From: Clostridia bacterium
GTDB lineage: Bacteria > Bacillota > Clostridia > Christensenellales > Borkfalkiaceae
Direction: 5' to 3'
Assembly (NCBI GenBank): GCA_017462985.1
Contig: JAFTQB010000014.1
Location: 26,071-90,070 of the forward strand
Length of the DNA: 64,000 nucleotides
The first letter of the stretch is position 1; the number at the start of each line of letters is the position of its first letter. Below the pieces are notes generated by a model. It saw only the letters and a program-made list of their open reading frames with translations. It had not been told where the DNA came from and searched no databases. Of this stretch, positions 1-64,000 are shown one piece after another. The position numbers and the translations under genes were made by a program.

Positions 1-1
1 T

Positions 2-151
2 ATCAACTATTCTCAAATCCAAGGCTTGCGTTTGGAAGCGCGGGAAAAATTAGACCGCGTGCGCCCGCTCAACCTCGGTCAAGCGGGCAGAATTTCCGGA
101 GTGAACCCTGCGGATATTTCCGTTTTAATGGTCTACCTCTCGACGAGATGA
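2..151 (+). CDS. mnmG: tRNA uridine 5-carboxymethylaminomethyl modification enzyme MnmG (GidA), C-terminal 49 codons only; the 5' part lies outside the window
   Basis: Frame-2 translation [49 protein letters not shown] matches the conserved MnmG C-terminus (RPxxxGQAxRISGVxPADIxxLxVYL). The stop is TGA at 149-151. Confidence 0.8.
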
Positions 152-179
152 CCGTTGAAAGCGTAAAAAGGAGAACGCG

Positions 180-947
180 ATGAACGGTAAAAAAATGTGG
201 CACGCGTTGGGCGTGATCGCTTTGTATTTATGCACAGCCGCCTTGACGGCTTGCCTTGGCGCATGGATTTTTTCCGCGCTCCGCGCGCCTTGGGGCGTGC
301 CGCTTGGAATAGGCGTCGCCGTTTGGGCGCTTTCTATCGTATTTTTTGCGTTGCGGGAAAAAAGTAAAGCGTTCCAGTTTTGCGCCGTGCCGCTCAACGC
401 GCTTGCAAGCGGCGTGCTGATTTCTGCGTTTATCGTAGGCAAAGCCTTGACCGTAGAGCCTGTATCATTGCTTTTGCTCGCGTGTTTTTGCGCCCTTTGC
501 TATTTATTTTTGATGGCGCTGTTAACGGTCCCGCGGCTGAGCGAAAAAATTTGGTATCAGATTGTAGCGTTCGCCGTTTGGATGACGGGCAGCGTGTTTT
601 TGTGTATTTGGCTGTATCCGCTTTTGCTCGGTAGTCTCAACCTTGCCTTGCCCGAACGGGAAACCTTCCTGCTGTTCTTTTTATTGCTTCTCGGATTTTT
701 GGCGTTCGGCTCGCTTCTCGAGGCGGAAAATTTTCCCGCTCTGCTTCTAAATCTGACCGCGCCCGCAATGATCGCGACCTGCCTGATCGGCTTGATCGTA
801 ATCGCCGTATTATCGGGTTGCGATAGCTTTGATTGCGGCGATTGCGGCGGCTGCGACGGCGGCTCGGGCGGAACGCATAACGCGAAACGGTACGGCGGTC
901 AATCGAAAATAAAAACCATGAGCGATCTAGCAAACGGCGATCGGTAA
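180..947 (+). CDS. Hypothetical polytopic membrane protein with a Cys/Gly/Asp-rich C-terminal tail
   Basis: 255-aa ORF with about 7 hydrophobic segments and the tail SGCDSFDCGDCGGCDGGSGG. It is followed by a strong hairpin terminator. I recognise no family. Confidence 0.6.
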   Translation: MNGKKMWHALGVIALYLCTAALTACLGAWIFSALRAPWGVPLGIGVAVWALSIVFFALREKSKAFQFCAVPLNALASGVLISAFIVGKALTVEPVSLLLLACFCALCYLFLMALLTVPRLSEKIWYQIVAFAVWMTGSVFLCIWLYPLLLGSLNLALPERETFLLFFLLLLGFLAFGSLLEAENFPALLLNLTAPAMIATCLIGLIVIAVLSGCDSFDCGDCGGCDGGSGGTHNAKRYGGQSKIKTMSDLANGDR

Positions 948-948
948 G

Positions 949-981
949 AAAAAATCTCACGGAAATTCCGTGAGATTTTTT
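949..981. terminator. Bidirectional intrinsic terminator between convergent genes
   Basis: AAAAAATCTCACGGAA-a-TTCCGTGAGATTTTTT: a perfect stem of about 11 bp flanked by an A-run and a T-run. Confidence 0.8.
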
Positions 982-982
982 G

Positions 983-2101
983 TTATTTTTTCATTTTCCA
1001 AGCGTCGAAGTAAGCGAGTTCCGCCGCCGACATCGGCTGCATTCCAAGCTTTTTGAAAATTTCTTCCAACGCCTGTTTTTTTGCTTCCTGCGAAAGCTCG
1101 TGGGCTTTTTCCGTTTCCTTTTTATTCTTAAAATGGAAGAATACAGCGTGCGCGATCACGTAGCCGATCCCAAGCAACATAAAACTCCAATACGCGTCCT
1201 CGTTGCCCGTCGCCATAAAAATGAACGCAAGCAAAAACGATATTCCCATGGGAATATATCTCGTCAAACGGCGCAGAAGCTTTTGTTTTTCTTTGATATC
1301 TCCACCCGCGTCTTCCTTCGGCGCTTTCGTCAAATGCACGTCGTTGTTTACGGCGTAGGCGTCCACCGCATATTTTTCGCCCTCTAGCTCGAAAGGCAAC
1401 TGATAAGCGGGTACGGTAACGTGCATTTCGCTAATCACCTCGCTTTTGCTTGAATAATCAAAATTCCGATAATGATCGCCGGGGAGCTTGCTCTTGATAT
1501 TGATTGCAACTTCCGCCGCGCCCGAAAGCAACGCGTTATCCCGATTCGTTCCCGTAGGAGCAACGGGGCGTTCGTCGCAGCCGCTTTGCGCATATTCGCT
1601 CATAATATCGCCCAAGCGATCCGCTTTGGAAAGGCAAGTTTCAAAGCGGGAGGTTTGCGAATACTCGCCCGCGTCGCTACCGCTTGCGAAATATTCCGCC
1701 ATCGGATTTACGATCATCGACGACGACCAAGCCTCTCCCTCGTCTTCTCCCGAATAAGGTTGCCAATCGGTTACGGTGCGTTCTTTGAGCACTTTCTTTT
1801 CGTAGGTTTGACCGTTTTTATACTCCTTTTCCGTCGCCCAATACTGCTCCGTTCGATCGTAGCCGATCTCCGCTTTGTATTTCAGATCGTATCGCCCTTG
1901 CATCAACAAAAATTGCCAATAGATCTCGCTCGCTTCCCCAAACTTCGCTTCCGAAATTTTTGCGGGAACGTCTACGTTTGCAAACAATTCCAAATACGCC
2001 GCCCGTTGAAACGCCGCAAGTTCGTAATTGCTTTTTAAAACAAAACAATCTATTCCCAAGCTTTCTTCCGCAATCGCATTGTTTCCCTGCACTTCACTCA
2101 T
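983..2101 (-). CDS. Hypothetical protein: a roughly 290-aa soluble N-terminal region, two C-proximal TM helices and a short charged tail
   Basis: 372-aa ORF with an AAGGAG RBS ahead of the ATG at 2101. Hydrophobic stretch IPMGISFLLAFIFMATG...FMLLGIGYVIAHAVFFHF. It is transcribed from a consensus promoter bracketed by XRE-type operators. I recognise no family. Confidence 0.65.
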   Translation of the reverse strand: MSEVQGNNAIAEESLGIDCFVLKSNYELAAFQRAAYLELFANVDVPAKISEAKFGEASEIYWQFLLMQGRYDLKYKAEIGYDRTEQYWATEKEYKNGQTYEKKVLKERTVTDWQPYSGEDEGEAWSSSMIVNPMAEYFASGSDAGEYSQTSRFETCLSKADRLGDIMSEYAQSGCDERPVAPTGTNRDNALLSGAAEVAINIKSKLPGDHYRNFDYSSKSEVISEMHVTVPAYQLPFELEGEKYAVDAYAVNNDVHLTKAPKEDAGGDIKEKQKLLRRLTRYIPMGISFLLAFIFMATGNEDAYWSFMLLGIGYVIAHAVFFHFKNKKETEKAHELSQEAKKQALEEIFKKLGMQPMSAAELAYFDAWKMKK

Positions 2102-2125
2102 AAGTCTTTCTCCTTTTGTAAATAT

Positions 2126-2141
2126 TATAGAAAATTCTATA
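2126..2141. promoter_or_regulatory. Operator copy 1: TATAGAAAATTCTATA (inverted repeat ATAGAA-N2-TTCTAT)
   Basis: Exact 16-mer repeated at 2185-2200 and 15/16 matched at 2214-2229. It covers about +1 to +16 of the minus-strand promoter. Confidence 0.65.
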
Positions 2142-2146
2142 ACCCT

Positions 2147-2175
2147 ATTATATCATCTCACTTTTTTCTTGTCAA
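2147..2175 (-). promoter_or_regulatory. Consensus sigma-70-type promoter for the 983..2101 gene
   Basis: On the minus strand, TTGACA (2175-2170), a 17-nt spacer, then TATAAT (2152-2147). The predicted TSS near 2140 falls inside operator copy 1. Confidence 0.7.
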
Positions 2176-2184
2176 TCAATTAAG

Positions 2185-2200
2185 TATAGAAAATTCTATA
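2185..2200. promoter_or_regulatory. Operator copy 2: TATAGAAAATTCTATA
   Basis: Identical to copy 1. It lies 10 bp upstream of the -35 box of the minus-strand promoter. Confidence 0.65.
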
Positions 2201-2213
2201 AATATTCATTAAA

Positions 2214-2229
2214 AATAGAAAATTCTATA
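2214..2229. promoter_or_regulatory. Operator copy 3: AATAGAAAATTCTATA, overlapping the likely XRE promoter -10
   Basis: 15/16 identical to copies 1 and 2. It overlaps TATAAT at 2228-2233, which is only 6 nt from the XRE ATG. An extra half-site ATAGAATT sits at 2232-2239. Confidence 0.6.
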
Positions 2230-2239
2230 TAATAGAATT

Positions 2240-2458
2240 ATGGAAACGGGAATGGAATTTAAGGATATACTTAGCAATTATTTAAAAGAGAACAGTTTAA
2301 CGCAAACGAAATTCGCGGCGATCGTGGGAATCAAGCAAAGCCAAGTGAGCGAATGGCTGAAAGGCAAAGCGAAGCCCGCGTACGATATTTTGCGCTTGAT
2401 TGCAAAAACGACGGGCGCGAGCGCGGATTTTTGGCTCGGTTTAACGGACGAATATTAA
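2240..2458 (+). CDS. XRE-family helix-turn-helix transcriptional regulator (72 aa)
   Basis: LTQTKFAAIVGIKQSQVSEWLKGKAKP is a classic XRE/Cro-type HTH. It is divergent from the 983..2101 gene. There is no RBS, and a -10 box abuts the ATG, so the mRNA may be leaderless. Confidence 0.85.
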   Translation: METGMEFKDILSNYLKENSLTQTKFAAIVGIKQSQVSEWLKGKAKPAYDILRLIAKTTGASADFWLGLTDEY

Positions 2459-2490
2459 AAAAGCAAGCTCCTTTTCGAGCTTGCTTTTTC
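2457..2490. terminator. Bidirectional intrinsic terminator
   Basis: AAAAAAGCAAGCTC-cttttc-GAGCTTGCTTTTTC sits between the convergent XRE gene and the 2516..3379 gene. Confidence 0.8.
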
Positions 2491-2515
2491 TTTACCAAAG
2501 ATCTGTTTTTAACGG

Positions 2516-3379
2516 TTATCGACCGATAAATATGATACAATACAGCATATACAGCGCGAGAAGAGCGCCCGCAATGCCGAGGATAATCTTCACGCCTTTC
2601 GGAAGCGGCTTTTTTTCGCCCGTCTCCCCGCGGAAGTTTTCTTCCGCAAGCTGAAAGGAAGCAAACGGATTTTTTACAAAAACGCCCGACGTTGCTTGAT
2701 CAAACGAGTTTTTGATTTTGGAAAAATCAATTTTCTCGCCTAGCTTTTTCTCTAACTTTGCAATTTCTTCTCCGTAAAACTCACGCGTATTGCCGTAGTC
2801 GTCTTTCGGCAAATATTTGGGTATCCCCGCATTCACCCTCTGTTCCGCATATTCCGTCGTGGAGGACGCGCCCGACAAATAGAAATCCGCTAAACCACCC
2901 GATCGGTTCATATTGCTGTAAATGGCGTTAAGAGCCGAATAATACGCCGTAGAACCGGGAACCTTATATCTTGGATTTAAAGGGAAATACTCCAAGCGAT
3001 CGTAATATTCCTGCAAGATCGAAAGCGTTTCTTCCGTTTTCGCCGCCAAATGCCGAACCTCGTCCGTATCGCCGAATGCGGCGATCCTGTTTTCCAATTC
3101 TTCAAGCCCTTGCAACATTTCTTGCCTTTGCGCGGCAACGCGATTATACAAGCCCTCCGCCTCTCGTAATTGTCGATCGGCTTGTTCCACCGCCGTAGCG
3201 TATTCGGGCGAGTTTCTCTGCCCCCTGCGCACTCTTTCCGCAAGAGCGGCAATCTCGCTACATTGATCAAAATGTTTTTGATAAAAGGCAAGTACCTTTT
3301 CGTCCACTTCAAACATCAGCATGCCTTCAAAGCGCGCGACGAGCAACGTTACAAGCTCTTTTTGTTGATTTTTCGTCAA
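2516..3379 (-). CDS. Hypothetical coiled-coil protein with a single C-terminal TM anchor
   Basis: The ORF track extends it to 3442. I prefer the TTG start at 3379, which follows AAGGAGG by 8 nt. The C-terminus VKIILGIAGALLALYMLYCIIFIGR is hydrophobic, and the central part is rich in heptad-like E/Q/R/L. I recognise no family. Confidence 0.55.
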   Translation of the reverse strand: MTKNQQKELVTLLVARFEGMLMFEVDEKVLAFYQKHFDQCSEIAALAERVRRGQRNSPEYATAVEQADRQLREAEGLYNRVAAQRQEMLQGLEELENRIAAFGDTDEVRHLAAKTEETLSILQEYYDRLEYFPLNPRYKVPGSTAYYSALNAIYSNMNRSGGLADFYLSGASSTTEYAEQRVNAGIPKYLPKDDYGNTREFYGEEIAKLEKKLGEKIDFSKIKNSFDQATSGVFVKNPFASFQLAEENFRGETGEKKPLPKGVKIILGIAGALLALYMLYCIIFIGR

Positions 3380-3460
3380 GGCAATATCCTCCTTAAACAA
3401 AAACCCCGTCGAACGCCACGCCAAAAAAAGCGCGCCGCTCAACGAGATTTTTCACTTTAT

Positions 3461-5563
3461 TTAGTCGTCGTATTTTTCCAAAAGCTTCAAGTCGATGCCC
3501 TTTTCGCCAATCTTGATGATTTCTACTTTCACCTTATCGCCGATATTCAACACGTCTTCCACTTGGTTGACTCTCTTTTCCGAAAGTCTGGAAATGTGCA
3601 CCATGCCGTCCTTGCCGGGAGCGATCTCTACGAACGCGCCTACCTTGGAAAGCACTCTTACGACTTCACCAACGAACATATCGCCCACTTCGGGATCGTG
3701 CGCAATCGATTGAATGATCGCTTTCGCGCGTTCTGCGTTTGCAACGTCGCCAAAGCAAGCTACGCATACCGTACCGTCGTCTTCGATATCGATCTTCGTG
3801 CCCGTTTGTTCGATGATCTTGTTGATAACCTTGCCTTGCTTGCCGACCACGTCGCCGATCTTGTCGGGGCTGATCTGGAAGGTGATGATCTTCGGAGCAT
3901 AATCGGAAAGCTTGGGAGCAACTTCGGGAATGCAGCTGAGCATCTTGCCCAAAATATGCTGACGAGCTTCTTGCGCTTGCGCGATCGCGTCGAGCATGAT
4001 CTCTTTGGAGATCCCTTTGATCTTGATATCCATTTGGATCGCCGTGATACCCTTTTCCGTACCCGCAACCTTAAAGTCCATATCGCCAAGGAAGTCTTCC
4101 AAGCCTTGGATATCCGTCATAATGACGTACTTGCCCGTTTCGGGATCTTTAATAAGACCCATTGCACAGCCTGCTACGGGCGCTTTGATGGGAACGCCTG
4201 CGTCCATGAGCGCCATCGTCGAGCCGCAAACGGAAGCCATCGAGGACGAACCGTTCGAGGACATAATATCCGATACCACGCGGATCGCGTAAGGGAATTC
4301 GTTGGGATCGGGAATGACGGGAACGAGCGCGCGTTCCGCAAGCGCGCCGTGACCGATCTCGCGGCGACCGGGGCTTCTCAATGCCTTTGCTTCGCCCGTG
4401 CAGTAGCCGGGGAAGTTGTATTGGTGCATATATCTCTTTTCTTCTTCCTCGTCAAGGCCTTCCATTCTCTGCGCTTCGCCGAGCATACCCAGCGTACAGG
4501 TGGTGAGGGCTTGCGTTTGACCTCTCGTGAAGATCGCCGAGCCGTGAACGCGGGGCAAAATGCCGTGTTCGCACCAGATAGGACGAACTTCTTTGAGTTT
4601 TCTGCCGTCGGGACGGATCTCGTGATCAAAGATCTTCGCACGAACGATTCCTTTTACGATATAGTAGATGGAATCTTTCACTTCGCGCATTTGATCGGGA
4701 TAAATTTCCGCAAAATGTTCGATGATGTCCGCTTCAGCGGCAGCTTGTCTATCCTGTCTTTCCTGACGGTCGAAGGTATCGAGCGCCGCCACCAATTTAT
4801 CGTAGCCGTACGCTTTTACAGCCGCGTCGAGTTCTTCGGGAATATGGTAAAGCTCCATTTCTTTCTTGGGCTTGCCAACAACTTTTGCGATCTCTTCTAC
4901 GAACGCGCAAACCTTTTTGATCTCTTCATGACCGTACATGATCGCGCCAACCATTTCTTCGTCCGTTACTTCCTTTGCGCCCGCTTCGATCATCAAGATC
5001 GCGTCTTTCGTGCCCGCCAAGGAAAGGTGAATGGTGCTTTGTTCTTTTTGCGCAACCGTGGGGTTGATGATATATTCGCCGTCGATACAGCCCACGATCA
5101 CCGAACCCGTGGGGCCTGCCCAAGGAATATCGGAGATGGAGAGCGCAACGGACGAACCGATCATTGCGATGGGTTCGGGCGCGATATCGGGATCAACGGA
5201 AAGCGCGGTGGCTACCACCACGACGTCGTTGAAAACTCCCTTCGGGAACAGGGGGCGAATGGGACGGTCGATCAAACGGCTGACCAAGATCGCCTTATCC
5301 GAAGCTCTGCCCTCTCTCTTTTTGAAACCGCCGGGGATTTTACCCACAGCGAACATTTTTTCTTCATAATCAACGGAAAGAGGGAAGAAATCCATTCCTT
5401 CTCTGGGCTTTTCCGCCATACAAACGGTAACGTTCACCACCGTATCGCCACAGCGCACCAAGCACGCGCCGTTTGCCTGTTCGGCATACTTGCCGATTTC
5501 CACCACAAGCTCTCTGCCTGCGTAATCAGTCTTAAAGACTTTTGCGTTTTCTAAATTTGGCAT
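3461..5563 (-). CDS. pnp: Polyribonucleotide nucleotidyltransferase (PNPase)
   Basis: 700 aa with two RNase PH-like halves, a KH domain and an S1 tail (GDMFVGEVVRVLSKVGAFVEIAPGKDGMVHISRLS). rpsO lies upstream as in the canonical operon. Confidence 0.97.
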   Translation of the reverse strand: MPNLENAKVFKTDYAGRELVVEIGKYAEQANGACLVRCGDTVVNVTVCMAEKPREGMDFFPLSVDYEEKMFAVGKIPGGFKKREGRASDKAILVSRLIDRPIRPLFPKGVFNDVVVVATALSVDPDIAPEPIAMIGSSVALSISDIPWAGPTGSVIVGCIDGEYIINPTVAQKEQSTIHLSLAGTKDAILMIEAGAKEVTDEEMVGAIMYGHEEIKKVCAFVEEIAKVVGKPKKEMELYHIPEELDAAVKAYGYDKLVAALDTFDRQERQDRQAAAEADIIEHFAEIYPDQMREVKDSIYYIVKGIVRAKIFDHEIRPDGRKLKEVRPIWCEHGILPRVHGSAIFTRGQTQALTTCTLGMLGEAQRMEGLDEEEEKRYMHQYNFPGYCTGEAKALRSPGRREIGHGALAERALVPVIPDPNEFPYAIRVVSDIMSSNGSSSMASVCGSTMALMDAGVPIKAPVAGCAMGLIKDPETGKYVIMTDIQGLEDFLGDMDFKVAGTEKGITAIQMDIKIKGISKEIMLDAIAQAQEARQHILGKMLSCIPEVAPKLSDYAPKIITFQISPDKIGDVVGKQGKVINKIIEQTGTKIDIEDDGTVCVACFGDVANAERAKAIIQSIAHDPEVGDMFVGEVVRVLSKVGAFVEIAPGKDGMVHISRLSEKRVNQVEDVLNIGDKVKVEIIKIGEKGIDLKLLEKYDD

Positions 5564-5731
5564 TTCGTTTTTTTCTCCTTGTCAATTCTTTTTTGTTCTT
5601 GTCCTTCATTATCGCCCGATAAGGAAGGGTTTATCCGATATAGCTTCCGCTTTTTCCCGATGCCGCGAGAAAAACTTTCCGTATATCGACAAAAAAGAGC
5701 GAGTGAAAAATACCCGCCCTTTTATGCTGCC

Positions 5732-5986
5732 TTATTTTCTCAATCCCAATTTTTCGATAATCGCTCTGTATCTCATGATGTCTTTTTCTTTCAAGTAGTC
5801 CAAAAGACCGCGGCGTTTACCTACCATCTTCAAAAGACCGCGGCGGGAATGGTTGTCCTGCTTGTGGGTCTTAAGGTGTTCGTTGAGGTGGTTGATTCTT
5901 TGCGTCAAAAGCGCAATTTGAACTTCGGGAGATCCCGTATCACCTTCGTGGGTCGCATAAGTTGCAATGATTTCATTCTTTTCCAT
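5732..5986 (-). CDS. rpsO: 30S ribosomal protein S15
   Basis: 84 aa: [51 protein letters not shown]. Confidence 0.97.
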
Positions 5987-6103
5987 TTCTTTTTATCCTC
6001 CTATGGAACGTATCTCGTACTGCAAAGTAATGCGTGGAGAATCGTCATTCCTTGCAGCCGTTACCATTATAATACCATAATCTTTCAAGAAAGTAAACCG
6101 TTT

Positions 6104-7477
6104 TTACTCACTTTTGCCAAAAAATTTCAAACGATTTTCGATCGTTTCGTCCACCTTTTCCATATACGTGCGTAAATCCTTTTGCGAGGCGAACCGTTCG
6201 ATGCGCGCGCCGCCCGAAAACACCCGCTTGGAAACGGCGTTTGCGCCTACGGCGATATTGTCCGTCGTTTCTTCCATTACGTCCACGTTATATACGCACG
6301 CCTTGCCCGCTTTCGTCCAGCCCACGTTTTCGTGATTGCCCGCTTGGTATTTCTGGCGGTACATATAATACGGCTGATAGCCCGCAGAAGATAAAATCTC
6401 CCGCGAAGCCGCCACCATGTCCGCAACGAAATCGTTTTCGATATAAGAAAGCTCCTCTTTCATTTTCGCGCCCGATTTTAAGGATAAACAATGCACGGTG
6501 ATATTGTCCGCTCCCGTTTGCACAGCCTTTTTTACGCCGTCGATAAAGGTTTCCGTCCTTTCGTCCGTCAACCCTGCGATCAGATCGAGATTGATGATAA
6601 ACCCGTATTTTTCCGATAATTCAAACGCGCGGTAGATATCCTCCACCGTATGCTTTCTGCCGATCTTTTCCAGCGTTTCATTGGAAAAGGTTTGCGGATT
6701 GATACAAATTCTCGTAACGCCGTAGTCTTTGAGCATCTGCAATTTTCCGTCCGTGAACACGTCGGGGCGCCCCGCTTCCACCGTATATTCCACGCCGCCT
6801 TTGATCAGGGGCGCCGTCGCTTTCAAAACGCGCTCCAAATCGGTTTCGTTCAATACGAACGGCGTGCCGCCGCCGATATACGCGCTTCGAAGCGAGCCGC
6901 AGAGCGGTTGCACGGAAGCAAGCTCCTTTTCCAAGCATTGCAAATACCCGTCTAAAAAATGCTGCGTTTTCTCAATGGGCGCGGTGATGAAGGAACAATA
7001 GGCGCACTTCGTAGGGCAAAAGGGAATCGACACGAAAAGATCCGCGCCGAACGCCTTTGAATAAATTCCCTCTTGCGCTTTTAAAATATCTTCCACAAGG
7101 CGGATATTTTCCTTGGATACCTGCATCTTTTCAAACAGTTCGCGGAAATCCTTTCCCGATTGCAGTTCCGTATAAGCAAGCTTCGTCGGCCGTATCCCCG
7201 TCAGCGCGCCCCAAGGCATTTTTTCGCCGTATTTTTCCGATAAAATACGGTACAGGGCAAGCTTGGCAAAACGGCGTTCCAAGCGTTTATAGATAATTTC
7301 GTCGCATACCTGCCCCTCGTCTTTAAAAGCGTAGACTTCGCCCTCTACCGTAAAATCATTATAAAACACTCCGTCTGAAAATCGAAAAGAGTGCAAAATA
7401 GAAGTCGGGCGATTTTTAAACATTCGCACGACGTCCATCAATTCGTTTTCTAAAAATTTGCAATCGGTAGTAAGCAT
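6104..7477 (-). CDS. hemZ: HemN/HemZ-like radical SAM protein (coproporphyrinogen dehydrogenase family)
   Basis: CPTKCAYCSF radical-SAM CxxxCxxC motif, GGGTP, and HemN-like length and architecture. Confidence 0.8.
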   Translation of the reverse strand: MLTTDCKFLENELMDVVRMFKNRPTSILHSFRFSDGVFYNDFTVEGEVYAFKDEGQVCDEIIYKRLERRFAKLALYRILSEKYGEKMPWGALTGIRPTKLAYTELQSGKDFRELFEKMQVSKENIRLVEDILKAQEGIYSKAFGADLFVSIPFCPTKCAYCSFITAPIEKTQHFLDGYLQCLEKELASVQPLCGSLRSAYIGGGTPFVLNETDLERVLKATAPLIKGGVEYTVEAGRPDVFTDGKLQMLKDYGVTRICINPQTFSNETLEKIGRKHTVEDIYRAFELSEKYGFIINLDLIAGLTDERTETFIDGVKKAVQTGADNITVHCLSLKSGAKMKEELSYIENDFVADMVAASREILSSAGYQPYYMYRQKYQAGNHENVGWTKAGKACVYNVDVMEETTDNIAVGANAVSKRVFSGGARIERFASQKDLRTYMEKVDETIENRLKFFGKSE

Positions 7478-7480
7478 GAT

Positions 7481-8098
7481 CTACTCCGCTAAAAACATAT
7501 TGTATTTGCGTTCCCTGTTCAGCGTGGTATCCTCGCCGTGCCCCGCAAAGATCTGCCAATCTCCCTCTAAGGATTTCAAGCGCAATAGGCTTTGGCGTAT
7601 CTGCGCAGCCGAGCCAGTGGGAAAATCCGTTCTGCCAATGCTATCCTCAAACAGCGTATCGCCCGAAAACAGCCATTTTTCTTCGCCGTTTTCCACCAAA
7701 TACCCCGCGCTGCCCGCCGTATGCCCAGGCAACGACATCGCCGTAAACCGCAAGCCCGCAAGCGTAAATTCTTCGCCGTTTTTCACCGTTCGCTCCACGG
7801 TATACGCCGTCCTCGGCGCGCCGAATAGTTCGAAAAGATCCGCGCGCGTACCCACGAGCGGAAGCTCAAGATCCAAACACACCACCTTTGCACCCTGCTT
7901 TTGCAGCGCCGAAACGCCAAAGACGTGATCGAAATGACAATGCGTTAACAGCACGAACGCAGGCGTCAACCCCCGTGCAGAAAGCTCGCGCGAGACATGC
8001 TCTCCCGACGGGTCGATCACGACGGCGGTTTTTTCGTCCGCCGTCAAAAGATAAGTGTTTGCCCCAAAGCCTTTGGGATAGATTTTATATTTTTTCAC
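7481..8098 (-). CDS. MBL-fold metallo-hydrolase
   Basis: THCHFDH metal-binding motif, later PGHTAGS; 205 aa. Confidence 0.85.
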   Translation of the reverse strand: MKKYKIYPKGFGANTYLLTADEKTAVVIDPSGEHVSRELSARGLTPAFVLLTHCHFDHVFGVSALQKQGAKVVCLDLELPLVGTRADLFELFGAPRTAYTVERTVKNGEEFTLAGLRFTAMSLPGHTAGSAGYLVENGEEKWLFSGDTLFEDSIGRTDFPTGSAAQIRQSLLRLKSLEGDWQIFAGHGEDTTLNRERKYNMFLAE

Positions 8099-8113
8099 CG
8101 ACGCCGCGCTCCT

Positions 8114-10258
8114 TTACGATAACGAAGTGATACGGTGCACGTCGTGAATACGCTTATCCGAAAGCATCTTCTTGATCAGCATATCCACTTCGGAAATATC
8201 CGAAAGCGCCACCGCCGCTTCCAAGATCGCGTCTTGGTTTTTATCGATCCTGCCGTTAACGGAAGTGATGGAAAGCTTCATATCCGCCACCACTTGCGAC
8301 AGCACCGAAAGCGCCGCGCCCTGATCGGTGGCGCGAATGGAAATGTGTGCGTTATAACGGCTGTAATCTCCCGTTTCTTTCACCCACGAAGCGGGCAACA
8401 ACCGCCCCGCGTCGATCGAACGGATATTCGAACAGTCCGCGCGGTGCACCACCACGCCTCGGCCGCGAGAGGTAAAGCCGACGATCTCGTCGCCGCGAAC
8501 GGGCGAACAGCAACCCGCGAAGCGTACCAAAATACCCGCTTCGCCGTTGATCAAGATCCCGCTAGGGTTCTTTTTTAAGCCGCCCTCCGACAAAACGAAG
8601 CCTTGCGGAGCTTTCTTTTTATGGAAATCGACGAGCTTGACAAGCACTTGATTGACGGAGATCGAACCGTAGCCGACCGCCGCGAACATTTCTTCCTGTT
8701 CGGTGAACGAGAAGCGTTCGGCAACGCGCTTGAACGATTCTTCCGTCAACAGCGTGGAAAGGGTATAGCCCTTTTTGCGGGCTTCCTCTTCCAGCCGCGC
8801 CTGACCGTCGCGGATATAATCGTCGCGCAAAAGGTTTTTAAAGAATTGCTTGATCTTTGCGCGCGCACTGGACGATTTGACGATCTTCAACCAATCGCGG
8901 GAGGGACCTTTCGAGGTGGGCGAGGTGATAATTTCCACCACGTCCCCCACTTCCAGCGTCGTCGTCAAGGGCACCATGCGCGAATTGACGCGTGCGCCCG
9001 TACAATGATTGCCGACTTCCGAGTGAATGGCGTACGCAAAATCGATGGGCGTCGCTTCGGGGGGCAGGGAAATGACCTTGCCAAGCGGCGTAAACACTAA
9101 TAATTCGTGGCTGTAAAGCTCGGTTTTGAGCGCGTCGATGAACTCCTGCGAGTCCTTCATATCCCCCTGCCATTCCATCACCTTTCTAAGCCAAGTGAGC
9201 TTGTTTTCGAAATCGGAATTGGCTTCGTCCGTCTTGCCCTCTTTATATTTCCAATGCGCCGCGATACCGAATTCCGCAATGCGGTGCATTTCTTCCGTGC
9301 GGATCTGAATTTCCACAGGCTGCCCGAAATTCGTCATCACCGTGGTGTGCAAGGATTGGTATTTGTTGGGCTTGGGCGTGGCGATATAATCCTTAATACG
9401 CCCGGGAATCGGCTTCCAATGCTCGTGCAATTCGCCAAGCACCGTATAACATTCCCTTACGTCCTTTACGATGATACGGACGGCGGACAAATCATAAATT
9501 TGATCGAGTGATTTGCCCTTGTTTTTCATCTTTTTATAGATGGAATAGAAATGCTTGGGCCGCCCGAAAACTTCCCCTTCGATCCCGTCCGCTTTCATCA
9601 ATTCCTTGATTTCAACGATGATCTGCGCCACGAATTCGCGGCGTTCGGAAAGCTTTTCGGTGATATTCACCATCAAATACTCGTACGCTTCGGGATCGAG
9701 ATATTTCAAGCACAAGTCCTCTAATTCGCACTTGATCTGCGAAATACCCAATCTTCCCGCAAGCGGCGTATAAATATCCAGCGTTTCGCGCGCCATTTTT
9801 TCTTGGCGTTCCTTGCTCAAAAAGCTCAAAGACCGCATATTGTGCAAACGGTCGGCAAGCTTGATGATGATCACGCGGATATCCTTTGCCATCGCGACGA
9901 AAATTTTGCGGAAGTTTTCCGCTTCCTCTTCCGCGCGCGATTTAAATTCAATCTTTTCCAGCTTTGTAACGCCGCTGACAAGCTCCAAAACCTCGTCGCC
10001 AAATTCGCGGCGAATATCCTCGTCCGTTGTTTCGGTATCCTCGATCACGTCGTGAAGAAGCGCCGCCGCGATCGTAGCGGCGTTCATCCCCAGATCCATC
10101 AAGATTTTGGCAACTTCGCAAGGATGAATAAAATACGGCTCTCCCGACGCGCGTTTTTGGGAAGAATGCGCCTTTTCGGCATACGAATACGCGCGAAGCA
10201 GCATTTCCCTATCTTCACCTGCGTATAATTCTTCTATTTTTTTCAGCGTGTCGTACAT
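8114..10258 (-). CDS. relA: Bifunctional (p)ppGpp synthetase/hydrolase, RelA/SpoT family
   Basis: HD hydrolase domain (HPCEVAKIL...LHDVIEDT), synthetase domain, TGS and ACT-like C-terminus; 714 aa. Confidence 0.95.
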   Translation of the reverse strand: MYDTLKKIEELYAGEDREMLLRAYSYAEKAHSSQKRASGEPYFIHPCEVAKILMDLGMNAATIAAALLHDVIEDTETTDEDIRREFGDEVLELVSGVTKLEKIEFKSRAEEEAENFRKIFVAMAKDIRVIIIKLADRLHNMRSLSFLSKERQEKMARETLDIYTPLAGRLGISQIKCELEDLCLKYLDPEAYEYLMVNITEKLSERREFVAQIIVEIKELMKADGIEGEVFGRPKHFYSIYKKMKNKGKSLDQIYDLSAVRIIVKDVRECYTVLGELHEHWKPIPGRIKDYIATPKPNKYQSLHTTVMTNFGQPVEIQIRTEEMHRIAEFGIAAHWKYKEGKTDEANSDFENKLTWLRKVMEWQGDMKDSQEFIDALKTELYSHELLVFTPLGKVISLPPEATPIDFAYAIHSEVGNHCTGARVNSRMVPLTTTLEVGDVVEIITSPTSKGPSRDWLKIVKSSSARAKIKQFFKNLLRDDYIRDGQARLEEEARKKGYTLSTLLTEESFKRVAERFSFTEQEEMFAAVGYGSISVNQVLVKLVDFHKKKAPQGFVLSEGGLKKNPSGILINGEAGILVRFAGCCSPVRGDEIVGFTSRGRGVVVHRADCSNIRSIDAGRLLPASWVKETGDYSRYNAHISIRATDQGAALSVLSQVVADMKLSITSVNGRIDKNQDAILEAAVALSDISEVDMLIKKMLSDKRIHDVHRITSLS

Positions 10259-10268
10259 ATTTTCACCT

Positions 10269-12593
10269 TTAATTTTCTTGCAACAGGCATACTTTGCGAT
10301 AGATACTCGAATGATTTAGTTCCGCTTTCACGCCGCGGTAAACGGTGAATTTTCCCTCGGCAAAGGAAATCAATCCAAGCTCCTCAAATACGTTGAGCGC
10401 AAATAAAAACTCCCGTTTTTCAAAGCCCAGCGTTTCGCTATATTTGGAAAGTTCTTCCGCATTCCCTCCGTTTAAACGGTTGATTTCGCGGCGGAGCGCC
10501 GAATAAATTTCCAACAAGCTCTCCCGCGCCGTATCTAGCCCCTCGAACATCTTATAACCGCAAATTTCGCCGTTGACGATCACCTTTCTGCCACTCAACG
10601 CCGCCACGTTATAATCGGACGGGGTATCCAAGAAAAGAAAATCGCGGAAGCCCGAAATATCCGCGTCGGGCGCGGGCGATACGATCAAAAGATTGGAAAC
10701 GTTGCGCGAAGAAGGATAAAACAGATCGCAATCAAAGCCGTCAAGCTCCTCGTAAAAACGGAGCGTGCGCCGATCGGACGCGATCAGGCAAAGCCCGTAC
10801 GCACATTCCTTTTGCTTTTGCGCGATCAATTCTTTGATCTCTTGCGTGGTTCTTTGCTCGATCTCCACGGGCGGTTTTTCCGCATAACAACGGGAAATAC
10901 CGTTCATAAAAATACTGTCGGAAGCCCGTCTGCCCGTCCTGCCGTCGTAAAGCAGATCGCGCACGAAGCCCTTGATCTGTTCTCTGCCCTTAAAGCGGGA
11001 AACGTTGATTTCGAATACGATATTCTTTTTTACGTCGCTTTCGATGATCTTCAAATGCTTAACGCCGGAAAAATACATCAAGTCGATATAATCGCTTTTC
11101 ACGCTGAGGTGCGGCGACATACTTTTCACCGGTCGCGCCGTACATGCCCCCGCCGAAATAACGAATTGCGGACGGCGGTGTCCCACGCCGTAAGGTTCCA
11201 TCATCATGATCTCGCGCGCAAATTTTTCGGGGAAAGGAGCGGTGATCTCCTCGCTTACGTACAGCCTTTGTTCAAAATCCTCCGCGTCGTGCGACTTTGC
11301 AATCGTTTCGTTCAGCGCTTCTTCCAGCGCTTCGAAATTTTCCGTGCGGATATTGATGCCCGCCGCTTGCGCATGCCCGCCGAATTCTTCAATCAAATGC
11401 GAACAGCTTTTTAACGCACTGAAAATATTGATATTTTCGATACTTCTCGCGCTGCCTTTGAGCATATCGCCGTGATGCACGAACAATAGCGTCGGGCGGT
11501 TATATTCTTCCGCAATACGCGCCGCCACGATCCCGATAAAGCCGGTATTCCAGCTTTCGTCCGAAAGCATGATCACGTTACCGTACGCGCCCTTTTCTTT
11601 TAATTTATTCTTTGCGGAAATATATAATTCGTCGCAATATTTTTGCCTTTCCGTATTATATGCGCAAAGCTTCACCGAAAGATCGTAAATTTCCGCGGGA
11701 TTTTCCGTTGTGAACAATTGAAGCGCCGCGCGCGCGTCCCCCATTCTCCCCGCCGCGTTGATACGGGGCGCGAGCGTAAACGCAAGCGTTTGCGCGGAAA
11801 TGGGATCGTAGGATCGCCCGATCAGTTCGGAAAAACACGGGCGCACGGAACGGTTGAACATTTTCAAGCCCTCCGTTACGATATCGCGGTTTTCCCCAAG
11901 CAGCGGAACGCTGTCCGCCACCGTTGCGAGCGTTGCAAAATCTAAATATTCGTACGCCTTTTCCCCAAGCAACGCGCAAGCGAGCTTGAACGCTACCCCC
12001 GCGCCGCAAAGATTATCGTACGGATAATCGTCCTCTAATTTGGGATTGATGATCACGCAATCGGGCAAAACTTCGGGCAATTCGTGGTGATCGGTAACGA
12101 TCACGTCAGAACCTAGCTCGTAGATATACTGCGCCTCTTTCGCGCAAGAAATGCCGCAGTCCACCGTGATAAACAGCTCGGGATTACAATCCTCGAAAAT
12201 GCGGTCGACGGCTTCCATGGAAAGCCCGTAGCCGTCCGAACGTTCGGGGATATAGATATGCGGCTCGATCCCGTACGCCTTTAAGGCGTGATACATGATT
12301 GCGGAAGCGCAAACGCCGTCGGCGTCGTAATCGCCGAACACCGCGACGGTTTTTCCGTAGTCGCGCGCTTCTTCGATCATCGCCACCGCCTCCTTCATTC
12401 CTTTCATCAAAAAGGGAGAAAGAAAATTATCCTTGGTGGGATACATAAATCGGTTGATCTTTTCCGCCGTATCCACGCCGCGAGCATACAAAATACGGGT
12501 AACGTTTTCCGTCAATCCCACTTCGCGCGCAAGATCGGAAATAATATTCAGTTGTTCTTGCGTAAACGCGTATTCGGGAACGAGTTTTTTCAT
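10269..12593 (-). CDS. recJ: Single-stranded-DNA-specific exonuclease RecJ
   Basis: DHH family motifs (VFGDYDADGV, ITVDCG, VTDHHE) and the conserved recJ-relA neighbourhood. Confidence 0.93.
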   Translation of the reverse strand: MKKLVPEYAFTQEQLNIISDLAREVGLTENVTRILYARGVDTAEKINRFMYPTKDNFLSPFLMKGMKEAVAMIEEARDYGKTVAVFGDYDADGVCASAIMYHALKAYGIEPHIYIPERSDGYGLSMEAVDRIFEDCNPELFITVDCGISCAKEAQYIYELGSDVIVTDHHELPEVLPDCVIINPKLEDDYPYDNLCGAGVAFKLACALLGEKAYEYLDFATLATVADSVPLLGENRDIVTEGLKMFNRSVRPCFSELIGRSYDPISAQTLAFTLAPRINAAGRMGDARAALQLFTTENPAEIYDLSVKLCAYNTERQKYCDELYISAKNKLKEKGAYGNVIMLSDESWNTGFIGIVAARIAEEYNRPTLLFVHHGDMLKGSARSIENINIFSALKSCSHLIEEFGGHAQAAGINIRTENFEALEEALNETIAKSHDAEDFEQRLYVSEEITAPFPEKFAREIMMMEPYGVGHRRPQFVISAGACTARPVKSMSPHLSVKSDYIDLMYFSGVKHLKIIESDVKKNIVFEINVSRFKGREQIKGFVRDLLYDGRTGRRASDSIFMNGISRCYAEKPPVEIEQRTTQEIKELIAQKQKECAYGLCLIASDRRTLRFYEELDGFDCDLFYPSSRNVSNLLIVSPAPDADISGFRDFLFLDTPSDYNVAALSGRKVIVNGEICGYKMFEGLDTARESLLEIYSALRREINRLNGGNAEELSKYSETLGFEKREFLFALNVFEELGLISFAEGKFTVYRGVKAELNHSSIYRKVCLLQEN

Positions 12594-12609
12594 AATTACC
12601 CTGTGTAGA

Positions 12610-12654
12610 AATAAAATTCGGGCGGCGAGGCGCTTTTACCCCCTCCCGCCCGAG
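12610..12654 (-). terminator. Possible attenuating hairpin between secF and recJ
   Basis: TCGGGCGG / CCGCCCGA stem with a 21-nt loop, followed on the minus strand by ATTTTATTT. Confidence 0.35.
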
Positions 12655-12666
12655 CATATCGCTTGA

Positions 12667-13884
12667 TTATTCTTGTTGATCAGTTTCTTCTTCCGTAGCA
12701 GCCTCTGCGGGAGCTTCCTCTACGGCTTCTTCCGCCGTTTCTTCTACGGGAGCTTCCTCCACGGCTTCTTCAGCCGCTTCAGACGTTTCTTCTACTGGAG
12801 TTTCCTCAGCGGCTTCTTCAGCTGTTTCAGCCGTTTCTTCTACGGGAGCGGGCGTTTGAGCAGGAGTATCCTGCTTGACGGATTTTTGTTGCTTACCGCC
12901 CTTGCCGCCCTTTTTATAATCGTATCTAGCGCGCTTTTCCGCCCAAGCCGCGAACAGTTTTCTGATCGGCAAGTACAGCGCGGGCGCGAACACGATCGCC
13001 GAGAACGCGCTGACGAGTACGGCAACGATCGAAATCGCCGCGAACGCAAGGAAGTTTTCCGCCGCAAAAATGCCCACGATCGCTAAGACCGCAAACACGC
13101 AAAGCAAGCTGATACAAAGCGCTAACGAGGATTTAAACGCCACGTTTTCCGCAACCGTTTCCACCGTTGCAATCGGTTCGTTCGCTTCTTTTTCCGCCTT
13201 GCGAATTTTAGATACCGTAAACAGCACCAAAACCGCCGTCAAGAGCATAGAAAATTCCACAGCATAAAGCACCGTCGTCGTAATGGGGATGCGGGTAGCG
13301 AGGATCACCGCACAGGAAAGCGCCGCCGATAAGCCCGTGGCTACGAACGCAACGATCCCGTTCCAAATCTTATGGCGAAGCGCAACGTATGCAAACGCAA
13401 GCACCGCGATCACTACGCCCGCAAGCACGCCGCGAAGCAAATATCCGTCGGGTAATTTTTCCACTACGCTATCCGTATGCGCGACGACTTTAACGAAGTT
13501 GTCTTCGTATTCCGCCACCGCAGAGAATTTCGATTGCAACGTTTCTTGGATCGTACCGAACTTAGTAGCTTGACCAAAGATATAGAAAAGTTCGTGGGAG
13601 TTGGTGGAAACCTTGTTGCGGCTCACGTATACCACGTCCATTCCCGCTTCCTCAAACGCGTCGTTACAAATTTTTTCGATGTTTTCCGCTTCCGTTTTAT
13701 ATTCGGCGCTACTCATTTGCACGCTCACCGTAACCGTTTTGTAGCTGTCGGTGAGGATATGGTTATTAAAGCCCGCGAAGATCATCACGATGATACTCGC
13801 CAAAAGGATCACGGCGGAAACGATCGCCCATACCGTCAATTTGCCGACGGTTTTTTGCGCAAATTTCTTACTCATCGTCGTCAT
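12667..13884 (-). CDS. secF: Protein translocase subunit SecF with a long acidic C-terminal tail
   Basis: N-terminal TM, periplasmic loop and a 5-TM RND-like C-terminal block. It overlaps the secD stop by 17 nt. The roughly 70-aa tail is rich in E/A/T/V. Confidence 0.85.
   Translation of the reverse strand: MTTMSKKFAQKTVGKLTVWAIVSAVILLASIIVMIFAGFNNHILTDSYKTVTVSVQMSSAEYKTEAENIEKICNDAFEEAGMDVVYVSRNKVSTNSHELFYIFGQATKFGTIQETLQSKFSAVAEYEDNFVKVVAHTDSVVEKLPDGYLLRGVLAGVVIAVLAFAYVALRHKIWNGIVAFVATGLSAALSCAVILATRIPITTTVLYAVEFSMLLTAVLVLFTVSKIRKAEKEANEPIATVETVAENVAFKSSLALCISLLCVFAVLAIVGIFAAENFLAFAAISIVAVLVSAFSAIVFAPALYLPIRKLFAAWAEKRARYDYKKGGKGGKQQKSVKQDTPAQTPAPVEETAETAEEAAEETPVEETSEAAEEAVEEAPVEETAEEAVEEAPAEAATEEETDQQE
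12709..12843 (-). repeat. Three in-frame tandem repeats (39, 48 and 48 nt) encoding the acidic SecF tail
   Basis: Units start at 12709, 12748 and 12796 (GGGAGCTTCCTC.ACGGCTTCTTC.GCCG...TTTCTTCTAC). They encode VEETxExAEEAVEEAP-like peptides. Confidence 0.75.
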
Positions 13885-15376
13885 CCTCCCTTACAAAGCC
13901 GAAATATTTGAATTTGTTCTTTTGCGTGGAAAGGTAGATATAATTGATCAATCTGCCCCAAAGCAGGTTGCAGAACGCGCCCGCCACCAAGCAAATGATC
14001 GCTTGCAACGCCATAATTTGTACGCCCGCCGCGCCGATAAGCATCGCAAGCGCTCCAAGGAGCAACACCGCGTAGATATCCACCGTCAGCCAGATCGTGC
14101 TCTTGTAGCCGAGCATTACGGAAGAATCCACCGTTTTACCAAGGTCGAATTGCTTTTTGATCGCATGATAGTTCATCGCGTGCAACACGTTCATCAGCAC
14201 CAACACGAAAAGGTACACGAGCGCCGAGCCGAGCGTAAATTCGAAGATACCGCCCGAAATGAACGCGAAGCAAAGCCCCGTTACGATCAGATAAGAAAGA
14301 GTCATATACGCCGCCACAACGCCGTAACGACGGTATTTCACGATCATCGCTACGATGCAAGCGAGCGTAATCGCCGCAAGCACCAACAAAATGACTACGT
14401 CGAGGTTTTCGCCGTTCAAGTTTTCCATTTCGCGGATTTCGCTGGAAACGCCCGAGAAAGTAACGGAAAATTCGCCGTGTTCGAGCGCGGAATTCAAAAG
14501 CACTACCATCGTATCGAGTTGCGCCTTGTTGTCCCCTTCAAGGTAGGCACAGTTAATCAGGTTGTCCGAACGGACGTTGTCTTGATAAACAGGCAAGATC
14601 TTGGTATCGCCAACGCAAATATACATCGTCGTGGAAGTATCGTTAGACGATTGCGTGCTCAACGAATCTTTCTTTTCGCCAATCAAATCTTTCCCCGCTT
14701 GCGTTAAGTTCACGCGGATATAATTAAAGTTGTACTGCGCGCCGATCGTAAAGTTCGTGATATAATCGTTGATACTCACGCCCTCTTCTTCCAGCTCTTC
14801 CACAGCCGTATCGCCAATCTTCAAATTCACCGCCCCCATGTACGAGAACAGCTCGAAGGTCGATTCATACAGCGCGTCCGCCGCGGGAAGTTCCACTCTG
14901 AACGCATAATCGTCTACAACGGCAACGCGGAACGAGGAATAGCCTCTTGCGGAATAACGGTCGGAAATAACATTGCGAAGCCTCTGCATTTCATTCACGA
15001 AATCGTCGTTCACCTTGCCGTTTTTCACCAAGCCGTACTGCGAATCGGTAGAAAGGCGCAAGCCCTTGTGCGCGATAAAGCCTTCCGCGTATTTATCGCG
15101 AGGGCTTTGCGTTTCTCCTTCCGCAACTTCGTCCGAATAGTTTTCAAGGTTAGATTGATATTGCGCCTCGGAATACACTCCGTCGGGATAATAATAGGTA
15201 TAGTATCCCCCCTTAAAATCCGAGCCGAAATCGATAAATTCCCCGAGCGGCGAATTCCAACCGTTCAACCCGTCGTTCCAAGGGAACCAAAAAGTCGGGC
15301 TGACCGTGAATACCGTCAGGGCGATGATGAGGATGTTTAAAAGCACCATCAATACCACCGATTTTTTCTTGCCCAT
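13868..15376 (-). CDS. secD: Protein translocase subunit SecD
   Basis: 502 aa with an N-terminal TM, a large extracytoplasmic domain and a C-terminal 5-TM block. It lies immediately upstream of and overlaps secF. Confidence 0.85.
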   Translation of the reverse strand: MGKKKSVVLMVLLNILIIALTVFTVSPTFWFPWNDGLNGWNSPLGEFIDFGSDFKGGYYTYYYPDGVYSEAQYQSNLENYSDEVAEGETQSPRDKYAEGFIAHKGLRLSTDSQYGLVKNGKVNDDFVNEMQRLRNVISDRYSARGYSSFRVAVVDDYAFRVELPAADALYESTFELFSYMGAVNLKIGDTAVEELEEEGVSINDYITNFTIGAQYNFNYIRVNLTQAGKDLIGEKKDSLSTQSSNDTSTTMYICVGDTKILPVYQDNVRSDNLINCAYLEGDNKAQLDTMVVLLNSALEHGEFSVTFSGVSSEIREMENLNGENLDVVILLVLAAITLACIVAMIVKYRRYGVVAAYMTLSYLIVTGLCFAFISGGIFEFTLGSALVYLFVLVLMNVLHAMNYHAIKKQFDLGKTVDSSVMLGYKSTIWLTVDIYAVLLLGALAMLIGAAGVQIMALQAIICLVAGAFCNLLWGRLINYIYLSTQKNKFKYFGFVREDDDDE

Positions 15377-15435
15377 ACATAGCCTCCTATGTTTTGTCGA
15401 GGCGCGAAACGCCCCTTTTACAATAATACTTTCTA

Positions 15436-15465
15436 ATTATACTCTATTTTTTGCTCGCTTGTCAA
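15436..15465 (-). promoter_or_regulatory. Putative secDF promoter
   Basis: On the minus strand, TTGACA (15465-15460), an 18-nt spacer, then TATAAT (15441-15436). Confidence 0.55.
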
Positions 15466-15524
15466 TTCATTCCGCGCTTGCAAGCGATTTTTTTTGCTTT
15501 CTTTTTATAAAAAAGAAGCGCTTT

Positions 15525-16853
15525 TTAATTTTCCGCGGCGAATTTCTTCGTTGCCAAAATGTGCATGGCGCATTCGATCCGCTTTTTCATCATCGAGCAG
15601 GTCGTTTCGTAAGGTTCGTCGATATCGCCGTTGAAATGGTAATTATTGGCGTTACAGCCGCCCGAACAAACGAATTTTGCAAAGCAATCGCCGCATTTTT
15701 TACGCGTAAACAAACAGGAATTTTTGAATTTTTCGCGAATTTCAGGCTTGACGATCCCTTGCCATACGTCGCCCATATAAAATTCTTTATCCGAAGCGAA
15801 TTGGTGGCAGGGATACAGATCGCCACCCGGAAGCACGGAAAAATATTCGTTGCCAGCGCCGCACGCGGAAACGCGCTTGGAAAGGCAGGGGCCGCCCTCT
15901 AAATCGATATTGAAATGGAAGAAGTTAAAGCCCTTTCCCTCGGCGTATTTTTTCAAATACTCCTCGCAAAGATTTTCGTATTCCTTTTCGATGATCGGCA
16001 AGTGTTCTTCCTTGATTTGCAGATCGTCGATATCGGTTACGACCGGCTCCATAGAAATGCTATCGAACCCCTCTTCCGCAAGGAAGATAACGTCCTTTGC
16101 AAAATCGAGATTTTTCGCCGTGAACGTGCCGCGCACGTAATAGCTTTTCTCCCCGCGAAGCCGCACGAATTTTTTGATCTTATCGATGATGAGCGCGTAC
16201 GTACCCTTGCCGTTCACCGATTTTCGAATGGCGTCGTGCACCTCGGGTCTGCCGTCCAACGAAAGCACGACGTTTTCCATTTCCGCATTGAAAAATTCGA
16301 TCGTTTCGTCGTTTAACAAAAGCGCGTTCGTCGTGGTGGTAAACAGGAATTTTTTGCCCGTTTGCGCCCCCCGTTCTTTCGCATACGCCACCGTCTGCTT
16401 CAAAACTTCGAGGTTCATCAACGGCTCGCCGCCGAAAAAGTCCATTTCCAGCACCTTTCTGTTGCCGCTGTTTTCAATCAAAAAATCCACCGCCGCTTTC
16501 GCCGTTTCCAAACTCATGCTCTCGCGCTTGGAATGATACGCGCCCTCGTCGGCAAAGCAATATCTGCAACGGAAATTGCAATCGTGGCAAATATGGATAC
16601 AAAGCGCTTTCACTTCGTTGCTTTTCATCGGGCGCGCGCTCGTTTCCGCTTTATAAAGCAAGCCCTGCCCTTCGAGTTCGTCGAGGTCGGCAAGGATCTC
16701 CCGCATCTGCTCGTCGGTGATATAAGTAATATCCACCGCTTGTCCCTCGCGGCTTTTCAAAACGTCCGCCGTCGCGCGGTCGCATTCGTGCAAGGAAGCG
16801 CTGCCTACGTCGTAAATATAATTTTTATCGCGATAATTAAATACGTGTACCAT
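15525..16853 (-). CDS. scfB: Radical SAM/SPASM thioether cross-link-forming SCIFF peptide maturase
   Basis: CNFRCRYCF radical SAM motif and a Cys-rich SPASM C-terminus (CGDCFAKFVCSGGCNANN). It lies directly downstream of a SCIFF precursor gene in the tgt-yajC-SCIFF-secDF context typical of Clostridia. Confidence 0.9.
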   Translation of the reverse strand: MVHVFNYRDKNYIYDVGSASLHECDRATADVLKSREGQAVDITYITDEQMREILADLDELEGQGLLYKAETSARPMKSNEVKALCIHICHDCNFRCRYCFADEGAYHSKRESMSLETAKAAVDFLIENSGNRKVLEMDFFGGEPLMNLEVLKQTVAYAKERGAQTGKKFLFTTTTNALLLNDETIEFFNAEMENVVLSLDGRPEVHDAIRKSVNGKGTYALIIDKIKKFVRLRGEKSYYVRGTFTAKNLDFAKDVIFLAEEGFDSISMEPVVTDIDDLQIKEEHLPIIEKEYENLCEEYLKKYAEGKGFNFFHFNIDLEGGPCLSKRVSACGAGNEYFSVLPGGDLYPCHQFASDKEFYMGDVWQGIVKPEIREKFKNSCLFTRKKCGDCFAKFVCSGGCNANNYHFNGDIDEPYETTCSMMKKRIECAMHILATKKFAAEN

Positions 16854-16922
16854 AATATTCCTATCGTTATAACTAAAAGGGAGGCAGCCGAATCAAGCCG
16901 CCTCTTTCCGTCGTTTTCACGG

Positions 16923-16952
16923 CAAAAAAGGACGCGTAACCGTTACGCGCCT
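16923..16952 (-). terminator. Intrinsic terminator/attenuator between the SCIFF precursor and its maturase
   Basis: On the minus strand, GGCGCGTAACGGTTACGCGTCC followed by TTTTTT, lying between the 16975 stop and the 16853 start. Confidence 0.65.
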
Positions 16953-16974
16953 TTTACGCCTTTTTATCAACATC

Positions 16975-17127
16975 TTATTTGCGTTCGATTTTTTGTTCGC
17001 GGGTTACTCTTTCGCAGGATTGGTTCCCAACCGTACAGCTCGTTTTGCAAGCGGATTGGCAGGTGCTTCTGCATTCGCCGCAGCCCGTTACTTTCTTTTC
17101 CTGAGGTTTAGCAATCGTCTTGATCAT
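16975..17127 (-). CDS. scfA: SCIFF (six-cysteines-in-forty-five) ribosomal peptide precursor, 50 aa; below the ORF-track cutoff
   Basis: My translation is MIKTIAKPQEKKVTGCGECRSTCQSACKTSCTVGNQSCERVTREQKIERK*. GCGEC..TCQSACKTSCTVGNQSCE is the SCIFF signature. An AAGGAG RBS lies 8 nt upstream. Confidence 0.9.
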   Translation of the reverse strand: MIKTIAKPQEKKVTGCGECRSTCQSACKTSCTVGNQSCERVTREQKIERK

Positions 17128-17162
17128 AGCGATTTCTCCTTGTTGTTAGTACTTGTGATATT

Positions 17163-17191
17163 ATTATAATATACTTTTCATTAAAAATCAA
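17163..17191 (-). promoter_or_regulatory. Putative SCIFF operon promoter
   Basis: On the minus strand, TTGATT (17191-17186), a 17-nt spacer, then TATAAT (17168-17163). Confidence 0.6.
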
Positions 17192-17227
17192 GCACTTTCC
17201 GATATTTTTTTCGTATTCGCCAAGATT

Positions 17228-17596
17228 TTACGCGCGTTTTAAGTTGACGGCGGCAATCCCCGAAAGCGCCCCCACCGAGATCCCCAACGCAAAATCCAAT
17301 AAGATTAGCCACGAAAGGGAAAAATCCCCGCCGATCGCGGAAAAGGATAAGTAGGAAAGCAGGGTGAACAGCACGCCCGCGCCCAAGCCCTTTTTGATCC
17401 CGCCTTCTTCACGAATACAGATCATACACGCAAGGCATAAAGAAAGCGATTTTAAAATTTGCGATACCACCGCCGTTACCGTGGTTGACATGGGGAAAAA
17501 GAACAGCACGAGCGCATAGATCAGCGCGAGCACCACCGAAAACAGCGTACCGAAGATCGCTGATTTCAAGCCTTGAAACAAAGTATCCGATTTCAT
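17228..17596 (-). CDS. Small 4-TM membrane protein (resembles what I recall as the TIGR04086 family; unverified)
   Basis: 122 aa with four hydrophobic segments, sitting between yajC and the SCIFF genes. Confidence 0.6.
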   Translation of the reverse strand: MKSDTLFQGLKSAIFGTLFSVVLALIYALVLFFFPMSTTVTAVVSQILKSLSLCLACMICIREEGGIKKGLGAGVLFTLLSYLSFSAIGGDFSLSWLILLDFALGISVGALSGIAAVNLKRA

Positions 17597-17648
17597 AAAA
17601 AAACACCTCCGCTTTATCGTATGCGAAGGCGCTTTCTTTTAGAATAGC

Positions 17649-18092
17649 TTATTTATTTTCTTGCGTTTCTTCCGCAGTTTCCGTCGTTTCCTCTACGGCA
17701 ACGGCGTTTTCGGAAGTAGGCTCAGCCGCTACGGGCGCAGCTTGGGTAGGCTCCGTCTTTTCGGGCACGGCGTCCGTTTGATAAATGGCTTGCTTATCGA
17801 AGCGGATAAAGCACTTGCCGTTCGCTTCGTTGCCCGTTTCCAACACGAACGTATTATCGTCGGGGCAAACCTCTACGACGATGCCGCAAATGCCGCCGAT
17901 CGTCTTGACCTTGCTACCGGGCTTTACCGCGTTGAGCGTGTCTTCCAATTCTTTCTGTCTTTTCTTTTGCGAACGGTTGTTGAAAATAAACATCACCACG
18001 AACAAAATGATGATCACGCCGATCGTGATGTACATTCCCCAAGGATCGCTTTCCGGCGTCGTTGCGCCGTCCGTCAATAAATTCCAAATCAT
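17649..18092 (-). CDS. yajC: Preprotein translocase subunit YajC with an acidic C-terminal extension
   Basis: Single TM then RSQKKRQKELEDTLNAVKPGSKVKTIGGICGIVVEV (YajC core). It lies adjacent to tgt. The extra tail is EPTSENAVAVEETTETAEETQENK. Confidence 0.9.
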   Translation of the reverse strand: MIWNLLTDGATTPESDPWGMYITIGVIIILFVVMFIFNNRSQKKRQKELEDTLNAVKPGSKVKTIGGICGIVVEVCPDDNTFVLETGNEANGKCFIRFDKQAIYQTDAVPEKTEPTQAAPVAAEPTSENAVAVEETTETAEETQENK

Positions 18093-18244
18093 AATTTTTC
18101 TCCTTCCATTATCGGTTTCTATTTATAATGATACCTTTTTTTTAAAGTTTTGGCAAGCGTTTCCAACGCCCGTTTGTAAAAAAATTACTCTTTCACCTAT
18201 TTTTCATTCGTATTTCTTTGTCGAAAAAGGCAAAAACGCACTTT

Positions 18245-19480
<1,236 letters not shown>

Positions 19481-19566
19481 TTATTCACAATATCCGATTG
19501 TTTTATTCATTTATTCGCTTTTTATAAAAATATAAAATATTTTTTCCGTTACCTTTTCAAAATCGG

Positions 19567-19596
19567 TTGACTTTTATTCGCGTTTCGTACTACAAT
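19567..19596 (+). promoter_or_regulatory. Putative promoter of the amino-acid ABC operon
   Basis: TTGACT (19567-19572), an 18-nt spacer, then TACAAT (19591-19596). Confidence 0.55.
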
Positions 19597-19642
19597 GAAG
19601 AAAATAAGCACGAAAAAAATTATCTTAAAAGGAGATTTGTTT

Positions 19643-20491
19643 ATGAAAAGAACTATTTTTAAAACTATGGCATTGGCTCTTGCCGCCACCGCTTGCATGA
19701 GCTTTGGCGCATGTGCGGAAGAAACGCTGATTGTTTATACCGAATCGGGATTTGCTCCCTTTGAATACGTTTCCAACGGAAATATCGTAGGCGTAGACGT
19801 GGATATTATGAATAAAGTCGGTGAAAAATTAGGCAAAAAGGTTATTTTTGAAGACGTGGATTTTGATACGATCGTAGACGCGGTTTCCGAAGGTACGCTG
19901 ACGAACGTCGACGCGGCGGGCATTTCCGTTACCGAAGAACGCAAGCAAAAAGTTGATTTTTCCACCGAATATTATACGGCGGCTCTGTACGTGATCTACG
20001 AAAAGAGCGACGAGAATATTTTGCTCAGCACTACCACGGACGAAACGCAAGGGATCTACTGGAACAGCATCGCCAACCTTGATAAAAAAGTGATCGCCGT
20101 ACAAAACGGTACGACGGCGGATTTATTCCTCGGCGACGAGATCGCAGAGGGCGGTTCGCTTTGGAACGCGGAAACAAACGAAGCGCTCGTAACAAAATCG
20201 GGCTTCTCCGATTTGGCAACCGCAGTAGCCGACGTTGGTTTGAACGCAGGCGTACTCATTATCGACGAATTGCCCGCGAAAAAACTGATCGAAGACAACG
20301 CTAATCTTGCTTGCGCGCCCCTTTATTATCAAGGCGAAGGCGAAACGCCTGACGAAGCGGCAGTCGATACCTACGCCATTTGCGTAACGAAAGGTCAAAC
20401 AGAGCTTTTGAACGCGATCAACGAAGTCCTCGCCGATCTTGGCGAAGACGGTATTCAAGCGCTCGTTAATAAACATCTCGGCTTGAACTAA
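19643..20491 (+). CDS. Amino-acid ABC transporter substrate-binding lipoprotein
   Basis: AAAGGAG RBS then MKRTIFKTMALALAATACMSFGAC (lipobox), with a type-3 SBP-like body (GFAPFEY, VDVDI). I moved the start from 19595. Confidence 0.85.
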   Translation: MKRTIFKTMALALAATACMSFGACAEETLIVYTESGFAPFEYVSNGNIVGVDVDIMNKVGEKLGKKVIFEDVDFDTIVDAVSEGTLTNVDAAGISVTEERKQKVDFSTEYYTAALYVIYEKSDENILLSTTTDETQGIYWNSIANLDKKVIAVQNGTTADLFLGDEIAEGGSLWNAETNEALVTKSGFSDLATAVADVGLNAGVLIIDELPAKKLIEDNANLACAPLYYQGEGETPDEAAVDTYAICVTKGQTELLNAINEVLADLGEDGIQALVNKHLGLN

Positions 20492-20555
20492 TCCAAACGA
20501 AACGACGAAAGGGGAAGGCGATCGTCTTCCCCTTTTCGATCAATAAAGGAAATTT

Positions 20556-21257
20556 ATGTTATTTGAAGATATTGCAAAAATTTTATCCGACGGCGAATTG
20601 ATGGGCTATTACTTTACGGGCTTTTTAAACACGCTGGCGCTCACCTTTTTCGCGGCGCTGATCGGGCTAGTACTCGGCTTTATCGTTGCTATCGTGAAAA
20701 TTGCCGCGGATAATTATAAATTTATGAAAGTCCCCGCGGTGATTTGTAATCTTTACACCACTATTTTCCGCGGCACGCCCGTTGCCTTGCAGCTTTTCAT
20801 TATGGTATTCGCCGTATTGGCAATCCCCGGCTTCAAGCCTTATGCCGCGATCATCACGTTCGGGATCAATTCGGGCGCATACGTTTCGGAAAATATCCGC
20901 GCGGGCATTTTATCGGTGGATAAAGGACAAATGGAAGCAGGGCGCGCGCTTGGGTTGGGTTGGCTCGCTACAATGACGCGCATTATTATTCCGCAAGCCG
21001 TCAAAAATATTATCCCCGCGATCGGTAACGAAATGATCGCCCTTTTAAAAGAAACTTCTATCGTCGGTATGGTCGGTTCAACAATCGGCACGCTCACTTT
21101 CGATTTAAACGCCGCTTCCAGCACGGTATTTCGAAGCGTTCCCAACTTCCTCGCAAGCGGTATCATCGCGGGCTGCTTCTACTTAGTCGTCGTTTATTTG
21201 TTGGTATTCCTCGTAAAATTGATTGAAAGGAGGTTGCGGGCAAGTGATAAGCGTTAA
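20556..21257 (+). CDS. Amino-acid ABC transporter permease (His/Glu/Gln/Arg family)
   Basis: 233 aa. [33 protein letters not shown] is the EAA-loop region. Confidence 0.9.
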
Positions 21258-22167
21258 TAATATTTTTAAAAATTTCGATAAAGTGGAAGTGCTCAAAGGC
21301 GTGAGCTGTACGATCGAAAAGGGCGAAAAGGTGGTGATTATCGGTCCGTCGGGGAGCGGAAAAAGCACCCTGCTTCGGTGTATGAACTTGCTCGAAACGC
21401 CCACCTACGGCGAAATTTGGCTGGACGATAAGCTGCTCACCCCCATCGATCCGTATCTGCATTTCGAAGTCATTCGGCTTTCGAATACCTATCGAAAAAT
21501 GATGGAACAAGCCAAAGCGGCTTCCCCTGAAAAAACGGAAGAAGAATTAGATCAAGAAATCATCCAAAAGATCAAAGCGGAAGATCTTTTAAAAAAGCAC
21601 GAGGGCAAGGAATACAAAGAAGAAATTCGCCGCCTGTTCAAGCAAAGCTATATCGATATCAATCTCGCGCGGCAAAAAATGGGTATGGTGTTCCAACATT
21701 TTAACCTGTTCAATAATTTGACGGTGCTGAAAAATCTCACTCTCGCGCCCGTAATGCTCAAACTAAAAACCAAGGAAGAAGCGGAAGCAAAAGCAATGGA
21801 ACTACTCCGCCGTATCGGGTTGGAGGATAAAGCAAACGCCTACCCCGCCACCCTTTCGGGCGGTCAAAAACAGCGTATCGCGATCATTCGCGCGCTCGCG
21901 ATGGAACCGGACGTAATGCTCTTTGACGAACCGACGAGCGCGCTCGATCCCGAAATGGTGGGCGAAGTGCTCGCGCTGATGAAGCAAGTTGCCGACGAGG
22001 GAATGACGATGGTGATCGTAACGCACGAAATGGGCTTTGCCAAGGAAGTGGCTTCGCGGATCATCTTTATGGACGACGGGAAGATCAAGGAAGAAAACAC
22101 TCCGACGGAATTTTTCGAACGTCCGAAAAACGAACGCTTGCAAGAATTTTTATCAAAGGTTTTATAA
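21244..22167 (+). CDS. Amino-acid ABC transporter ATP-binding protein with a roughly 69-aa insertion between the Walker A region and the Q-loop
   Basis: GPSGSGKST Walker A, LSGGQKQR signature, [11 protein letters not shown] Walker B. The GTG start at 21244 follows AAAGGAGG and overlaps the permease stop. Insertion residues are IDPYLHF...RRLFKQSY. Confidence 0.9.
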
Positions 22168-22171
22168 AAAT

Positions 22172-22209
22172 AAAAACGAGCGGAAGCGCAATGCTTCCGC
22201 TCGTTTTTT
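22172..22209. terminator. Bidirectional intrinsic terminator
   Basis: AAAAACGAGCGGAAGC-gcaat-GCTTCCGCTCGTTTTTT sits between convergent operons. Confidence 0.85.
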
Positions 22210-22239
22210 CTTTATCGATCGCCAAAGGCAATCCTTTCT

Positions 22240-24228
22240 TTATTCCAATTCGAACGCGCCCGTATACAACTGATAATACGTGCCCTTTTGTTCGATGAGC
22301 TGTTCGTGCGTGCCGCGTTCGATGATCCTGCCGTGATCGAGCACCATGATCGCGTCGGAATTGCGTACGGTGGAAAGTCTGTGCGCAATCACGAACACCG
22401 TTCTGCCGTGCATGAGTTTATCCATACCGTCGTTGACGAGCGCTTCCGTGCGCGTATCGATAGACGAGGTCGCTTCGTCCAAAATCATCGCGGGCGCGTC
22501 CGCCACCGCCGCGCGCGCGATCGAAAGGAGTTGGCGCTGACCTTGCGACAGGTTTGCGCCGTTGTTCGTCAATACCGTATCGTAACCGTCGGGCAAACGA
22601 CTGATAAAATCGTGTGCGTTCGCAAGCTTCGCCGCTTCGATACATTCCTCGTCCGTCGCGTCTAATCTTCCGTAACGGATATTTTCCATTACGCTGCCCG
22701 TGAACAGGTTGGTATCTTGCAATACGATCCCGAGCGAGCGGCGCAGATCGCTCTTTTTGATCTTGTTGATATTGATGCCGTCGTAACGGATCTTGCCGTC
22801 CGCAATATCGTAGAAACGGTTGATCAGATTGGTGATCGTCGTTTTTCCCGCGCCCGTCGCTCCCACGAACGCGATCTTTTGCCCCGGTCGGGCGTACAGC
22901 GTAACGTCGGTGAGCACCTGTTTTTCGGGCACGTAGCAAAAATCTACCATATCCATCACGATATCGCCCTTCAGCTCGGTATAAGTCGTCGTGCCGTCCG
23001 CTTTATGGTAATGTTTCCAAGCCCAAAGTCCCGTGCGTTCCGCCGTTTCCGTCAGTTCGCCGTTTTCGTCGCGCTTCGCGTTTACCAAGGTAACGTAGCC
23101 CTCGTCAAATTCAGGTTCTTCGTCCATGAGCGTAAAGATACGGCTCGCGCCCGCAAGCCCCATCGCCACCATGGAAATTTGTTGCGACATCTGGTTGACG
23201 ATCTGCGCAAAGTTGCGCGAACTGCCGAGGAAAATAACGATCGTACCGATACTCAGCACCGCCTTTTCCGCTTCGAAAAGGTTGGAAAAGCCGATATTGG
23301 GAACGCCGAGCGCAAAGAGCGCCGCGCCGACGATGGCAATTAACACGTAAGTGAAATTGCCGATATTGCCGAGAATCGGACCTAAAATATTTCCGAAGAT
23401 ATGCGCTCGCTCGCTATCCTTGAAAAGCTGTTCGTTGAGTTGATCGAAATCGTTTTTCGCGCGTTCTTCGTAGGTGAATACCTTCACCACCTTTTGCCCT
23501 TTCATCATCTCTTCGACGTAGCCTTCCTCTTTTGCCAAGGAATGTTGCTGTGCGACCATATATTTCGCGCTGTTGCCGCCGATCTTTTTCACGACGAAAG
23601 TCATTGCGAAGGTACAAACCGCCACGACGATAGAAAGCCAAAAGCTATACGAGAGCATCAACGCGACGGAAACGACGAGCGTGAGCGAGTTGCTGAACAA
23701 ATTAGGTAAGCTCTGCCCGATCACTTGCCGCACTGCGTCGGTATCGTTCGTATAGGTACTCATAATATCGCCGTGCGCGTGCGTATCGAAATACTTGATG
23801 GGCAAGCTCTGCATTTTTTGGAACATTTCTTCGCGCAAATGATACAGCATCCCTTGCGTAACCGTAGCCATGATCCGCGAATAGCAAAAGGAAGAAAGCG
23901 TAACCACAGTGTATACCGTAATCATCATTACGATCAAACCCGTCAAGGTTGCCGCAATCTCGGAATTAAAGCCCACTTTCATCGCGGGCGTGATCACGTT
24001 ATCCACAAGCGAACCCATATACACGGTGGAAACCAAGCTGCCCACCGAGCTGACGATCAAACAGACGAACACTACGATCATTTGCCATTTATAGTATTTC
24101 AGCAACATTTTCAAAAGCCGCGACAACGTGCCTTTTTTAATTGCGCCCTTAGGTACGGGCATTCCTCTGCCGCGCATCGGGCCTTTGGGCATTGCGGGGG
24201 TTTTAATAGCGCCTCTTTGTTCAGCCAT
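22240..24228 (-). CDS. ABC exporter fused permease/ATPase (type I exporter half-transporter)
   Basis: 6-TM N-terminal domain plus an NBD with GATGAGKTT, LSQGQRQL and ILDEATSSID. Confidence 0.9.
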   Translation of the reverse strand: MAEQRGAIKTPAMPKGPMRGRGMPVPKGAIKKGTLSRLLKMLLKYYKWQMIVVFVCLIVSSVGSLVSTVYMGSLVDNVITPAMKVGFNSEIAATLTGLIVMMITVYTVVTLSSFCYSRIMATVTQGMLYHLREEMFQKMQSLPIKYFDTHAHGDIMSTYTNDTDAVRQVIGQSLPNLFSNSLTLVVSVALMLSYSFWLSIVVAVCTFAMTFVVKKIGGNSAKYMVAQQHSLAKEEGYVEEMMKGQKVVKVFTYEERAKNDFDQLNEQLFKDSERAHIFGNILGPILGNIGNFTYVLIAIVGAALFALGVPNIGFSNLFEAEKAVLSIGTIVIFLGSSRNFAQIVNQMSQQISMVAMGLAGASRIFTLMDEEPEFDEGYVTLVNAKRDENGELTETAERTGLWAWKHYHKADGTTTYTELKGDIVMDMVDFCYVPEKQVLTDVTLYARPGQKIAFVGATGAGKTTITNLINRFYDIADGKIRYDGININKIKKSDLRRSLGIVLQDTNLFTGSVMENIRYGRLDATDEECIEAAKLANAHDFISRLPDGYDTVLTNNGANLSQGQRQLLSIARAAVADAPAMILDEATSSIDTRTEALVNDGMDKLMHGRTVFVIAHRLSTVRNSDAIMVLDHGRIIERGTHEQLIEQKGTYYQLYTGAFELE

Positions 24229-26012
24229 TATTCTTCACCCCCTTCCGCGTTTTCCTGCTTACCTTTCGTTTGCGCTTCGTAAATTTCGCGATAAACGTCG
24301 CTCGAAGCCATCAATTCGTCGTGGTTGCCGCAAGCGATGATCTTGCCGCCGTCGAGGATCACGATCTTATCCGCGTGCTCCACGGAAGCCACGCGTTGGG
24401 CAATAATGATTTTCGTCGTATCGGGAATTTCTTCCGCCATCGCCCGCCTGATCAACGCGTCCGTCTTGGTATCTACCGCCGAGGTACTGTCGTCAAAGAT
24501 GATCACCTTGGGTTTTCTCAAAATGGCGCGCGCGATACAAAGCCGTTGTTTTTGACCGCCCGAAACGTTCGTGCCGCCCTGTTCGATATAGGTATCGTAG
24601 CCGTCGGGGAACGCCGTGATAAATTCGTGCGCTTGCGCCAATTTGCATACGCGCACCAATTCCTCGTCCGTCGCGTTTTCGTCCCCCCAACGCAGGTTTT
24701 CCTTGATCGTGCCCGAAAACAGAACGTTCTTTTGAAGCACTACCGCCACTTCTTTTCTAAGAATATCCAAATCGTAATCCTTTACGTTCACGCCGCCCAC
24801 GTACACCGCGCCTTCCGTCGCGTCGTACAATCGGGGAATGAGTTGTATCAGCGAGGTTTTCGAAGAACCCGTACCGCCCAAGATCCCCACCGTTTCGCCC
24901 GCCTTGATATCGAGGTCGATATTCGCAAGCGCGTAGCGTTCGGCTTTTTGCGAGTATTTGAAGTTGACGTTTTCAAAACGGATCGAACCGTCGGCAACTT
25001 CCGTAACGCCGTTTTCGGGGCTGACGATATCCGATTTACATTCGAGCACTTCCGCAATACGTCTGCCCGATTCGATCGACATCGAAAGCATCACGAAGAT
25101 CATCGAGAACATCATCAAACACGAAAGCATTTGAATCCCATAGGAAATGAGCGCGGAAAGCTGACCCGTACCGAAGCCGTCGTACGCCGCCCAAAAACCT
25201 TTATCGACGATCGCGTACGCCGCGAATACGGAAATCAAAATGGACGCAAAATTGATAAACAGCGTCATGATCGGGCCGTTGAGCGCGATGACTTTTTCTG
25301 CCCTCGTAAAATCGTCGCGTACCTCCCCCGCCGCTTTTTGGAATTTTTGCGTTTCGTGTTCTTCGCGAACGAACGATTTGACAACGCGAATCCCGCTCAC
25401 GTTTTCCTGTACGGAATTATTCAGCGCGTCGTATTTTTTGAAGATCTTACGGAAGAACGGCATTACGAAGCGCATGATCGAAACGATCAGCGCCGCAAGG
25501 AACGGCACGATCGCCACGAAAATCCAAGCAAGCTTGGGATTGATCGTAAAACTCATAACAATCGCAAAAATAAACTGCAAGGGAACGCGCACAACGATCC
25601 GCAAACACATTTGGAAGGATTGTTGCACGTTGGTAACGTCCGTCGTCAGCCTCGTTACGAGCGACGAGGACGAAAAAGTATCCACGTTCCCGAACGAGAA
25701 TTTTTGCACGCGGTAAAAAAGATCATGGCGCAGATTTTTCGCAAATCCGCAACTCGCCGTAGCGGCAAATCGACCCGCCAAAACGCCGCTAGTGATGGAT
25801 ACCGCCGCCAACAAAAGCAATACGCCGCCGTAGATCAATACCGTTCTCATCGCCGTATCCGCGTCTATGCCCGGCGTTTCGATCCTGCTGATGAGCTGCG
25901 CCATAAAAAACGGAATCAAACATTCGCACAGCGCTTCGAGCACCATAAAACACGGCGTAACGAGCGCGGGCTTTTTATATTCCCTTACGCTTTTTAACAA
26001 AGTTTTCAGCAT
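24228..26012 (-). CDS. ABC exporter fused permease/ATPase, partner half-transporter
   Basis: 6-TM domain plus an NBD with GGTGSSKTS, VSGGQKQR and IFDDSTSAVD. Its stop overlaps the start of the downstream partner, which suggests a heterodimer. Confidence 0.9.
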   Translation of the reverse strand: MLKTLLKSVREYKKPALVTPCFMVLEALCECLIPFFMAQLISRIETPGIDADTAMRTVLIYGGVLLLLAAVSITSGVLAGRFAATASCGFAKNLRHDLFYRVQKFSFGNVDTFSSSSLVTRLTTDVTNVQQSFQMCLRIVVRVPLQFIFAIVMSFTINPKLAWIFVAIVPFLAALIVSIMRFVMPFFRKIFKKYDALNNSVQENVSGIRVVKSFVREEHETQKFQKAAGEVRDDFTRAEKVIALNGPIMTLFINFASILISVFAAYAIVDKGFWAAYDGFGTGQLSALISYGIQMLSCLMMFSMIFVMLSMSIESGRRIAEVLECKSDIVSPENGVTEVADGSIRFENVNFKYSQKAERYALANIDLDIKAGETVGILGGTGSSKTSLIQLIPRLYDATEGAVYVGGVNVKDYDLDILRKEVAVVLQKNVLFSGTIKENLRWGDENATDEELVRVCKLAQAHEFITAFPDGYDTYIEQGGTNVSGGQKQRLCIARAILRKPKVIIFDDSTSAVDTKTDALIRRAMAEEIPDTTKIIIAQRVASVEHADKIVILDGGKIIACGNHDELMASSDVYREIYEAQTKGKQENAEGGEE

Positions 26013-26043
26013 ACCGTTTCCTCTTTTTTCATTATTCTACATT

Positions 26044-26072
26044 ATTATAATAATCGCAAAAAATTATGTCAA
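26044..26072 (-). promoter_or_regulatory. Consensus promoter of the ABC exporter operon
   Basis: On the minus strand, TTGACA (26072-26067), a 17-nt spacer, then TATAAT (26049-26044). Confidence 0.65.
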
Positions 26073-26114
26073 GTATTTGGCGCGTTCGCCCGTTCCTTTT
26101 CACCAAAATTTCAA

Positions 26115-26142
26115 CGAAAAAAAGAGCCGTTAAGCTCTTTCA
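26115..26142 (-). terminator. Intrinsic terminator ending the cls transcript downstream of repeat locus A
   Basis: On the minus strand, AAAGAGC-ttaacg-GCTCTTT followed by a T-run (A-run 26117-26123 on the plus strand). Confidence 0.7.
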
Positions 26143-26146
26143 TTTT

Positions 26147-26405
26147 GCAGTGAATAGATTGCAAAAGCAATCGTGAATCGCCGCGCGCAGAGCCTGCGCC
26201 CCCAAGCGGTCGTTTTCAATTACGGTTTATAGCAGCTTCCGCATATGTCGAAAAGCTCACCCGTACCGTCATTGCGAAGGAGCGATAGCGACTGCGGCAA
26301 TCTCGTTTTAATGATTGCATTATTATTTATGAGATTGCCGCGCTACGACAGTTTTAAAATTCTTCCGCACTTCTTCACTATTACTTATTACCTATTACCT
26401 ACTAC
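26147..26405. repeat. Composite palindromic element, locus A (degenerate copy)
   Basis: GTGAATag+ATTGCaaaaGCAAT and GTGAATcg+GCGCAGagcCTGCGC units. A 37-mer, GTCATTGCGAAGGAGCGATAGCGACTGCGGCAATCTC (26268-26304), is identical to 36343-36379. The partner GAGATTGCCGCG lies at 26331-26342. Four tandem heptamers YTAYTAC lie at 26378-26405. Confidence 0.8.
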
Positions 26406-26409
26406 TCCC

Positions 26410-27978
26410 CTATAGCAGCGGTTCGAAAAGGCGCAAAACGCTATCGATCATTCGCCCGAATAGGTTGCGTTTCGTATTCGCCAAAGTGCGTTCGCGGCAT
26501 ACCTGCCCTATTTCTTCCAAATCGGCTTTCACCGCCGCAACCGCCTTTTCATCGCTGAAATACACGGCGTTTTCAAAATGCAGATACAGGCTTCGATAAT
26601 CGAAATTGATCGTTCCTACCACCGCTCTGCCGTCGGACACCGCCGATTTGGCGTGCAAAAACCCCGGCGTGTATTCGTAAATTTTCACACCCGCTTTTAA
26701 AAGCGCGGGATAATTCGCCCTCGTCAAGCGGTACACCGTTTTCTTATCGGGGATCCCCGGCGTATAAATACGCACGTCCACCCCGCGCGCCGCTGCTTCC
26801 ATAATACTCGCCCGCAGCGTTTCGTCCAAAACAAGATAGGGCGTGGCGATATACAAATAGTTGCTCGCGCGCGCGATCATATCGCAATAAACAAGCTCGC
26901 CCACGCTCACGCTATCCAACGGAGAATCGGCGTAAGGCAACACGAGCGCGCCCGTCTTTTCGCTTTTTACGGGTTCGAGATAGTTTTGCGCCTCCAACGA
27001 TTTATCCTTGAACGCTTTCCAAGTTTCCAAAAAGGTTTTCGTCATCGTAGCAACGCCGCTGCCCGTTACCTTGATTCCCGTATCCTTCCAATGCCCGAAC
27101 CGCTTTTTTTCGTCGATATACTCGTCCGCAATATTCACGCCGCCAGTAAACGCCACACGCCCGTCCACCACTAAAATTTTTCTATGGTCGCGATGGTTAT
27201 AGTGCGCGGAAAAAATCGGACGCACCTTATTGAACGCAAGGCATTGGATATTTTCGTGCAATTCCTCCAAATACCGATCGTATTTCGGCGGCAAGCCAAC
27301 GATACTGCCGAAATCGTCGTAAATGATCTTGATTTTCACGCCCTCGAGCGCTTTTTCAAGCAAGATCTTTTGTATCTCGTCCCACATTTTCCCGCCCGCA
27401 ATGATGAAATATTCCAAGAAAATAAATTTTTTCGCGCTTTTCAATTCCTCTTTCATCGCTGCAAACAGCGCTTTTCCGCTTGAATAATATTCCACTTCGC
27501 CGTCCGTATAAGCGGGATAGCCGAGCTTTTCAAGAACGGTCAAAAAGCCCCGTTCGCGATCGGAAACGCTCTCTTTGGCGCGGTCGTCGACGGGAAGCGC
27601 ACCGAGTTCTTTGCTCGCGCGCGTGTATGCGATATTTAAAAACCTGCTCCCTTTGGCGTTCCCGTACAAGAAATACAGCGGCACGCCGACGACGGGAAAC
27701 GCAAGGATTAAAATAATCCAAAGCATGCGCGTATTTTTGCGTTCCTGCGTGCCCGCGAGATACACGACGAATACCAGCGCCAACGCCCCCACTACGATCT
27801 GCGCTACCAGACCGTAAGTGCCAAGATAAGTCAACAATAAAATTAGCGCGGCGAGCTGCAATACAACGAAAATAATGCAGGTGAAAAAACGGTTGTACGC
27901 CAGCGCCTTGTAGCTTCGATCGTGCTCAACCGTTCTTTCAATCCATTTTCTTTTGCGTTTTGATAATTTTTTTGCCAT
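26410..27978 (-). CDS. cls: Cardiolipin synthase
   Basis: Two N-terminal TMs and two PLD HKD motifs (HRKILVVDG..., HAKSAVSDG...); 522 aa. Confidence 0.93.
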   Translation of the reverse strand: MAKKLSKRKRKWIERTVEHDRSYKALAYNRFFTCIIFVVLQLAALILLLTYLGTYGLVAQIVVGALALVFVVYLAGTQERKNTRMLWIILILAFPVVGVPLYFLYGNAKGSRFLNIAYTRASKELGALPVDDRAKESVSDRERGFLTVLEKLGYPAYTDGEVEYYSSGKALFAAMKEELKSAKKFIFLEYFIIAGGKMWDEIQKILLEKALEGVKIKIIYDDFGSIVGLPPKYDRYLEELHENIQCLAFNKVRPIFSAHYNHRDHRKILVVDGRVAFTGGVNIADEYIDEKKRFGHWKDTGIKVTGSGVATMTKTFLETWKAFKDKSLEAQNYLEPVKSEKTGALVLPYADSPLDSVSVGELVYCDMIARASNYLYIATPYLVLDETLRASIMEAAARGVDVRIYTPGIPDKKTVYRLTRANYPALLKAGVKIYEYTPGFLHAKSAVSDGRAVVGTINFDYRSLYLHFENAVYFSDEKAVAAVKADLEEIGQVCRERTLANTKRNLFGRMIDSVLRLFEPLL

Positions 27979-28097
27979 CGCCGTTTACCTTATATATATT
28001 ATATACCGAAAAATTGTTAAAATTTCGCGAAAATCCTATAAAATTCTCGCAAAAAAACGATGATAAAAAATTTTTTCAACTTTTTTCCAAAAAACTA

Positions 28098-28126
28098 TTG
28101 ACAAAATAAATTTTTTATATTATACT
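28098..28126 (+). promoter_or_regulatory. Putative rubrerythrin promoter
   Basis: TTGACA (28098-28103), a 17-nt spacer, then TATACT (28121-28126). Confidence 0.5.
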
Positions 28127-28195
28127 ATAATCACTTAATAAAACTAAATCCTATTAAGAAACAAAAAAATAAAAATGCAAGAGGTAAAAAAAATT

Positions 28196-28834
28196 ATGAA
28201 GTATGTATGTAAGGTTTGCGGTTATATCCACGAAGGCGAAACGGCTCCCGAAGTTTGCCCCAAGTGCAAGCAAGTAAACGTGTTTGAAAAGGTAAATCCT
28301 TTGAAAGGCACGCAGACGGAAGCGAATTTGCAAGCGGCGTTCGCAGGCGAATCGCAAGCGAGAAACAAGTACACCTATTTTGCTTCCAAGGCAAGAAAGG
28401 AAGGCTATGTGCAAATCGCGGCGATCTTTGAAGAAACGGCGAAGAACGAACAAGAACACGCGAAGATCTGGTACAAACTTTTGAACGGCGGCGCGATCGG
28501 CACGACGGCGGAAAACCTGCAAGATGCGGCTGACGGCGAAAACTACGAATGGACGGATATGTACGCGGGCTTTGCCAAGACGGCGAGAGAAGAAGGTTTC
28601 AACGAAATCGCAGATCTTTTCGAAGGCGTTGCGGCAATCGAAAAGGAACACGAAGAAAGATATAAGAAGCTTCTTGCGAACGTGAAGAACAAGCTCGTGT
28701 TCTCCAAAGAAGGCGACGCCGTATGGCAATGCTCCAACTGCGGTCATATCGTGATCGGCAAGGACGCGCCCGAAGTATGCCCTATCTGCGCGCATCCTCA
28801 AAGCTACTTCCAAGTGAGAGCGGAAAATTATTAA
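28196..28834 (+). CDS. rbr: Rubrerythrin with rubredoxin-like Cys4 motifs at both termini
   Basis: CKVCGY...CPKC at the N-terminus. Diiron four-helix core ([28 protein letters not shown]). CSNCGH...CPICAH at the C-terminus. I prefer the second ATG at 28196, with GAGGT 10 nt upstream. Confidence 0.9.
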
Positions 28835-28873
28835 TCAACAAAATAATAAATAAAAAACCTTCCTAAATTCACG

Positions 28874-28910
28874 AAAAGCCCACCGAAAATTTTCGGTGGG
28901 CTTTTCTTTT
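28874..28910. terminator. Bidirectional intrinsic terminator
   Basis: AAAAGCCCACCGAAAA/TTTTCGGTGGGCTTTTCTTTT. Confidence 0.85.
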
Positions 28911-28922
28911 TTGAAACCGTAA

Positions 28923-29759
28923 TTATACCAAGCTCGTTTTATTCAAGATAAGGTTGCTGACCGCGCCCAGCCCTACGCTGAACAGCGCGCCGCCCGCAAA
29001 ACACATTACGATATTTACGAGATTCGAATCGAGGGGCGTGATCATCGGGATCATTGAAAACAGCAGCATGCTCGCGCCGAGCGAGCCAATGATCGAAAGC
29101 CAGCTTTTTTGCTTCGCCGCAACGCTCACGGCAAGGAAGATCGCAACGAACACCGCCATTAAGAACACTTTTGATACGATACAGGCAACAAGCTCTCCCG
29201 CCGTCGCTTCCGTTTCAAAGGGAAGCCCCGCCACCGCGCCGCCAATCATTCCGCCCAAGAAAAAGCAAAGGAGCATCAACGCGCCGCCGACGAACCCAAC
29301 CAAGGTTTTCGAGATCACGTAATCGGTTTTCTTCGCGCGGACGGTGAAAAGGTTTTTCGCATAGCCGCTTCTAAAATCCTCGGAAACGAAAAGGCAAACG
29401 AGCACCGCCGCCAAAAAGTATACGAGATTGATATTGCACATGGTCGTCAAGCTCATGCCGCCCGCCATGCCCGAGGCCGCGTCGCCGCTCACCGAGCCGA
29501 TGATCTGCCAAACGTTCTCAAACGCTTCCATTGGAGCGGTCGCGTCTACGCCGGGATGCGGCGTGACGGCGCTCGTTACGGCGACGGGATCCGCAGGTTC
29601 CCCCATCATCGTGGTCATCACGAGAACCAAAATCGGAATGACGAACGAAACGCCTAGCATGATATAAAGGAGCGGCGTTGTGAACATTCTTCGAAAATCC
29701 ACTTTCAACATACTTTTCAGCCGTTTCCCAAAACCTTGGGATTCAAATTTCGCTTCCAT
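28923..29759 (-). CDS. ABC-2 type transporter permease (module 2)
   Basis: 278 aa, 6 predicted TMs, start/stop coupled to the upstream ATPase. Confidence 0.75.
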   Translation of the reverse strand: MEAKFESQGFGKRLKSMLKVDFRRMFTTPLLYIMLGVSFVIPILVLVMTTMMGEPADPVAVTSAVTPHPGVDATAPMEAFENVWQIIGSVSGDAASGMAGGMSLTTMCNINLVYFLAAVLVCLFVSEDFRSGYAKNLFTVRAKKTDYVISKTLVGFVGGALMLLCFFLGGMIGGAVAGLPFETEATAGELVACIVSKVFLMAVFVAIFLAVSVAAKQKSWLSIIGSLGASMLLFSMIPMITPLDSNLVNIVMCFAGGALFSVGLGAVSNLILNKTSLV

Positions 29760-30661
29760 TATCTTCCCTCCTTTTCATTCATCAGATCGATATAATATTC
29801 TTCCAAACCGATTTTCGCCGTTTTGATCTCGCTCACCAAAATACCGTTTTTATATAACAGGCTGACGATCGCTTCGGGCGCTTCCGCGTCGTACACGCGA
29901 AGATACTCGTTTTCTTCCGCCACGCGGGAATATCTGCAAGAAAGAATCGCTTTCGCGCGCGATAATTCTTTCGTTTGCAAAGCGACGTAGGTGCGGCAGC
30001 CCGCGTCCAATTCTTCGGCGGTCATCTCCTTGATCATTTTCCCGCCGCGGATAATGCCGTAATGCGTGGCGATCTTTTCCAGCTCGCCCAAAATATGCGA
30101 CGAGATCAACACCGTACAGCCGTGATCTTTCGCCAACCCCACGAGCACCTCGCGCATGATCCGCATCCCGTCCGCGTCCAAGCCGTTGATCGGCTCGTCG
30201 AGTACCAACAGCTTCGGGTTTCCAAGCAGCGCCATAGCGATTCCAATCCGCTGTTTCATCCCCAACGAACAGTTTTTGTATTTATTCGAAGCCGCGCCTT
30301 CCATTCTGACGAGTTTCAACACTTTTCGCACTTCGTCCTCGGCATTTTCGATACTCAAATTGGCGGCTTGAAGCATTAAGTTGTTCCACACGCTGTAATT
30401 GGGGAAGCAACCGGGGGCTTCGATCAAAACGCCCACCTTTGCCCGCACGTCCCCGTCCGTATAATCTCTGCCAAAGAGCTTAATTTGCCCGCCGCTCAAC
30501 GGCAACAGCCCGCAGATCATCTTTTCCGTCGTGGATTTTCCGCTGCCGTTTTCACCGATAAAACCGTAGATCGCGCCCACGGGAACGGTCATATCCAAAC
30601 CGCAAACGGCTTGCTTTTCGCCGAAGTTTTTCGTTAAATCTCTAATTTCTATCGCGTTCAC
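29759..30661 (-). CDS. ABC transporter ATP-binding protein, ABC-2/BcrA-like (module 2)
   Basis: GENGSGKST Walker A, CSLGMKQR signature, LVLDEPINGLD Walker B. It is a paralog of 31493..32395. Confidence 0.9.
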   Translation of the reverse strand: MNAIEIRDLTKNFGEKQAVCGLDMTVPVGAIYGFIGENGSGKSTTEKMICGLLPLSGGQIKLFGRDYTDGDVRAKVGVLIEAPGCFPNYSVWNNLMLQAANLSIENAEDEVRKVLKLVRMEGAASNKYKNCSLGMKQRIGIAMALLGNPKLLVLDEPINGLDADGMRIMREVLVGLAKDHGCTVLISSHILGELEKIATHYGIIRGGKMIKEMTAEELDAGCRTYVALQTKELSRAKAILSCRYSRVAEENEYLRVYDAEAPEAIVSLLYKNGILVSEIKTAKIGLEEYYIDLMNEKEGR

Positions 30662-30676
30662 AGTTGCGTCCTCCCA

Positions 30677-31492
30677 TCAATATACGTCGCTTTTATAAAG
30701 CACGAGCGTACCCAGCAGATTATACACGAACGACCAAGCCGCCGAAACCGCAAGGCACACGAGTACGGTGAGGATATCGCTTGAAAGACACGCGTATACC
30801 GACGAGCCGTACAGGAAGATATTGAGGATCGGGGAATTTTGCAAGACCGCGCCCAAGCCGACGATCAAAATTCCCGTGCCGAAGAAGAAGGACGAAGCGA
30901 TCGAAATCCCGAAATATTTTCTGAAAATGATATTCAAAAAGGTATACAAGCTCGCCCAACCGAGGCTCATGACCATTTTTCCCAAGATCGCACAGATCAA
31001 CGAATAGGCGTTCACCTCGAACGAAGCGCCCACGAGCAGACCGGATACGATCACGCCGAGCAAATAAGTAATACACATACACGCCATCGCAAACGCGCAG
31101 GAAAGCGTTTTCGAGATCATATAATCCTGCTTTTTCGCGTGCGTGGTGAAAAGCTGTTTTACGTATCCGCTTTTATAATCGTGCCCGATAAAGATGGATA
31201 CCATGATCCCGCCGAAGATGAACACCATATTCATATTGGCGTACTGCCCCATCTCTTCAAAGGTATACAGGGGCGTTCCCACGGCGATCGCTTCCCAAGC
31301 CGTATCGTAAAGCGGCTCCGCGCCTTCCGCGCCGACCATTCCCAAGATCATCGCGGGAATGATCGCGGCGATACACAAAAAGATATAAAACAGCGGCGTG
31401 TGAAACAAACGGTAGAAATCCACGCCCAACATCCCCTTTAAACGCTTGAAAAAGCTCGGGGATTCAAATGTTAATTCGCGCCCTTCTTCCAT
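30677..31492 (-). CDS. ABC-2 type transporter permease (module 1)
   Basis: 271 aa, 6 predicted TMs, abutting the upstream ATPase stop. Confidence 0.75.
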   Translation of the reverse strand: MEEGRELTFESPSFFKRLKGMLGVDFYRLFHTPLFYIFLCIAAIIPAMILGMVGAEGAEPLYDTAWEAIAVGTPLYTFEEMGQYANMNMVFIFGGIMVSIFIGHDYKSGYVKQLFTTHAKKQDYMISKTLSCAFAMACMCITYLLGVIVSGLLVGASFEVNAYSLICAILGKMVMSLGWASLYTFLNIIFRKYFGISIASSFFFGTGILIVGLGAVLQNSPILNIFLYGSSVYACLSSDILTVLVCLAVSAAWSFVYNLLGTLVLYKSDVY

Positions 31493-32395
31493 TTATTCCG
31501 CCTCCTTTTTCGACATCAACTCGATATAGTATTCTTCCAAACCGATCTTGTTCTTTCTCACCTCGCAAACGGCGTGTCCGTTCACGAGCAGGTATTCCAC
31601 GATCGTTTCGGGTTCGTCCACGTCGTATACGCGAAGCGTTTCTTCCTCTTCCTTCACGACGGCGAATTTTTCCTGCAACAGCTTTTTCGCGCCCTTCATA
31701 TCCCGCGTTTTCACCGAAACGAAAACGCGTGCGCGGCTTTCCATTTCCTGCGCGCTGATCTCTTGGATCATTCTGCCTTGGCGAATAATGCCGTAATGGG
31801 TGGCGATCTTTTCCAGCTCGCCCAAGATATGCGACGAAATCAACACCGTCGTGGAATATTTTTGCGTGATCTCCACGAGGATCTCCCGCATCATCTTCAT
31901 TCCTTCCGCGTCCAAGCCGTTGATCGGCTCGTCCAAGATCAACAACGCGGGATCGCCAAGGAGCGCCATGGCTATGCCGATACGCTGTTTTTGCCCCAGC
32001 GAACAGCTTTTGAATTTCTTGCGCGCAGAATCCTGCATACGCACGATCTTCAATACGCGGTCGATCTCGGCTTCGGGATTTTCCAATCCTAAATTGATGG
32101 CTTGCATCATCAGGTTATCGAACACGCTGGAGCTTGGAAAGCACCCTGCATTTTCGATGAGCGCGCCCACGCGCACCCTCACGCCCGCGTCCGTAAATTC
32201 CCTGCCGAACAGCTTGATCTCGCCCGAATCGGGAACGAGGTGTCCGCAGATCAATTTTTCCGTCGTGGATTTTCCGCTTCCGTTTTCACCGATAAACCCG
32301 TAGATCGCCCCGACGGGAACGGTCATATTCAAACGATCGATGGCGTACATTCCGCGAAAACTTTTCGATAGATTTCTAATTTCGATAGCGTTCAT
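31493..32395 (-). CDS. ABC transporter ATP-binding protein, ABC-2/BcrA-like (module 1)
   Basis: GENGSGKST, CSLGQKQR, LILDEPINGLD. Its first 43 codons are duplicated at 35847-35975. Confidence 0.9.
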   Translation of the reverse strand: MNAIEIRNLSKSFRGMYAIDRLNMTVPVGAIYGFIGENGSGKSTTEKLICGHLVPDSGEIKLFGREFTDAGVRVRVGALIENAGCFPSSSVFDNLMMQAINLGLENPEAEIDRVLKIVRMQDSARKKFKSCSLGQKQRIGIAMALLGDPALLILDEPINGLDAEGMKMMREILVEITQKYSTTVLISSHILGELEKIATHYGIIRQGRMIQEISAQEMESRARVFVSVKTRDMKGAKKLLQEKFAVVKEEEETLRVYDVDEPETIVEYLLVNGHAVCEVRKNKIGLEEYYIELMSKKEAE

Positions 32396-32503
32396 TTTTT
32401 CGCCTCCCTTATTTTTACCCGTTCATTATACCTTTTTGATGTTTTTAAAAAGCCGTCGTTCCGTAAGTATTTTGTAATTTTTTTGTTAAAATTTTGTAAG
32501 CGC

Positions 32504-32536
32504 AAAAAAAACGCCCGTTGCAAACGGACGCTTTTT
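32504..32536. terminator. Intrinsic terminator hairpin (bidirectional; the longer U-tract is on the minus strand)
   Basis: A8-CGCCCGTTgcAAACGGaCG-CTTTTT. Confidence 0.65.
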
Positions 32537-32561
32537 CAATATAATCCCTTGCCGTCACCCA

Positions 32562-32836
32562 CGAAAAAGCAAAGCGACTGCGGCAAATGTGACATGATTT
32601 GTGAATTGATTGCCATTCGGCAATCGTGAATTGCGCCGAACGGCGCGTGAATTGAAAAACGTTCGTTTTTCGTGAATTGCCGCCCTTGGCGGCGTTATGG
32701 AAATATTCTATGAGATTGCCGCGCTTCACTTTGTTTCGCTCGCAATGACGGTTACAAGGTGTCATTGCGAAAGAGCGATAGCGACTGCGGCAATCTCGTA
32801 TAAATCTCAGCCGCAACGCAGAGCGTTGCAATTCAC
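32562..32836. repeat. Composite palindromic element, locus B (right arm truncated by the insertion)
   Basis: GTGAATTG at 32601, 32626, 32647 and 32672, each with its own hairpin. Central hairpin 32712-32797. One right-arm unit, GCAACGCagaGCGTTGC+AATTCAC (32813-32836). Confidence 0.85.
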
Positions 32837-33157
32837 CTCTTTGTAATAATATGATATCAAAGTAAAGCTATTAACTCTATTCAAACGGCTTTAAATAGAG
32901 AACAAAGGCATATTGTTGTTGAAATGGCAGCAGGAACCGGAAAAGGGATAGTGTTTGCCAAAATAGTAGAGTTCTTACAGCAAACAAAAAACTATAAGTA
33001 TGAAAGCGTTAACGCTTTCATACAGAAACTACACGAATACATCTACTATTACAACAACCAAAGAATCTCATTAAAATTGAAAATGAGTCCGGTACAATAC
33101 CGAACTCAGTTCCAATACAATTAATTTAATTTTTTTGTCTAAACTTTTGGGTTCACA
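32837..33157 (+). mobile_element. 3'-terminal remnant of an IS3-family (IS150-like) insertion sequence
   Basis: It encodes a transposase C-terminal fragment and ends in TTTTTTGTCTAAACTTTTGGGTTCACA (33131-33157). The complement TGTGAACCCAAAAGTTTAGACA looks like an IS3-family terminal inverted repeat starting TG. The 5' two-thirds of the IS are absent. Confidence 0.6.
32924..33124 (+). pseudogene. IS3-family transposase (OrfB, rve domain), C-terminal fragment
   Basis: ESVNAFIQKLHEYIYYYNNQRISLKLKMSPVQYRTQ matches the conserved C-terminal tail of IS150-group transposases (..YI.YYN..RI.LKLKG.SPV.YR). Confidence 0.7.
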
Positions 33158-33187
33158 TCATCCGTGCTTGCTCTTCCTTTTTTAGCA

Positions 33188-35428
33188 TTATCTCTTAAAG
33201 ATATAATTCCAATGTGTTTCCGTCAAATAGTCTGCCGCTACGGCGGGGTCGCTCATATCCACATTCGTGCCTTCGGTGGTACTACTTTCATATACATAAT
33301 ACCACCCTGTGGTGCTGATGTTGATAGCACTGAGGCTTGTGCAGCCGTAAAATGCCCGCCTGCCAATGGAGTTGACACTTTGAGGAATGGTCACGCTGTT
33401 AAGAGAGGTACAACCATGGAAGGCATACCCATCAATGGTGACGACCCCATCTTGCATGGTTACCTCGGTAAGTGCGGTGCATCCAGAGAATGCGTAATCG
33501 CCAATGGTGCTCACACTGCCAGGAATGGTCATAGTTTTGATGGATGTGCACCCCTTGAACGCGGAAGAACCAATCTCGGTCAAATCGTTAGGCAAAATGA
33601 TTTCGGTCAAGGTTGTGCATCCATTAAAAGCAGAGTCGGAGAGGACACTCCCACCTGTGATGGTGACAGAGGTGAGGCTGGCGGGGATACGACCGCCTTG
33701 GTTAGAGGCAAAACCTGCACCAAAAATATATCCAAAATAGGTGTTATTCACACCGTCTTTGGTATTCCCCACAAAGGGAATAGTCATGGTCTTAATAGAT
33801 GTGCACCCTTTGAAAGCGGAAGCACCGATGGCGGTCACACTTTTGGGAATGGTCACCGACTGCAGACGCTCACAACCCAAAAATGCTTCTTTGCCAATGC
33901 TTTCTAGTTCTTCTTCCATATTCACAACAGAAAGCCATGTACAGCCGTAAAAAGCGGCGTCTTCAATGCTTTTCACACTTTTTGGAATAGAAACGGAGGA
34001 AAGCCCTGTGCAACCATAGAAGGCATACTTGCACACTTTTTCCGTATCATCGGAAATGGTCAAGTTCTGTGCTTCTTCGCCTTTCAAATATAGTTTTCCA
34101 GCATAGTAGAGAGGGTTGGCAGTTTCGCTCGCAAATGAGGTTTCGCACCACGCCCGCAAGTCGCTGATATATACCGCCCCCAAAGATGTGCAATCTCCAA
34201 AGGCACCAGATCCAATGCTGGTCACACTAGCGGGGATGGTGATTCTTTTAATGGAAGTGCAGTTTTCAAAGGCACGCATACCAATGGTGGTGCCACCTGT
34301 GACGGTCACCGTTTCAAGGGTGCTGGGCACATAATTTTTGTGAGCGGTAATACCGCAGTCAAAGAGGTATCCAAAGTTGCCGTTGCTAATGTCACCATCG
34401 ACCGCTCCAACAAAGGGGATGGTGATGGTTTCAAGAGCCTCACAACCACGGAAGACAGCCCGACCAATGCGAGTGACACTGTCGGGAATGGTGACCGCTT
34501 TAAGCGACACGCAATGGTAGAATACGTAATCACCAACTTCGTTCATGTCTTTGGGGAATGTGACACTGCTTACTTCCCTGTCATTTTTATAAAGACGCTT
34601 TCCAAAGCAAAGGGGATTGGCAGTTTCACTTTCAAAGGTGATTCTGCACCACGCTTCCAAGTCACTGATATGTACCGCTGTTAGAGATGTGCACTCCTCA
34701 AATGCTCCCTCACCGATATGCTCCACGGTGTCAGGGATGGTGATGGAAGAAATAGATGTGCAGTCACGGAAGGCATACCGCTCAATACGAGTGCATTCCG
34801 TGAGAACTACAGTAGTGAGGCTGTCGGGAACATATTCGCTATGATTTGGAGAGCCGAAAGCACCAAAGATATAACCAAAATGATATTCCTCGTCTTCATC
34901 CTCTAGAGCACGCCCCGCAAAAGGCAGGGTGATGCTTTCCAGACCCACACAATCCCCAAAGGCACGGAACTCAATGCGTTCCACACTGTTAGGGACCACA
35001 ACAGAGGTCAGATTTGCACATCCATAAAACGCCTCTTCCTCAATATAAAGAAGGGTGTCGGGCAGGGTCACTTCGGTCAAAGTGGTATCATTTGCAAAAG
35101 CACCATACCCAATACCAACCACCGTGTACCCATCAATTTCGGCGGGTACATCTACTTTCCCTTTTGCAAGGGTTGCCTCTGTAATGATGCAGGTGTCATC
35201 CTCACCAACAGTGTAGGTAAAAGGTTGTTCTGGCTCCTCTGGGATCTCTTCCTCTATGATTTCATCACATCCATCACACACCTTGTAATGATGAATGCCG
35301 TCATAGGAGTCATACCAGTCACTCCAATTGTGGGTGTGGGGTTCCTCGGGTGTCCCAAAACAAGCTGTCAAACAAAGGGATAACATCATCATAAGGCCCA
35401 ACAGTGCCACATATTTCATGCGTACCAT
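33188..35428 (-). CDS. BspA-type leucine-rich-repeat (LRR_5-like) surface lipoprotein
   Basis: Signal peptide plus lipobox (LSLCLTAC). More than 15 repeats of the pattern F.gC..L.sv.IP.SV..IG..AF.gC. Codon usage visibly differs from the neighbours, with few NCG codons. Confidence 0.85.
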   Translation of the reverse strand: MVRMKYVALLGLMMMLSLCLTACFGTPEEPHTHNWSDWYDSYDGIHHYKVCDGCDEIIEEEIPEEPEQPFTYTVGEDDTCIITEATLAKGKVDVPAEIDGYTVVGIGYGAFANDTTLTEVTLPDTLLYIEEEAFYGCANLTSVVVPNSVERIEFRAFGDCVGLESITLPFAGRALEDEDEEYHFGYIFGAFGSPNHSEYVPDSLTTVVLTECTRIERYAFRDCTSISSITIPDTVEHIGEGAFEECTSLTAVHISDLEAWCRITFESETANPLCFGKRLYKNDREVSSVTFPKDMNEVGDYVFYHCVSLKAVTIPDSVTRIGRAVFRGCEALETITIPFVGAVDGDISNGNFGYLFDCGITAHKNYVPSTLETVTVTGGTTIGMRAFENCTSIKRITIPASVTSIGSGAFGDCTSLGAVYISDLRAWCETSFASETANPLYYAGKLYLKGEEAQNLTISDDTEKVCKYAFYGCTGLSSVSIPKSVKSIEDAAFYGCTWLSVVNMEEELESIGKEAFLGCERLQSVTIPKSVTAIGASAFKGCTSIKTMTIPFVGNTKDGVNNTYFGYIFGAGFASNQGGRIPASLTSVTITGGSVLSDSAFNGCTTLTEIILPNDLTEIGSSAFKGCTSIKTMTIPGSVSTIGDYAFSGCTALTEVTMQDGVVTIDGYAFHGCTSLNSVTIPQSVNSIGRRAFYGCTSLSAINISTTGWYYVYESSTTEGTNVDMSDPAVAADYLTETHWNYIFKR

Positions 35429-35846
35429 CTCATATCCTCCTAAGATGTATTTGTGCTCTTTCTTAAAATTAGTATATCATACCTTCAAAAAAATGTAAAC
35501 ACCGTGCAAGTATATAAGTATCGTCATCTTCCTCACCGTGGTCTTCTCCCAACTGCCCCTTGACATTTGGGTCAAACGCATCAAAGCCCATTGGAAATCC
35601 AAAAAGAACTAATATTATTTTATTATAGCACAAAATTGGTGATTTGTAAATCCCTTTTACTATGCACCTCAAAAAAATTACAATATTATTTCAATCAAAA
35701 ATTATATCATACTCAAGATGATCTAATGAAAATGCTTAAATCTCCAAGTGACAACCCGGCAGACCATCTCTTGACTAAGTTGGAAGAGTTCCTAATGGGG
35801 ATAAGCAAATAAACCAATATCACTAAATACAATTTTTACACGGCGA

Positions 35847-35975
35847 GGATTTTCCGCTGCCGTTTTCACCGATAAACCCGTAGATCGCCCCGACGGGAAC
35901 GGTCATATTCAAACGATCGACGGCGTACATTCCGCGAAAACTTTTCGATAGATTTCTGATTTCGATAGCGTTCAT
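35847..35975 (-). pseudogene. Truncated duplicate of the ABC-2 ATPase 5' end (codons 1-43, through Walker A)
   Basis: MNAIEIRNLSKSFRGMYAVDRLNMTVPVGAIYGFIGENGSGKS, then unrelated SPCKNCI*. The upstream RBS and -10 region are duplicated too. Confidence 0.85.
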
Positions 35976-36083
35976 TTTTTCGCCTCCGTTATTTTTACCC
36001 GTTCATTATACCTTTTTGATGTTTTTAAAAAGCCGTCGTTCCGTAAGTATTTTGTAATTTTTTTGTTAAAATTTTGTAAGTGC

Positions 36084-36116
36084 AAAAAAACGCCCGTTGC
36101 AAACGGACGCTTTTTT
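36084..36116. terminator. Intrinsic terminator hairpin downstream (minus sense) of palindromic element locus C
   Basis: A7-CGCCCGTTgcAAACGGaCG-CTTTTTT. It gives a T7 tract on the minus strand and T6 on the plus strand. Confidence 0.65.
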
Positions 36117-36141
36117 CAATATAATCCCTTGCCGTCACCCA

Positions 36142-36483
36142 CGAAAGAGCGATAGCGACTGCGGCAAATGTGACATGATTTGTGAATTGATTGCCATTCG
36201 GCAATCATGAATTGCGCCGAACGGCGCGTGAATTGAAAAACGTTCGTTTTTCGTGAATTGCCTCCTTCGGCGGCGTTATGGAAATATTTTTATGAGATTG
36301 CCGCGCTTCACTTTGTTTCGCTCGCAATGACGGTTAGAAGGTGTCATTGCGAAGGAGCGATAGCGACTGCGGCAATCTCGTATAAATCTCAGCCGCAACG
36401 CCGCCCTATGGCGGCAATTCACGCGCGAAGCGCAATTCACTGAGCGTTAGCGAAAATTCACGCTTGCATAGTAAGCAATTCAC
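36142..36483. repeat. Composite palindromic element, locus C (most complete copy); candidate structured non-coding RNA or protein-binding array
   Basis: Left arm: 4 x (GTGAATTG + private hairpin), 36182-36274. Central hairpin: 36294-36379. Right arm: 4 x (private hairpin + CAATTCAC), 36400-36483. Confidence 0.85.
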
Positions 36484-36558
36484 TACTTATTTCCCTTCTT
36501 TTCATTTCTTCTTTTGAGAGTATACTTCTCGCTCCTTTGTTTTTATCTGTATGGTAAA

Positions 36559-36587
36559 ATTGTACCACTCTTAATAAAAAAAGTCAA
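36559..36587 (-). promoter_or_regulatory. Near-consensus extended -10 promoter firing into palindromic element locus C
   Basis: On the minus strand, TTGACT (36587-36582), a 17-nt spacer, then TGgTACAAT (36567-36559). Confidence 0.65.
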
Positions 36588-36618
36588 TCCGTCCGCTACT
36601 TCGGACGGAATATTTTTT
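36588..36618. terminator. Hairpin plus T-run separating the divergent promoters (insulator or terminator)
   Basis: TCCGTCCG-ctactt-CGGACGGA followed by ATATTTTTT. Confidence 0.35.
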
Positions 36619-36645
36619 GCTATATTCTACAATTTGTATATAAAG

Positions 36646-36679
36646 CGTTCTAAATACAGAACGTTTCGAATACAGGACG
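36646..36679 (+). promoter_or_regulatory. Candidate operator region ahead of the second XRE gene
   Basis: Inverted repeat CGTTCT-N6-AGAACG (36646-36663). Direct 11-mers AATACAGAACG (36653-36663) and AATACAGGACG (36669-36679). Confidence 0.35.
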
Positions 36680-36691
36680 GAGGATATTGCA

Positions 36692-36925
36692 ATGAAATTA
36701 GTGGAAGCGATTGCAAAAAGAACAAAAGATTTATTAAGCGAGAAAGGATATTCAATGTACGGTCAGCAAATGAAAGGCGGTGTTCCACGGTCTACTTTAA
36801 GCGACGTAACTTCTATAAAAAAGAAACGCGTAAGTACCGATACTGTTTATCAATTTTGCGTAACGATCGGGATCACCTTAAAAGATTTTTTCGACGATCC
36901 GATCTTTAATGAAGTTACCGATTAA
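36692..36925 (+). CDS. XRE-family helix-turn-helix transcriptional regulator (77 aa)
   Basis: KGYSMYGQQMKGGVPRSTLSDVTSIKKKRVSTDTVYQFCVTIGITLKDFF has an HTH_XRE-like layout. A GGAGG RBS lies 8 nt upstream. Confidence 0.75.
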   Translation: MKLVEAIAKRTKDLLSEKGYSMYGQQMKGGVPRSTLSDVTSIKKKRVSTDTVYQFCVTIGITLKDFFDDPIFNEVTD

Positions 36926-36934
36926 AAAGCATAA

Positions 36935-36981
36935 CAAAAAAGAGCTATATTGATAAAAATTTATCAATATAGCTCTTTTTT
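36935..36981. terminator. Bidirectional intrinsic terminator
   Basis: AAAAAAGAGCTATATTGATAAA..TTTATCAATATAGCTCTTTTTT (16-bp stem). Confidence 0.85.
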
Positions 36982-37001
36982 CAATTGCATTTAAGAAAAT
37001 A

Positions 37002-37319
37002 TTACAGCACTTTATCGACAAATGCGCAAAGGGAAGCTTCGGGAACAAAGCCAAGGCTGTTTGCCGCCGCTTTGCCATCCTTGAACGCGATCACGTTCGG
37101 AATGGACGTAATGCCGTATTTCATCGCCGCTTCTTCGTTTTCGTCCACGTCGAGCTTGACGAACACCGCCTTGCCCTCGTAGCGATCGGAAACGTCCTCA
37201 AATACGGGCGCCAACATTCTGCAAGGTCCGCACCACGTCGCCCAAAAATCACAGATCACAGGCAGTTTCGAACTTGCCAACAATTCTTCCAATTCTTTAC
37301 TCGTTACGTATTTTACCAT
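37002..37319 (-). CDS. trxA: Thioredoxin
   Basis: WATWCGPC active site; 105 aa. Confidence 0.95.
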   Translation of the reverse strand: MVKYVTSKELEELLASSKLPVICDFWATWCGPCRMLAPVFEDVSDRYEGKAVFVKLDVDENEEAAMKYGITSIPNVIAFKDGKAAANSLGFVPEASLCAFVDKVL

Positions 37320-37346
37320 ATTTTTTACCCCTTTTTATAGTATCGA

Positions 37347-38597
37347 TTATTTATTCAAAAAATATTCCACGGCGTTTTCGAACGCCACTTTTTCGCTTTC
37401 GCCCGTCGCCATACACTTCACGTTCATTGCGCCCTCGGCAAGCTCGTTGCCGCCAACCACCGCCACGAACCTTGCGCCTAGCTTGTCCGCGTATTTAAAC
37501 TGCGCTTTCACCGAACGGCTCATATGATCGTATTCCGCGATCACGCCCGCCGCGCGGAGCGCACAACAAATTTCGAAGCATTTCTTGCGGCAGCTTTCGT
37601 CCATACCCGCCAAATACACGACGGGTTTTTCGGGTTGCGGGATTTCTACGCCCGAATTTTGCATCACCATCAGCAGCCGTTCGATGCCCGCCGCAAAGCC
37701 GACCGCGGGCGAAGCGCCGCCGCCGAGTTCTTCGATCAAGCCGTCGTATCTGCCGCCGCCGCACACCGTGCCCTGCGCGCCGATCGCCGTGGATACAAAT
37801 TCAAATACCGTGCGCGTATAATAATCCAAGCCCCGCACGATACGGGGGTTAATCTCGTAGCTCACGCCGCCGAGCGCGAGGTATTCTTTGAGCGCGGCAA
37901 AGTGCGCGGAGCAATCCTCGCAAAGATAATCCAAAATAGAGGGCGCGTTCGCGTTGATCGCTTTGCATGCCTCTTCCTTACAATCGAGCAAGCGGAGCGG
38001 GTTCTTATCAAAGCGCGTTTTGCAATCGTAGCAAAGCCCGTCCAAGCGCGCCGCGAAATAGTCTTTGAGAGCGGCGTTATACGCCTTTCGGCAAACGGGG
38101 CAACCGATCGAATTGATATACAGCTTCGCCGTGATGCCCAGCCGTTTCAAAAGCGTATCGGCGATCATGATCGTTTCCGCGTCCGTTTCCGCGCCCTTCG
38201 CGCCGAAAATTTCCACGCCGAATTGGTGAAATTCTCTCAATCTTCCCGCCTGCGGGCGTTCGTAGCGGAACGCGGGGATAATATAGTACATCTTCGCGGG
38301 AAGCACGCCGCCGAATTGACCGTTTTCGATATAAGAGCGCACCACGCCCGCCGTGCCCTCGGGCTTGAGCGTCATCGAACGGTTGCCTTTATCGAGGAAG
38401 GTATACATTTCCTTCGTAACGATATCCGTCGTGTTGCCCACGCCGCGCTGAAACAGCTCGGTGTGTTCGAATACGGGCGTGCGAATTTCTTTGAGCGAAA
38501 ATTGCTTGGCAACCTCGCGCGCCACGCCCTCTACAAACTGCCATTGATAACTTTCTTCGGGCAATACGTCTTTGGTGCCCTTGGGTACGTTGATCAT
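37347..38597 (-). CDS. hisS: Histidine--tRNA ligase
   Basis: Class II aaRS motifs (FRYERPQAGRLREFHQ, GGGRYDGL) and an anticodon-binding C-terminus. Confidence 0.95.
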   Translation of the reverse strand: MINVPKGTKDVLPEESYQWQFVEGVAREVAKQFSLKEIRTPVFEHTELFQRGVGNTTDIVTKEMYTFLDKGNRSMTLKPEGTAGVVRSYIENGQFGGVLPAKMYYIIPAFRYERPQAGRLREFHQFGVEIFGAKGAETDAETIMIADTLLKRLGITAKLYINSIGCPVCRKAYNAALKDYFAARLDGLCYDCKTRFDKNPLRLLDCKEEACKAINANAPSILDYLCEDCSAHFAALKEYLALGGVSYEINPRIVRGLDYYTRTVFEFVSTAIGAQGTVCGGGRYDGLIEELGGGASPAVGFAAGIERLLMVMQNSGVEIPQPEKPVVYLAGMDESCRKKCFEICCALRAAGVIAEYDHMSRSVKAQFKYADKLGARFVAVVGGNELAEGAMNVKCMATGESEKVAFENAVEYFLNK

Positions 38598-38609
38598 TTC
38601 TTTCGTCCT

Positions 38610-39923
38610 TTATAAAACGTATTTTTTAAGGTTTCTATCCCCCGTCAACTTGGCGAGGTGTTCGTCCACGTAATTTCTATCGATATTCACCGTTACGGTG
38701 GGATAATCGCCGCTTGCGTTAAAGGAAATTTCTTCCAAAAGGTATTCCATTACGGTGTGCAATCTTCTCGCGCCGATATCTTCGCTGGTCGCGTTCATTT
38801 CCACCGATACTTCCGCAATGCGTTCGATCGCCCCTTGATCGAATTTCAGCTCGATATTATCCACGCTCAAAAGCTTGGAATATTGGAAAGTGAGCGAATT
38901 TTCCGTTTCCGTCAAAATACGCACGAAATCCTCTTTCGTCAAGCTCTTCAATTCCACCGATACGGGGAATCTACCCTGCAATTCGGGAATGAGGTCTTCC
39001 ACCGCCGCCACGTGGAACGCGCCCGCCGCAATGAATAAGATAAAGTCCGTTTTCATCGGTCCGTATTTGGTTACCACCGTCGAACCTTCCACGATAGGCA
39101 AAATATCGCGTTGCACCCCCTCGCGGGATACGTCTACGCCGCCGCGGTTGCCCTTGCCCGCGATCTTATCGATCTCGTCGATAAACACGATGCCGTCGTT
39201 TTCCGCACGGCGCAAGGCTTCCTCTTTCACCGCGTCCTCGTCCACGAGCTTATCCGCTTCTTCCGCAAGCACGATCTGCATCGCTTCCTTCACCGTCAGC
39301 TTGCGGCGCTTGGTCTTTTTAGGGAACATATCCCCGAAAATATTGCCGATTGCGATCGTCGCCGATCCAGGGGAAAGCTCCATTTCCTTGGGCGCGTCCA
39401 TCACTTCGATCTCGATCGTCGTCGTGTCGTAATACCCCTTTCGCAAGCCGTCCAACAGCTCCGCTTCGAATTCTTCCATGCTCTTATTGCCTTTATCCGC
39501 GCGGCGCACTTCCAAAAGCGGCTTCAAAATGCGTTTTTCCGCCGCCGCAAGCGCCTTGGCGCGCACCTCTTCTTCCTTTTCCGCTTTCACCAACCGATAA
39601 GCGCACTCTGCAAGGTCGCGGATCATTCCTTCCACGTCTTTGCCCACGTAGCCCACTTCGGTGTATTTGGTGGCTTCCACTTTGACAAACGGCGCTTTCA
39701 CAAGCCGCGCCAAACGGCGCGCAATTTCCGTTTTGCCAACGCCCGTAGGACCTTTCATAATAATGTTCTTCGGCGTGATCTCCTCGCGAACCTCTTGGGG
39801 AAGCTGCGAACGGCGATAGCGGTTTCTCAGCGCGATCGCCACCGCTTTTTTCGCGTCGTCTTGGCCGATGATATATTTATCGAGCTGCTGCACGATCTGT
39901 TTGGGAGAATATTGCATTTCCAT
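38610..39923 (-). CDS. hslU: ATP-dependent protease ATPase subunit HslU
   Basis: SPKQIVQQLDKYIIGQDDAKKAVAIALRNRYRR, GPTGVGKTEIARRLA, IVFIDEIDKI. Confidence 0.96.
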   Translation of the reverse strand: MEMQYSPKQIVQQLDKYIIGQDDAKKAVAIALRNRYRRSQLPQEVREEITPKNIIMKGPTGVGKTEIARRLARLVKAPFVKVEATKYTEVGYVGKDVEGMIRDLAECAYRLVKAEKEEEVRAKALAAAEKRILKPLLEVRRADKGNKSMEEFEAELLDGLRKGYYDTTTIEIEVMDAPKEMELSPGSATIAIGNIFGDMFPKKTKRRKLTVKEAMQIVLAEEADKLVDEDAVKEEALRRAENDGIVFIDEIDKIAGKGNRGGVDVSREGVQRDILPIVEGSTVVTKYGPMKTDFILFIAAGAFHVAAVEDLIPELQGRFPVSVELKSLTKEDFVRILTETENSLTFQYSKLLSVDNIELKFDQGAIERIAEVSVEMNATSEDIGARRLHTVMEYLLEEISFNASGDYPTVTVNIDRNYVDEHLAKLTGDRNLKKYVL

Positions 39924-40478
39924 TTACGCTTCCTCCTTTCCGCCCACCGTTTCCATACGGATATTATCGTTGGTAAACACGCAAATTTCCGAAGCGATCT
40001 TCAACGCCTTTTGCGCGATCGTCGGCGCGTCGTAATTCGTTTCTTGATAGAGCGCGCGCGCCGCCGCCAACGCGTAATTGCCGCCGCTGCCGATCGCGCA
40101 AACGCCCTCGTCCGGTTCGATCACCTCGCCCGTGCCCGATAAAATGAGCAGGGTGTTTTCATCCGCGGTGATCATCATTGCGTCCAATTTTCTGCCGATC
40201 TTGTCGCTTCTCCAAAGCTCGGCAAGCTCCACCGCCGAACGCATCAAATTGCCCGAAAATTTATTCAGCATTTCCTCAAAGCGTTCGGTGAGCGCAAACG
40301 CGTCCGTTACCGAACCCGCAAAGCCCAAGATCACCTTGCCGCCGTAAATACGGCGCACCTTTACCGCCGTGTTTTTAAAAATCACCGATTCGCCCATCGT
40401 TACCTGTCCGTCGCCCGCGATCGCCGTAACGCCGTCCTTTTTCACGGCGCAAATCGTCGTTCCTCTAAATTCCATCAT
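39924..40478 (-). CDS. hslV: ATP-dependent protease subunit HslV
   Basis: N-terminal TTICAV (catalytic Thr after Met removal), GDGQVT, GSGGNYA. Confidence 0.95.
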   Translation of the reverse strand: MMEFRGTTICAVKKDGVTAIAGDGQVTMGESVIFKNTAVKVRRIYGGKVILGFAGSVTDAFALTERFEEMLNKFSGNLMRSAVELAELWRSDKIGRKLDAMMITADENTLLILSGTGEVIEPDEGVCAIGSGGNYALAAARALYQETNYDAPTIAQKALKIASEICVFTNDNIRMETVGGKEEA

Positions 40479-40493
40479 TCTTTCTCCTAAAAA

Positions 40494-41816
40494 TTATTGC
40501 TCTTTTGCTTTTTCCGCTTTCACCGCTTCGATCGCCCGCTCTGCAAGCGCGCGGTAGCGTTCGCGTTTGTCGCGGATACGCTGAGGCAGCGGCGCCAAGA
40601 TCCCGAAATTTGCGTTCATCGGCTGATAATCCTTTTGCGGCGTGGAAATATGCGTTTGCAACGCGCCGCAAACAGTGCGTTCGTCAAAGACGTGGGTAGG
40701 TCTTTTTAAAATTTCGTCGGCAATTTTGATTGCCGCGAGCAAGCCGCTTGCCGCGCTTTCCACGTATCCCTCTACGCCCGTAATCTGCCCTGCGAAAAAG
40801 AGTTTCGAATTATTCTTAAACGAAAAATCGCGATTTAAAACAGAGGGAGCTTGAATATAAGTATTTCTGTGCATTACCCCATATTTTAGGTACTCCGCAT
40901 TTTTCAGGGCGGGAATGAGCGAAAACACCCGTTTTTGTTCGGGGAATTTTAAATTCGTTTGACAGCCTACCAGGTTATACGCCTCGCCTAAAACCGTTTC
41001 CTTTCGAAGCTGCAACACCGCATACGGGCGTTTGCCGTCCTCGCCGAACAGCCCCACGGGCTTTAACGTGCCGTAGCGGAGCGTATCTAATCCCCTCGAA
41101 GCCATCACCTCGATCGGCATACACCCCTCGAAGATCTCTCGCTTTTCAAAATCGTGCAGCTCCACCTTTTCCGCCGCTAAAAGCTCGTTCACGAAACGGT
41201 AATATTCCTCTTTCGTCATCGGGCAGTTGATATAATCGCCCGTGCCCTTGCCGTAGCGATCGCCCGTAAACGCGCGGCTCATATCGATACTGTCCTTTGC
41301 CACGATGGGCGCGGACGCGTCGTAAAAATGCAAGCCCCCGCCGCAAAGCGCGGAAATATCTTTGGAAAGCGCGTCCGAAGTGAGCGGCCCTGTGGCAATA
41401 ATCACGTACCTGCCCCCGTCCGTTTGCGGAATCGGCACCGTTTCCGCTTCCTCGTTCACGATCGTAAGCGTGGGAAGCGCACGCAATTTTTCGGTGATAT
41501 ATGCGGAAAATCTCTCGCGATCGACGGCGAGCGCCGCGCCTGCGGGAACGGCGGTCGCGTCCGCCGCTTCTATTACGAGCGAACCCAAAATACGCATTTC
41601 CTCTTTCAATAGCCCGCACGCGTTCGCGTAAATATCGTTGCTCTTTAAAGAGTTAGAGCACACTAGCTCGGCAAATCCCTCCGCGCTATGCGCGGGGGTA
41701 AATTTTTTCGGCTTCATTTCGACGAGTGTAACCTTTACGCCGCGCGAAGCGAGGTAATACGCCGCTTCGCTGCCCGCCAAGCCGCCGCCGATCACCGTTA
41801 CGCAAGCGTTATACAT
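40494..41816 (-). CDS. trmFO: Methylenetetrahydrofolate--tRNA-(uracil-5-)-methyltransferase TrmFO
   Basis: VIGGGLAGSEAAYYLA FAD motif, GQITGVEGYVESAASG, and a position between topA and hslV. Confidence 0.93.
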   Translation of the reverse strand: MYNACVTVIGGGLAGSEAAYYLASRGVKVTLVEMKPKKFTPAHSAEGFAELVCSNSLKSNDIYANACGLLKEEMRILGSLVIEAADATAVPAGAALAVDRERFSAYITEKLRALPTLTIVNEEAETVPIPQTDGGRYVIIATGPLTSDALSKDISALCGGGLHFYDASAPIVAKDSIDMSRAFTGDRYGKGTGDYINCPMTKEEYYRFVNELLAAEKVELHDFEKREIFEGCMPIEVMASRGLDTLRYGTLKPVGLFGEDGKRPYAVLQLRKETVLGEAYNLVGCQTNLKFPEQKRVFSLIPALKNAEYLKYGVMHRNTYIQAPSVLNRDFSFKNNSKLFFAGQITGVEGYVESAASGLLAAIKIADEILKRPTHVFDERTVCGALQTHISTPQKDYQPMNANFGILAPLPQRIRDKRERYRALAERAIEAVKAEKAKEQ

Positions 41817-44133
41817 AATCGTCCTCTTGTCCGTAATAATCGTCGTAGACGGGCGGTTCGTCCAAAGCGGGAAAATCGATTGCGTTTTCGTTTATTTCAA
41901 TCGGTTTCTTCTGCGTTTCCGCGCCCTTTACGCGGTATTTACATTCCTTATTCGAACATTTCACGCCGCCGCGCGCCGTTTTTACGAGCGGTTCCTTGCA
42001 ATCGGGGCAACGCTCGCCCGTGGGAATATCCCAGCTCATAAATTTGCAATCGGGATAGCCTACGCAGCTATAATACACCTTGCCGCGCTTGGACTTTCTC
42101 TCGCTCATCTCCAAGCCGCAATCGGGGCATTTCCCGACGAGCTTGGGCGTTTCGTCCGAAGGCATCGAAAGGGTGGTTTTGCAATCGGGATAGTTGGGGC
42201 AAGCGAGGAACTTTCCGAATTTTCCGTTTTTCACCACCATATTTTCCCCGCACTTGGGGCAACGCACGGAAGAAATTTCTTCCTTGCTTTCGCTGATGAT
42301 ATTATGGCATTCGGGATAATTCGAGCAAGCCAAATATTTTCCGAATTTGCCCGTTCTGCGGATCATAAAATGCCCGCACTTGCCGCAAACCTCTTGCGTT
42401 TGCTCGTCGCCGTAAGAGGAAGCTGCGCGGAGATTTTTCTCAAAACCGGGATAAAACTCCCCGATGACGTTTCTCCAATCCACGCCGCCGTCCTCGATAT
42501 CGTCCAAATTCGTTTCCATGCCCGCCGTAAAGCCGATATCCATGACGTCCTTAAAGCACGCGCAAAGCATATCCACCACCTCGTACGCAACGGGCGCTGG
42601 CAACATATATTTACCCTCTTTTTTCACGTATTTTTGATTGAGCTTCGCAATGATCGTCGCGTAGGTAGAGGGTCTGCCGATCCCCTTTTCTTCCATCGTT
42701 TTTACGAGCGAAGCGTCGGTATAGCGCATGGGCGGCTTGGTGAATTTTTGTTCGCTCTTCACCGACTTTGCAAACACCTCGTCCCCCTCGGAAAGATCGG
42801 GCAAAAGCTTGGTAGTATCCACGCCGTCCTCGTCGCTCTTTTGCGAAAAATCCTGATAGATCGCCGTGAAGCCGGGGAAGAGCAGCACCTTGCCGCTCGC
42901 CTTAAACACGTAACCGCTGTTTTCGATCTCCATTTGCGCGCTGTTGTATTTCGCTTCCGCCATTTGCGAAGCCAAAAAGCGTTCGTAAACGAGCTTATAC
43001 AGCTTATAATGCTTATTATCAAGCAGCGTTTTCGCCTTTTCGGGCGTCATTTCGAGGTCGATAGGGCGAATGGCTTCGTGCGCGTCCTGCGCGCCCTTTT
43101 TCGTCGCGTAAAAGTTCGGTTTTTGCGGCGCATAATCCTCGCCGTACACCCGCTTGATTCGCTCGATCGCGCGCGCTTGCGCTTCCGCAGATACGCGCAC
43201 GGAGTCCGTTCTCATATAAGTGATAAAGGCGATATGCTCGCCGTTCGCCGCTTGAATACCTTCGTACAAGTGCTGCGCAAGCGACATCGTTTCGGGCGCG
43301 GTGAAGCCGAGCTTCGTGGAAGCGTCCTGTTGCAACGAGCTAGTCGTAAAAGGCGCGGGCGCGTGCGATTTAGTAACCGCTTTTTTCACTTTCGTAACGG
43401 TATATTGCCCGCTTGCAAGCGCCGATAATACGAGGTCGGTTTCCTCTTTGGAAGCGGGCTTATATTTTTTGCCGCCCTTCTTTTCAAGGAGCGCCTTAAA
43501 CGCCGCGTGTTTTTTCCCTTCGTCTTCAAGCTCCGCCGTGATATTCCAATATTCTTCGGGCTTAAACGCCGTGATCTCGCGTTCGCGTTCCACGATCAAC
43601 CTCAGCGCCACCGATTGCACGCGTCCCGCCGAAAGGCTGCGCTTGCCGTTCGCGCTCTCGTCCACGATTTTATGGTTTAAGAGCGTGGAAAGCTTATAGC
43701 CCACCAATCTATCCAAAACGCGGCGCGCCTGTTGCGCGTCCACTAAGCCCATATTGATCTTGCGGGGCTTTTGAAGCGCCGCTTCGATCGCGCGTTTTGA
43801 GACTTCGTTAAACTCGATACGGTTTTCGCCGTCCTCGTCCAAGCCCAAAACCGTTTGCAAATGCCAAGAGATCGCCTCGCCCTCTCTATCAGGGTCGGTT
43901 GCAAGATATACGCGATCGGCTTTTTTCATTGCCGCCGTCAATCTGGCGATCACGTCCTCTTTCCCTTCGGAATTGACGTATTTCGGCTCGAAATTGTTCT
44001 TGATATCCACGCAGAGCGAGTGTACGGGAAGATCGCGAATATGCCCCGCCGAAGCGTACACGCGGTATTTCCCCTGTAAGTATTTTTCGATGGTTTTTGC
44101 CTTTGAAGGCGACTCTACGATAATTAAATCCAT
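41809..44133 (-). CDS. topA: DNA topoisomerase I
   Basis: TOPRIM start MDLIIVESPSKAKTIEKYL, catalytic region YMRTDS, and several C-terminal zinc ribbons (CGKCGH..CSNYPEC, CPKCG..CPNYPDC). Confidence 0.96.
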   Translation of the reverse strand: MDLIIVESPSKAKTIEKYLQGKYRVYASAGHIRDLPVHSLCVDIKNNFEPKYVNSEGKEDVIARLTAAMKKADRVYLATDPDREGEAISWHLQTVLGLDEDGENRIEFNEVSKRAIEAALQKPRKINMGLVDAQQARRVLDRLVGYKLSTLLNHKIVDESANGKRSLSAGRVQSVALRLIVEREREITAFKPEEYWNITAELEDEGKKHAAFKALLEKKGGKKYKPASKEETDLVLSALASGQYTVTKVKKAVTKSHAPAPFTTSSLQQDASTKLGFTAPETMSLAQHLYEGIQAANGEHIAFITYMRTDSVRVSAEAQARAIERIKRVYGEDYAPQKPNFYATKKGAQDAHEAIRPIDLEMTPEKAKTLLDNKHYKLYKLVYERFLASQMAEAKYNSAQMEIENSGYVFKASGKVLLFPGFTAIYQDFSQKSDEDGVDTTKLLPDLSEGDEVFAKSVKSEQKFTKPPMRYTDASLVKTMEEKGIGRPSTYATIIAKLNQKYVKKEGKYMLPAPVAYEVVDMLCACFKDVMDIGFTAGMETNLDDIEDGGVDWRNVIGEFYPGFEKNLRAASSYGDEQTQEVCGKCGHFMIRRTGKFGKYLACSNYPECHNIISESKEEISSVRCPKCGENMVVKNGKFGKFLACPNYPDCKTTLSMPSDETPKLVGKCPDCGLEMSERKSKRGKVYYSCVGYPDCKFMSWDIPTGERCPDCKEPLVKTARGGVKCSNKECKYRVKGAETQKKPIEINENAIDFPALDEPPVYDDYYGQEDDYV

Positions 44134-44186
44134 TCTGACTTCCTTAAAATTTCAATTACTTTATTTTTACCAATTTATCACGCGTT

Positions 44187-45272
44187 TCAAACGGCGCCGT
44201 AGCGATTTCCGCCCAATTTTACCGCCAAACCCTTCATTTCCAAAGCGGCAAGCGTCGCCGTCAGCTTAAAAACGGGCAACCCGAGCGTTTTCGAAAGCTC
44301 GCCGATATGCGCTTCGGAAAGCTCTTTGAGCGCTTCAAGCGTTTTCGCTTCCGTTTCGCCGAGCGCTACCTGCCGTTCCTCCGCGGCTTCCATGCCGAAC
44401 GCTTGGAAAATATCCGCCGCGCTTTCCGTTAAACGCGCGCCCGCTTTGATAAGCGCGTTGCAGCCCTCGCCCGCCGTCGTACCGAGCGGATAGGGAATGG
44501 CAAAGAGCGGCTTCCCCTGCTCCTTTGCGTATTTCGCCGTGATGAGCGCGCCGCTTTTTTTCGCCGCGCCAAGCACCAACACGCCGACGGAAAGAGCAGC
44601 CAACAGCTCGTTCCTCACCTCGTACGAATACACGCGCACGGGCGTATCGTACGAGCAAGCGGAAAGCAACAAGCCCGTTTCTTCCACGCGCTTTAATAGC
44701 GGCAAATTCCCCTGCGGCGTTGCCGAAAAACCGCCCGCGATCAACGCGATCACCTTTCCGCTTCCCGCAAGCGCGCCCTCGATCGCCGCTTCGTCGCCGC
44801 CGTCCGCCGCGCCCGTGAGCACGGTGAAGCTATGCGAGAGCGCTTCCGCGATCTGTTTGCCCGCTTTTCGCGCCGTTTCTACCGTTCTGCGAGAGCCGAC
44901 TACGGCGAACAGCCTTTCTTCCAAAAGCCGCGTATTCCCTTTGGCATACAGACATAAAGGCGCGTGTTCCAGCCCCGCAAACGCCTTGGGATACAGCTCG
45001 TCGCCCTCAAAGATCGGCGCGATCTTTTCCGCTTCCATGCGTTTGCAAAGCGACGAAAAATACGCGCCGCCGTCGGAAAGCGTAGCAAGCATTTTTTCAA
45101 AGCACTCGCGCTTTGTCGCGGGGAAATATTCCTCCAAGCCCGAAAAATTTTTCACAAGCTCGACGGCGCTTCCCGCCGCGTTTAACAGCTTGCGTTTTTC
45201 GGTAAGCTCCAAAGGAAAGCTATCCAGCCAAAGCAGGCATTTTTGTCGTGCGCTAAACTGCATCTTATGCAA
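44187..45272 (-). CDS. dprA: DNA processing protein DprA (Smf)
   Basis: Rossmann-like core AVVGSRR...GAADGGDEAA and a C-terminal winged-helix-like tail. It lies upstream of topA as in many Firmicutes. Confidence 0.88.
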   Translation of the reverse strand: MHKMQFSARQKCLLWLDSFPLELTEKRKLLNAAGSAVELVKNFSGLEEYFPATKRECFEKMLATLSDGGAYFSSLCKRMEAEKIAPIFEGDELYPKAFAGLEHAPLCLYAKGNTRLLEERLFAVVGSRRTVETARKAGKQIAEALSHSFTVLTGAADGGDEAAIEGALAGSGKVIALIAGGFSATPQGNLPLLKRVEETGLLLSACSYDTPVRVYSYEVRNELLAALSVGVLVLGAAKKSGALITAKYAKEQGKPLFAIPYPLGTTAGEGCNALIKAGARLTESAADIFQAFGMEAAEERQVALGETEAKTLEALKELSEAHIGELSKTLGLPVFKLTATLAALEMKGLAVKLGGNRYGAV

Positions 45273-45543
45273 ACGCTACGATGAGGTACACGCCGAGCAC
45301 TACCTGCCAAAGCGCGCCTAAAATATTCACGGCGTAAAAATACCAATGCTTCGTCTTATGACGGAACGTGAACATTCCGAAAAAGCCGCCCGCCGCACCG
45401 CCGAAAAAGCTGAATCCGAGCAACGTCTTTTCAGGGATACGCCAAGCCCCGCTTTCAGCCTTTTTCTTATCTACCCCGTAAAGGATAAAATTGATTAAGC
45501 TGATCACGGCAATTACGATTAAATAAATCCAAAAAACGATCAT
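45265..45543 (-). CDS. DUF1294-like small membrane protein
   Basis: YGVDKKKAESGAWRIPEKTLLGFSFFGGAAGGFFGMFTFRHKTKH is the pattern I associate with DUF1294. Confidence 0.7.
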   Translation of the reverse strand: MIVFWIYLIVIAVISLINFILYGVDKKKAESGAWRIPEKTLLGFSFFGGAAGGFFGMFTFRHKTKHWYFYAVNILGALWQVVLGVYLIVAFA

Positions 45544-45552
45544 ACTATCACC

Positions 45553-47091
45553 TCATTCCTCCCGCTCGCCGCTGTACGCGCGATAGGAGATCGCCTCGTA
45601 CAAATGCTCCGGTTGGATATTTTCACAAAGTTCCAAATCGGCGATCGTCCGCGCGACTTTCAAGATCCTCGCGCGCGCCCTTGCCGATAATCGAAGCGTT
45701 TCAAACGCTTCCCTAAGCACTTCCTCGCCCTCTTTCGTCAAGCGGCAAAATTCGCGCGTTTCCCGCTCGCCCATTTCGGCGTTCGTCTTAACCTTGCCGC
45801 CCGCAAAACGCTCGTTTTGTATTCTTCTCGCGCCGTCCGCTCTGCTTTTCACCGCCGCACTGTTTTCTTCACGGCTCTCCGCCACCAGATCGTCGTATTC
45901 CACGCCGTCCACTTCCACTTGGATATCGATCCGATCGAGCAAGGGTCCCGAAATTTTCGCGCGGTAACGGCGAATATCGCGAGGAGTACAGCTACAACTG
46001 CGTTTCTTGCTCCCGTAATTGCCGCAGGGGCAGGGATTCATGCTCGCGCAGAGCATAAAGGACGCGGGATAGGTAACCGTGCCGCCCGAACGGGAGATCG
46101 TGATCACGCCGTCCTCTAACGGTTGGCGCAACGCTTCCAACGCCGAACGGGAATATTCGGGCAACTCGTCCAAAAACAGTACGCCGCCGTGCGCTAAACT
46201 GATCTCGCCGGGGTGTACCGTTTTGTTTCCGCCGCCGCAAAGAGATACCGTCGTCGCCGTATGGTGCGGGGAACGGAACGGGCGCGTGCGCACGATGCCT
46301 TCTTCCCCAAGCGTACCCGCCACGGAATGGATCTTGGTGATCTCCAGCGCTTCGGAAAACTGCATATCGGGCAAAACGGACGGAATCGCCCGCGCCAACA
46401 TCGTCTTGCCGCTTCCGGGAGGACCTACGAACAGGATATTGTGTCCGCCCGCCACCGCCACTTCCAAGGCGCGTTTTGCGATCGCTTGCCCTTTCACGAA
46501 CGAAAGATCGTACGCAGTGGGCGCTTCCGCCGTAGGATTGGTAAAGGTAGCCGTTTCCACGGCGGGCAGGGGCGCGGAGCCGCTCAAATGCTCCACCACC
46601 TCTTTGAGCGTTTTCGCCGCCACGACGCAAACGCCGTGTACGTAGCCCGCTTCCTTTTCGTTGCCCTTGGGCACGATAAAACGGGTATAGCCTTTGTCTT
46701 TCGCGGAAATGATCGCGGGCAATACGCCCGTTACGGGGCGCAGATCACCGTTTAAGGCAAGCTCGCCTAAAAACACTGTTTTTTCAAGCGTTTCCTTTTC
46801 CGCTTTCAGCGCGCCCGTCGCAAGCATCAAGCTGATCGCTACGGGCAGATCGAACGCCGTGCCCTCTTTGCGAACGTACGCAGGCGCTAAATTAACGGTG
46901 ATCTTATGCGATGGAAAGGCGTACGCGCTGTTTTTGATCGCGCTTCTTACGCGCTCTTTCGATTCTTTCACCGCCGCGTCGGGCAAGCCTACGATATCGT
47001 AGGCGGGAAGCCCGCGAGAAACGTCCGTTTCCACCGTTACGGGAACGCCCTCCAAGCCCGAAAGCGCATAGCTTTGCACTTTTGCGATCAT
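45553..47091 (-). CDS. comM: YifB/ComM family Mg-chelatase-like ATPase
   Basis: Lon-protease-like N-domain, GPPGSGKTMLA Walker A, VLFLDELPE Walker B. I moved the start to the ATG at 47091, which follows GGAGG. Confidence 0.9.
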   Translation of the reverse strand: MIAKVQSYALSGLEGVPVTVETDVSRGLPAYDIVGLPDAAVKESKERVRSAIKNSAYAFPSHKITVNLAPAYVRKEGTAFDLPVAISLMLATGALKAEKETLEKTVFLGELALNGDLRPVTGVLPAIISAKDKGYTRFIVPKGNEKEAGYVHGVCVVAAKTLKEVVEHLSGSAPLPAVETATFTNPTAEAPTAYDLSFVKGQAIAKRALEVAVAGGHNILFVGPPGSGKTMLARAIPSVLPDMQFSEALEITKIHSVAGTLGEEGIVRTRPFRSPHHTATTVSLCGGGNKTVHPGEISLAHGGVLFLDELPEYSRSALEALRQPLEDGVITISRSGGTVTYPASFMLCASMNPCPCGNYGSKKRSCSCTPRDIRRYRAKISGPLLDRIDIQVEVDGVEYDDLVAESREENSAAVKSRADGARRIQNERFAGGKVKTNAEMGERETREFCRLTKEGEEVLREAFETLRLSARARARILKVARTIADLELCENIQPEHLYEAISYRAYSGEREE

Positions 47092-47148
47092 ACGACCTCC
47101 TTTAAAAAGCACGAAATCCGCAAGCGCGCTCGCGGAAATCGTTATTCG

Positions 47149-49068
47149 TTATACTCTGAAATACCCGTTGTTTAAAATACTCGTCCAACCGAAAATATTC
47201 GCCGCCGCAGCGGGGATCGCAGCTCCGTACATGCTCGGAACCGACAGACAGAACACGATCGCGCTCAAACCGAGCACGGCGTACAGAGCCACATCGATCC
47301 AACCCTTACGCTCCTCTTGCAGCGAGCCTTCCAAAGCCATAGCCGCCGCGGGAATAAAGGCGAGGTAGCACGCCGTAAACAGCAGTCCGCTCAAAACGGA
47401 CGAATTGCCTTTCAGCGCCGCCGCGAGCATTGAAAGCGCCATGCCGCTCAACAGCAAGATCCAAACGCGGCGAATCCGAAGCGCGGCTTTATCCGTTTTC
47501 TTTTTCACCATATCCATGATCGCTTTCACCGTTACGAAGATAAAGGAAGCGAACGCCGCAACGCAAGCCGCGATATTGATACAAGCGTTCCAAGCAAGAT
47601 ATTCGCTCCCCGACGAAGCGGAATAGATCGTCGCAGGTTGCAAGGGCAACAGCCAAGAAACGATTGCGCTCGCGCTAGCCGAAGCATAAGGCGTTTGGAA
47701 AGAAACCGTAGCCGAATCGCTCAACGCTTTCCAAAGCAGCGTCAAAAAGCTCATCGAAGGCGCAGTCGCATTATCGTACGCTTTCACGAGCGCGGAATAC
47801 GCAAATACGCCCGTCAAGAGCGTGATGAGCAAAGTCATCGCCACGAACGAGAGCGCCGCAAAACCGATCGCCACGCGCTTTTTGTACGCGTAATCGCTTT
47901 GCAAACGCGCTTTCGCTTCCGTATTTTCTTCCGTTTCGCTCTCGCTCAACTTTTCCGTCGCCAAGCGGTGCGCCGCTTTCATACGGAGCATACCGAACAC
48001 GAACAGCGCCACAACGCCGAGCACGGGAAGCACGGCAAAAATTTCCATACAAATCGCCACGGCAGCAAACGCGCCCGAAAATAAGATATTTAAACCGCCT
48101 TTGATAGGCATCGACGAAGAGATCCCGCGGGAGAAGAAACGGTACATAAAGTACGCCGAACCGAGAAGCGCGGAAAACACCATCGAATAAGCCGCGCCCA
48201 TTCTCCCTACGCTCGTTGCAAGCCCGCCGATCGCAAACAGCACGGAAGCGTAAAACGCGTATTTTTCGCTCTTGAAAAGGTCTTTACACAAAAGGAACAA
48301 AAACACGAGCGATACGCAAGTAGCGATAAAGGGCGCGAAGCGAATGGCAAACGCGCTATTTCCAAAGACCGCCACGGGCACCGCCATGAACGCCGTTGCC
48401 AAAATGCCAAAGCTATCGTCTAAATTATAAACGCTTCCGCTCATCACCGCATTGCCGCCAAGAAGCGTATGCACCGCCGTCATCGACATTGCTTCCTCTT
48501 GGGAAAGGTTGTAATACGCGTTGAGGCTTTGTGTAAAGCTTTCCTGCGCGTCGCAACCTGCTTGCAGCTCGTCCCATTTATAGCCGTTATAGTTGGTATA
48601 CGGCGTTAAAGGGATCACGTTGCCGTCGGTATCCAAACACACGATTTCGTTCAGATCGAGGTTTTGCGTCGCCTTGAAATAAATATACCGCGCGGAAACG
48701 CCTTTCCCTTCCACAACGGGCAACCAATTATAGTTATAGCCGTTCTTGCCTATCTCCGAAGAGATATTCGAAAGCTTGAATTTTGCAGTAACGTCGGTGC
48801 CGCTCGTTTTGGATGGCGAGGAAGAATTGGTGTATTCCACTTCGATTTCCGCCGTATTGCCGTAATCGGTATAGATCGCGCCGATATTCACGTACACGGC
48901 GTCCAATTTTTTCGAACTGCCGCCAAACGAATACATCACCGTTTTGTTCGCGACGTACGAAAGCGACTCGCCCGTGTTCACCGCGTTGCCGAGCGTTGCA
49001 AAGCCCGCGGCGATAAACACAACGAGCACGATCAAAAACGCCCATATAAATTTGCCTATTTTTTTCAT
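47149..49068 (-). CDS. Hypothetical large polytopic membrane protein (possibly GT-C/PMT-like; unverified)
   Basis: 639 aa. A signal-anchor TM is followed by a roughly 190-aa extracytoplasmic region, at least 10 further TMs and a charged loop (KLSESETEENTEAKARLQ). Confidence 0.6.
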   Translation of the reverse strand: MKKIGKFIWAFLIVLVVFIAAGFATLGNAVNTGESLSYVANKTVMYSFGGSSKKLDAVYVNIGAIYTDYGNTAEIEVEYTNSSSPSKTSGTDVTAKFKLSNISSEIGKNGYNYNWLPVVEGKGVSARYIYFKATQNLDLNEIVCLDTDGNVIPLTPYTNYNGYKWDELQAGCDAQESFTQSLNAYYNLSQEEAMSMTAVHTLLGGNAVMSGSVYNLDDSFGILATAFMAVPVAVFGNSAFAIRFAPFIATCVSLVFLFLLCKDLFKSEKYAFYASVLFAIGGLATSVGRMGAAYSMVFSALLGSAYFMYRFFSRGISSSMPIKGGLNILFSGAFAAVAICMEIFAVLPVLGVVALFVFGMLRMKAAHRLATEKLSESETEENTEAKARLQSDYAYKKRVAIGFAALSFVAMTLLITLLTGVFAYSALVKAYDNATAPSMSFLTLLWKALSDSATVSFQTPYASASASAIVSWLLPLQPATIYSASSGSEYLAWNACINIAACVAAFASFIFVTVKAIMDMVKKKTDKAALRIRRVWILLLSGMALSMLAAALKGNSSVLSGLLFTACYLAFIPAAAMALEGSLQEERKGWIDVALYAVLGLSAIVFCLSVPSMYGAAIPAAAANIFGWTSILNNGYFRV

Positions 49069-49204
49069 AGGTAGCTCCTCCCGTATTCACGCTTTTTTCC
49101 GTAGGAAAAAAACGAAAAAAACTATCCTTTCTATATTGTACAAAAAAACGAAAAAAAAGTAAAACAATTTGCCGCACAATTTTTCATTTCTTTGCCTCAG
49201 ATCG

Positions 49205-49241
49205 ATAAAAAAACAGGTTCGCCCCTGACTTTGGGTGAACC
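49205..49241 (-). terminator. Intrinsic terminator after rplS
   Basis: On the minus strand, GGTTCACCC-aaagtca-GGGGCGAACC followed by TGTTTTTTTT. Confidence 0.65.
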
Positions 49242-49265
49242 CGCTTACTTTTTGCGAAATCTTCG

Positions 49266-49610
49266 TTAAATTTTTTCTTTAACTTTTGCCGCCTTACCCG
49301 TCAAACCGCGCAGATAATACAGCTTCGCTCTTCTAACTTTACCCTTTCTGACAACCGTGATAGACGCGATCTTCGGGGAATGAAGAGGATACGTTTTTTC
49401 TACGCCTACGCCGTAAGAAATATGGCGGACGGTGAACGTTTCGGAAATACCGCCGTTCTTTTTCGCAATAACAACGCCTTCGAAGTTTTGAATTCTTTCC
49501 TTGCCGCCTTCAATAATCTTGAAGCCCACTCTCACCGTGTCGCCCACGTTGAATTGAGGGATTTCGGCTTTCATACCTTCTGCGTTGATCGCTTCGATCA
49601 ATCCTTTCAT
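49266..49610 (-). CDS. rplS: 50S ribosomal protein L19
   Basis: [46 protein letters not shown]. Confidence 0.97.
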
Positions 49611-49707
49611 CTGATTTAACCTCCGTTATTTACGAGACGTTCATAACCCGCTGCGTAGCTCCTCACCACGCCCAAAAAAGGCAGCGGAACGTTCGAAGTC
49701 GGCTATT

Positions 49708-49736
49708 ATTATAGCGTATTTCTTTTCCTTTGGCAA
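49708..49736 (-). promoter_or_regulatory. Putative rplS promoter with a roughly 95-nt structured leader
   Basis: On the minus strand, TTGCCA (49736-49731), a 17-nt spacer, then TATAAT (49713-49708). The leader contains a CCGCTGC...GCAGCGG stem. Confidence 0.5.
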
Positions 49737-49806
49737 GCGTTTTTGCTTATATTTTTAAAAATTTTTTACGCAAGTTGCGCCCTTTGTTTTACCGCCCACG
49801 ATAAAA

Positions 49807-49861
49807 TTTGTCAACGATTAGCTCCATTCGTTTGACAAAACGCAAAAATTCGGCATATAAT
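49807..49861 (+). promoter_or_regulatory. Promoter of the CDF transporter gene overlapped by an 8-bp inverted repeat
   Basis: TTGACA (49832-49837), an 18-nt spacer, then TATAAT (49856-49861). Inverted repeat TTTGTCAA (49807-49814) / TTGACAAA (49832-49839). Confidence 0.5.
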
Positions 49862-49870
49862 AGAGATACT

Positions 49871-51046
49871 ATGACGGACCTTTTGATTAAAATTTTCGTA
49901 AAAAACCACGAACAAACAAACGACGAGCAGGTACGCGCGGGGCATGCAACTCTCGCCTCGATCACGGGAATATTGCTCAATATCCTGCTCTTTTGCGGCA
50001 AGCTTACCATGGGGCTGATCACCGCTTCGGTGGCGATCGTCGCGGACGCGTTCAATAATATTTCCGACGCCGGCTCTTCCCTCGTTACCATAATCGGCTT
50101 CCGTTTATCCGCAAAACCCGTCGACAAAGAACACCCCTTGGGGCACGGCAGGTTTGAATACATATCCGGCTTTATCGTGGACGTGATCATACTTCTCGTC
50201 GGAGCGGAACTGATGATCTCGTCGATCGAACGCATCGTTTCTCCTACGCCCGTACAATCGGGAAGCGCCACGATCATTATTCTTTCCGTTGCAATCTTAA
50301 TAAAGCTTTGGCTGTTCTTCTTCTATCGTAAAATCGGCAAAAAGATCAACTCTTCGGCGTTAAAATCCGCTTCTCTCGACAGCGCGACCGACTGCGTTGC
50401 CACTACGCTCGTGCTGTTCACCGCCGTTTCCTCGCAGCTCGGTTGGTTTCAAGGCTTCCCCTTGGACGGTTTGATCGGTATTTTGGTGGCTTGCTTTATC
50501 CTGTTCACGGGCTTCAAAGCGGCAAAGGAAACCATCGATCTTTTGCTCGGCTCTCCTCCCGACCCCGAATTTATCAAGGAAATTTACGCGTTCGTAGAGG
50601 ATTATCCCCAAATCGTCGGGATCCACGACGTGATGGTGCACGATTACGGCCCCGGCAGAAAGATCGTTTCCTTCCACGCCGAAGTGCCGTCCGATTGCAA
50701 TATCAATACCGCGCACGAGATCATCGACGGAATCGAACGGGATATGTTCGACCGTTTCCGCTGTATCGTTACCATCCACCTCGACCCGATCGCCGTCAAC
50801 GACGAACGGGTGAACGAAATGAAACGCTTGGCGGAAGAAAGCGCGAAAGCGATCGACGAAAGCTTTACCATTCACGATTTTCGAATGACGCAGGGCGATA
50901 CTTTCACCAACCTGATCTTCGACCTCGTCGTACCCGCCGACTGTAAAACCCCGCTCGACGAATGTGTGAAAGCCGTTGCAAACGAAATCAAACGCCGCAA
51001 CGAAAACTGCTTCGCCGTTATTCGCGGGGAACACCCGTACGTATAA
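49871..51046 (+). CDS. Cation diffusion facilitator family transporter
   Basis: ASVAIVADAFNNISDAGSS (TM2 metal site), 6 TMs and a C-terminal cytoplasmic domain. I moved the start to the ATG at 49871. Confidence 0.88.
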   Translation: MTDLLIKIFVKNHEQTNDEQVRAGHATLASITGILLNILLFCGKLTMGLITASVAIVADAFNNISDAGSSLVTIIGFRLSAKPVDKEHPLGHGRFEYISGFIVDVIILLVGAELMISSIERIVSPTPVQSGSATIIILSVAILIKLWLFFFYRKIGKKINSSALKSASLDSATDCVATTLVLFTAVSSQLGWFQGFPLDGLIGILVACFILFTGFKAAKETIDLLLGSPPDPEFIKEIYAFVEDYPQIVGIHDVMVHDYGPGRKIVSFHAEVPSDCNINTAHEIIDGIERDMFDRFRCIVTIHLDPIAVNDERVNEMKRLAEESAKAIDESFTIHDFRMTQGDTFTNLIFDLVVPADCKTPLDECVKAVANEIKRRNENCFAVIRGEHPYV

Positions 51047-51053
51047 GAAAAAC

Positions 51054-51110
51054 AAAAAAAGAGGCGCTGAAATTTGCTATTCGTGCAAATTTCAGCGCCG
51101 TTCTTTTTTG
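51054..51110. terminator. Bidirectional intrinsic terminator
   Basis: A-run, GGCGCTGAAATTTGC-tattcgt-GCAAATTTCAGCGCC, then TTCTTTTTT. Confidence 0.85.
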
Positions 51111-51111
51111 C

Positions 51112-51684
51112 TTAATATTTCCCGATGCCGCCGTGGCGATCGTCGTAAAGATCGATCTTTTCGTTTAAAATTTTGATCGCTTCTTCCGCGCTTTCCACGC
51201 CGTACACGCGATCGTCCTCGATCCCCTCGTAACGCACGTCGTCCGAAAGCCGCGTATCCGCAAGCTTTTCGCTCCAACCGCCCGAATTTTTAAAGGCGAT
51301 CACCAACCGATTGAGCGACCATGCAAACGCGTATTCGCTGAGCGTTCCCGCGCCGCCTCCGACGCCGACCACGGCGTAGGCGTTCGCCACCATCGCGTTA
51401 CGCATCATATCCAAGCCCGTGGGAATGACGATATCCGCATATTCGTTCGCCGTTTCCGTATCGAAAGAGGGAACGAGCGCAATCGTATCCCCCTCGCGGT
51501 AGTTTTCCGAAGCGTGCGCGCCAGCCATCACCGCTTCCATCACGCCGCGAAGCCCGCCGCTTTGCACGCGGTAGCCGTTATCCACCAACGCTTTGCCGAG
51601 CGCAAACGCGAGCTGATACTTCACGCCGCCCTTTTCTATTTTTTTATCCCCGATCACGGAGATGATTTTTCTTCTATCATTCAT
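51112..51684 (-). CDS. LOG/TIGR00725-like Rossmann-fold nucleotide-binding protein
   Basis: ISVIGD..., GGLRGVMEA, GGGAGTLSE (PGGxGTxxE-like LOG motif). Confidence 0.7.
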   Translation of the reverse strand: MNDRRKIISVIGDKKIEKGGVKYQLAFALGKALVDNGYRVQSGGLRGVMEAVMAGAHASENYREGDTIALVPSFDTETANEYADIVIPTGLDMMRNAMVANAYAVVGVGGGAGTLSEYAFAWSLNRLVIAFKNSGGWSEKLADTRLSDDVRYEGIEDDRVYGVESAEEAIKILNEKIDLYDDRHGGIGKY

Positions 51685-51718
51685 AATTTTTTCCTCCTTT
51701 TTTCAGTATATGCAATTT

Positions 51719-52339
51719 TTATCCGCGAATGAAATTGGTGAATATCTTTTTCTCGGTGATCGGCGCGATCCCCGCTTCCTTTCCCGCTTGCATACACTTC
51801 AAAAGCCAAGCCATATTATTGCCCAAAATACGCATCGTTTGCAAGCCCTCGGTATCCTGCAACGCTTCTTCCGCCGTATTGCCGTGAATTTCGTTCCAAT
51901 AATTCGAAGATACGATCGGCATATTGTTCATGGTGAAATATTTATTGATCACGTCGAACGTCGTGCTTGCGCCCGCGCGTCTGCAACTCACCACCGCCGC
52001 CGCAGGCTTGAACGCAAAGCTTCTGCCGCCGCTATAAAACGCCCGATCCATCAACGATACGAGCGCGCCGCTCGCGGAAGCGTAATACACGGGCGAACCG
52101 AATACGAAGCCGTCAAATTCCGCCGCCTTCGCCACAAATTCGTTCACCGCGTCGTCCACCACGCATTTTTTAATTTTTTTGCACGCCCAACAGCCCTTAC
52201 AGCCGCTCACCTGCGCCTTTCCAAGCTGAAAAATTTCCGTTTCCACGCCGTTTTCATTCAAGGCTTTCGCCACCTCGCAAAGCGCGGTATACGTGCAACC
52301 TTTTTCGTGCGAACTGCCGTTGACCAATAATACTTTCAT
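51719..52339 (-). CDS. Iron-sulfur flavoprotein-like NAD(P)H-dependent FMN reductase family protein
   Basis: MKVLLVNGSSHEKGCT flavodoxin-like start and the compact Cys motif CKGCWACKKIKKC (CX2CX2CX5C), as in Isf proteins. Confidence 0.75.
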   Translation of the reverse strand: MKVLLVNGSSHEKGCTYTALCEVAKALNENGVETEIFQLGKAQVSGCKGCWACKKIKKCVVDDAVNEFVAKAAEFDGFVFGSPVYYASASGALVSLMDRAFYSGGRSFAFKPAAAVVSCRRAGASTTFDVINKYFTMNNMPIVSSNYWNEIHGNTAEEALQDTEGLQTMRILGNNMAWLLKCMQAGKEAGIAPITEKKIFTNFIRG

Positions 52340-52422
52340 AATTCTCTCCTTATAGGTTTTTTCTTATTATAACACCGTTTTTTTATTTTTTCAATACTCT
52401 TTGGAAAATTTTTACAAAAACT

Positions 52423-53474
52423 TCACTTTTCAAGCATAGAAAGACATTGACGGAACGCCGTCGGCAAGGAAATCTCGCCTTGCAATTTTTCCATGGAAAC
52501 GCTTTCGAACGCTCCTTTTTCCGCTTCCGCCAAATAGCATTGCATCTCCCATTTGATATGCGTGAAAGTATGCGTAAATTTTTTCTTATCCAATATCTTA
52601 AACGCGTACACGCCCCACCCGTTTAAAACGCTTTCGGGCGTTTCCGTCCCGTTTGCGGCAACGGACGGAAATTCGTACATTCCTTTTAAAACGCCGCTTT
52701 CGCGTTTGCGGATACACACGCCTTCTTTCGTTTTGATCAAAAATACAAGCAGCGTTTGTTTTTTCTGCTCGGCTTTTTTCGCAATCACGGGGAACTGCGT
52801 TTGCGTGCCGCTTTCCCTCGCCTTGCAAAGCCCTGCAAGCGGACAAAGCGCGCAATCGGGCGAGGTCGGTTTGCATACGAGCGCGCCCAGCTCCATCAAC
52901 GCTTGCGTGAAATCACTGCAAGCCGCGCCCTCGGCAGGGTAAACCGCCCGCAAGCGCTCCTCTAAATATTTTCGATAGTCCGCTTCGGAAATCTCCGTCG
53001 GGTTTTCCATCAAGCGGGATAACACGCGGAATACGTTGCCGTCTACTGCGGGCGTTCGTTTCCCGAACGCAATCGAGGCGATCGCTCCCGCCGTATACGC
53101 GCCGATCCCGGGGAGCTTTTGCAATTCCTTCGGGTCGCAAGGGAACTCGCCGCCCCGCTCGTACGCGACGATCTTCGCCGTCTTTTGCAAGTTTCGCGCG
53201 CGGGAATAATATCCCAAGCCCTCCCAAAGCTTTAATAATTTTTCTTCTTCGCAATCCGCTAGATCTCGCACGGTGGGAAGCGCAGATAAAAAGCGCAAAT
53301 AATATTCTTTTGCCGCCTCTACGCGCGTTTGTTGCAACATGATCTCGGAAACCCATACGCGGTACGGCGCGGGATTTCCCGCCAAGGCAAATCGCGCTTG
53401 CATTCCCGATACCAAGCAAGCAGGGGGGCAGGTACGAGTTCAAGGGGAAATTCGTCCGTTTTAATAATCGCCAT
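52423..53474 (-). pseudogene. mutY: A/G-specific adenine DNA glycosylase MutY, interrupted by a 1-nt frameshift near codon 33
   Basis: From the ATG at 53474, MAIIKTDEFPLELVPAPLLAWYRECKRDLPWRE is the MutY N-terminus. The family continues NPAPYRVWVSEIMLQQTRV... only in the +1 frame (track ORF 52423..53415). The junction is at the A3 (plus-strand T3) run, 53375-53377. Confidence 0.8.
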
Positions 53475-53476
53475 AA

Positions 53477-54205
53477 TTATAAAATACCGTTAAAAAATTC
53501 AATGCTGTTTTCTATTTCGGGCGAAGAGGGATAAGTGAATTTTTTCGGCATAGTCATAGAAGCGTCCGCGCCGACGTAAGTGATATCCGCTTCGCCGCCC
53601 ACGCTCGGCGTTACCAAACAGTTGCCGATCCCCACGAATGCGCCGGGATAGCCCGCAAAGACGGTTTTGGTAAGCTCCACGCCCGTTATAATTTCAATGC
53701 CCGTCGTGCCCACCGCTTCAAAGAAAGGACGGTAGCAATCCAAAGTATTCGCTCTGTCCTCGTCGTCCAAGGTTTCCAAACCGTCTAAAACGACGAACAG
53801 CTTGGGATAGCGGCGCTTGGTGATCCGCATCCGCGCAAGCTCCTGTACGGTAGAAAGCACGGCGGCAACGTCCGCTTTGTTCGTGATGAACGGAACGGTG
53901 ATATCGGCGGCGGCAAGCTTCATCAATTTTCCGTAGGATAAATCGGGGGAAACGATCAAAAACGCCGCTTCCGTCTTTTCGTAAAGGCAAGCGAGCGTAA
54001 GCACGAGGCGGGAAATAAACTCCCCTCTCATCCCCCCCGTTACGCAGGTATGATGATACCGCTCCACCATATTTTCGCGATGCGCCGCCACAACGGTATT
54101 CGCACTATCCACGCCAAGCGGCAAGCAATCGCGCACGGTTTCAAATCCCAACGCGTCCGTTTTGGAAATTTCCGATACCTTTGCCAAAAACTCATCCGTT
54201 CTCAT
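53477..54205 (-). CDS. Stand-alone FtsK/SpoIIIE-like P-loop domain protein with degenerate Walker A and B motifs
   Basis: The layout LPLGVD...HHTCVTGGMRGEFIS...LIVSP...KLFVVLDGLETL...GIEIITGV...GEADITY parallels the FtsK motor domain (LPIALGKD...HLLIAGTTGSGKS...IDPK...VVVIDELADL...GIHL..ATQ...G.GD.LY). The Walker A Lys-Ser is replaced by Glu-Phe, and the Walker B DE by DG. Confidence 0.55.
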   Translation of the reverse strand: MRTDEFLAKVSEISKTDALGFETVRDCLPLGVDSANTVVAAHRENMVERYHHTCVTGGMRGEFISRLVLTLACLYEKTEAAFLIVSPDLSYGKLMKLAAADITVPFITNKADVAAVLSTVQELARMRITKRRYPKLFVVLDGLETLDDEDRANTLDCYRPFFEAVGTTGIEIITGVELTKTVFAGYPGAFVGIGNCLVTPSVGGEADITYVGADASMTMPKKFTYPSSPEIENSIEFFNGIL

Positions 54206-54234
54206 AAATCCGACCTCTCTCGTTTCTCTCTATC

Positions 54235-54263
54235 AGTATACCACGGCAACGAAAACTTGTCAA
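54235..54263 (-). promoter_or_regulatory. Promoter of the FtsK-like/mutY gene pair
   Basis: On the minus strand, TTGACA (54263-54258), a 17-nt spacer, then TGgTATACT (54243-54235). Confidence 0.6.
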
Positions 54264-54270
54264 GTTTTCC

Positions 54271-54302
54271 AAAGAAAAAGGGCTGCGATTTTCTCGCAAC
54301 CC
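54271..54302 (-). terminator. Intrinsic terminator after the HtrA-like gene
   Basis: On the minus strand, GGGTTGCGA-gaaaa-TCGCAGCCC followed by TTTTTCTTT. Confidence 0.6.
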
Positions 54303-54309
54303 CTCGCTT

Positions 54310-55683
54310 TTACGCAACCGCAGTAAAATGCGTATCCATACTGAAATTGATCGTCTGCGTCAATTCGTTCCCGTTCCGTTCGATCACTACCTTCACCGTA
54401 TCTCCCTTTTCTACTTTTAAAAGAATATCGGTGATATAATACATTCTGTCGATCGCGATCGCTTCCTCGTCGTTAATTTGCACGGATTTGATGATATCGC
54501 CCACCTTCAATTGAGTATACGCCGCATACCCGACCGTAGGCTCTTTGGTGATCTGCACCGTTTCTTTCACGGTGATACGCCCCGTTTCTTCAAGCACCAC
54601 CGAAGTATCTACGATAGTTACTTCGATCCCGAAAATCGCGCGCTTCACCACGCCGCCGTGCGCCGTACAGTTTTCAATCACTCCCAACACTTGATTGATG
54701 GGCAGGGCGTAGCCCATATTGTCTACGTCCTCCGCCGTACTCTTGGCGTTGGTGATCCCGATCAATCTCCCGTACGCGTCGAAAAGCGCGCCGCCCGAAT
54801 TGCCGTGATTGATCGCGGCGTCCGTACGCATTACGCGGTATCTCACTTCCCGTCCCAGCCCGTCGGTCGAGCTCATATAGATATATTCCGAATCGACGGA
54901 AAGCACGCCGTTCGTTACCGAAATGCCCGCGCCCTCGGGATTACCGATCGCAAACACCTTTTCGCCCACCGTTACCCGATCGGAATCCCCGATTTGGGCT
55001 TGCGTTGCCGCGCTTTCCTTTAAAATATCGCTGCCGCGAATTTCCAAAATCGCAATATCGTAATCCATCGAACCGCCGATAAAGTAGGCTTTCATTCCGT
55101 CGCCGCCCTCGTCCTTACCCGTATCGGTAGAGAACATTTTCAACGCCCCGTAAAGATACAGATAAATGCTTTCGGAAACGCCGTTTTCGGTGCTCGCCGC
55201 GCTGTCGTAGATTACGTGATAGTTGGTGATGACCGTCGCATTCCCGTTTTCTTTATCCAAATCGATAATCACGCCGCTTCCCGCCGCGCTGTAAATTTTT
55301 TCCTTGCTTTGCCCCATAAAGCCCTGCGTGGAAGTAGTGAACCCTGCGTAAACGCTGACGACGGACATCGTGTTTTCCGCGATCGTCGCCGTATCGTTAT
55401 TTTCGGGGAAGGTGGCTTCCAAGGAAAGATATTCGCGCAAAAATTCGTCGAAAGTGCCGCTGAAAACGCCCTCGTCCACCGCCGTTTGGTAAATTTCCAA
55501 AATATCCGCGTCCTTGCCGTTTTCACCGTCCGCGCCGTTCAGGCTTTGCAGCCATTCCGCTTCCGTGCCCTCAAACCCGCTTTCTACGGCGAGCTCGTAC
55601 GCCGATTTTCCGCACCCGCTCGCAAAACAAGCCGTTGCCGCCAAAAGCACCGCGGCGATCGATTTTAAAAATCCCTTTTTCAT
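54310..55683 (-). CDS. HtrA/DegP-like trypsin-family serine protease lipoprotein with a C-terminal PDZ-like domain
   Basis: Lipobox LAATACFASGC, TNYHV (His), DYDIAIL (Asp), GNSGGALFD (Ser). Confidence 0.85.
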   Translation of the reverse strand: MKKGFLKSIAAVLLAATACFASGCGKSAYELAVESGFEGTEAEWLQSLNGADGENGKDADILEIYQTAVDEGVFSGTFDEFLREYLSLEATFPENNDTATIAENTMSVVSVYAGFTTSTQGFMGQSKEKIYSAAGSGVIIDLDKENGNATVITNYHVIYDSAASTENGVSESIYLYLYGALKMFSTDTGKDEGGDGMKAYFIGGSMDYDIAILEIRGSDILKESAATQAQIGDSDRVTVGEKVFAIGNPEGAGISVTNGVLSVDSEYIYMSSTDGLGREVRYRVMRTDAAINHGNSGGALFDAYGRLIGITNAKSTAEDVDNMGYALPINQVLGVIENCTAHGGVVKRAIFGIEVTIVDTSVVLEETGRITVKETVQITKEPTVGYAAYTQLKVGDIIKSVQINDEEAIAIDRMYYITDILLKVEKGDTVKVVIERNGNELTQTINFSMDTHFTAVA

Positions 55684-55768
55684 AGACGATTTTCCTTATA
55701 ACTTTATCCTTTCTTTCTATTTTACGAAAATTCTTTGTTTATTATTTTATCAAAATGTGAAAACTGCG

Positions 55769-56353
55769 TTAAATTCCTTCCAATTCGTCGAGCGTGAGCG
55801 AAAAAGACGGAATAAAATATTCGAAAAAATATTCCACTTCGGGCATATTGCGCGCGTGCAATTCTTCTTCGATGCTCTTTTTCGCCTTGGCAAATTCGCC
55901 GTTGCCGCCGCGAAGCTCTTCCAAGCATTTGATATACGCCGAAAGTTTATCCGCCGCTTTGACGATCTTATATTCCTCGCTCTCTTCGTCCGCAAGGATA
56001 TACGGCGCGATCTCCTCTTTCATTTCCTCAGGCAGCATATTCGTCATTTTTTCCGCCGCACTGCGTTCCAATTGCTTATACGCGCCGTGCAAACTGCGGT
56101 TATAGTATTTGATCGGCGTGGGAAGATCGCCCGTCATCACCTCGCTCGTTTCGTGGTACATCGCGTACAGAACCGTTTTTTCCACGCTGACGCTCCCCCC
56201 GAACACCTTGTTTTTAATGACGGCGAGCGCGTGCGCGAGCATAGCGACGCCTTGGGAATGTTCCATGATATTTTCTTCACGCTGACTGCGCATGAGTTGC
56301 CAACGCTTGATATATTTCATTCTGTCCATGTACGCGTAAAAATCGTGCCGCAT
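55769..56353 (-). CDS. yfbR: 5'-deoxynucleotidase YfbR-like HD-domain phosphohydrolase
   Basis: RWQLMRSQREENIMEHSQGVAMLAHALA...YHETSEVMTGDLPTPIKY...CLEEL aligns closely with E. coli YfbR from memory. I moved the start to the ATG at 56353, because the longer ORF would overlap the thiT promoter. Confidence 0.88.
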   Translation of the reverse strand: MRHDFYAYMDRMKYIKRWQLMRSQREENIMEHSQGVAMLAHALAVIKNKVFGGSVSVEKTVLYAMYHETSEVMTGDLPTPIKYYNRSLHGAYKQLERSAAEKMTNMLPEEMKEEIAPYILADEESEEYKIVKAADKLSAYIKCLEELRGGNGEFAKAKKSIEEELHARNMPEVEYFFEYFIPSFSLTLDELEGI

Positions 56354-56391
56354 ATTTTTATCCCCTTTTTTCCATTTTTTCATTCTTTTTC

Positions 56392-56420
56392 TTGACAAAC
56401 GCTTTTTTGCGTTGTATAAT
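56392..56420 (+). promoter_or_regulatory. Consensus promoter of the riboswitch-thiT unit
   Basis: TTGACA (56392-56397), a 17-nt spacer, then TATAAT (56415-56420). Confidence 0.7.
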
Positions 56421-56439
56421 AAAACTACTAAAAATTACA

Positions 56440-56580
56440 TATTCCGTCGTGGGTGCCCCTCGGGGCTGAGATCATACCATTTGAATCGGCAAGGTAATAC
56501 TTGAGCGAAAGACAAAAGATAAATTCCGCATACGCTTTTGCGGAAAATTGCGCCCACTTTTTTAAGGTGGGTTTTATTTT
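56440..56580 (+). promoter_or_regulatory. TPP (THI-box) riboswitch with a terminator expression platform
   Basis: GGGTGCCCCTCGGGGCTGAGATCATACCATTTGAATCGGCAAGGTAATACTTGAGCGAAAGAC carries the GGGUGC, CUGAGA, UAAUAC and AGCG.A.G.A hallmarks. It is followed by the hairpin TTCCGCA/TGCGGAA and the terminator CCCAC-N9-GTGGGTTTTATTTT. The downstream gene is thiT. Confidence 0.75.
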
Positions 56581-56610
56581 ATCCAAAACGGCGGAAAAGG
56601 AGGTACTTTT

Positions 56611-57711
56611 ATGTTTCTTTATTCCTTATTGGATAGCGTAAAGTGGTATCCGATCCTATTCGATACCCCCCTCAACGCCGTCCGTTCCGTCGCCATTTGG
56701 CTTACGCTCGTGCTATTGATCGCGTACACGGTATGCCTGTTACTGGTGAAAGGCGAATTTCGATCGCGCTTTTTGAAAACGTCGGCGTTTGCCGCCGTCG
56801 GATACGCGGGCGTGCTCGGCGTTACGTTTTTGATCCTTTCGTTTTTGGAAGACGGGATTGAGCCGATCTTGTTTTATCCCATTTTAGTATTGCTCGCCGC
56901 GATCGCCGCAAGCGCCGTTGCGCTTTGCTTCAAGCGAAATAAGCTCGTTTTCATCGTGGCGGGCGTAGCAACGGGCTGCGCGGCTGTGATCACCCTCATT
57001 TGTATGGGCGTGCATTTCGGTTCGGGCGTAGCCGCAGAAAAAAATTGGCTGACGAACGAGGACGTGAATACGGTCGGCTTATACATTGCCTGCGCGATCG
57101 TAATCGCCTCGCTCATTCTTCTTTGCGTATTCTCCAAAAAGGGAACGGGATTTGATACGAAATCTATTTCTTACGCCGCGATCTGTATCGCGATGAGCTT
57201 TGCGCTCTCCTATATGCGGATCGTAAGGATGCCGCAAGGCGGTTCGATTACGCCCGCTTCTATGCTTCCCCTGATGTTGTACGCATATATGTTCGGCACG
57301 CGCAAGGGTGTTTTTACAGGGCTGATCTACGGATTGCTGCAAGCGTTCCAATCCCCCGACATTTTGCACCCCGCGCAATTTTTGCTCGATTATCCTTTGG
57401 CATTCGCTTGTATCGGGCTCGCAGGACTTTTCGCGCAAACGCGCTCTTTGCAAAAATTGCCGCAAGTGCAATTCTCGATCGGCGCGATCATCGCGGGGCT
57501 CGGAAGATTTATAATGCACTTCCTTTCGGGCGTGTTCGCTTTCGGCGCGTTCGCCCCCAAAGATACGAACGTCGTGTGGTACAGCCTCACCTATCAAGCC
57601 GCTTACGTGCTCCCCGATCTGGCGATCGCGATCGTCGTCGGGATCTTATTGCTTTCCTCGAAAAGCATCGTGAAAACGTGCAGAAAATTCCACACGCTCG
57701 AACAAAATTAA
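56611..57711 (+). CDS. thiT: Thiamine ECF-transporter S-component ThiT fused to an extra N-terminal multi-TM domain of about 180 aa
   Basis: The C-terminal half (TRKGVFTGLIYGLLQAF..ILHPAQFLLDYPLAFACIGLAGLF..IMHFLSGVFAF) parallels L. lactis ThiT from memory. The N-terminal half has 5 additional hydrophobic segments. Confidence 0.8.
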   Translation: MFLYSLLDSVKWYPILFDTPLNAVRSVAIWLTLVLLIAYTVCLLLVKGEFRSRFLKTSAFAAVGYAGVLGVTFLILSFLEDGIEPILFYPILVLLAAIAASAVALCFKRNKLVFIVAGVATGCAAVITLICMGVHFGSGVAAEKNWLTNEDVNTVGLYIACAIVIASLILLCVFSKKGTGFDTKSISYAAICIAMSFALSYMRIVRMPQGGSITPASMLPLMLYAYMFGTRKGVFTGLIYGLLQAFQSPDILHPAQFLLDYPLAFACIGLAGLFAQTRSLQKLPQVQFSIGAIIAGLGRFIMHFLSGVFAFGAFAPKDTNVVWYSLTYQAAYVLPDLAIAIVVGILLLSSKSIVKTCRKFHTLEQN

Positions 57712-57722
57712 CCGATCGGTTG

Positions 57723-57757
57723 CGCGCGCTTTCGCTTTATGCGGAAGCGCGTTTTTT
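57723..57757 (+). terminator. Intrinsic terminator after thiT
   Basis: CGCGCTTTCGC-tttat-GCGGAAGCGCG followed by TTTTTT. It overlaps the rimM stop codon. Confidence 0.65.
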
Positions 57758-58256
57758 ATATCACGGCGATCTCGTCGAATTTTTTTCGATCGACGATCAG
57801 CTTTCCGCCCGCAATATCCACCTTTACGATCACGCCGTTCACGGCGGGGAACAAAATTTTCTTACCGTCCTTTTCAATCGTATAGATATCCGAAGAAAGA
57901 TTGGAAATATCCGTAACCGTACCCAAAAATTCGCCCGTATCGCTCTCGCAAGCAAGCCCGATGATATCCACGATATAATACTGCCCCTCCTCCAAGGCGG
58001 GCGCGTCCTCGCGAAGCCCTTCTATCTTTTTGCCACGGAAAAGTTCGGCGGCGTTGCGGTCGGGGATCCCCCGAAGCCCTACGTACGCCGCGCCGTTGCC
58101 GTCTACGCGAAAGGATAAAATTTTATACGGCTTACCGTCGATATACACCGTCCCGAACGCCTTTACCGCTTCGGGAAAATCGGTATAGGTTTTAATTTTC
58201 AGCTCGCCGCGGATTCCCTGCGGCTTTAATACTTCACCGATGATCAGTCTTTCCAT
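57756..58256 (-). CDS. rimM: Ribosome maturation factor RimM
   Basis: IGEVLKPQGIRGELKIKTYTDFPE... plus a PRC-barrel C-terminus. It sits downstream of rpsP and the KH gene. Confidence 0.92.
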   Translation of the reverse strand: MERLIIGEVLKPQGIRGELKIKTYTDFPEAVKAFGTVYIDGKPYKILSFRVDGNGAAYVGLRGIPDRNAAELFRGKKIEGLREDAPALEEGQYYIVDIIGLACESDTGEFLGTVTDISNLSSDIYTIEKDGKKILFPAVNGVIVKVDIAGGKLIVDRKKFDEIAVI

Positions 58257-58324
58257 AACACTCCAATATCGCGAAAAGGCTCTCTTTTCAGAAAGCCTTT
58301 TTCGTTTTCGCGGCGATCGCGCCG

Positions 58325-58606
58325 TTATTCGGCTTCCGCTTCCGTTTCGTCGCCAAGGTCGACGGTTTCGCCGCCCTTTTCGCGAATTTCCACCACGTAT
58401 CTCTTGCTATTTCTCGGCGTAGCTGCGCGCACGATCGTACGCATCGCTTTCGCAATCTTGCCTTGCTTGCCGATGACTTTGCCCATATCGGAAGAGGGCA
58501 ACGTGATAACAACTTCGATAACGCGTTCCTTTTCCGTTACCTCGTATTCCACGTTTTCCTTATCTTCCGCAAATTGATTGACGATATACTTAATCAAATC
58601 CAACAT
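58325..58606 (-). CDS. KH-domain RNA-binding protein (YlqC/UPF0109)
   Basis: LPSSDMGKVIGKQGKIAKAMRTIV (GxxG KH motif). It lies between rpsP and rimM. Confidence 0.88.
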   Translation of the reverse strand: MLDLIKYIVNQFAEDKENVEYEVTEKERVIEVVITLPSSDMGKVIGKQGKIAKAMRTIVRAATPRNSKRYVVEIREKGGETVDLGDETEAEAE

Positions 58607-58660
58607 AATATTTCTCCAAAAATATTTTTCCTAAAAGAGCTTGCTCTTTTTTTAAAAATA

Positions 58661-58954
58661 TTATTTGTCGGATTTTTTGCCTTTCGTCTTAGAAGGGCTG
58701 AGCTTCGCGGGTTTTTCCATCGCGCCCGTCTTTACAAGCAAGTTTCTAACCGTTTCCGTGGGCTGAGCGCCTTTCGCAAGCCATTCTTTCGCAAGCTCTA
58801 CGTTTACGTCAAGCTCAACGGGATCGCAGGTGGGTCTGTAATGACCGATGCAATCGATGTACTCGCCGCTCATAGCCTTTCTGCTGTCTGCTACGACGAT
58901 ACGGTAGATAGGGTTCTTCTTGTCGCCCATTCTGAAAAGTCTCATTTTAACCAT
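58661..58954 (-). CDS. rpsP: 30S ribosomal protein S16
   Basis: MVKMRLFRMGDKKNPIYRIVVADSRKAMSGEYIDCIGHYRP. I moved the start to the ATG at 58954, which follows GGAGG. Confidence 0.95.
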   Translation of the reverse strand: MVKMRLFRMGDKKNPIYRIVVADSRKAMSGEYIDCIGHYRPTCDPVELDVNVELAKEWLAKGAQPTETVRNLLVKTGAMEKPAKLSPSKTKGKKSDK

Positions 58955-59034
58955 AATAAATACCTCCAAAGTATATATAAAAATTTTTTTGTTTTCTAAT
59001 TTTATCGTTGCCGTGCCTTTACGCAACCGCACCG

Positions 59035-60360
59035 TTAAAAGGGCATACGGAACTTTCCTTTATTCCCTTTAAGCTGCTTCATCAGCATTTTCATCTGCTC
59101 GAATTGCTTCAAAAGCTGATTGACCTCTTGCACACTCGTGCCCGAACCCGCCGCAATACGGCGTTTACGCTTGCTGTCGATGATCGACGGATTTTCGCGC
59201 TCTTGCATCGTCATCGAAAGGATAATGGCTTTGGTATGCTCCATTTTTCTTTCGTCGATGTCCCCTTCGTTCACTTTCAGCTTGCCCGCGCCGGGAAGCA
59301 TGGAAAGCATCGCTTGCGCGCCGCCCATTTTCTTCATCATGGCGAACTGTTCCAGATAATCGTTCAAGGTGAAAGAATTTTCTTTCATCCTTTGCTGCAT
59401 TTTTTTGGCTTCTTCTTCCGTGATCGCCTCTTGCGCCTTTTCAATGAGCGAAAGCACGTCGCCCATGCCCAAAATTCTCGAAGCCATACGGTCGGGATAG
59501 AACGGTTCCAAATCGCCCAGTTTTTCGCCCACGCCGATAAACTTGATCGGCTTGCCCGTTACCGCCTTGATGGAAAGGCACGCGCCGCCGCGCGTATCGC
59601 CGTCCAGCTTCGTCAAGATCACGCCCGTGATCTCCAAACGCTCGTTAAAGGTCTGCGCCACGTTCACCGCTTCCTGACCCGTCATCGCGTCCACGACCAA
59701 CAGCGTTTCGGTTACTTCCACTTCTTTTTTAATATTTTCCAGCTCTTTCATCAACGCGTCGTCGATTTGCAACCGACCCGCCGTATCCAAAATTACCGTA
59801 TCATATCCTTGCGAGCGCGCGTATTCGATCGCTTGCTTCGCCGTTTTCACGGGATTTTGCGTACCCTTTTCAAATACTTCCGTCTGCGCGTTTTTGCCTA
59901 CGACCTGCAACTGCGTGATCGCCGCGGGGCGGTAGATATCGCCCGCCACCAAAAGCGGTTTTTTGCCCTGCTTTTTCAGGTTGAACGCCAATTTTCCGCA
60001 AAGCGTCGTTTTGCCCGCGCCTTGCAAACCGCACATCATAATCACGGTGGGAAGCTTGGAAGATACTTCGATTTTCGCGTTCTTGCTGCCCATCAGCGCA
60101 ATCAGCTCTTCGTTGACGATCTTGATCACCTGTTGCGCGGGATTGAGCGAGGACAAAATTTCCTGCCCCACCGCCTTTTCGGAAACTTCCGCAATAAACT
60201 GCTTGGCTACCTTTAAATTTACGTCGGCTTCCAACAGCGCCACGCGAACCTCGCGCATCGCCGTGCGAATTTCAAGCTCCGTCAGCCTGCCGCGCTTGGT
60301 GAGCTTGGAAAATATATGATTTAATCTTTCGGATAACGATCCAAATAACGCCATACTCAC
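59035..60360 (-). CDS. ffh: Signal recognition particle protein Ffh
   Basis: N/G domains (GLQGAGKTT, DTAGR, TKLDG) and a Met-rich M domain. Confidence 0.97.
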   Translation of the reverse strand: MSMALFGSLSERLNHIFSKLTKRGRLTELEIRTAMREVRVALLEADVNLKVAKQFIAEVSEKAVGQEILSSLNPAQQVIKIVNEELIALMGSKNAKIEVSSKLPTVIMMCGLQGAGKTTLCGKLAFNLKKQGKKPLLVAGDIYRPAAITQLQVVGKNAQTEVFEKGTQNPVKTAKQAIEYARSQGYDTVILDTAGRLQIDDALMKELENIKKEVEVTETLLVVDAMTGQEAVNVAQTFNERLEITGVILTKLDGDTRGGACLSIKAVTGKPIKFIGVGEKLGDLEPFYPDRMASRILGMGDVLSLIEKAQEAITEEEAKKMQQRMKENSFTLNDYLEQFAMMKKMGGAQAMLSMLPGAGKLKVNEGDIDERKMEHTKAIILSMTMQERENPSIIDSKRKRRIAAGSGTSVQEVNQLLKQFEQMKMLMKQLKGNKGKFRMPF

Positions 60361-60740
60361 TCCTTAACGATCTCCGAGCCGAACTCTTCGTGCACGCCGT
60401 CGAGCTTTTTCTGCAATTCGTCCAATTCGCCCGTCAGCTCGGGATGCGCAGCTTTCGTCCGCTCCGTCCAGCGCACGACTTCCGTCATATACGCCGAATA
60501 TTCCCGCGAACTCTCTTTCAGCATTTTATCAAATCCCAACTTTTCGTCGTACGCTTCCAACTGTTTGCGGCATTTTTGCAAGCAATCGGATACGCTTTGG
60601 CGGGAAACGCCCTTTTGTTCGGCGATCTCCCCCAAGGAAAGATCGTAATTGAAATACAGGTCGGTGATCTCCCGTTGCGTCGCCGTCAAAAGCGGCGAAT
60701 ACAGATCCCAAAGCCGAAGAAAATGCAGATCGTCTTTCAT
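60357..60740 (-). CDS. ylxM: YlxM/UPF0122 putative DNA-binding protein
   Basis: YSPLLTATQREITDLYFNYDLSLGEIAEQKGVSRQSVSDCLQK is a sigma-70 region-4-like HTH. It overlaps the ffh start. I moved the start to the ATG at 60740. Confidence 0.88.
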   Translation of the reverse strand: MKDDLHFLRLWDLYSPLLTATQREITDLYFNYDLSLGEIAEQKGVSRQSVSDCLQKCRKQLEAYDEKLGFDKMLKESSREYSAYMTEVVRWTERTKAAHPELTGELDELQKKLDGVHEEFGSEIVKE

Positions 60741-60828
60741 TTTTTCAGCCCTCCCCCGTTTTCCATTGCCTATTATAACTGAAAAAACAATGCCTGTCAA
60801 GCATTTTTACTTGACAGGCGTAAATTTT

Positions 60829-62061
60829 TTAGAAAAGTTTTAATAAATCGACCAAGATTGCAAATCCCAAAAGCGCGACGATCCCGACGAAATGAATGAT
60901 CGTTTCCACTTTTCGGTTGACGGGCTTTTTGCGGATCCATTCGATGATACAAAAGATCACCTTGCAACCGTCTAGCGCGGGCACGGGCAAAAGATTGAAC
61001 ACCGCCAAATTCACCCCGATAAAGGACGCGATATACAAAAACGAGAACGGGCTTGCCGTAGCCGCTTGCGCCGTCATGGTGATCGTCGATACTGGTCCGC
61101 CCACGGCTTCCATACCGATCCCGCCCGTCAGCAGCTCGCCCAAGGTGCGGAGCACGGAAGTTGCCATTTCGCCCGAATAGGCGAACGCGCCGCCGATCGT
61201 ATGCCAAAAATCACGGCGCATCGTCGTCGTCCAAACGCTGATCCCCGCCACCGTTTTGATCTTTTCCACGTCGGCAATATCTTCAAACTCGCCGTCGGCA
61301 AGGAGCGTTAAAGTAACCTCTTTTTCCTGCCAACCCTTTTCCTCGCCCGCATAGCGAAGAACGGTGGCGCTCACCGTTTCCCCCGCCGATTTGCCTTTTA
61401 AAGCGTCGATACAGTCGGTGATCATCGCGATCTCCACGCCGTCAATTTCCAAAAGCACGTCGCGCGCGGAAAGCGCGGGTTCGTCCCACGCCGCGTGCGG
61501 CACGCTTTGCGCTTGATCGTTGGTATAATTCGCGGGCATAGCGATGCACATGGGTACGCCGTAGGTTGCCGTCATAATGATAAGGAGCACCAAAGCGAGC
61601 AAATAATTCATGATCGCGCCGCTCACGAGCACGATGATCCGCTTCCAAGGCGGTTGATCGGTAAATTTCGCGCCTTTCGGTTCGGGATATTCGTCCGTTT
61701 TCGATTCCGTTTGCGGCTCGCTCACCTCGTACACGGCGGCTTCGTTTTGCGTTTCCTCAAACGGCTCTGCTTGCGGCGGCGTTTGCCCCTCTTCCTCGAA
61801 ATCCTCGCCGTCGAACGCGCAATAGCCGCCCAAAGGAATGATACGAAGCGCGAACAGTTCCCCCGTCCGCTTACTGCGTTTTTTCAAAATGGCGGGTCCG
61901 AATCCGACGGAAAATTCGGTGATCTTAAAACCGAGAATTTTCCCCGCAAGATAATGCCCGAATTCGTGAATGGTAACCATTGCGAGCAGGATCACGATCG
62001 CAAGCGCAATCCCGCCGATCGTTTCCCACACCTCAGCCGCCGTCGCCAATAAATTCATCAA
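60829..62061 (-). CDS. rseP: RIP site-2 metalloprotease RseP/RasP
   Basis: HEFGHY zinc motif, a PDZ insert and the C-terminal NLLPVPALDG motif. Confidence 0.93.
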   Translation of the reverse strand: MMNLLATAAEVWETIGGIALAIVILLAMVTIHEFGHYLAGKILGFKITEFSVGFGPAILKKRSKRTGELFALRIIPLGGYCAFDGEDFEEEGQTPPQAEPFEETQNEAAVYEVSEPQTESKTDEYPEPKGAKFTDQPPWKRIIVLVSGAIMNYLLALVLLIIMTATYGVPMCIAMPANYTNDQAQSVPHAAWDEPALSARDVLLEIDGVEIAMITDCIDALKGKSAGETVSATVLRYAGEEKGWQEKEVTLTLLADGEFEDIADVEKIKTVAGISVWTTTMRRDFWHTIGGAFAYSGEMATSVLRTLGELLTGGIGMEAVGGPVSTITMTAQAATASPFSFLYIASFIGVNLAVFNLLPVPALDGCKVIFCIIEWIRKKPVNRKVETIIHFVGIVALLGFAILVDLLKLF

Positions 62062-62082
62062 AAGCGTTCCCTCACTTAACCT

Positions 62083-63237
62083 TTATTTTCCGTAATTTTT
62101 CGCAATATATTCATGCGCATACGCCCGCGCCGCGCCGTCCGTTTGCACGAGCGCGGAATAATCCGCCACCCATTCCCGCTGCGTTTTTTCAAGCGCGTAT
62201 TCGATCGATTTGGGAATGGCAAGGAAAGGAATTTCCTCGCGCAAGAACGCGTGCACCGCCACTTCGCCGCTCCCGTTGAGCGCACAGGGATAGTTATCCC
62301 CCGCTTCCGCCGCCGAAAGCGCCAAATCGTAGCACGGAAACGCTTCCCGTTTCAACGGCTTAAAATGTAACGCGGCAAGCGCTTCGAAATCGAGCGGCTT
62401 TAACGCGCAATCCAAACGTTGAGGATAGGTGAGCGCAAGCTGAATGGGCAATTCCATCGTCGGATAGCTCATCTGCGCCATCACGCCGCAATCTTCAAAT
62501 TCCACCATCGAATGGATAATGCTTTCGGGATGCACCACCGTGTGTATTTTTTCAAGCGGACAATCGTACAGCCACTTCGCCTCGATCACCTCTAAGCCCT
62601 TATTGAGCAAGGTCGCGCTGTCGATCGTGATCTTCGCGCCCATCTGCCAAGTGGGGTGTTTGAGCGCAACGGCGGGCGTAACGCTTTTCAGCGTCTTTTC
62701 GTCCGCGCCGTAAAACGGGCCTCCGCTCGCCGTGATGATCAGCCGCCGAAAAGGCGTTTGCGGACGGAAGGAAAGCGCCTGCCAAAGCGCGGAATGCTCG
62801 CTATCCACGGGCATTAGATCGATACCTGCCCCCTTGATCTTGTTCATCACTAGCTCGCCGCCGCAAACGAGCGTTTCCTTATTCGCAAGCGCGATCGGCT
62901 TTTTATCCTCTATGGCTTGCAGGGAATATTCCAGCCCAGCAAAGCCTGCCGCCGCGATAAACGCAACGTCGCCGTAAGCAATCGCGGCAAGCGCCGCTTG
63001 CTTACCGTAAGAAAACCGTACGCCTTGGGGAATATTTCCCGCAACGCGCTTGCCCGCCTCCTCGTTTACGAGCGCGGCAAACGCAGGTTGAAATTCTTCC
63101 ACTTGCTTTAAAAACAGTTCCTCGCTGCCGTTCGCCACGAGCGCGACGATCTTAAATTTGTCGCTATGACGGCGCACGACGGAAAGCACTTGCCGTCCGA
63201 TCGAACCCGTCGAGCCTATCAACGCTATCGTTTTCAT
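62083..63237 (-). CDS. dxr: 1-deoxy-D-xylulose-5-phosphate reductoisomerase
   Basis: MKTIALIGSTGSIGRQ, LANKE, PVDSEHSA. I moved the start to the ATG at 63237. Confidence 0.95.
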   Translation of the reverse strand: MKTIALIGSTGSIGRQVLSVVRRHSDKFKIVALVANGSEELFLKQVEEFQPAFAALVNEEAGKRVAGNIPQGVRFSYGKQAALAAIAYGDVAFIAAAGFAGLEYSLQAIEDKKPIALANKETLVCGGELVMNKIKGAGIDLMPVDSEHSALWQALSFRPQTPFRRLIITASGGPFYGADEKTLKSVTPAVALKHPTWQMGAKITIDSATLLNKGLEVIEAKWLYDCPLEKIHTVVHPESIIHSMVEFEDCGVMAQMSYPTMELPIQLALTYPQRLDCALKPLDFEALAALHFKPLKREAFPCYDLALSAAEAGDNYPCALNGSGEVAVHAFLREEIPFLAIPKSIEYALEKTQREWVADYSALVQTDGAARAYAHEYIAKNYGK

Positions 63238-63298
63238 AAAACCGTCCTTGATAAAAAATACCCACCGCAATTCGGCAGGTATTTTTCTTTCGTAAAAA

Positions 63299-64000
63299 TC
63301 AAATCGCTACCATTTGCACGAGCGCAAACGCCGCGTAAACGATTACCGTCGCAAACAGCGTTCCGTCGATCCGATCGAGAATACCGCCGTGACCGGGCAT
63401 GATATCTCCCATATCTTTCAAGCCCCTATGCCGCTTGATCGCGCTTTCCACAAGATCTCCAAAAGCGGTGGCAAGGCTCGCCAAAACCCCGATAACGATA
63501 TAGATGGGTAGCCAAATATACATATGCACGAAGTTGCCGAAAATTGCGTTATTGACGAAAATCGCATGGTAGACGAAGTAGATCAGCACCGCGCCGATCG
63601 CACCGCCCACGAGTCCGCCGATAAAGCCGATCACCGTTTTATTCGGGCTGATCGTCGGCGCAAGCTTTTTGGGGAATTTCTTTTTCAAGCCCATTCCGAA
63701 GAAGAACGCAACCATATCCGACACGGGAGAAATGGTGAAAATAAACATGATCGCGAGGTTGGAATTGAATTGCATTTGCTGCAAGTCCTCGGACGAGCTA
63801 ATAAATTTATCCCCCCAAAGCGGCGTATCGCCGAAATGGTTGGCAAGCACCAAAAGGCAAATGAGAAGCGCAGGATACACCGCGCAAACGAGGGACGCGC
63901 CGATATTTTCAAGCGTAGATTCCTCGTGCTTGAATACGAGCAACGAAAGCAACGAAATGACGAGCGCAAAGAAGCAGATCGCCGTAAAATGCACGCCGTA
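63299..64000 (-). CDS. cdsA: Phosphatidate cytidylyltransferase CdsA (the N-terminus probably lies beyond the window edge)
   Basis: GDLVESAIKRHRGLKDMGDIMPGHGGILDRIDG is the CdsA signature. The ORF is open to the window end. Confidence 0.9.
   Translation of the reverse strand, partial: YGVHFTAICFFALVISLLSLLVFKHEESTLENIGASLVCAVYPALLICLLVLANHFGDTPLWGDKFISSSEDLQQMQFNSNLAIMFIFTISPVSDMVAFFFGMGLKKKFPKKLAPTISPNKTVIGFIGGLVGGAIGAVLIYFVYHAIFVNNAIFGNFVHMYIWLPIYIVIGVLASLATAFGDLVESAIKRHRGLKDMGDIMPGHGGILDRIDGTLFATVIVYAAFALVQMVAI

Follow-up and report, generated by a model that had tools for sequence, protein, structure and literature searches.

On balance, we favour the reading that the ladder-like palindrome described here is a lineage-specific intergenic mosaic of Ssn-type single-stranded DNA (ssDNA) hairpin repeats, similar to BIMEs and NIMEs, at a site where a gene was lost. 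The element consists of two head-to-head repeats, or boxes, between two mirrored arms in which a constant octamer alternates with small hairpins of differing sequence. It is absent from related loci, its flanking expression signals are inherited from neighbouring genes, and its boxes belong to a repeat that is found on both sides of GIY-YIG nuclease genes in other genomes. All coordinates refer to the window, i.e. the whole 64-kb stretch of DNA that was analysed.

Composition of the arms

A preliminary description of this locus (locus A) had reported four octamers with private hairpins on either side of a central hairpin. The octamer positions were exact: GTGAATTG lies on the plus strand at 36182, 36228 and 36253 and its variant ATGAATTG at 36207, and in the inverted arm the reverse complement of GTGAATTG ends at 36422, 36440 and 36483 and the variant AAATTCAC at 36461. 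The arms and their hairpins are as follows.

36182..36274, plus strand: left arm, four times GTGAATT (one of them ATGAATT), each leading into G-stem-loop-stem-C, with no two stems alike
36394..36483, minus strand: right arm, four minus-strand units of GTGAATT(G/T) plus hairpin, of which all but R3 fold
L1, left arm: hairpin of 7 bp
L2, left arm: hairpin of 6 bp
L3, left arm: hairpin of 8 bp
L4, left arm: hairpin of 6 bp, fully paired in paralogue B but with one T.C mismatch in locus A
R1, right arm: hairpin of 6 bp
R2, right arm: hairpin of 4 bp
R4, right arm: hairpin of 6 bp with one G.T pair

Seven of the eight octamers abut a different small hairpin, in agreement with the preliminary description, but the right arm holds three such hairpins and not the four claimed for it, R3 (36441-36453) having none. 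Each arm hairpin starts with the last G of the octamer and ends in C. In random 12-18-nt pieces of the window, end-to-end pairing of at least 6 bp occurs with p ~6e-4, so that the hairpin pattern is far beyond chance. The same holds for the octamer, which has 11 exact copies in the window against 2.2 expected; none of 100 shuffles reached 11, and all 11 copies are confined to two loci. The octamers are spaced by 25, 21 and 25 bp in the left arm and by 18, 21 and 22 bp in the right arm. All nine distinct units differ in their stems, and six of them contain GTGAATTGC. The stem GCCGCC/GGCGGC is common to L4 and R1, and R2 resembles L2 with a central deletion, as expected from a mirrored duplication. 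In addition, GCAACGC (36394-36400) can pair with GCGTTAGC (36444-36451) around R1 and R2. The earlier statement that the array is non-random, and that plain duplication does not explain different perfect hairpins beside an unchanged 7-8-mer, is borne out by these data.

The ladder sequence is identical in an independent assembly (L125). L125-L127 derive from the samples ERZ28654276, ERZ28654306 and ERZ27256823; three assemblies end within the ladder, which may reflect differing unit numbers, inversion between L and R octamers or a coverage artefact. The ladder region is non-coding, as had been noted, with the XRE gene on one side and the ancestral ABC-2 operon on the other. The previously noted 15-codon open reading frame is present and lacks a good ribosome binding site (RBS), and a Pfam search of the ORFs inside the ladder gave no match.

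36458..36505, minus strand (read 36505..36458): 15-codon ORF (MKRREISSELLTMQA), probably not a gene

The central boxes belong to a repeat found across phyla

Both stems previously assigned to the central hairpin exist, at 36294-36304/36369-36379 and 36322-36331/36343-36352. The earlier view that the element belongs to no known class does not hold for this part, since the hairpin consists of two head-to-head copies of a repeat that occurs across phyla, GTCATTGCGA...GCAATCY, of the family that flanks Ssn-type GIY-YIG nuclease genes. Three boxes were recognised in and next to the ladder.

36343..36379, plus strand: box 1, GTCATTGCGAAGGAGCGATAGCGACTGCGGCAATCTC, head to head with box 2
36294..36331, minus strand: box 2, reading GTCATTGCGAGCGAAACAAAGTGAAGCGCGGCAATCTC on the minus strand, 92% identical to plasmid copies (Fischerella, Hymenobacter)
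36136..36168, plus strand: degenerate third box (GTCACCCACGAAAGAGCGATAGCGACTGCGGCAAA) with 26 nt in common with box 1

An exact 21-mer of box 1 is present in 10 metagenome contigs of unrelated organisms, and a BLAST comparison of the whole element with plasmids and phages gave matches to the box arm only. A literature search for the box sequence and its would-be encoded peptides yielded only primers and noise. The boxes at 36343-36379 (+), 36294-36331 (-), 32761 (+), 32712 (-) and 26268 (+) read (C/G)GTCATT...AATCTC(G/A), and the central boxes carry the flanks of Ssn-type motifs, CGTCATT upstream and AATCYRG downstream. They also have the size (20-50 nt) and the predicted fold of a hairpin in ssDNA: single boxes fold through ATTGC/GCAAT at -3.6 to -5.0 kcal/mol (DNA parameters) and the doublet at -27 kcal/mol. 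Among 29 distinct boxes, a subset has a clear private inner hairpin (GGCCA/TGGCC, GTGCC/GGCAC, GGTAC/GTACC). As boxes thus combine constant flanks with variable inner hairpins, the arms of the ladder resemble small boxes that have been truncated. The hairpins of L1 and C1 equal the box terminus, GATTGC(C)...(G)GCAATC, and are the only arm stems that do so. Arm units read GTGAATT plus G-stem-loop-stem-C and do not have the box flanks (GTCATTGC...GCAATC) at both ends; since their heptamer is not GTCATT and the 3' GCAATC is missing, they resemble the box but are not demonstrably homologous to it.

Association of the boxes with GIY-YIG nuclease genes

Ssn nucleases and their hairpin motifs were first described in 2025 (Chenal et al., PMC11893778). 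These enzymes bind NTS hairpins in ssDNA only and cut just upstream; no activity was detected on dsDNA or RNA, and activity depends on an oriented upstream sequence (PMC11893778). The same authors described the gene arrangement NTS-ssnA-NTS (Chenal et al. 2025, PMC11893778). At one box-bearing locus (L084), the gene with boxes on both sides encodes a protein of 95 aa whose sole domain is GIY-YIG (Pfam PF01541, E 9e-14), and four further homologue contexts, from Rickettsiella, Rickettsia, Afipia and a marine genome, all show the order box(+), gene, box(-). Thus, in five of five contexts tested (L084, L133-135, L136, L137/138, L139), a gene for a single-domain GIY-YIG protein of about 95 aa has a box on both sides.

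The flanks of the boxes, CGTCATT...AATCY(N)G, are in line with the NTS as published, CGTCATTCCCGCGMAVGCGGGAATCYRG (PMC11893778), and the boxes resemble NTS and SRM elements in being hairpin-forming, intergenic, clustered and placed on both sides of the small nuclease genes. They differ in their stem, which is ATTGC/GCAAT as compared to ATTCCCGC/GCGGGAAT in NTS, and in their long (8-40 nt) and variable interior; the GTGAATT-plus-hairpin arm units are not described in PMC11893778. The published SRM pattern, HGTCWYN(0-2)YYVSBRHN(0-5)WNVSBRGN(0-2)RNCYNB (PMC11893778), gave no match in the window (0.7 expected in shuffles) and none in 12 box-bearing loci (L081-L090, L123, L124). A tblastn search found no GIY-YIG gene in the 64-kb window, and no octamer-type array was found beside the boxes of the other 19 loci. 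We counted these three results, i.e. the failure of the SRM pattern, the lack of a nuclease gene in the window and the lack of arrays beside other boxes, against the reading of the ladder as Ssn-type repeats.

Flanking signals are inherited from neighbouring genes

The following signals and genes surround the ladder.

36529..36609, minus strand: relic ypsA expression signals, with the RBS at 36537..36529, TG-TACAAT and TTGACT at 36587..36559 and a hairpin at 36588-36609
36097..36125, plus strand: promoter-like TTGCAA-17-TATAAT pointing into the ladder, recognised by consensus match alone and absent from the preliminary description
36084..36116, both directions: two-way terminator-like hairpin with A/T runs, stem 36091-36105, immediately ahead of the promoter region that belongs to the ABC operon
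36005..36080, minus strand: own promoter region of the ABC-2 operon, outside the ladder, with two TTACAAAAT repeats (reading ATTTTGTAA at 36049 and 36071 on the plus strand) and TATAAT at 36010..36005
36646-36663, plus strand: palindrome CGTTCTGTATTTAGAACG, likely the XRE operator, also palindromic in L128
36692-36925, plus strand: XRE gene

The minus-strand promoter reported for the ladder, TTGACT-17-TACAAT with TG (36587..36559), is present but is not the ladder's own; it is a relic of ypsA. Positions 36530-36690 align with the ypsA-XRE intergenic region of relatives (L128, L129), including TTGACT, the -10 element, the hairpin and the RBS CAAAGGAGC. In these relatives ypsA is retained opposite XRE, but the window contains no ypsA coding sequence, from which it follows that the promoter was inherited from a lost gene. 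Inside the ladder, no remnants of ypsA or of the genes upstream of orthologous ABC loci were found. The hairpin at 36588-36609, a second two-way hairpin, had escaped the preliminary description.

Similarly, the reported terminator exists as a hairpin with a T-run (36091-36116) but does not belong to the ladder. At the corresponding position, several orthologous ABC loci carry a terminator hairpin, which belongs to an upstream gene and lies just upstream of a conserved TTACAAAAnnTTAACAAAA...TATAAT promoter, which is also kept in the window. This promoter region is the sole part of the intergenic region that is similar to orthologous loci. Since the operon has a conserved promoter of its own below the terminator hairpin, the ladder does not qualify as a cis-regulatory leader or riboswitch of the ABC-2 operon, and it is absent at 80 orthologous loci.

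Distribution of the ladder and its paralogous copies

Upstream of these 80 orthologous ABC ATPase genes, a screen by octamer count, by any 7-mer together with its reverse complement and by blastn revealed no ladder, octamer array or XRE gene. Five loci of two XRE homologues (70% and 74% identity) contained no ladder either, and a detector for a constant 7-mer with different spacers, applied to about 0.7 Mb of fetched loci, found only this element. The only other copies are a paralogue and a decayed copy, both in the window, which thus holds two independent ladder-type sites and no solo units.

32555..32836, plus strand: locus B, a paralogous copy of 96% identity; the duplication is 32252-32819 = 35830-36401
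26150..26344, plus strand: locus C, an independent copy in decay, situated after the cls stop codon and before the cls terminator

Locus B has the left arm and the two boxes but only one right unit, whose hairpin differs (GCAACGC-AGA-GCGTTGC+AATTCAC), this clean hairpin replacing R1 and R2. An IS fragment and an LRR gene lie downstream, and a spurious 128-aa ORF spanning the locus had no homologues in the protein database. Locus C contains GTGAATAG+GATTGCAAAAGCAATC, GTGAATCG plus a hairpin and remnants of L3 and L4; its box 1 is intact (26268-26304) and its inverted box is truncated (26331-26344).

Comparison with other repeat systems

Like the BIMEs and REPs of enterobacteria and the REPINs associated with RAYT transposases, the ladder is built from small extragenic palindromes that alternate in orientation and are combined into mosaics; its doublet core, in the manner of a REPIN, forms a long hairpin, and a conserved 5' single-stranded tag stands beside the hairpins. 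However, REP stems are conserved within a family whereas those of the ladder are private, and its tag is GTGAATT instead of GT[AG]G; the element thus has neither the REP tag nor a family-wide conserved palindrome. Inspection of the window's ORF list (housekeeping genes and one IS3-like fragment) showed no Y1 transposase. Neisseria NIMEs are arrays of repeat units bounded by dRS3/NTS, with a constant palindrome and a variable part of 50-150 bp. The ladder shares with them the alternation of a constant short motif with variable segments, the clustering beside membrane-protein genes and local rearrangement, but its constant part is a linear 7-8-mer and its variable part a 12-18-nt hairpin.

The alternation of a constant repeat with unique inserts of similar length recalls CRISPR as a formal analogy only. 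CRISPR repeats are at least 23 nt long and in one orientation, with unique 26-40-nt spacers and usually cas genes, whereas here an 8-nt repeat alternates with palindromic inserts of 12-18 nt in a mirrored array; Rfam and repeat tools gave no CRISPR signal, and no cas-like ORF was seen in the window's ORF list. MITE-type ends, GTGAATTGATTGC and GTGAATTGCTTAC, match at 11 of 13 positions, no target-site duplication is recognisable and the sole independent copy, locus C, is decayed. Viral contigs with three spaced copies of GTGAATTG were also considered, and all 32 matches were plain tandem repeats with identical spacers and unrelated to the ladder.

Alternative explanations

The most credible alternative, which we nevertheless regard as unlikely, is a neutral by-product without protein partner or function. 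On this view, an inverted duplication arose long ago at a rearrangement junction, and central deletions together with template-switch 'quasipalindrome correction' have kept it rich in hairpins. It is established that template switching can perfect quasipalindromes, which counts in favour of this reading, as do the clean deletion in locus B that left a new perfect hairpin, the decay of locus C, the restriction of the element to one lineage and the rearranged state of the region (duplication, IS fragment, loss of ypsA). Drift, however, should erode the octamers as much as the spacers, yet six of the eight ladder octamers are exact and the other two are off by a single base between arms that are only ~70% complementary; both central boxes, moreover, still match copies in other phyla, either exactly or at 92% identity. 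Eight near-identical octamers beside fully diverged spacers imply continuing constraint or homogenisation, and to regard the element as purely selfish or neutral does not suffice to explain why the octamers stay constant.

Less likely again, and offered here as a speculation, is that GTGAATT plus any hairpin constitutes a recognition grammar, i.e. a shape next to a short single-stranded tag, in which the stem may have any sequence. The reader would be a putative ssDNA-specific enzyme (Ssn-like GIY-YIG or HUH) or an RNA-binding protein, and the mirrored 4+4 array around the box doublet would be a functional unit and not debris, for example a programmed single-strand cleavage/recombination site or a multivalent RNA scaffold.

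A functional structured non-coding RNA, either a ~470-nt minus-strand transcript or a plus-strand one (36125-36620), folded into a rod of 8-bp rungs with side hairpins and serving as a regulator or protein sponge, appears improbable. The folding check proposed in the preliminary description showed both strands to be far more stable than shuffles (z about -8), and near-consensus promoters and hairpin terminators are found on both strands; good folding of both strands is, however, expected of any palindromic DNA, and the promoter and terminator are inherited from neighbouring genes. The proposed rod was recovered in part, with two or three of the four octamer rungs present in minimum-energy folds. 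All rungs carry one sequence, which argues for recognition of that sequence or a repeat-generating process rather than for the suggested selection on freely covarying helices; identical rungs also invite misfolding in the wrong register, and there is no covariation. For 36176-36490, the fold of the plus strand is favoured over that of the minus strand by 8.6 kcal/mol, and where helices contain non-Watson-Crick pairs (R4; 36293/36380; in locus B, the outer pair of H1), the plus strand has G.T. As an indicator of the transcribed strand, this G.T versus A.C asymmetry was discarded, since three informative pairs, all G.T on plus, are too few to decide and the L4 mismatch is T.C. Against an RNA also stand the decay of locus C and the loss of three rungs in locus B, as well as the lack of any Rfam family: a search of the whole window against Rfam 15 gave nothing at the gathering threshold, the best sub-threshold match having E >=0.6 (searched to E 10), and box-bearing loci gave rRNA and tRNA matches only. 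The idea of a conserved structured RNA is weakened by the absence of homologues at the 80 + 5 related loci, the very outcome that the preliminary description had named beforehand as speaking against it.

It is very improbable that GTGAATTG is the half-site of a regulator, such as the adjacent XRE protein or a regulator of the ABC operon, which binds the array cooperatively as dsDNA. A strictly conserved sequence with variable spacers between two regulated transcription units, with some spacings of 21 bp or two helical turns, would suit an operator array, but the spacings as a whole do not place the sites on one helix face and such an array gives no reason for every spacer being a hairpin. Furthermore, the XRE gene has its own conserved 18-bp palindrome (36646-36663), common to L128, which has no octamers; the loci of the two XRE homologues (70% and 74% identical) lack the array, and the ABC promoter motif conserved in orthologues is TTACAAAAnnTTAACAAAA and not the octamer. 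Serial insertion with target-site duplication was rejected for the arms, as there are N and not N+1 octamers per N hairpins and both arms run on after the last hairpin with CGTT..GG instead of an octamer.

Proposed origin and significance

When the ladder is read as a mosaic of Ssn-type hairpin repeats, its core is the head-to-head doublet and one degenerate third copy of GTC-ATTGC-(variable interior)-GCAAT-CY. The arms would be truncated mini-units, in which GTGAATTGC, a probable variant of the oriented 5' flank GTCATTGC of the box, precedes a small hairpin whose sequence appears to be free, as is that of the inner hairpin in full boxes. The element may have arisen by inverted duplication of a half-element, a box followed by four units, with subsequent local deletion and hairpin turnover, and its site may be the rearrangement junction at which ypsA was lost. 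We infer that the units act, or once acted, as ssDNA hairpin sites for an Ssn-like enzyme encoded elsewhere in the genome, and such sites would make the locus prone to rearrangement. A transcript from the relic ypsA promoter would be a by-product, stopped by the old terminator before it reaches the ABC promoter.

These results show that the published search pattern misses a large GCAAT-type class of Ssn-type motifs, which was seen on cyanobacterial and Bacteroidota plasmids, in Alphaproteobacteria, in Rickettsiella and in this gut Clostridia genome. The locus shows such a motif building a mirrored mosaic together with a simpler unit consisting of a tag and any hairpin, a grammar of heptamer plus hairpin that is mildly novel. 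If the arm units are enzyme substrates, they would define a minimal rule for ssDNA recognition, which would be useful for the ssDNA tools proposed by the authors of the Ssn study. If they are not, the ladder would be a clear case of palindromic repeats that mimic an RNA gene by means of a promoter and a terminator borrowed from lost or neighbouring genes.

Composition and folding of the ladder

The ladder, a mirrored element of octamers and hairpins, is present in 36142-36587 with the octamers at the places first described. At its main copy (locus A), the left arm carries, on the plus strand, GTGAATTG exactly at 36182, 36228 and 36253 and ATGAATTG at 36207, and the right arm carries the reverse complement of GTGAATTG ending at 36422, 36440 and 36483 and AAATTCAC ending at 36461. 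The window holds 11 exact octamer copies versus 2.2 expected, a number reached by no shuffle, and all 11 are confined to two loci. Each hairpin starts with the last G of the octamer and ends with the C directly ahead of the next one. A private hairpin had been proposed for every octamer; it was found in all units except R3.

Hairpins of the left-arm (L) and right-arm (R) units
L1: 7 bp
L2: 6 bp
L3: 8 bp
L4: 6 bp, perfect in the paralogue but mismatched once (T.C) in locus A
R1: 6 bp
R2: 4 bp
R4: 6 bp including one G.T

For random pieces of the window of 12-18 nt, end-to-end pairing of at least 6 bp has p ~6e-4. Using DNA energy parameters, GTGAATT was single-stranded in the folds of all units but R3. 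Both ladder strands fold with z about -8. Pairing between the octamers of the two arms is predicted in part, as the minimum-energy folds contain two or three rungs out of the proposed four. The arms are only ~70% complementary, yet one sequence is kept in all eight octamers, which favours sequence recognition or homogenisation and speaks against the rungs having been selected as helices: rungs under such selection could covary, and differing rungs would fold more reliably.

Further copies in the window

Two further copies were found.

32555-32836: locus B, part of a 96% duplication (32252-32819 = 35830-36401)
26150-26344: locus C, between the cls stop codon and the cls terminator

The duplication takes in the 5' end and first codons of the ABC ATPase gene and most of the ladder. 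Where the right side of locus A reads GCAACGC + R1 + R2 + ...GAGCGTTAGC, locus B has GCAACGC-AGA-GCGTTGC-AATTCAC; the enclosed units were deleted, which left a new perfect 7-bp hairpin before AATTCAC. Locus C retains a first unit, GTGAATAG + GATTGCAAAAGCAATC, a second octamer, GTGAATCG, followed by a different hairpin, what can still be recognised of L3 and L4, now unable to fold, and one intact and one truncated inverted copy of the central box described below. Since locus C lies at a separate place, the family is dispersed (two independent sites in 64 kb), and the deletion in locus B and the remnants in locus C mark it as prone to deletion and decay. Outside these loci, the window has no solo units.

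The block inserted between the duplicate copies (32837-35829) contains the C-terminal part of an IS3-type transposase (32924-33124) and a gene for a 746-aa lipoprotein-like leucine-rich-repeat (LRR) protein (33188-35428, minus strand). The ABC-2 operon (28923-32395, minus strand) encodes ATPase and permease twice (29661-30675 versus 31382-32408, 70% DNA identity), the product of an old tandem duplication. Perfect or near-perfect palindromes of 34-57 nt between convergent or adjacent genes (36936-36981, 28873-28906, 945-985, 22164-22215 and 51055-51109) are probably ordinary two-way terminators.

Origin of the flanking signals

The minus-strand promoter TTGACT-17-(TG)TACAAT, the hairpin 36588-36609 and the RBS CAAAGGAGC can be aligned to the ypsA-XRE intergenic region of two relatives with an XRE protein 70% identical (L128 and L129), in which ypsA (PF06908) begins directly after the counterpart of this RBS. 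No trace of ypsA is left in the window, and the homology ends at ~36528. The promoter taken for the ladder's own is thus inherited, and so is the terminator: in several orthologous ABC loci, a co-directional gene upstream ends in a terminator hairpin, after which come conserved TTACAAAAnnTTAACAAAA and TATAAT, and the window retains this TTACAAAAnnTTAACAAAA/TATAAT promoter (36005-36080) below the hairpin 36084-36116, as the only intergenic part similar to these loci. With a relic promoter on one side and an old terminator on the other, 36117-36528 (~410 nt) is new DNA. A plus-strand promoter-like site at 36097-36125, the mirror image of the minus-strand one, shows how easily such signals arise in an AT-rich, palindromic setting.

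TTACAAAAnnTTAACAAAA (36040-36080 in the window, where two TTACAAAAT copies are 22 nt apart) stands ahead of TATAAT in many orthologues of the ABC-2 operon, from different Clostridia families; in L006, L012, L025, L044 and L057 it lies ~60-110 nt before the start of the ATPase gene. It has the look of an activator or operator site that these operons share. Also conserved is the hairpin that separates the promoters of ypsA and XRE (36588-36609 versus L128 ~3895-3916), but with its 6-nt loop reverse-complemented (CTACTT versus AAGTAG), as if flipped between its own inverted arms. Downstream of ypsA, L128 has a tandemly duplicated, hairpin-rich intergenic element of ~290 nt (2565-3162), unrelated in sequence to the ladder; the relatives gather structured repeats of their own around the ypsA neighbourhood.

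Restriction to one species

Among 80 species-level relatives with an ABC ATPase at 77-85% identity, none had the octamer, another 7-mer arranged as in the ladder, blastn similarity to the ladder or an XRE gene upstream of the ATPase gene. In the five loci retrieved for two XRE homologues (70-74% identity), ypsA takes the place of the ladder, and a general detector ('constant 7-mer, different spacers') run on all fetched DNA returned no other element. The ladder has been seen in one species only: besides the window, in L125 and at the ends of L126 and L127; the identical sequence in the independent assembly L125 means that it is no assembly chimera. L125 begins at window position 36208, and L126 and L127 both at 36458, so that three contigs of independent assemblies break within the ladder and two share one breakpoint. 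Strains may differ in the number or orientation of their units, or the palindrome may be hard to assemble.

Central boxes and GIY-YIG nuclease genes

The stems described for the central hairpin match exactly, and its arms are one 37-38-nt element present twice in opposite orientation.

36343-36379, plus strand: box 1, GTCATTGCGAAGGAGCGATAGCGACTGCGGCAATCTC
36331..36294, minus strand: box 2, GTCATTGCGAGCGAAACAAAGTGAAGCGCGGCAATCTC
36136-36168: degenerate third box

A 21-mer of box 1 was matched exactly in 10 metagenome contigs whose source organisms are evidently unrelated, and box 2 has 92% identical copies on a Fischerella and a Hymenobacter plasmid. In one locus (L084), boxes stand on both sides of a gene for a 95-aa single-domain GIY-YIG protein (Pfam E 9e-14), whose closest solved structures are the UPF0213 proteins BH0048 and EF2693. 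For homologues of this protein in four further contexts (a marine genome, Rickettsiella viridis, Rickettsia and Afipia), box(+) upstream and box(-) downstream were found in 4/4. The preliminary description had placed the element in no known class; its central boxes do have relatives.

Around the marine gene (L133-L135, ~1250-1500 and ~1790-2050), boxes form tandem degenerate runs (...GCAATCTGCGAGGTATCAATAGTTAT...); arrays of decayed boxes beside the nuclease gene may be common. L084, from an unrelated organism, has a single GTGAATTG at 5020-5030, with a box 20 nt upstream of it and an ABC ATPase gene just downstream (chance ~7% across the loci examined). On the Fischerella plasmid (L123, 1350-1410), two copies of another hairpin repeat (GGTGGGCAATGCCCACC) adjoin a box doublet, different small palindromic families thus co-locating.

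SsnA, a 94-aa single-domain GIY-YIG enzyme, binds the NTS hairpin (CGTCATTCCCGCGMAVGCGGGAATCYRG) only in single-stranded DNA and cuts just upstream of it, requiring an oriented upstream flank (Chenal et al. 2025, PMC11893778). The arrangement NTS-ssnA-NTS (PMC11893778) has the same architecture as box(+)-GIY-YIG gene-box(-). NTS and boxes have the flanks CGTCATT...AATCY(N)G in common, whereas the boxes differ by their ATTGC/GCAAT stem and long variable interior, and the published SRM pattern did not match them. We therefore class the boxes as a GCAAT-type relative of Ssn-related motifs, outside SRM as now defined.

A subset of 29 distinct boxes has a clear small private hairpin inside constant flanks (e.g. 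GGCCA/TGGCC, GTGCC/GGCAC, CGCGC/GCGCG and GGTAC/GTACC). The arm-unit GTGAATTGC is similar to GTCATTGC of the boxes, with the private hairpin directly after it in the arms, and the L1 and C1 hairpins are GATTGC(C)...(G)GCAATC, i.e. a self-folded box terminus. Judged by this resemblance, the arm units may be the box grammar in reduced form. They lack the 3' GCAATC flank, and no ladder-like arrays were seen adjoining boxes in other loci. L4 and R1 have the stem GCCGCC/GGCGGC in common and R2 resembles L2 minus its central part (a deletion); the arms have the appearance of a mirrored duplication with later divergence.

Interpretation

We lean towards reading the ladder as a mosaic of Ssn-type ssDNA hairpin motifs that inverted duplication and local turnover built at a rearrangement junction; ypsA loss, the A/B duplication, the IS3-like fragment (32924-33124) and the inserted LRR gene are signs of this junction. 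Observed directly were the composition of the ladder, its confinement to one lineage, the inheritance of its flanking signals and, in other genomes, the association of boxes with nuclease genes; beyond these, inverted duplication would have given the mirrored form and local turnover would have followed. A cognate small GIY-YIG nuclease would be encoded elsewhere in the genome, with the boxes, and perhaps also the arm units, as its substrates in single-stranded DNA; any transcription that starts at the relic promoter would be incidental.

A neutral palindromic by-product would account for turnover and decay, but it leaves the intact octamers and boxes unexplained and seems unlikely. A functional ladder RNA is more doubtful still, as all that speaks for it are the folding energies and three G.T pairs in favour of the plus strand; the idea of a conserved RNA gene fails on its absence from the 80 ABC loci and 5 XRE-homologue loci and on the inherited promoter and terminator. 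An operator array is very improbable, given the unfitting octamer-to-octamer spacings (25, 21 and 25 bp on the left; 18, 21 and 22 bp on the right) and the separate conserved palindrome of XRE at 36646-36663.

The ladder is real and unusual in form, a new version of an already known element type, and the heptamer-plus-any-hairpin unit is the part that may go beyond the known kinds.
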